Notes under the pieces: generated by a model
What the model was told of the DNA's origin: nothing
What the model saw: only the letters and a program-made list of their open reading frames with translations
The model's database searches: none
Shown here: one piece after another, positions 1-64,000 of the stretch
How positions within the stretch are numbered: position 1 is the first letter of the stretch
Layout of the letters: every line of letters begins with the position of its first letter
Position numbers and translations under genes: made by a program
Assembly (NCBI RefSeq): GCF_009914755.1
Contig: NC_060939.1
Origin: the human T2T-CHM13v2.0 reference genome, Homo sapiens
DNA: 64,000 nt
Reading direction: 5' to 3' (one strand)

Positions 1-931
1 AATTGTCTTTAATTAAAAGCAACTTTCTTCTGGTGTTCACTAGTTTAAGTTGGAGTGGAAGCCTATTATATTAAAATGAAGACCAAAAATAATTGTCATG
101 AGTGGGTGATTCCCAGTTAGGCCTTGAAGAATCAGGCCAGAAAAGTTATGAGGTTAATTTTAGAGAAAATATACTTGTTTGAGTTCTTTTATGTGGAGGT
201 TCTAGCATACGATTCCACAGGGCACAGGAAACCACAGTGGAAATGTTACTGTCGATAAAATGAGACCTGGTTGTAGCTGCTTCAACCAGATTGTCTTCCA
301 CAAATGGCTATAAGATCTGTAAGTTTGTGTGTGTCTTATCACTTATTTCTTTCACCTGGTACATATATGGATTGTCTCTGTAGCATTGAGCTGGAAGCCC
401 CTGTCTTAGATACTAGGCATGTGACTTGAATTGGGTTACTGGTATATGGGAGTTCAACTATCCCACTTTGGGCCAAGTGGTATGATCTTTATTCAACCCT
501 AGTCAAATATTCAGTCGTCATCTGGTCAAAGTATTATGATCAGTAGGTCACCCTGAAGTAAGAAAACGTTTATCTTCCAGTAGAGTGGGGCCTGGGGTGG
601 TAGTTATCCTGTGACACCTTGAATTGCTTTGAAGGAAAATATAAATGAGAACTGTTTATCACAGAGCACAGTTGCTTGCGGGATATGCTTCCTTGGATCT
701 GTTCTTGCACCTCTTTATCAGACTCATTTCCTTCTCTCTTTCTGCATATTATCACCTCAGTCTTCTTGGAGTTGGTTTTCAGCTAACGAGATTTCAGACC
801 CTGATTTCATGTTCTATCTAGTTCCTCAAAATTCAGACCAAGAATGCCTACAGCAAATATATGTTCTTTGTTAATGAATTCCCTATTATTGTTGCTTTAA
901 TTATTAGTTCTTCAACTAACAACTTATAAAT

Positions 932-1272
<341 letters not shown>

Positions 1273-2409
1273 TAAGATTTACAGATCATCTGGGAATTTG
1301 TTGTGAAGAGTGACATAGTTTAGGAGTTATTGATCATTTCAGTACAAGAATGAATAAGAATGAAGGGGAGGCTTGAAGATTTGGTGAAAATGCCCATTTT
1401 CCACTGAATCAGTGGTGGTTGACAAAAACTGCTAACCAATTTTTTCTCTTATGAAAATGGCAAAAGAAATTTATATATATATACATATTTATTTAGTCCT
1501 CTAAAAAAAATAAAATTAGACAGGTCTGGTGGTGTGCACCTGTAGTCTCCAGTACCTCCTGAGTGGCTTGAGCCCTCCAGGTCAAGGCTGTAGTGAGCTA
1601 CGAACACACCACTGCACTCCGGCCTGGGTCACAGAGTGAAATCTCAAAATAATAATTAATTAATAATAAATATAAAATAAAATGTGACATCCAGAGCTTA
1701 TTCACATTCTTCACCTCCCTTCTCTTATTCTTTCTCTGGGTAATCTGCATTTTAGTTTTCTGACTTTCAGACCAGATATCCCTTACTTGTGAGGATACAA
1801 TGTAAGTATATAGTGGCTTGTTAGTATGTAATGTGGTCTTTAGTGTCCAGGCCCTGGTTATGGGGATTGTGGTTGTCTTTTTTTTTTTTTTGGAGGTACT
1901 GAGGCTCTGCCAAGCTAACTTCGTTTTAATGCATTTGATAATGAAAAATAATCTCTTCTTCCAATGCATAGGCTTTACTTTATTCCTTGTAGGCCACTTT
2001 GCTTTTCACCTCTGTTTCTTGTAAGCCCCTTGAAGTTCAGTGCTAGTAGTAGGAAAAGGGATATTCACCTGGAACTTTAATTTGAGATTCATCTGGGAAA
2101 GTTGATTTTTATGTTTGTCTTTATTGTGAGGCATGATGGGTCCAAGGAACCTATTGTTATTTAATTTGTCCACCATTTTTCCAGTTTTTCCCACTATTTA
2201 ACATTTTCTTACTCTGTTAATACACATCAGGGTGGTTTTTCTTAAACATAGAGCCATATTGACTACTTGCCAAGACACAAGCTTAGGGATAACACATTAA
2301 GAGTAATATCTACTTTTACTTAGAGTTATAGTTCTAAGAGTGTACAATTCCCAGCATGTGTGTATTCACCATGAATAAAATAACGTTAATGCACAAGTTG
2401 GTAAATTCA

Positions 2410-2714
<305 letters not shown>

Positions 2715-2910
2715 AATTCATTGCGTTTTTATTCAACAAGTATTTATTGATTGCCTGCTGTGAACTAGGCATGGTCCTAGATGCTGATGAGTAAACAAAA
2801 CAAAAATCCCCGTCCTCATGGAGCTTTCATCCTAGTGAGTCGAGACCAAGTAAAAGTTCTAAATAAGTAAATTATATTGTATCAGACGATGGTAAAATAA
2901 GGCTGGAGAG

Positions 2911-3286
<376 letters not shown>

Positions 3287-4124
3287 TTATCAAGAATATT
3301 CACTAAAAGTTGACACTTCAACAAAGTTCTGAAGGAAGAGAGGGAAGAAGCCATGGAAATATCTAGGGTGAAAAGCATTCCAGGAAGAAGGAAAAGGCAA
3401 GTGCAAAAAACCTGAGGCAGGAACAACAAGGAAGCCAGTGTGGCAAGAGTGGAGTGAAAGTGAAGGAGAGAAGTAAGAGAAGGTATCAGAGAGGAAATGG
3501 GGGGCCAGATTGTCTATGGACTTGTAGGTCATGGTAAGCAAGGACTTAGACTTTTATTCTGATTGAGATGAAAACCCGTTGGAGAGTTTTAAGCAGAAGA
3601 ATGGCGTGATCTGATACAAAAAAAAAAAAATTAGTTCTGGCGGCTGTGTTGAGAATAGACCAAGAGGGAAGTTAAGGGCAGAAACAGACCACTTAAGAGG
3701 TTATTGCAGAAGCCCAGGGAGACATTATGATGGCTTGGACCAGGGAAGTAGCCATTGAAGTCTTAAGAAATGGTGAGATATTGGATATACTTTGGCTTTT
3801 CTTTGAGACAGGGTCTCACTCTGTTGCCCACGCTAGAGTGTGTGCCACTATGCTTGGCTAATTTTTTTAACGTTTTATTTTTTGTAGAGATGGGGTCTTG
3901 CTATGTTGCCCAGGCTGATCCCAAACTCCTGGGCTCAAGCAATCCTCCTGCCTGGGCCTCCCAAAGTGCTGGGATTAGAAGTGTGAGCCACCGCACCTAG
4001 CCAGAGAAAAGAATTCTATCTTTGGATGGCAAGAGTGAAGATAAAAAAAAAAAAAGAATTCTATCAAGTTCTACTACAGATAGATCAAGTTCTACTACAG
4101 ATAGATCAATTAAGATGAGAACTG

Positions 4125-4424
4125 AGCCAGGCACGGTGGCTCACGCCTGTAATCCCAGCACTTTGGGAGGCTGAGGCAGGTGGATTACCTGAGGTCAGGA
4201 GTTCAAGACCAGCCTGGCTAACATGGTGAAACCCTGTTTCTACTAAAAATACAAAATTAGCTGGGCATGGTTTTGGACGCCTGTAATCCCAGCTACTCGG
4301 GAGGCTGAGGCAGGCAGGAGAATTGCTTGAACCCAGGAGGCAGAGGTTGCAGTGAGCCGAGATCACGCCATTGCACTCCAGCCTGGGTAACAGGGTAAGA
4401 CTCCATCTCAAAAAAAAAAAAAAA
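4125..4424 (+). mobile_element. AluS with TSD aagatgagaactg
   Basis: Full dimer, A-tail and TSD. Confidence 0.9.
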
Positions 4425-6428
4425 AGATGAGAACTGCGAATTGACCGTTTGATTTAGCAGCATGGAAGTCAACAGTGACCTTTACAAGAATGATTTTGAT
4501 GGAATGATGAGAGTGAAAGCCTACTTATAGTGAATTCAAGAAAAAAGTAGGAGAGGAATTAAAGGCAGGGAGTACAGATAATCTTTTGATGAATTTTGTT
4601 GTAATGGGAATCTGAGAAATGAGTAGTAGCTGGAGGAGGATGTGGGATCTGGATAAGAGATTTTGTTTCATGCCAGACATTACAGAATGTTTGTGTGTTA
4701 ATAGGATTGATCCAGTAGAGAGGCAAAAACTATTGACATGGAAGAAAGAGGAGAGATTGGCTGAAATGGTTTATGGTGTTGGAAAAGCAGAGCTGTTGAT
4801 TGTCCTTTGCCTCAATGGTCTCTAAGCCACAGGGAAGGAAAAACAGGAAAATTAAAGAGATAGTAATTATGAATGCTGCTGCTCTGGTCTCTGTAGAATT
4901 AGGTTTGGAGATCTTGATGGCAGCCTCTGGTTTTATTTGTGCCAAAGCACCTCAGCATGGATCTTGTGCAGAGCTTATTTCCTTCTAATACCCAGCAATA
5001 ACAGCTGGGCCCTGTTTTTCTTTGGCTTCTGAAGATAAAAGGGATAAGAAAGAAGAGGGTTTACCTTTGTATCTGTAGCCTTACTTTTCTACCGTGAACA
5101 TTTGACCCTGCCTATTAATATGATTGTGGCTGATAGTTAATATTAAGTTTGTTTTATTGGCTGGGTGCGGTGGCTCTCTCCTATAATCCCAGAACTTTGG
5201 GAGGTTGAGGCAGGAGAATCATTTGGGTCCAGGAGTTTGAGATCAGCCTGGGCAACATAGAGAGACCCCATCTTTAAAAAAAAACAAAACAAAAACAAAG
5301 TACATGTCCCACCTCTTCCACACTGAAAGCCATGGTGTATGGGCAGGGCCAGATGCTAGTAAAAATCCCTTCTGTTTTCTCCACAGCATCACTTATCATG
5401 TAGGACAAGAGTGGTCAATAAAGAAGTTTTTAACTATTCATGCTTCTAGTTACAGAGAAATTTGAATTTCCTTACTTTTTAAAATGAAACTTTTAGTGGC
5501 TTAGACTTCAGAAGGCTTATCTTAGCAGTCAAATAAGGGTGGAAAATACAGGTAATTTCATACTTTTTACGGTAGTTACTAGGAGAAAGTCTTCTCTGGT
5601 AATGAAGTCTGACCCAGAAGCCTATGAGTCATATTTGTTGAATGTGCTAAACATAAGACATAGTAAGATAGGAAATAATGAAATTCCAGCTCAGCCATTG
5701 CTAACCCCCAATTGTTCTTAAATTGTGATTGTGTAGCCAGCATAGTCTTACTCTAGGTTCTGTGTCTGTTTTTACAAAAAAAGTAAAAGTCCTAACTATT
5801 CACACAGATTTGTTTTTATGATAAGAGATCCAAAGGAGGTTTCTAAATAATTTTCAGAATTGCTCTAACCAGTTACCTTTTCACCCGAAGTAGATCTGGA
5901 AAGCATCCAGCAAAACAGCTTTTGCATGTTCATACCTTTCAGAATGAATCATCTTCCTTCCCTTTAGCTAGAGAAGGGCTATGTGTACTGTTTCTGGCAG
6001 AATTTCCACAGATGTTTTATTTTTCTTAAGTCTTCCAGTGCTTCACTTGAGTTGAACCTAGGGGGTACCTGATGTTCCCCAAGGAGATCTCTGAATCTCC
6101 TGACTCTTGGTTGTTTGTGATAAAAGAGCATTCCGTTCTGATTCTTCTGGGAGGATTTCAGGTATCCTTTTTTTTTTTTTTTTTTTTTTAATGAAGTTGT
6201 TCCCACTATAGGAAATCAGAGATGGCAGGCAATAGACTGTATAATGCTGTACTAAGGATTGTAGAAAGGTGAAGGTTTGTTCTTGCTTGTTGAGCATAAT
6301 CCTCTTTACCTGTGAAATGGAAAGTACTATCATCAGAATGTTGAGGTGAAATCTGGGACATCTTCTGTTCTCCTTAAATTCAAAGCTTGTCCCAACTATC
6401 CTGAACTTTTTATTTTTATATTTCACAG

Positions 6429-6531
6429 TTTCCAGACATCAGTCAAGAATCTGATTCTCCATTTGTTTTCATCTGCAAAAATCCTCAGGAAATGGTTGTG
6501 AAGTTTCCTATTAAAGGAAATCCAAAAATCT
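6429..6531 (+). CDS. TRIP4: TRIP4 (ASC-1, activating signal cointegrator 1) penultimate coding exon, ASCH-domain C-terminal part: FPDISQESDSPFVFICKNPQEMVVKFPIKGNPKI+T
   Basis: Acceptor tttttatatttcacAG at 6427-6428 and donor T|GTAAGT at 6532. The 103-nt exon translates to the recognisable TRIP4 C-terminal peptide, and its phase-1 end joins the next exon to form a TGG (Trp) codon. Confidence 0.95.
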
Positions 6532-6554
6532 GTAAGTCATGATTTTTTTTCTTT

Positions 6555-6666
6555 AAGACTAGTCAAGTGCAGTAGTAAGGAATGGGGAAAAAAGTAGAAC
6601 AAGGAGTTCAATCTATAACTGACTGTGAACAATCAGTTGAGGTAACCCACTACCTTTGGATCAGCC
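6555..6666 (-). pseudogene. Y RNA (RNY1-like) processed pseudogene
   Basis: The reverse complement reads GGCTGATCCAAAGGTAGTGGGTTACCTCAACTGATTGTTCACAGTCAGTTATAGATTGAACTCCTTGTTCTAC...ACTACTGCACTTGACTAGTCTT, a full-length hY1 match (about 85-90% by eye). A-tail at 6543-6554, flanked by TSD tgtaagtcat(g/a)at. Confidence 0.93.
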
Positions 6667-6766
6667 TGTAAGTCATAATCTTTGATGGTCTAATTTTCTT
6701 TTCTTTTCTTTTCTTTTTTTTTGTCTTGCATCTTACTTGTCTAGATTTTTATAAAATCTTCCCTTT

Positions 6767-7149
<383 letters not shown>

Positions 7150-7400
7150 TTAATATAATTATACTTATCAATAACTTTATGTTAGGTTAACTACAGTAAA
7201 GCCTTTCCAAAGTATACCTTGATCCACAATTACCGGCATAGTAAGTCGCTCTAAACTTCAATTTCAGATCCTATTACATTAAAATGCTATTTGTCAGCCA
7301 AAAGAGTGTTTTGCCCCACTGTACTGCTCATTAAAGGAAGTAGTAAGGCAGTGCAGTGGCAACATTGTCATTTATCCATTTATTCATTGTTCAGTATTCA

Positions 7401-8594
<1,194 letters not shown>

Positions 8595-8789
8595 CTAACA
8601 TCCTTGGAAAAGCAACATCAGCAACTCTCCCATTTGCTCATGTCAGTTACCATTTTGTGCCTCTTTGTCATTGCTTTCCCATTGTGTGAATTGCATGATT
8701 CTAGGGCATGCATTGTCCTCACTGGTGCGAAACTCTCCCTCATCCAATACCTTGGGGACCAACTAGCCATTTTATAAATCTATGCCCTA

Positions 8790-8920
8790 GAGAAGTACTT
8801 CTCAAACTATAATGTAACTAAAAATCACCTAGCAAGCTGTTAAAACACAGGTTACTCAATCCTGCTCTCAGGTGATACTGATGCTGTTGGCCAGCTGGCT
8901 GTACTTTAAGTAACACTGCT
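8790..8920. mobile_element. MER5-like hAT-Charlie DNA transposon remnant
   Basis: agtacttctcaaact...aatcacct...caggtgatactgatgctg...actttaagtaacactg. Confidence 0.55.
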
Positions 8921-9139
8921 TTCAATCACAAAATGAAATGCTTAGAGTAGGAATTTATATTAATGTATATTTACTGCAAAATTCAGGCAACATCTTGATT
9001 GATAAGATCCTAAGATTCCTACACATTCGAAGATCTGAACCAAGTTGCCCTTAACTGACACAAATTATTTACTTCAGACGGTACTCCAGTTGGTGGCCCA
9101 GTAGCCCTGGAAATCCTTTCTTTTCTCCACTATTAAGGA

Positions 9140-12842
<3,703 letters not shown>

Positions 12843-12861
12843 TAATATATATTATTTCAGT

Positions 12862-13923
<1,062 letters not shown>

Positions 13924-14320
13924 GTTATTTGATTAAAGGACTCAGTGTATGTGTAATACACGTAGCTCAGTGACTGGTCTATAGAATGCACTTCATGTTA
14001 GCTATAATCTTCTTAATAATTCTGTGTGTTAGTAAGGGCTTTTTCCTCCTTTCATTTTACAGGTTTATGGAAGTTGTTTTACTCAAATCTTTCTGGCACA
14101 AGGTTTCCTGTTCTTTTCACTGTATCAGATTGCCTCAGGAACAAATTATTCCAATTTACATTTCATTTCTAGGGCACAATATCATAGAGTTGGAAGGAAC
14201 CTTCAGTATTGTATAGTCCAGTTTCCTCTTAGAGTTGATAAAAATTGAGGACAAGAGTGACTAGGTAACATACTCAAGGTTATACAGCTAGGAAGTCTTA
14301 GGATTAAAACTGAGTTTTTC

Positions 14321-14615
<295 letters not shown>

Positions 14616-15309
14616 TCAACTTATGCAATACAGACGACTGGATGTCTGGAGTCCTAGATGGAATTCTAAATTCTGTCCCAGCTTGTCCTAAAAAGCTGAA
14701 TGGGACTCACCTCTGGGTACCACCACCTTTACAATCTGTACTCTTACATTTGTCTGATATCTGCTATTTGTGGTTACTTAGTACTGTCTATAATATAAAG
14801 GTTTTGAAATTTGTAGTGTCTACCTTTGTTTAATTCATTTGGTGAGAGCATTTATTGAGCGTCTACCATTTGGCAGTCACTATGGTAGTGTTAGGGATAC
14901 AAAGGCTGACTTGCCTTGTAACAGGGCTCTTTGCCAGATGGCTGGCACATGTTCAGGTTTTCAGCCAGGCAGCATAAGGGATAAAAGAACTCCTAAATCC
15001 CTGGGAATGCCCTATGCTCTAAAGCCCTAATTAAAATCAACAGCATTGTGATTATTGTTAAATGATATTCAGGGTATCACTTAGTGATGGTTTCTGAGGA
15101 AGCCCAGAAAAGGACATAATGTTCTTCTAGAAGCAGGTGTAGCCTAAAAGAAAAGAGAGAGAGAGATAAACAGACAAAGAGAGATATACAGACAGACTAA
15201 TGTTGGGCAAGAGGAGATTTAAGTAAACAGAGAAACTTGTTAGGCTGAGGCTAATTTTTCTCACAGTCTTACTGTGCCATGGTCAGTACATGTATTCTTA
15301 ACTTAATTG

Positions 15310-15430
15310 GACAAGTGAAAATACTGAAATCCAGAGAAATTGAATGACTCGCCTAGGTCACACAGCTAGTTAATACCAGAGAAGGGTGGACTAGAACCTG
15401 GGTCTTCTGATTTTTAGTCCAGTGCTCTGT
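15310..15430. mobile_element. MIR remnant
   Basis: gaaaatactgaaatccagagaaattgaatgactcgcctaggtcacacagctagt...ctagaacctgggtcttctga. Confidence 0.7.
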
Positions 15431-16418
15431 TATGCCCAATTGCTGCAACAAATGAAAATGACAACATATTGAGAGGCAGTGATTATGGGCATGGGCCTGT
15501 GGTATACTCAGCTGCCTTTGAAGGGGAAGACTCCTTGTTTTTTTTTTTTGTTTTCTTTTTTTTTTTTAGTGCTGAGACTGAACTGAATTATGTTTCTATT
15601 TTCAGCATAAGCATCACTATTGACTTAGATGAGACTTTTTGTGGGAGAAAGCAAACTGCCAAACTGTTCTCAGGCCAGACAGACAGGAATTCTCTTAAGA
15701 TTCTCCTAATGAGATGGATGGTTCCTAAGGCTGCTACCACTGAGCCAAACTCTATCCTGGTAGATCTGAGAAGAGGTCAGAGACCACATCAGTAATATAC
15801 CTTTCATTAGGGTCACCTGGGATGGGAAGGTTGCTTGTTTTCTAAGTTTAACACTTAGAGAGTCATATAGCCTATGACCTTTAACCTTCTTAGCTGGTGA
15901 TAGGGGCCCTTTGTCAGTAAAGCATTCATGTGGATTCTATTCCACTGTTGCAGGTCACTCCCCCTATTAAGTCTGAGGCAGCAAAGGGGTGTTGAACTGC
16001 TTTTCTCACTGTGAAGGTTCATGCATTATGCTCAGCCAGTTAACAGGTCACAGGAATGGATTTCCCACTGTGAAATGCCTGCCTTTATTGCATGTGTATA
16101 TTCTTAAAAATTTGCCGTAGCATCAAACCCCTTAAAAATGTGATTATTTCTTTTCTAGTAGCTACAAAATTAGAAATAATTAACTTCTTAGATTCTTAGG
16201 ACAAATACTCATTGTATGCATTTGTGTATCCTTGTACAGTGTTCCCATTGCTTCCTTATTCTTACAGAATGAAACTCTGAAGTTTGGAAGTGTCTGAGTC
16301 CTGAAGTAAGATAATTGAATGTGACAGGAACACAGTAACCAGAAGACCTGGGAGGCTGCAAAAGATTTGCATTGCAAATACAAAAATAAATAATGAGACT
16401 TATTTTTCTCCCTTACAG

Positions 16419-16486
16419 GGAAATTGGATTCCAAGATCCATCAAGGAGCAAAGAAGGGGTTAATGAAGCAGAATAAAGCTGTCTGA
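16419..16486 (+). CDS. TRIP4: TRIP4 last exon, coding part: (W)KLDSKIHQGAKKGLMKQNKAV*
   Basis: Acceptor tatttttctcccttacAG at 16417-16418. GG completes the Trp codon from the upstream exon. TGA at 16484-16486. Matches the known TRIP4 C-terminus. Confidence 0.95.
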
Positions 16487-16725
16487 CCCAGGAGAAAAGG
16501 AACTATACAGCATAGTGGAGTTTTGTGTACTAAAATTGCTATCTACTGGTCCTTTGGAATTGAAGTAGTAGAAACCTAAAGGCTTGGCGTCAGGCTTGAA
16601 TATCTCAGAACTTAAACTCTTACCAAAATCTGTATATTTTTCTTAAGGAGTGGGATTCCTACTTTATGTAATGGGGTCGAAATCTTTGAACACATTATTT
16701 ATAAAAACCTGTTTAAAAATTCTAA
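16487..16725 (+). other. TRIP4: TRIP4 3' UTR (end approximate)
   Basis: Follows the stop codon. The only plausible poly(A) signal nearby is variant TATAAA at 16700-16705, followed by T-rich sequence (gtctttttgacatttttt). Confidence 0.7.
16700..16705 (+). terminator. Non-canonical polyadenylation signal TATAAA for TRIP4
   Basis: tttATAAAaacc, with upstream TGTA elements (16631, 16667) and a downstream U-rich tract. Confidence 0.55.
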
Positions 16726-18794
16726 GTCTTTTGACATTTTTCTTAGAATAGTATCAAAAGAGATTGGACCAAGTTGGAAATTCTTTTCCTTTCTGAGACT
16801 TGTATTTGTAGTTAGAAAGTTTTTAACCTAGGTTAATGATTTTTTTTTGAGGGTTCCTCTCAGATTTTAAAGTTTCTTATCAAAGGGATAATCTGATAGA
16901 GTAATAGGATGTTTGAGGAATCCTGTGCTTAATACAAACCTGTGATGGGACAAAAAGGTTTGTAACAAGTTTTCTGCTCCAATCCAATGTCTCTTAAACA
17001 GTCTGAATGAAATGTGAAAAGCCGAGTAACCCTCACTGGCAAATTTTTTTTTTGGAAGGAATAACCTGAAGAAGTGCTTCCACTTCTTGGGTTTGAGAAG
17101 CCAGGATATGGATGGTTCAGACTGGGAGGAGATGGAGCCACCTGCTAAAGCACCATGAAGCTGCCCTATTTATTTTGTTGGTATTGCAAAAGCATCACTT
17201 GGATGGGGCAATTAGAAACAAACTAAAAAATAAAATCGCCTTAGTAAATGCATCCAAATACCCACCAAATGCTGAACTCAAACCTTTTAAACCATTCACA
17301 TCCCAGAAAGCTATGCGCTTTGGAAAAAGAAGAGGTTGGTTTGAAATGAGATTTTTGTCAGTCTGGCCGTCCTTAGTGAAACACTGTCTGAGGCTGTTCT
17401 GAAGAGCTGTCAGAATCTCAGTTGCTGGCATCCTGAGGAAATTCATGGTCTTAAATGTGTATGTTCTGCTTTTTATAAAACAACACCACCACACTGGGGA
17501 AGTTGGACTCCCTCCAGCAGTTGTGTGCATTTCTTAAAAAAGAGAGAGCAAGGGAGAGAAAAAAAATGTGCCCTGTGTTATGAAAAAGATTAATTTCCCC
17601 TTTCTTTAATCCTTCATATTCAGCGTTTATTTGCATTGAAATGCCTCCACTCATTATGCATTGATGTTCACTCAACTGTGAACCCTGCTTGTTGCATAGC
17701 TCTAGGCATTGGTTTTGCAGGGCCTGATCACTCTGGATTCCCAGGGAAAACCCACCCGATTCTTGTTGCGGTGATGCAAACATGTAGTATTCTCTTTTTC
17801 TGTTCAACCTCTGGAGAAAGGGGAAAGGACTGCTAATGTCCACTTCTTTGGCAGGGGGCATGTCGGGGGAGTCTCTTTCTGGCTTCCTGCAGACCCTACT
17901 ATTAATGAAGCCATACTGGGTTCACTATGCAGCTAATAGTTTACTAAGCAGTAGCACCTTGAATTCTATGCTGGAGTTGTCTGGCTCTCTTAATACCAAA
18001 ATAAAACTAGAAGACAGGAGGTGAAGAGCCTAGGGAGGGAGGAAAAAAGTTTATTTGAACAACAGCCTGAGCATAGAGGTGTCTGGATTGATTTTTTTCT
18101 CCTGGATAGACTGTGTGCATGCCGAAAGAAAAACATCAGGAGCTGTGACAGATCAGGTTATGCAACCATTTTGTGTGCTGAGATAAGACAGTTTACAAGA
18201 ACTTCACAAGTTTACAAGAACCCACCTCAGCATCCAAAATATGCAACTGGAGCCTCATTAGTAAATGGCAGAATAACATGGAAACTTCTCCTTTTCATGG
18301 TTAGACTGTGAAAGTCTGTCTTTAGTTCATATGGTGGTGGTGGTATAAGGTCTCTCTTTTATTTGTGGAGACACCAGGGAGGAAGTGTGGGAGAAACTTG
18401 GGGGTAGATGGCCTTCAGTTGCTCAGTGATGAATAGCACAATTTAAAGCCTAGTGGAAATTCTTAGCAGCCTGAGTGCAAACTTGCCCAGGAATAGCCTT
18501 TTAGGACTTTACAACACTTTGCTCTGACTGTGTAACTCTGGGACAGTGTGGCCTAAAGGAAGTTTCACATTTCTGAGCTGGTTTTTTGTTGCAGTCTAAA
18601 TATCTGTACCCACTTTTGAATAGTTGGGTTCAATTGCTGTCAATTTGTATAGTGCCTAAAGGTTTCAGCTTTTTTGTTTTTGTTTTTGTTTTTGTTTTTC
18701 CAGGCAGGACTCAGTCTCATTTATATAAAGTCAGAGTAGGGGGATATATGAAACTGGAGACTTTCTCTGACGGGGTTTAGGAAGCCTTGGCTTT

Positions 18795-18830
18795 ATTGCT
18801 TCTCGGCCTTTTGGCTAAGATCAAATGTAG
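18795..18830 (+). pseudogene. 3'-truncated U2 snRNA retropseudogene (U2 nt 1-36)
   Basis: ATTGCTTCTCGGCCTTTTGGCTAAGATCAAATGTAG versus the U2 5' end ATCGCTTCTCGGCCTTTTGGCTAAGATCAAGTGTAG (2 mismatches). Flanked by the direct repeat TAGGAAGCCTTGGCTTT. Confidence 0.92.
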
Positions 18831-19683
18831 GAAGCCTTGGCTTTGCAGTTAGATGTTTGGAATAGAGTAAGGGTTTTTGTTTGTTTCTTGCTATAGCTAA
18901 TCTGGAAAAAGAAAACTAGGTATCCCCTCTTTTAAGTCAGAAGTTTACATAAATTCATTTTTTCCTAGGAAGTAAGTGTGAAAAATTTAGACTTCAAAGC
19001 CCATTTATGTGGATTTCATTTAATTTAGTAAATTTTAAAAATGCACCTAGCCAAGATCAAGACAGCATGGGAGTTATTCTCAAAAAGTCAGCTCAAAAAG
19101 ACGAGTAAACAGCAAGCATCTATTAAACTAAAGAAATCAGTGAACTTCAGTTTGTTAGGCCTGGGGAGGGACAGAAAATCCAATGATGAAGGAATTTTTT
19201 TTCCTAGAGATTCAAGTAGCCAAGCATACATCTGCTGCTCTGAGCTTCTGTGAATGTGTTCGGAGGGAGGTGATCCATACCACAGGCACCAGCAGCAACA
19301 AGGCATCCAGCATGTGGAGGGCTTTTCTACTTCTCTCATGCAGAGAAGAAAGAATACAGCCTCAGTGCCATCCTCTGACACAAATGAACTTGTGTAAATG
19401 TCCATTTATGTGTATGTACATAATGTGGCTTAATTCATAGGGTGACAACTGATAACCTGATCCATTTTCAGACTTCATTTGTGACAATGGAGAGTCCAGA
19501 GAGACAACCTAGTAAGTGTACCCTAGCTTGAGGTCAGAAAAATGGATGTGTATATAGTGAGTGGGACTGTGGAACAGTGGGGTGGTGGGGAGTTCCTGAG
19601 AATCCATAGAGGAATGTCACAGGAAGGGAGTGAGATAGTGGCATAAGGAGAAAAAAAAACATCAGTACAGAAGATTTAAGAGT

Positions 19684-19890
19684 CTAGAGCTGTACTGTCT
19701 ATTATGGTAGCCACTAGCCACTTGTGGTTATGAAAATCTCAATTATATGAAATTAAGGATTCAGTTATTCAGTCACTGTTGACCATATTTCAAGTGCTCA
19801 AATAGCTACATGTGGCTAGCGACTTCTGCATTGGACAGCACAGATATAGAACATTTCCATCGCTGCAAAAAGTTCTGTTGGATAGTGCTT
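19684..19890. mobile_element. MER3/MER33-like hAT-Charlie element
   Basis: ctgtctattatggtagccactagccacttgtgg...caagtgctcaaatagctacatgtggctag...ttggacagcacag. Confidence 0.7.
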
Positions 19891-19897
19891 GTCTGGA

Positions 19898-20504
<607 letters not shown>

Positions 20505-22017
20505 GTCTAGAGGAACAGTAAATCAAAACTTAAGGTTTGTTTACTATGTGGGACATCTGATCACTTGAAAATTTTTAGTGGTTCTTCGAGGCTTGAGAAC
20601 TTTCTCTGGCTGAAACTTGGAGTTCACTGCAGGAATGTTTACCTTCCTTTGTTCCCTATTTTTGCAGTCTAGTTCTCTCCAATGGCAGAGTCATGCTCCT
20701 TCAGTGGGAGATGACTACTGGAATGTTTAATCCTTAATTAAATCATGCCTAAGTCTAAAACACTAAACCCTTCTCTGTCTCCACCTGCTAAGTAGCTGAA
20801 TCCTCACTTGTAACTTTGTCTAGTATACATTGGAAGTTCGCTGTCACCTGGGATCAGTTCTGCCCCTGTACTGTCTAACAACATGACTATTGGTGGACCA
20901 AAGAGAGATTATTTTTCCTAGACCAGAAAGGTTTACTTTTATCTTTAGCTATCAACCCCTCCCCCCACCTTTTTATGACCTCACTTTATCTCCAAGTCAC
21001 ATGCTATCTTGAGTGGCACTGTTGAAGGATGCCCCAGGATAAGGGAAAAAAGGTAAGATAAATGCAAAGCAAAATAAAATGGTCAAGGACACAGGAAGGA
21101 CATAATAGGGGCTAGGATGTGGGAGGCCTTGAGAATTAAGGTAAATTTGTTTGCTATGGAATGAGATGGAAGTCTTAGGAGGTCGTCATGAATAGATGTT
21201 TCACAAGTGAAAGCTGGGTGGGAGGGCTCACTTAAACATGGACTGAATGCCTACTGTGCACTAGATAGTATGCTGGGCAATCAGAGATGAATAGCAGATA
21301 AGGAAAAATAAAAGCTACAATCCTTAGAATGGTGGGTTGGAGAAGGACAGAATAAGGTTTTTAGATAATAAAAGGCAACAAGATTTAGTGATAGAGGATG
21401 GTGAGGGGAAAAGGGATATATAGAGGGATTAGAAATGGGTGCTTTGGGGAGAAAAGCAAGTGGTAATCCTAAAAGAGAAAGCTGGAGAACAAAGGATAAA
21501 AAATTAGGAGGTTGGTACTTTGCTGAACTAAGGGGTAAAATGGATGAAACCATCAGGAGCTGTGATTGCTCTTCTGTTCTTTGTGGATGCCCATGTTCAG
21601 ATCCCCTACGGCCCTTTCCTCTCTGTGGTTGAAGGACAACTACAGAAGAGGTGTCTTCTGTGTTATAAGGTGCAATACTCCCCCCAGAGACCTCTCTATG
21701 AGGAAGTCTGATCCAGCGAGAGTTCTACTGCCCACGAGGGGACAGCGTTAGGTTCGAGCTCTCTAATCCAGGTTTCTTTGAGTTTATCTTGGTTCTAACC
21801 GGCACGCCGGGTTTTCCAGCATTCCCTGAGCTAAGACTCCCTAATCTGGGCTCCGGGTGAGCGCGCATTCCGAGACCCAGGATTTCGCTCCTTCATCCAG
21901 GTTCCGGGTTTCCCCTGCGCTCACCGGCTCCAGACTCCACACAAGCGCGGAATCCGGATCCGAGGGCCTGGCAGTCCAGTGTCCGCGTCTTCCGGGTGAC
22001 TCTGGTTGTCCCGGATC

Positions 22018-22043
22018 GCGGCGGCGGCGGCGGTGGCGGCGGC
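22018..22043 (+). repeat. (GCG)n trinucleotide repeat, ~8 units with one GTG interruption
   Basis: gcggcggcggcggcggtggcggcggc. Confidence 0.9.
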
Positions 22044-22113
22044 TGAGGGACCCGCGGCCCCGGACACAGCGGCACCGGCCGGGCGGGGCGGAGAGGCGCG
22101 GGGAGGGGGCAGA

Positions 22114-22143
22114 GAGCCAGAGCCGGAGCCGGAGCCGGAGCCG
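22114..22143 (+). repeat. (GAGCCG)5 hexamer repeat in exon 1
   Basis: gagcca gagccg gagccg gagccg gagccg. Confidence 0.9.
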
Positions 22144-23910
22144 GGGTGGGGTGGGGGGGAGGGGCCGCGGGAACGGATGGCGGCCTGGGCCCCGTAGCAG
22201 CGGCGGCTCTACGGCCCGGGGCCCCGGGCGGGCGGAGGTGGCGGCTCCCGGGACCGGCCGCGCGGTGAGTCCGGAGCTTTGTGTGGAGCCGGGACTGGGG
22301 GAGGAAAGAGGCGGCGGCACCGATGGGGCGCGGGGCTGAGGGGATCTGATGGGGGCCGGGGGCGGCGGCGCTGCCTGACGGAGGAAGTGGGGGTTGGGGG
22401 GGCTGGGGCGGAGCGAGGGGAAGGTGTGTAGGGGGGGTCGTTGCGTGGGTGGGGGAGGGGGCGTCGAGGGGCGCGGGGTGAAGTTCAAAGCGTGGCCACG
22501 GCCGGTTCAGGCTGAGGGTAGGGGTGCCCGGGAGGGGATTAGGGTCTGGCTAGGTTATGGGAGCAGGCCAGAGAGTTTCTGAGGCGAGTCTGGGTATGTT
22601 GAGGGCGCTCGGGGCGACTGGGGCCAGTCAGGGAGTTGGCGGGGGAGGGGGGGCGGGGGCGGTGGTGGTTGTTCAGAGCATAGGGTCGGAAGCAGGACGT
22701 GTGCGTGACCTAGGAGTGGGGAGCAAGGTGGCTGGGATCCTGCAGTAAGTAGGTTGTGGGTGTGTGCCCCTAACAGTCTTCAGGTCACATTTACTCCTGT
22801 CCTTTTCTTCAAGATGGAGGGATCCCTGGGCCTGGACCTCAACTGCTATCCTTGTACCCCCGGGAGGGTTTGTGACCCTATCCTGTTTGGAAAACCCATG
22901 CTGCCCTCTTTTCCCTTTATGTGTAATTACGGTTGGATCATCTCTGTGCTTTGCTCAGATTCTCCTTCCTCCCTCTGGGGTTGAGGAGGAGGAGACACAT
23001 CTGACCAATTAATGTGTGTTTGTGAAACAGGCAGCAGCAAACAGTCATTTCAGCTTCGAGGAATTAGGCTCACACAGGGTGGAGAGATCAGAGCCCTTCA
23101 GGGGGAATATTTCTGAACAAATCACGGATGATTAAATTCTCTAAGAAACAGCTCCCTACCTAAATGAGAGTGAGAAAGATGGGGAAGAAAGCCTGTCTGT
23201 TTCCAGCCATGTGTCCAGAGCCTAAGGGGTTGAGGAGAGTCCCCAAGCCCCTACAGGCCTCCCTTTTCTGTATTAGGCTTTGCTCTGCAGCCTTGAGTTA
23301 ATTTCACCCCTGCTGCTTTGTCTTGGGGGAGGGAGTGCTGGTTTAGGCTGTTGTGAGGAGATGACTGTTCTGCTGCCACACACAATAGTCGTGTCATTTT
23401 ATCGGGAGCGCTACCCCAGGGCTGAGAACTGCTGCAGCAGAGATAAACCGGTCCCTCTCACCCGCCTATTGTGTACACAGTGAAGGTCATAGGTTCAAGT
23501 CTTGTCTGAGAGCTTTGGATATGCTCCATCTCCCAGGCTCCTCAGTGCCATTTTCTTCCTTTTCCAGACTGGGGCTTGCCATTGGAGGAGGCCAGAGAGA
23601 AAGGCTCTTCTTTTTGAGTGAGGAACAATGCAGAGCTCATTGGCACACATTTTTCAGAAGAATAAGGGATGCCAGCCATGTTGTGCCTGCCTCTTTGGCT
23701 AGCCTGTACTAAGTTGTGAAGGAATAGTGTCTGGTAGACTCAACTACGATGTTTGTTTCAGACCCTTAAGGAAGAAGACTTCAAGGGAAGGTTCTACTCT
23801 TAGTTGAATCATCATATTTAATTCTTTTATATGAATGGAACACTCATGCAGTGATTTTTGTTTGTTTCCGAATACCACTAAAAACCTGTGCAGTGTTAAG
23901 ATGGGGAGTC

Positions 23911-24843
<933 letters not shown>

Positions 24844-26789
24844 ATTTGGGGCCTGGAAAAGAGGTTTCCATTTAGGACATTAAATACAACTTTTCTTTAA
24901 AAAGAGATTAGAAGTAAAACTCATTGTGAGTGGGGAATTGTATATAATGTGCTGTGTACACAATAGCCAATCATTTCCCATAGGATAGTGTTGAATAAGA
25001 ACTTTAGCCTTTGGTTTTGGTAAAGGTCTTTCTGAGGCAATTAGTCTGTCTATGGTGCCTCCCTTATCCTTTTATTTCAGTGAGTTTCTTTAAATGATGG
25101 CCTGCCACTGAGGTGTTGGGCCTTTGATAGGAGGGAACAGGTTGTTCTGACCTTTATATATTTTTTGATAACAGAACTGTCTTCAGGCCTTACTGGAGGT
25201 GTTGTCTGTCTTTAGACTATTTCCAACTCTGTGTCCTAGGAATATTTGAGTGAAGCCTCAGCTAAACTGAGTCCAAAGCTTTTTGCTCTTGGGCTCTTGG
25301 CATTTATTTCTGAATGCTGTCAGGTGACAGTGAAGGCAGAAGCCTCAGATTAAATTTGTCCTGATTAGATTTAGTGGCTTCAGAGTTGGGCCCTTGCCAC
25401 AAGGAATCTCATGTGAGTCTTCTGATTGTGACCATCATTCAAAGAGTGCTTTGGATTCCCCCCCAACTACCCGTCCCAGCTTCTTGGTAGAAAAAAATTT
25501 CCTTGTGATAGAGGTCTAGAAAGTTGGACAGATTAGTGCTTATTTTGTGAGGATATGGAGGCATAATTTTGGCTCCTGGTAGCAATTATGTTGCAATTAG
25601 CATATAGCAACTAAATGACTGGAACACGATAATTTGTTGAGGGGTTTACTGATTGCTCTGTCAAGTGGAAGTGCCACTCCTTATTTATTTTATTTATTTG
25701 ACTCAGAACACTATTGCCTGAGCTTAGCCATGGAGGCTAAGTATAGCAATGATATGTGTTCTCCAGAAGTTCCCACTCTGCTTCCTCTTTGTAGTTACTT
25801 CTTTTCCAGGTACCTTAGTACTTGTACTGCCCTTTTCTCCTACTCTGAAGGTAGCTAAGCAATTGTTATTTCCCTCATGGAAAACTGGTCATGGATGGGA
25901 ATACTGCCAGGCAGATGGGATTAGCCTGAGATGAGGCAGCCTTATATTGTGTGGGAAGTTTTCTTTTCAGTCTCTTAATTCTCTCTTCTACTTGATTTTT
26001 CAAAATCAGTTTCCTTTAAAGAAAACAAACAAAAACCCCACAAAATGCAAAATATCGTAATGTATTAAATATGCCTTCATGATACCTCTGTTATAAAAGT
26101 TGTCTGTGACAGACAAAAATGAAGATAGGTGATGTTGATTGGCAGGTTCTGGGTCCACTAAGTGTCAGTGAAGGACTCTTTTCGCTAGGGAACAGGTAAT
26201 TCACCAAAGCACCTGCCTAGCTGGGCATGTGGAATTGGCAGCAGCTGTGTAGCTGAAGAGGGATTACTGAGCAGGTGGTTGAAGAATCACATGCCACAGT
26301 GACAAGAAAATACTTGGTCTTCCGTGGGTTAGATTCAGTTTGTATGTGTGAAATTGCACTTTGTTTCACATTTCTTAATGCTTGTTGATTTGTTAGTAAG
26401 ATGGTAATAGAATAGAGAAAGAGATTCTTCTGTAACTGTGGTTTTTTAGATCACTCAGTAGCATGCCCTAGACATGGCCCTACACGGCTCTATTGTATTT
26501 ATGGGAGTTCTGGCTTTATGCTTTGTGCATGGGAGGGAAATAGTGGTAATTCAGTGTTTCTAGTACTTGTTTATTAAAGGGAAATGGGAAGGAGAAAATT
26601 TCTTGCTTTCAGTATGGTGAAAAAGATTTAGCCTACTGGGTGGATACCTAATAGGTTTTATGCAAATGATGTAATTGACTTTTTGTGGAAGTCTACCTGA
26701 CATGCCTTACTCAAGTGATTTTGCATGTGTTTTTATATTATGTTTTTATATTATGAATATATTTCCCCACATGAAGTTTGCATCTCTTC

Positions 26790-27570
<781 letters not shown>

Positions 27571-28994
27571 TTAGCGGGGGGTATAGCATTTCCTATAACT
27601 TGGGAAAAGACTATTTGAGGTTTTCTGAAAATTCAGATTTTTTAATAGATTATCATCTTCTGTTAATATGATTTTCTCTTTCATATGTTTGTGCCACTAT
27701 AATAGGAATGCCATAGAGCCTAAAACTTGTAAGCAAGTAACTTTGTGTTTATTTTCTGACCTTTTTAGTGCCTTCCATTCATTTTCTATATTAGGCCAAC
27801 AGGTTGTGTGCCCCTTCTCTTGAAACACATACACACACGACCTAATGGAATTCACAGGGTACTAATTAACGGATGATTGAAGAGAAATGAGCCATATGAA
27901 CTGTTTTAAAGTTCAGAAATCTCTTTCCCACAGCCCAAGTGGAGTGAAGGCTCTTTGAGGGAAAGTGAGGCCAGACTATGACTCAGGTCAGGGCCTATGG
28001 AGCACTGCATAGATGGGGACATTTGCAGTGATCTACCTAAAGCTAAGCTAGCTTTAAGTGGAAGTCTAGCGACAGCAGTTAATTGTTTAGTATTCACTTC
28101 TAGGAAAGAATGTCAAGTTCTTGATTTCCTCATACGAAGCTATGGCAGTTTTTTATGTTTGTTTTATTAAAACTGTTCACAAACCACTTATGCTTTCCTA
28201 GCACTCTCAGTAGTTTGCTTCCTTTTACCTTTCCCCCACCCCCATCTCTTATCCCACTTCCCTACCCTGAAGACTTCTCTAGCAGCTTGGAAACACTCTA
28301 ATTACTGTAGCTATTATAGTCACAACCCAGATCCTCCACCTCCTTCTCTCTCACCCCTTTCTTTCTTCCCCCCTCCCCTTGCTCTAGCAGCAGGAGTTGA
28401 ACTGCAGTCTCATGAGCACAGTCAGATCTATGAATGAGCTTTATATCTTGTCAAGGCAGAACTCCAGATCCAACAGGGCTAATTTTTCATGGTTCTCTTG
28501 CTGTTTGTTCTTGGATCAGAGTCCCAGAAATAAGAGATGGCAAATACCTGTCAGGTCATATCTAGTCCATCACTCAGGGGCAAACCTAGGATTTTTCTCT
28601 TGTCTCTGTGAGAAATTTTTCCTTCTTTCTTTTGCAGGTGAGAGCTGTCTGATGCCAGACAAGCTCTGAAACTGCCTTCTTTTTATTGTGTTCTCTGGTC
28701 ATTAGTGTCTGGCCAACTTCTTTGGGGTTTTTTTCTTTTTTAATTCCATTTTTCAGGAATACTTCCTCCCAGCAATATCTCTACCCCTTCTTCAGTCCTT
28801 TCTTCTTGATTGTGGGCATCACCTTTGTGGATTCCTTTTGTACCATCAGTTATCTATGCCAGAAGTATCACTTTTCTGACCTTTGCCACAAGTGTCACTG
28901 TGGCCTGCTTTTAAGGAGGTACATTTGATGAAAACACAGGACATAAATTCTAGCAGGTGGTAATTAATAAAATACTTTAGAAAACATGTGCCTT

Positions 28995-37122
<8,128 letters not shown>

Positions 37123-38531
37123 GCATGTTGTCTTTAACTGTAATTATTTGTGAATATATTTTCTTCATCCCTCATTTTAAGCTCGTGAGATACCTGTGTC
37201 TCCTCTGTTCCGTAAACTCTTAGCCCAGTGCTTCTTTGAATATAACTTTATGCTTAATTAATGCTTGATGAATTGAATTAGAACTTGATTCTTGAAAAAA
37301 GAAATTGTGATTTTTTTAGACTTCTTTTTATGCAAAAGTAACGTAACTTCCATTCAACACATTTTATCCCAAATTGAATAAACTAGGAAAAAGGCAGACG
37401 GTGAATGCCTTGAGAAATTGTTCAGATTCAAGGACAAGCATTTGTTGCCTTTACTGCATATGACTGTACTGTGGTTCCATACATCCGAGCTGATAGAAAA
37501 CTTGCAGCAAGGGTCTAGTGGTGATGCATGGCAGGTGGAGGTGAGATAAATTTAGTCACAGGAACCAAATTGGTTCTGCTAGGGCAATATAGGCATTGTT
37601 GGGCCATCTGGGTGTGGTTGACTTCTGGGAGGTCTTTTTAGTTTTTCTTTCTCACTTCATTCCATAAATATTTATTGGATGCCCTGTTCTAGTTGTTTAA
37701 GATCAATGAACAAAATAGACCAAAAAAAAAAAAATCAACCTCATGGATATTATCTTTGAATAGGAGATAGAAATAAACATAATAATATATAAAATTAGAA
37801 AGGTAATATATGATATGGGGAAAAGTACAGCAGGATAAGGAGAATTGGGAGTGGAAAAGAGGGTTAGGTAGGAGAGGTGGGAGGGGTTGCAACCCTAAAT
37901 AAGATGGTTAAAGTAGAGATCTTTGAGAAATGTTGTGTTACTGGGTTGTTAGGCACTTCCCTGAGATTAGTGGATTCTCTTCTGCCCAGCAGAGAGAAAG
38001 GCAATGTCTACAGTTGTTCCAGAGTCCAGCTGACACTGAGGAGAAATAGCTACTCCTTATGTTCTTTTCTCCTGTCTGCTCCTCTTGCTGGCATCACTGG
38101 AAGTTAACTGGGGTGAAAATTGCAGTCAGTCTTGTCTGGAAGACAGCAGGGGTGGAACTAGAGACCTTCTAACCCAGTTCCCTGAGGGGTGGGATTTACC
38201 CTTCTGCTGACTGAGCCTTGGTTGCCTGGAGTGATGGGTGAGGTAGGCCTCTGACTTTTTTCCTTCCTCAAAGGGAGAAGCCCAGTATCATAACCTTCTC
38301 TCTTCTTAGTGAGGCCTCAGCAACTTTATTTCAGGTAGCTCTTTAAAAATAAGCTTTCAAAGAGTGTGTGCTATGCGCCTGGCCTAAAGCGTGAATTTTC
38401 AGGTTTTTGGTGCTTTGACTTCCTCTCAACACATTAGCTGTGTTTTGGAAGTCTCAGTACCTAATTTCAGCAGCCTAAAGATGAAGTTTTCTTATGTCTA
38501 GATGCTCTCTTGTTTGAATTGCACATTGTAA

Positions 38532-38777
<246 letters not shown>

Positions 38778-39022
38778 TAGCCAGGATGGTCTCGATCTCC
38801 TGACCTCGTGATCCGCCGGCCTCAGCCTCCCAAAGTGCTGAGATTACAGGCGTGAGCCACCACGCCTGGCCTGCTTTACTTACCCTTTTCTAACTCTTCT
38901 ACTTCATTATTTTTCTTGTTACCCTTTCCCTTTTCTCCTTTCATGAAGCTGATAGGAAACAGAAGTCCCTTAGGCCAGACAGCTATTTAGGTAATTGGCT
39001 AGAAGCTAAAATGTATACCTAA

Positions 39023-39289
<267 letters not shown>

Positions 39290-39586
39290 TGACATCAGGT
39301 GATCCACCCACCTCAGCCTCCCAAAGTGCTGGGATTATAGGCATGAGCCACTGTGCCTGGCTGAATATCTTATTTCTGTCCACATGTTATATTGGATTCA
39401 GCTTGTGGACATCAAGCTCTCAGCCTGTTACACTATATGCCATTTGATGTAGCTGAGGATATATTGGGACCCATTTACTCTGTTTTTGGTTATTTATACC
39501 ACCAGCTTGTGTAGTTTCAGTACACAAGAAGACCTATTTGCCATTTTGTAAAAATGTGGTCTTTTTCATATTTAATTTTAGAATAA

Positions 39587-39588
<2 letters not shown>

Positions 39589-39636
<48 letters not shown>
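39589..39636 (+). repeat. (GT)24 microsatellite
   Basis: Perfect GT run at the tail end of a FAM element. Confidence 0.97.
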
Positions 39637-39637
<1 letters not shown>

Positions 39638-39640
39638 TGT

Positions 39641-39803
39641 TTAAAGAGGTGGGGTCTTGCTGTGTTGCCCAGGTTGGAGGACAGTGGCTATTCACAGGTG
39701 TGATCATAAGTGTGCCATGGCCTCAAACTCATAGGCTTGAGCTGTCTTCCTACCTCAGCCTCCCAGGTAGCTGGGACTACAGGCACATGGCACTGCACCT
39801 GGC
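39641..39803 (-). mobile_element. FAM (fossil Alu monomer)
   Basis: Single monomer retaining the 7SL-like cagtggctattcacaggtgtgatcat segment. Confidence 0.7.
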
Positions 39804-39810
39804 AGAATAA

Positions 39811-40053
<243 letters not shown>

Positions 40054-40664
40054 TGATCCCCCACTTCCCAGACTCCCAAAGCACTGGGATTACAAGTATG
40101 AGCCACCACATGGCCAGAATAAATGAATTTTGTGGTGAACTCAGATCCATACTAAGGAAAAATCTATTACTTTTAAGCAGACAGAGTTCTAATATTGGGT
40201 GGTCTTCTGGGCAGATTTTATATTACCTTTCTCTGGGAGGGTTTGCTGTATATCAAACTTGAAGTCATACATTCTCCCTACCTATGCTTAAGTAGTACAT
40301 AACATATTACTGATATTGTGAATTTTAAAGCCAGCAGCTGTTAATCCAAGTGTATGTTGTTGTTTTCTTTAGTGGTTGAAAGGATATCAGTTTAACTGAC
40401 CAAACTGTATTGCTTTTATTAGTAAGAGAACTTGAACATAGCTTGTTTGCTGCTGTTTACTTAATAATGTTTCTGTGGTTTGTGTTAGTAGGCCCTTCCA
40501 GTTGCAGAGCTAGAAATCTAGGCAATGTGGATTTCAGATGAGTTTCATAACACTATCTGACACAGTGGGAAGTTCAAGGAAGTATCTGGCAATATTATTT
40601 TTCTTATGGAGCCTTTCCATAAGAAAGAAATTCAGTTATAACAAGGTCACATTTGGGTAGGTGA

Positions 40665-40937
<273 letters not shown>

Positions 40938-41164
40938 TAGCCAGGATGGTCTCTATCTCCTGACCTTGTGATCCGCCCATCTCGACCTCCCAAAGTGCTG
41001 GGATTACAGGCATGAGCCACCGCGCCTGGCCCGTACCTGTGTGATCTTAAGCATTTGATTTATTTAAAAGTTACCAGGGCTGGGTGTGGTGGTTCACACC
41101 TGTAATCCCAGCGCTTTGGGAAGCCGAGGTGGGCGGATCACTTGAGGTCAGGAGTTCGAGACTA

Positions 41165-41464
<300 letters not shown>

Positions 41465-41515
41465 TCAGAAGCTCGAAACCAGCCTGGCGAACGTGGCAAA
41501 ACCCCGTCTCTACTA

Positions 41516-41804
<289 letters not shown>

Positions 41805-41810
41805 CTACTA

Positions 41811-41969
<159 letters not shown>

Positions 41970-42723
41970 TCAAAAAAAAAAACAAAAAAAGTGTTACCAA
42001 TAATTTAATTCTCATCTCATATGCTTGATGGAAGGAGACTAACTGTTCAGGTGTAGTACTGCTCTGGGCTATATACCTCATAGGAATGATAGAGGCAGCA
42101 AGTGATTATTATAAGGAATAACAAGCAATAGTAATGTTAATTTTTTCCCTATAACCAGGGAAGTAGCATGGAAGTTTGAAAGGTTTAAATCCTTGCTTAA
42201 ATAAAAATGTCAGTCCTAATCAGAATAATGGGACTGAACTTGAAATGTTAAAGGAATTGGAGAAGCTGCAAAATTAGGTCAGATAGTAATAGAAGGTTTA
42301 TTTATACATAGATTGATTAAATTCTTCATTGAGAGCAAATGTGGTTTTGACTAAGATAAGCTACTCCCGACAATTGGCAGTTTTAGAACATACAAAGCAA
42401 ATAAATAACCTGAATTTTACCCGGAGGAACAAATAAGAATTGATTCAGGTTTCTGTAGGTCAGGCATTATTTCATAATAATTATACCGTGATTAAGTTCA
42501 GCATTCTTCAGAAAGGAGAACAAAATCTGTCATGCGAGGATTCATTTTTAGGAAATTGAGCTGTGATCATGTATATATTAGGGTGAGTGGAGAGGAAGAT
42601 TTTAAAGAGAAACCTACTGGAAATTTAAAGACTTAAAAATCATCATATTTGAAATACATGTTAAAAGAATGCAAGAGATCAAAAGGACCATACAAAACAG
42701 ATGGTTATTTGGCATAGGCTTAG

Positions 42724-42908
<185 letters not shown>

Positions 42909-43244
42909 TGACACCACGCCTAGCTAATTCTGTATTTTTAGTAGAGGCGGGGTTTCTTCATGTTGGTCAGGCTGGTCTCGAACTCCCGACCTCAGGTGAT
43001 CCGCCTGCCTCGGCCTCCCAAAGTGCTGGGATTACAGGCATGAGCCACCGTGAAGAAAGGCATCTTTCTAAGAAGAAGGCATTTCTAAAATATTGGAAAC
43101 GTTTTCAGTCAAGGCCAGAGAAGCCCACAGACTGATTAGGAACAACCTAGAAATTAGGTGAATAAAAGATGAATTCAATAAGCCTCTTTGTAGAAATGAT
43201 TAGGTAAGAGATTTTGTGTTTTTTGTTTATTTGTTTGTTTTTGA

Positions 43245-43352
<108 letters not shown>

Positions 43353-44554
43353 TAGCTGGGATTATAGTCACACGCCACCACACCTGGCTAATTTTTATAT
43401 TTTTAGCAGAGATGGGGTTTCACCATGTTGATCAGGCTGGTCTCGAACTCCTGACTTTGTGATCCGCCTGCCTTGGCCTCCCAAGGCTGGGATAACAGGT
43501 GTCAGCCACCGTGCCCAGCCTTGTTTTTGTTTTTAAAAAAGATATGTTATAATGAAAAGGTCAGCTAGAGAATTGGTAAGACTACTTAATCATGGTGTGA
43601 AAGATCCATTTAAGAATGAAAACATTAGAGAATTTCCACTATTTCTTTCCAACCAGATTAAAGTTTCTAGTACAAATGATGATAGATGCTTAACTTTTTT
43701 TAAAAGTTTTTTTCTGATTGGAACGTGAATAAATCCTCTAGAAAGTACAGAAAAATATCTAGAAGTCCCAGGAATTATCCCAGAAATGTTAACATTTATT
43801 TAATATTTCCTATACGTTTTTTTTTTCTGGCTGCCTAGGCTTTTCTTGATTAAATCAGTAAACTTGATGAGCTCAAATTTATCTACCCAAGAATTTAGGA
43901 AGAATTCAGAGTTAGCCTGTGGAATGCTTAGTGAAAGTATAGTACCTTAAATTGTAAGTGGCATGGTTACTATACTAAGGAACTGGTGTAGATTTCAGAT
44001 GTGGTTCTGTCCATAAGAAGGGTTCAGAGTGAAGGGACTAAAAACTACACCATATTAGAAAGCTGGAAAATGTAGATTAAAGATTGAGATGATTTGGTGC
44101 CAGTCATGTAATTTGTTGGCGTCAAGGCAATGGGTTAGTTTACATAAGGAAAAATCACATATGACAGATCATTAATACTTTTATGTGAACACAGTTGTTA
44201 CCAGTAGACATTGTTTAGTTTGAAAAGACTTATGGTAAGGAAGGTCAGACCAAAGACTGCTTGAAAACTTTAGTCATGGAGTGTCAGAAAATTGTTTTGT
44301 TGTGAATTAGCAAACTGATTTTCTGACGGTAAATACTTGCCTAGGTCTACAGTCCCTTCGGTTCTAAAAACCTCCAAAAGCTCTGAAAACTGAAAGATTT
44401 TTGAAAAGATATGCACAAATCTGACTTCAACTAATAAAAGGCTATTTATAGTCTTTTTATGTAAAGTAAATATTCATATTGCTGGAGGAATATTAACGAA
44501 TTTGATTACAGTGTGCTGTTTCAGTTTTTTCTTTCTTTTTTTTTTTCCCCCTGA

Positions 44555-44659
<105 letters not shown>

Positions 44660-44817
44660 TGAGTTGCTGGAATTACAGGCATGTGCCACCACGCTCAGCT
44701 AATTTTGTATTTTTAGTGGAGACGGGGTTCTCCATGTTGGTCAGGCTGGTCTCGAACTCCCAGCCTTAGGTGATCTGCCCGCCTCAGCCTCCCAAAGTGC
44801 TGGGATTACAGGCGTGA

Positions 44818-45141
<324 letters not shown>

Positions 45142-45897
45142 TGACAGCATTACACTCTACTATATAAGGTGTATTAATTATCTGAGCTGGCCTTGAACTC
45201 CTGGGCTCAAAAATCATCCTCTTGCCTCAACCTCCAGAATAGCCAGGACTGTAAGCACACATCATCACACCTGGCTATTTCAGCTTCTCACAGATGAAAT
45301 AACTGAGGCCCAAATAGCTGTAGTGACTTCCCAATGTTATTACACATCTAGGGAGAGTAAATAGTAGAATTGAGTTTTTCTGCCTGCTTACTTGGTTTTG
45401 TGTTTTTTTTTCCCCCATTGCACTGTGCTGCTTCCTTGTTAATCAAATATTAACAAGTTTGATCAGAGGGTGCTGTTTCAGTTTCTTTCCTTTTTTTTTT
45501 TTTGTCCTGGTGACATTGCCTCCAAAGACCATCTTGATGATAAATAAGTTCTATGTGGAAGAGTTTAGTGACATTCATCTTATTTGACATTTTAATAAAT
45601 GTTTCACATAAGTGAAATATTGAGATTTTCCTATGACATTAAACTCTTCCAGGTAGTTAGGTCCCCAAATTGTTGAGATTATGCTTCAGGAATATCTTGA
45701 CTGAGGTGAAAAGTAAATGAGCTTCAGTGTGGATAAGAATTGCATTTAAAAAGAGGGAGAAAGTCTAAACTACTTTCTTAGGATGTGTAATTTTTAGCTA
45801 ACAATTGCAGCCCCCAGTAGAAATTAAGAATCTTGGCCGGGCACAGTGGCTCATGCCTGTAATCCCAGCACTTTGGGAGGCAGAGGTGGGTGGATCA

Positions 45898-46149
<252 letters not shown>

Positions 46150-46152
46150 TTA

Positions 46153-46467
<315 letters not shown>

Positions 46468-46889
46468 TTAGTGTACTGCCACGGAAATGCTGGGCATCAT
46501 TAGGAAGAGAATCAGTACCAAATAAACAAAGATAAAAATAAACTTCCATCTGTGTAAAACCAAGGTTTGTTTATATTTGTGATACTGTGTATTCTGTTGA
46601 CCCCGAAGAAGTATTTATCAAAGCTGATGACCAAAGAAGGTGAAGGCTTTAATGAATACATGCAAAGAAAAAAAAAATTCAGCTTTTAAAGACAAAGGGA
46701 ATATAATGTCAAGTGATGAAAAGAACATATAGACTTGATCACCAGTTCTTAGGATCCTGTATTAGATATGGAACACTCAGGTTAGAAGTGATTTTAGCTT
46801 AATGATTGGGCTACTCTTATAAATAGTAAATAAATAAAATATGTTTAACGGCGGTAGAAATTTAAAAATGGAAGATAAAGTGTTTGCAT

Positions 46890-47560
<671 letters not shown>

Positions 47561-47681
47561 ATAAGATTTTTGATAAATTATTGGATTGGTACATTATATA
47601 ATAACCTGTTAAGGGAATACAGGAGTATTTGAGGAAGTATATCCTTGACTTTTCCTAAAATTATTTAAAGTTTATTTTATC

Positions 47682-58544
<10,863 letters not shown>

Positions 58545-59049
58545 TAGAGTTATCATTTCATAAGAGATTATGTTTCCTTTACCTTGTGAGTAACTTTTTT
58601 CATAGTTTGTACATCATATCATCCACCCCCACTTTTTGCTCATCTCTTATAAAGTAGGATCTATGTAGACTTGGCATTTACTAATAAATAGTGGTTGGTT
58701 GCTGTTAACACTAAGATCTCCACTTGGGTAATGGATATATTTTCTTCCCACATCTACAGCTAAATGGCAGATAAATGTGCACACCTCTCCCCCTTAAATT
58801 CCTGTTGCTAGCAGGCATTCACCTGGCTCCCCTCCTTTGCTCTTCTACTGTGACATCTTTTCTTGCCCCTACACCCTAGTTCTTTGACATTGCTCTGAGG
58901 GAATAGGTAAAAAAGTACAATTTGTCTTGTCTGTGTCCTATCTGTGGCATTTACAGATCTCTACAAAGTTAGAGATCCACTTTGCAGAATTCACTGTGAC
59001 ACTACTGGCTTGTTCTTTCTACTCAATTACCTTATAAAAATTACTTTTT

Positions 59050-59453
<404 letters not shown>

Positions 59454-59494
59454 CTAGATGGCACACTCCTCAAGTCTTGTTAGTCAGGAGATAG

Positions 59495-59778
<284 letters not shown>

Positions 59779-60721
59779 ATAAATTGCACTTTTAATACCC
59801 CATCACCACCACCCCCTTTTGTAGCCAATCTCTGTTTCCTATGGTGTGAGGCCTGGTGTTTGTCAATACAGTGCCATCAGTATTACATGAGAAAGTGAAG
59901 AGTTATTCTACATCCTGGTGTTAGGATTTTTAGTAGTGTCCAGTTTTTCATAGAGTAAACATTTTTCTTTATTTGTGTGTCGTCCTATTTTAGTGGGAAG
60001 TGGGAAAGGCCACTTTGAATCCTGCTATTGAGATAATAATTTGAAACCTGGAGTTTTAGAAGGCTGTTTCAGCTTCTCTGAACTTAAGCTGATTGGTTGA
60101 GTCCCCTCTGAGATTGTCTCCTCTAGTTCAAGTCTTAGCCCCCTGTCCTGAAGTTGCATTTTCCCCAGTTCTGCTTGTTTTTCTCTTTCATTCTTAACCA
60201 TAAGACTTTTCCTTCCCAATAGTAGGAGGAATCTATACTATTTGTACTAGAGATAGACCCTGTTAGAGAGTTTTTAAAGCTTTTGCTAGATCATGTTCTG
60301 CGTCTCTGATAATGTAAGAAAAAGCAAGGAGAAATGGGGGTATAAGTAAAGTTGTGCTAGAGCTTGCATCTGTGATATGCCAGGACCTGTATTGATTGAG
60401 GAAGGGTTGCCAGCTGACAGTGGTAGTAGAAATAGGTCTCTTAGGAGTGGGAAATTAACTCTAGAGGACTCCTAGTTAAGACTTACCATGGAATCTCTGG
60501 GCAATTGGAAATACTGTACTTTCCCCTAGGGAGATGGAGTGGGAATTGATTTTTCCTTAGGTCCAATGTAACTTGGTTAGAAATACAATTGAACCTGTTT
60601 GTCATGTCTGTTGTGATATGATAGCCCCATAGGAAGGGTCTGTTTTTGTGTGGGAGTTTATTTCAGGCGTCTCTTGCCTGTATTGTTTCTTTTAACAGCT
60701 TTTTAAATTTTCTTTTTCCAG

Positions 60722-61595
60722 CAATGATGTTGTCCACTGGGCATGTACTGACCAATGTGGCAGGTCTGAGAACATAGCTGAAGCTGAAAATAGGAAAGCT
60801 GGGGGCAAGGAAGAGCCTTGAATCTTGAGGTGGGACGTTGACTCTAAGATGTCCTTGAGCAGTGGAGCCTCCGGAGGGAAAGGAGTGGATGCAAACCCGG
60901 TTGAGACATACGACAGTGGGGATGAATGGGACATTGGAGTAGGGAATCTCATCATTGACCTGGACGCCGATCTGGAAAAGGACCAGCAGAAACTGGAAAT
61001 GTCAGGCTCAAAGGAGGTGGGGATACCGGCTCCCAATGCTGTGGCCACACTACCAGACAACATCAAGTTTGTGACCCCAGTGCCAGGTCCTCAAGGGAAG
61101 GAAGGCAAATCAAAATCCAAAAGGAGTAAGAGTGGCAAAGACACTAGCAAACCCACTCCAGGGACTTCCCTGTTCACTCCAAGTGAGGGGGCAGCTAGCA
61201 AGAAAGAGGTGCAGGGGCGCTCAGGAGATGGTGCCAATGCTGGAGGCCTGGTTGCTGCTATTGCTCCCAAGGGCTCAGAGAAGGCGGCTAAGGCATCCCG
61301 CAGTGTAGCCGGTTCCAAAAAGGAGAAGGAGAACAGCTCATCTAAGAGCAAGAAGGAGAGAAGCGAAGGAGTGGGGACTTGTTCAGAAAAGGATCCTGGG
61401 GTCCTCCAGCCAGTTCCCTTGGGAGGACGGGGTGGTCAGTATGATGGAAGTGCAGGGGTGGATACAGGAGCTGTGGAGCCACTTGGGAGTATAGCTATTG
61501 AGCCTGGGGCAGCGCTCAATCCTTTGGGAACTAAACCGGAGCCAGAGGAAGGGGAGAATGAGTGTCGCCTGCTAAAGAAAGTCAAGTCTGAAAAG
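60722..61595 (+). ncRNA. ZNF609: ZNF609 exon 2 (874 nt) = circ-ZNF609 back-spliced circular RNA carrying a 753-nt ORF
   Basis: Acceptor ttttctttttccAG at 60720-60721 and donor after 61595 give 874 nt. The back-splice reads AAG|CAA TGA. Length and ORF match the published circ-ZNF609 as I recall it. Confidence 0.9.
60849..61595 (+). CDS. ZNF609: ZNF609 first coding exon (exon 2), codons 1-249: MSLSSGASGGKGVDANPVETYDSGDEWDIGVGNLIIDLDADLEKD...RLLKKVKSEK; the gene continues beyond the window
   Basis: ATG at 60849 (aagATGt) with an in-frame upstream TGA at 60819. The N-terminal motif is typical of ZNF608/ZNF609. Donor AAG|GTAAGA at 61596, phase 0. Confidence 0.96.
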
Positions 61596-64000
61596 GTAAG
61601 AGGTGGCCAGATATGGCTGCCCACTGACTGCCAGTCAGAACTGCCCTGGACTAACTGCCAAATACTATGTGTACTCTGTGGGAGGCTCATTAGTGTGTGG
61701 GTAATGACCAATTACAAGGTCAGAGCAGCTGGTAATGATAATGTGGTTTTCTTCCAAATTAGAGGATTCCCCTACAGACTCATTTACAGCAGGCCTGGAC
61801 ATTGTGGAACAGGATATTTGTTGTTGGGGGCAGCTACTTTGTAGAATGAACTTTCTGTAGTCTGAGTTGAGACCTTCCCACCTTGTCTTTGCCCACCTCA
61901 GACACTTGTTGGTAGAGATTGGCATCAGACCTTTATTTGTTTCCCAGCTTGACTGGCATTTCATCATCAGACTCATAATAGTTGATAAACAATACGCCTT
62001 TGGTGATAATGTAGATTGAGTACGGTTCTTGATGGGATAAATGGTGCTGTTGGGTCTCTGGTAGAACAAAGGGCTAAATTTCATGGCATATCTACGAAGT
62101 GTTCTATTGCCGGCTACCAAAGAGCAAAGGGGCACATTTTGAGGGCAAGAGGTACTCATTGTACTTTGAGGTACTTAGATCTTATGAGTTATTGTTGTGG
62201 TTATGACAGTTTGGCCTAGGAAGAGATTGGCCATTAAAGGTGTAGCTTCATGCCAGGTATCTCCCACAACTATTAGGAATCAAAGTCTCCTCGTGGTTTA
62301 ATAGCTGCCAACAGTGTAATGATACCTTGCCTTCTGCTTGACTTGGAAGGACAGGTGCCTGCAGCCCCAGGAGGGGTTAGAACTGAGTCCCTCCTCTGGG
62401 AAGATGATCTTAGTTCATGCTTTAGGAAATGGAACTTGCAGGGCTGGAGGAGAATGGGTGTGAGTCTAGGGTCAGCTCAGGCAGCATTAAACTTCAGCAG
62501 CTTATTCCTGCAAAACAGTGGCCTTGTGGTGAGCTGTTCATTGGCTCTTGATTTTCTGCTCTGTGCTCTGCTCATCCTGTGCTTTCAGCTGATCCCAGCA
62601 GATGCAGTATAAATTGATTTCTCTGTAATTAGATCAGCTGCAGCAGGGAATACCTATTTCCATATGTAAGTGTTAATAAATAAAGGCTGGATGTGTATGT
62701 TTGGGTGGTGGTGCCCTCTTAGTGCCTGTATTCCAGTGGTAGCTCATGCTTTCTTTGCTGTCGGTATTTTGGTCTTTGCCTCTGGCACATCTGTAGCTCT
62801 TAGCAACATCTGGGCTTCTCCAGTAGCAGGTCTGTGAGTTTCTTCCGCTAATAATACAGTGGCTCATTCCCTTTTACCAGTGGCAGCTGCCAGAGAGGCT
62901 GCCTGTGTTTAGGTGGCAGATGCTATAGTCCACTTCAGCAGAGTCAGGTTCCAGCTGGTTACTAGCTTGGCTCATCCTGTGCTGGCTGTGATTTGCTATT
63001 TTCTCTCGGGTACAGATGGATAATACTGTTTTAAAGAGGCTTAGGAGTACTAGCAGTTGTTGCTTCTGTTCCAGGCCCATTAGACTGTTCCCTACATCTG
63101 GCTTCAAGAAACTCTTGCCATATATCCATATTCATAATCATTATTCTTCCTGTGCTAAAAAGTACTTCTGAGGATGACCTTCATTCTCCTATCTAAATTT
63201 TAGAGTACTTATGTTGCAACCTTCTAAGCCCAGTGATAGTCTGTGGATGAAAGGATTAATATTGCTTAGCTTTATGTTGGATTTAAGTGTAAATGTCCAT
63301 GATTGTCTCTAACAGAGAAGCAAATGGAACCCATTTTCTCACATAGAGGTGCAGGGACTGATTGGGTGGCTGCCCTTCAGATTATAATTGGGCTGAAAGA
63401 TGCAGTATGTTCAGCTAAGAATACATCCTGGTGCCAGGGAGTTTTGTCCCTTAATAATGTTGCTTTGCCATATAAGCTTTGCCTCCCAGGGAGACTCTGA
63501 GAATGGGGCAGCAGAATGAGAAAGAAAAGGGAAAGAGACTGTGCTTCAGTTTTTGAAAGATAGAGAAAATTGCTGGCAATTACTTTTAGAAGCAGAAAAT
63601 TTGCTATACAGTTTCATGTAACCATAAGCAAGAACCTGCTTTCTCAATTCCTTCCCCTGTTCCCTCAACCCTTTTGGACAGTCTGGTCCTGAGGGTGCCT
63701 TTCCATATTACCTTTGGCTATTGAAATAAATAATTATTTAAATAAATGTTTGGAAGTTGCTAGGAGATTAAAACATGCTGTGCAGGGAGAGAACATTTCT
63801 GGACTGGGAGGAGCAGAAGAGGCAAGTTAAAGGAAAGGAAGTTAGGAACCATGCAGAGGAGCGGTTTTTGAGAAACAACAATCTCCGGTTTGGGGCATAA
63901 TAGGTGCTCAGTGAGTATTTGATGATTAGTACTATAATTTATAAGCAAAGTCTTTGAAAACTTCTTTAAAATTTTCTCTCTGAGAAATGGGCTTGCCTGT

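What the first reader, a model, noticed from the sequence alone, without database searches (positions are those of the whole stretch)
60722..61595. Exon that becomes a complete protein-coding gene only when circularised (circ-ZNF609)
Seen in sequence: the 874-nt exon holds 127 nt of UTR, the ZNF609 ATG (60849) and 249 open codons running to the donor with no stop. Back-splicing donor 61595 to acceptor 60722 gives GAA AAG|CAA TGA, so circularisation adds one Gln and a stop: a 753-nt ORF, 250 aa, with no zinc finger. A second in-frame ATG at 60999 (Met51) would give a 200-aa form. 874 is not a multiple of 3, so there is no rolling-circle ORF. Established knowledge: this is circ-ZNF609, reported as translated cap-independently in myogenesis (Legnini et al. 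2017). Later work questioned whether overexpression products come from linear or trans-spliced by-products. The system is real but not new.
Basis: partly seen in the sequence, partly recalled or inferred. Interest (0 to 1): 0.9.

Follow-up and report, generated by a model that had tools for sequence, protein, structure and literature searches.

The report
ZNF609 exon 2, source of circZNF609
This is the well-known second exon of the human ZNF609 gene, whose circular RNA carries a reading frame closed by the circle's own junction; the sequence facts are right, but the case was published in 2017 and is still disputed.

Summary
The exon is 60722-61595, 874 nt. It has an AG|CAATGA acceptor and a GAAAAG|GTAAGA donor. 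The ATG is at 60849 and 249 codons stay open to the donor. Joining donor to acceptor adds one Gln, then TGA at 60725-60727. That gives 753 nt and 250 aa. A second in-frame ATG at 60999 gives 200 aa. The circle has no endless frame.

Six numbers match print: the 753-nt ORF, a stop 3 nt after the junction, a second ATG 150 nt downstream, a 121-nt spacer, one extra residue, and an 874-nt circle (Legnini 2017, Ho-Xuan 2020).

The feature is not special as sequence. Of 60 random chr15 start-codon internal exons, 56 would also close their ORF after the junction, 8 of them within 6 nt.

I found no excess RNA structure (z +0.42 and +0.2), no Pfam domain, no His and no zinc finger.

The flanking introns are 38,457 and 122,448 nt. 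The nearest inverted Alu pair lies 3,609 nt away in total, which fits the "AUG circRNA" class.

Whether the endogenous circle is translated is unresolved in print. Verdict: real, correctly read, already known.

The parts
60722..61595 (+). ZNF609 exon 2 (874 nt). It is the first coding exon of the linear mRNA and the whole body of circZNF609.
   Evidence: Sequence and splice sites. It is exon 2 of all 5 RefSeq models. The length matches Legnini's table span and the 874 listed in the 2024 NAR review table.
60696..60721 (+). 3' splice site of intron 1: a pyrimidine-rich tract ending in AG. It is the acceptor used in back-splicing.
   Evidence: context printed.
61596..61601 (+). 5' splice site of intron 2 (GTAAGA after exonic AAG). 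It is the donor used in back-splicing.
60849..60851 (+). ATG1, the annotated ZNF609 start. It begins the 250-aa circle ORF.
   Evidence: RefSeq coding starts here. An in-frame TGA lies upstream at 60819-60821.
60999..61001 (+). ATG2 (Met51), in frame and 150 nt downstream of ATG1. It begins the 200-aa form.
   Evidence: Legnini passage on a second ATG 150 nt downstream. This Met is also present in the ZNF608 paralog alignment.
60722..60727 (+). CAA TGA: the one added Gln codon and the stop, read in frame only after the donor at 61595 is joined to 60722.
   Evidence: Legnini: stop 3 nt after the junction. Ho-Xuan: one additional amino acid.
60728..60848 (+). 121-nt spacer between the stop and ATG1 in the circle. 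It is the 'UTR' tested as an IRES in print.
   Evidence: Length by coordinates. Ho-Xuan section 22 gives 121 nt. The junction segment shows no excess folding, z = +0.2.
60724..60777 (+). Native upstream ORF of 17 codons (16 from the second ATG at 60727). Its two ATGs overlap the circle's TGA stop. It ends at TAG 60775-60777, 71 nt before ATG1.
   Evidence: list of ATGs in the leader with translations. (the same residues at the end of ORF 60646-60777).
59495..59777 (-). Nearest upstream Alu, about 945-967 nt from the acceptor. It is one arm of the nearest inverted pair across the exon. The other arm lies beyond the window at L001 about 2642-2892.
   Evidence: Two sub-threshold Metazoa_SRP matches. 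blastn pair of 76% over 263 nt.
59051..59332 (+). Second upstream Alu, inverted relative to its neighbour at 59495-59777 and 166 nt from it. It is a competing partner within the same intron.
   Evidence: Inverted repeat I1, 109 nt at 83%.

Best explanation
The region is exon 2 of ZNF609. Its main job is to act as the first coding exon of the linear mRNA: it carries 127 nt of leader and codons 1-249.

The same exon is also back-spliced (donor 61595 to acceptor 60722) into the abundant 874-nt circle circZNF609, also called hsa_circ_0000615. I infer that back-splicing is favoured mainly by the very long flanking introns rather than by close inverted Alus.

The circle holds the host start codon. 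Because the leader carries a TGA at bases 4-6, the circle also holds a closed 250-aa ORF, and a 200-aa ORF from Met51. I read this closure as a by-product of exon anatomy, not as a designed gene. The product would be a low-complexity N-terminal piece of ZNF609 without a zinc finger.

Translation of the endogenous circle is at most inefficient and is not securely shown. The better-supported activities of the circle in print are at the RNA level.

Shown here: the anatomy, the ORF arithmetic, how generic the closure is, the lack of excess structure, the intron lengths and the Alu layout.

Taken from papers: that the circle exists, that it sits on polysomes, the tagged products, and the by-product problem.

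Inferred: the intron-length-driven biogenesis and the by-product reading.
For: Anatomy.

Identity with the published circle rests on six matching numbers: 753 nt, a stop 3 nt past the junction, a second ATG at +150, a 121-nt spacer, one added residue and an 874-nt span. The name hsa_circ_0000615 comes from a search-listing abstract.

Generic closure: 56 of 60 control exons close after the junction, 8 of 60 within 6 nt. Shuffled leaders contain a stop in 4710 of 5000 shuffles. The putative homologous exon of the ZNF608 paralog would close 21 nt after its junction. Stagsted 2019 passages report that the distance from junction to stop follows chance expectation and that these stops are not selectively conserved.

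The stop position is not kept in chicken. The published chicken circle is 867 nt with a 699-nt ORF of 232 aa, of which 200 are shared with ZNF609 (passages).

No structured element: the circular MFE is -287.1 against -290.3 +/- 7.8 in 100 shuffles (z +0.42). The junction segment has z +0.2. Ho-Xuan could delete 89 of the 121 spacer nt without loss of product.

Product: 0 Pfam families. It has 0 His and 2 Cys, and 63% of residues are G, S, K, E, P or A. The single-sequence model has mean pLDDT 49.1.

Biogenesis: the introns are 38,457 and 122,448 nt. The nearest inverted Alu pair is 967 + 2,642 = 3,609 nt away. That is above the 2,300-nt cutoff, and both introns exceed the 6,500-nt cutoff, of Stagsted 2019. 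The closest upstream Alu has an inverted partner 166 nt away in its own intron.

Doubt about translation: Ho-Xuan sections 24 and 25, Stagsted passages and a 2026 review section.

RNA-level function: Rossi 2022.
Against: - Legnini et al. report polysome association that behaves like active translation.
- They report loss of each tagged band when its ATG is removed.
- They report splicing-dependent activity of the spacer in a bicistronic reporter.
- They made an endogenous FLAG knock-in in mouse ES cells that is in frame only after circularisation, and read it out by IP and mass spectrometry. The 2026 review still counts this knock-in as a direct, though thin, endogenous observation.
- Legnini also state that the leader part inside the circle is more conserved than the other ZNF609 UTR sequence. 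That could reflect selection on the circle.
- A stop within 2 codons is mildly unusual: 285 of 5000 shuffles and 8 of 60 real exons.
- Inverted Alus are plentiful in both introns (984 inverted HSPs), so a contribution from Alu pairing is not excluded.
- My folding test cannot detect short, unstructured or protein-dependent entry sites.
- The single-sequence structure model is weak evidence for disorder.
Confidence: 0.72

Rival explanations
1. The endogenous circle is a true messenger. Ribosomes enter internally on the 121-nt spacer, helped by factors left by splicing and/or by m6A. They start at ATG1 or ATG2 and stop at the junction-made TGA. The resulting 250-aa and 200-aa proteins contribute to the proliferation phenotype.
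For: Legnini 2017 passages report polysome loading, ATG mutants, heat-shock induction, a splicing-dependent reporter, and the endogenous knock-in with IP and mass spectrometry. A 2025 chicken study reports a tagged product and mass spectrometry (passages). A 2024 review table lists circZNF609 as 250 aa with polysome and ribosome-profiling support. The sequence allows it. There are 18 DRACH motifs in the exon.
Against: Ho-Xuan found no endogenous protein, no dependence on METTL3 and no required spacer element. The proteins were still made when the circle was abolished, and in vitro made circles were not translated. Stagsted report no supporting RiboSeq reads or circle-specific peptides for published coding circRNAs; their Table S7 is a supplement I could not open, so I did not see circZNF609 named in it. 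There is no excess structure. 18 DRACH sites in 874 nt is close to my own arithmetic expectation of about 15. The only circle-specific residue is one C-terminal Gln after Lys, so tryptic peptides cannot tell the product from the N-terminus of full-length ZNF609 (inference). No experiment links the phenotype to the protein.
Confidence: 0.22
2. The 250-aa and 200-aa products seen in experiments come from capped linear RNAs in which exon 2 is joined to another copy of exon 2, by trans-splicing or exon repetition. Such RNAs carry the same junction and the same closed ORF as the circle.
For: Ho-Xuan section 24: deleting the downstream Alu of the vector abolished the circle but not proteins A and B, and further deleting the splice site removed them. 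A 2021 preprint title and abstract make the same general point; I saw the search listing only. By sequence, any exon 2-exon 2 join gives GAAAAG|CAATGA.
Against: This was shown for plasmid vectors with foreign introns, not for the native locus. Legnini report RT-PCR controls against concatemers and RNase R-resistant circles on polysomes. Ho-Xuan state they cannot exclude production from both templates.
Confidence: 0.5
3. Back-splicing of this exon is driven by pairing between inverted Alu elements in intron 1 and intron 2, which brings donor and acceptor together.
For: There are 984 inverted HSPs between intron 1 and the first 40 kb of intron 2. The nearest pair is 76% identical over 263 nt. 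Stronger pairs include 59497-59783 against a copy about 6.3 kb downstream, at 81% over 290 nt. The elements are Alu-like by their 7SL-related matches.
Against: The nearest pair is 3,609 nt away in total, beyond the 2,300-nt cutoff that Stagsted used for Alu-dependent circles. No Alu lies in the first 2.6 kb of intron 2. The closest upstream Alu has a nearer inverted partner in its own intron. The circle is reported in mouse and chicken, which lack Alus; that Alus are primate-specific is stated. Within 1.5 kb on each side, only one 19-nt pair at 84% spans the exon.
Confidence: 0.2

Closest known systems
circ-ZNF609 / circZNF609 (hsa_circ_0000615), Legnini et al. 2017
   Same: It is the same object. 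It is exon 2 of ZNF609, 874 nt, with a 753-nt ORF from the host AUG to a stop 3 nt past the junction, a second AUG 150 nt downstream, a 121-nt spacer and one added residue.
   Different: Nothing in the sequence features I could compare. I could not align the T2T exon base by base with a published sequence, because none was available to the tools.
AUG circRNAs (Stagsted et al. 2019): circles made from the exon that holds the host start codon, such as circHIPK3 and circSLC8A1
   Same: [quoted passage not shown] It is reported as conserved in mouse. Its ORF closes in the leader at a distance that chance explains.
   Different: circZNF609 is one of the few members with a direct published claim of translation, including an endogenous tag. 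At 250 aa its ORF is longer than most: 4 of the 56 finite ORFs in my control set reach 250 aa.
Chicken circZNF609 (2025 report)
   Same: It comes from the same host gene and the same start-codon exon, has a similar size (867 nt) and crosses the junction with its ORF (passages).
   Different: Its ORF is 699 nt and 232 aa, with 200 aa shared with ZNF609. The tail after the junction is therefore long, and the Gln-plus-stop arrangement is not kept. I did not see the chicken sequence itself.
Homologous exon of the paralog ZNF608 (chr5, locus L004)
   Same: It is a start-codon exon open to its donor. Its N-terminal block (residues 7-51 of ZNF609) is nearly identical, including the Met at position 51. 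It would close its ORF 21 nt after a back-splice junction.
   Different: It is 1,089 nt, a multiple of 3, and would gain a 6-residue tail. Its acceptor is my reading of the sequence and was not checked against annotation. I did not check whether a circle is made from it.

Membership tests
circZNF609 (the published circle) | Made of ZNF609 exon 2 alone, 874 nt | tested here: met
   Exon 2 of 5 of 5 RefSeq models. The length is 874. The published span is 64791491-64792365.
circZNF609 (the published circle) | 753-nt ORF from the host AUG to a stop 3 nt after the junction, with a second AUG 150 nt downstream and a 121-nt spacer | tested here: met
   One search compared with the passages.
circZNF609 (the published circle) | The RNA exists as an RNase R-resistant circle in cells | not testable with these tools
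It is reported in print.
AUG circRNA class (Stagsted 2019) | The circle derives from the exon that holds the annotated start codon | tested here: met
   RefSeq coding starts at 60849, inside the exon.
AUG circRNA class (Stagsted 2019) | Long flanking introns (over 6,500 nt) | tested here: met
   38,457 and 122,448 nt.
AUG circRNA class (Stagsted 2019) | No inverted Alu pair within 2,300 nt total distance ('Alu-independent') | tested here: met
   The nearest pair is 3,609 nt away. I searched only the first 40 kb of intron 2, which is enough for the nearest pair.
Protein-coding circRNA with internal ribosome entry | A finite ORF that crosses the back-splice junction | tested here: met
   The same holds for 56 of 60 control exons.
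Protein-coding circRNA with internal ribosome entry | A defined entry element upstream of the start codon | tested here: inconclusive
   No excess folding energy: z +0.42 for the circle and +0.2 for the junction segment. The papers disagree. Folding cannot detect unstructured elements.
Protein-coding circRNA with internal ribosome entry | The junction-made stop codon is kept in evolution | tested here: inconclusive
   No vertebrate DNA was available. The mouse knock-in was placed 'in the same position'. The chicken ORF has a different tail. As a class these stops are not conserved.
Protein-coding circRNA with internal ribosome entry | An endogenous product that can only come from the circle | not testable with these tools
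   Print is divided.
Rolling-circle (endless ORF) circRNA | A frame with no stop around the circle | tested here: not met
   31 stops are met over three rounds from any starting phase.

The most novel reading that the evidence does not exclude
The circle's stop codon is overlapped by two start codons: ATG at 60724 and at 60727, inside the string AATGATG. These open a 17-codon ORF that ends 71 nt before ATG1. On the circle, a ribosome that ends the 250-aa ORF therefore sits on a stop-start overlap. It could restart on the short ORF, end again, and then restart at ATG1 or ATG2. After one rare internal entry it could go round repeatedly by termination-reinitiation and so need no strong entry site.

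This would fit two published observations: the near-equal use of ATG1 and ATG2 on the circular template, and the loss of ATG1 use when the stop is fused to it. The same short ORF, acting on the linear mRNA, could instead explain why this part of the leader is conserved.

I found no mention of this native overlap in the passages and sections I read, nor in a search for ZNF609 with uORF (26 papers, top 8 listed). That is not proof of absence.
Probability: 0.04. Interest if true: 0.55.

Novelty: already known. Interest (0 to 1): 0.12.

Why it matters
circZNF609 is the textbook test case for whether endogenous circular RNAs are translated. The sequence facts checked here set the limits of that debate.

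- The circle-specific part of the product is a single C-terminal Gln after a Lys, so ordinary tryptic proteomics cannot prove a circular origin.
- Any linear exon 2-exon 2 RNA encodes the same protein.
- The ORF closure on which the coding claim rests is what nearly every first-coding internal exon would show.

None of this is new. It is useful mainly as a calibration: a scan will flag many such exons, and ORF closure alone should not be counted as evidence.

Tried and rejected
1. Structured IRES. I folded the 874-nt circle and a 210-nt junction segment against dinucleotide shuffles. Neither was more stable than its shuffles, so there is no support.

2. m6A motif enrichment. There are 18 DRACH sites against about 15 expected by my own arithmetic. 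Not informative.

3. Known RNA families. Rfam gave only Alu-type 7SL-like and Alu-derived miRNA-like sub-threshold matches in 55000-64000, and nothing inside the exon.

4. Protein domain. Pfam at E up to 1 gave 0 families. The single-sequence AlphaFold model had mean pLDDT 49.1 and no secondary structure, so I made no fold search.

5. In-silico test of the published pairing between the junction region and the CKAP5 3' UTR. I found the (CU4)3 motif in the CKAP5 3' end. I ran plain duplex folding of 175 windows of 60 nt around the circle against 600 nt of that UTR. The 12 junction-spanning windows ranked 59th at best. A window 39 nt upstream of the junction (circle bases 776-835) ranked 4th. Duplex folding without accessibility gives long, loopy pairings for every window, so I count this as inconclusive, neither for nor against Rossi 2022.

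6. Short non-Alu complementarity next to the exon. Only one 19-nt pair at 84% spans the exon, which is probably chance.

7. Alternative linear route to an N-terminal-only protein. If the donor is not used, the frame runs 331 codons to a stop at 61842-61844. PAS-like hexamers occur from 62233 onward. No RefSeq model uses such a route: 0 of 5. I did not pursue it.

8. I did not use the large protein searches, the Atlas search or the viral and microbial DNA scans. They could not bear on a known human exon.

9. Supplements were closed and I asked for none. Stagsted Table S7, Legnini Figures S5-S6 and Ho-Xuan Figure S1 could bear on whether circZNF609 was among the circles re-tested and on the concatemer controls. 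Di Timoteo 2020 on m6A and circ-ZNF609 I know only from recall. I did not see it and rest nothing on it.
Full report
**What is there.**
- A pyrimidine tract and AG precede the exon, which begins CAATGATG.
- The exon ends GAAAAG and is followed by GTAAGA.
- It is 874 nt long.
- The first 127 nt are leader.
- The ATG at 60849 is preceded by an in-frame TGA at 60819-60821.
- It is followed by 249 open codons up to the donor.

Read as a circle, the frame continues CAA then TGA (60722-60727). This gives a 753-nt ORF of 250 residues. The in-frame ATG at 60999 (Met51) gives 200 residues. No frame of the circle is endless: 31 stops are met over three rounds. RefSeq has this exon as exon 2 of all 5 ZNF609 models, and coding begins at 60849.

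**Identity with the published case.** Legnini et al. 2017 (passages) say the following:
- circ-ZNF609 comes from circularisation of the second exon.
- It holds a 753-nt ORF from the host AUG to a stop created 3 nt after the junction.
- A second ATG lies 150 nt downstream in the same frame.

Their table gives hg19 chr15 64791491-64792365, a span of 874. Ho-Xuan et al. 2020 (sections 19 and 22 read whole) describe one additional amino acid and a 121-nt spacer between UGA and AUG, which is 60728-60848 here. A 2024 review table lists 250 aa and 874 nt. All the numbers that can be compared agree. A search for 'circ-ZNF609' with 'translated' returns 1,233 papers. The object is already known.

**Is the ORF closure more than chance?** No.
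- A dinucleotide-shuffled 127-nt leader contains a stop in the junction frame in 4710 of 5000 shuffles, and within the first two codons in 285 of 5000.
- For a control with real sequence I started from the 181 chr15 'select' mRNAs whose start codon lies in an internal exon. I kept the 93 with a leader of at least 30 nt and an exon of at most 3,000 nt. I dropped ZNF609 and drew 60 of the remaining 92 at random. I fetched them and read each as a circle.
- Of these 60, 56 give a finite ORF closed after the junction and 4 give an endless ORF.
- In 8 the stop ends within 6 nt of the junction, as in ZNF609. In 22 it ends within 30 nt. The median is 40 nt.
- Four of the 56 finite ORFs reach 250 aa.
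- The putative homologous exon of the paralog ZNF608 (1,089 nt; the acceptor is my own reading, not checked against annotation) would close 21 nt after its junction.
- Stagsted et al. 2019 report the same genome-wide: junction-to-stop distances follow the geometric expectation, and these stops are not selectively conserved (passages).
- The published chicken circle is 867 nt with a 699-nt ORF of 232 aa, 200 of them shared with ZNF609. The Gln-plus-stop arrangement is therefore not kept there (passages).

**The product.**
- The 250-residue product has no Pfam match at E up to 1.
- It has no His and two Cys, so no C2H2 finger is possible.
- 63% of its residues are Gly, Ser, Lys, Glu, Pro or Ala.
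- The computed masses are 25.4 and 20.2 kDa.
- A single-sequence structure model is uniformly low in confidence, with mean pLDDT 49.1 and no secondary structure. This is weak evidence for disorder.
- Against ZNF608 the exon product is 37% identical overall, with a nearly identical block at residues 7-51 that includes Met51.
- The only residue that marks the circular product is the terminal Gln after a Lys. Tryptic peptides therefore cannot tell it from the N-terminus of full-length ZNF609.

**The RNA.**
- The circle folds no better than its shuffles: -287.1 against -290.3 +/- 7.8 kcal/mol in 100 shuffles, z +0.42.
- A segment made of the last 80 and first 130 nt has z +0.2.
- This agrees with Ho-Xuan's finding that 89 of the 121 spacer nucleotides can be removed without loss of product.
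- It cannot address Legnini's splicing-dependent reporter activity.
- Rfam finds nothing inside the exon.

**Surroundings and biogenesis.**
- Intron 1 is 38,457 nt and intron 2 is 122,448 nt. About 40% of each is masked repeat.
- Within 5 kb upstream there are five Alu-type elements, recognised by paired sub-threshold matches to the 7SL model. Four are on the minus strand and one is on the plus strand.
- None lies in the 2.4 kb of intron 2 inside the window. The first lies about 2.6 kb past the donor, in L001.
- blastn of intron 1 against the first 40 kb of intron 2 gives 984 inverted and 1,141 direct HSPs. The nearest inverted pair is 967 + 2,642 = 3,609 nt from the splice sites, at 76% over 263 nt.
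- By the cutoffs in Stagsted 2019 (2,300 nt total distance for Alu-dependent circles, 6,500 nt for long introns), this exon falls in the Alu-independent, long-intron group typical of start-codon circles.
- The closest upstream Alu also has an inverted neighbour 166 nt away in the same intron (109 nt at 83%). That neighbour would compete with pairing across the exon.
- The circle is reported in mouse and chicken, which lack Alus.
- I therefore infer that intron length, not Alu pairing, is the main driver. This is inference, not a test.

**Is the circle translated?** This cannot be settled with these tools, and print is divided.

For translation:
- polysome loading
- loss of each band with its ATG
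- heat-shock induction
- a splicing-dependent reporter
- a mouse ES-cell knock-in whose tag is in frame only after circularisation, read out by IP and mass spectrometry (Legnini)

Against translation:
- no endogenous protein
- independence from METTL3
- no required element in the spacer or the coding part
- no translation of in vitro made circles
- persistence of both proteins when the circle is abolished by deleting the vector's downstream Alu, with loss only when the splice site is also removed. This points to trans-spliced linear RNA (Ho-Xuan abstract and sections 22, 24 and 25).

Ho-Xuan state that they cannot exclude production from both templates. Stagsted report no supporting RiboSeq reads and no circle-specific peptides for circles published as coding. 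The table naming them is a supplement I could not open. A 2026 review rates the endogenous evidence as provisional and the link between product and phenotype as untested (section read whole). By sequence, any linear exon 2-exon 2 RNA carries the same junction and the same ORF.

**RNA-level function.** Rossi et al. 2022 report that the junction region pairs with the CKAP5 3' UTR and helps recruit ELAVL1 (passages and section 11). I found the (CU4)3 motif they describe in the CKAP5 3' end. My plain duplex-energy scan did not single out the junction. The best of the 12 junction-spanning windows ranked 59th of 175, while a window at circle bases 776-835 ranked 4th. The method is crude, and I count the result as inconclusive.

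**Best reading.** This is ZNF609 exon 2 doing its ordinary job in the linear mRNA. It is also back-spliced into a well-known circle. The circle's closed ORF is a by-product of carrying the start codon and a stop-bearing leader. Translation of the endogenous circle is at most weak and unproven (confidence 0.72).

The boldest reading the evidence leaves open concerns the string AATGATG at the exon start. The circle's TGA is overlapped by two ATGs that open a 17-codon ORF ending 71 nt before ATG1. This could allow repeated termination-reinitiation around the circle. As an ordinary upstream ORF of the linear mRNA, it could instead explain why this part of the leader is conserved. I put the first idea at about 4%.

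**Verdict.** The case is already known, so its interest for a discovery scan is low.

Noticed in passing
window 60724-60777 (+): There is a native 17-codon upstream ORF in the exon's leader. Its two ATGs (60724 and 60727) overlap the TGA that ends the circle ORF, and it stops 71 nt before the main ATG. All five alternative first exons end in G, so the first ATG has a purine at -3 in the linear mRNAs as well as in the circle. I saw no mention of it in the parts of the two main papers that I read.
   Followed up: partly
window 6553-6666 (-): A Y RNA match of 66.1 bits, against a gathering score of 38, lies 22 nt downstream of TRIP4 exon 6429-6531. It sits inside an annotated enhancer. No gene is listed there in RefSeq for this window. 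It is most likely an unannotated Y RNA pseudogene; the genome's gene table lists 79 names beginning RNY.
   Followed up: partly
window 35522-35638 (-): A 117-nt element in ZNF609 intron 1 scores 73.4 bits against the metazoan SRP RNA model, just above its gathering score of 70. From its length, it is an Alu-type monomer rather than an SRP RNA gene.
   Followed up: no
window 56070-56121, 59593-59644, 57363-57414 (-); 59251-59310 (-), 58282-58341 and 59517-59576 (+): Sub-threshold matches to the mir-1268 and mir-3135 families lie inside the Alu elements upstream of the exon. All are below the gathering scores, so they look like family models built on Alu-derived hairpins rather than genes.
   Followed up: no
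L004 1198-2286 (-), chr5 125260564-125261652: The putative homologous exon of ZNF608 is 1,089 nt, a multiple of 3. As a circle it would give a 308-aa ORF with a 6-residue tail. It holds a 23-codon upstream ORF that runs past the main ATG. The acceptor site is my reading and was not checked against annotation.
   Followed up: partly
L017, L029, L048, L050 (chr15 exons of SPINT1, FBN1, CD276, C15orf39): Four of the 60 control start-codon exons would give an endless ORF if circularised. One of them (CD276, 133 nt) has a length that is not a multiple of 3. I did not check whether these exons are ever circularised.
   Followed up: no
window 61596-61844 (+): If the exon 2 donor is not used, the ZNF609 frame stays open for a further 82 codons into intron 2. 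It stops at 61842-61844, giving 331 aa. The first poly(A)-signal hexamer follows at 62233. No RefSeq model uses this route.
   Followed up: no
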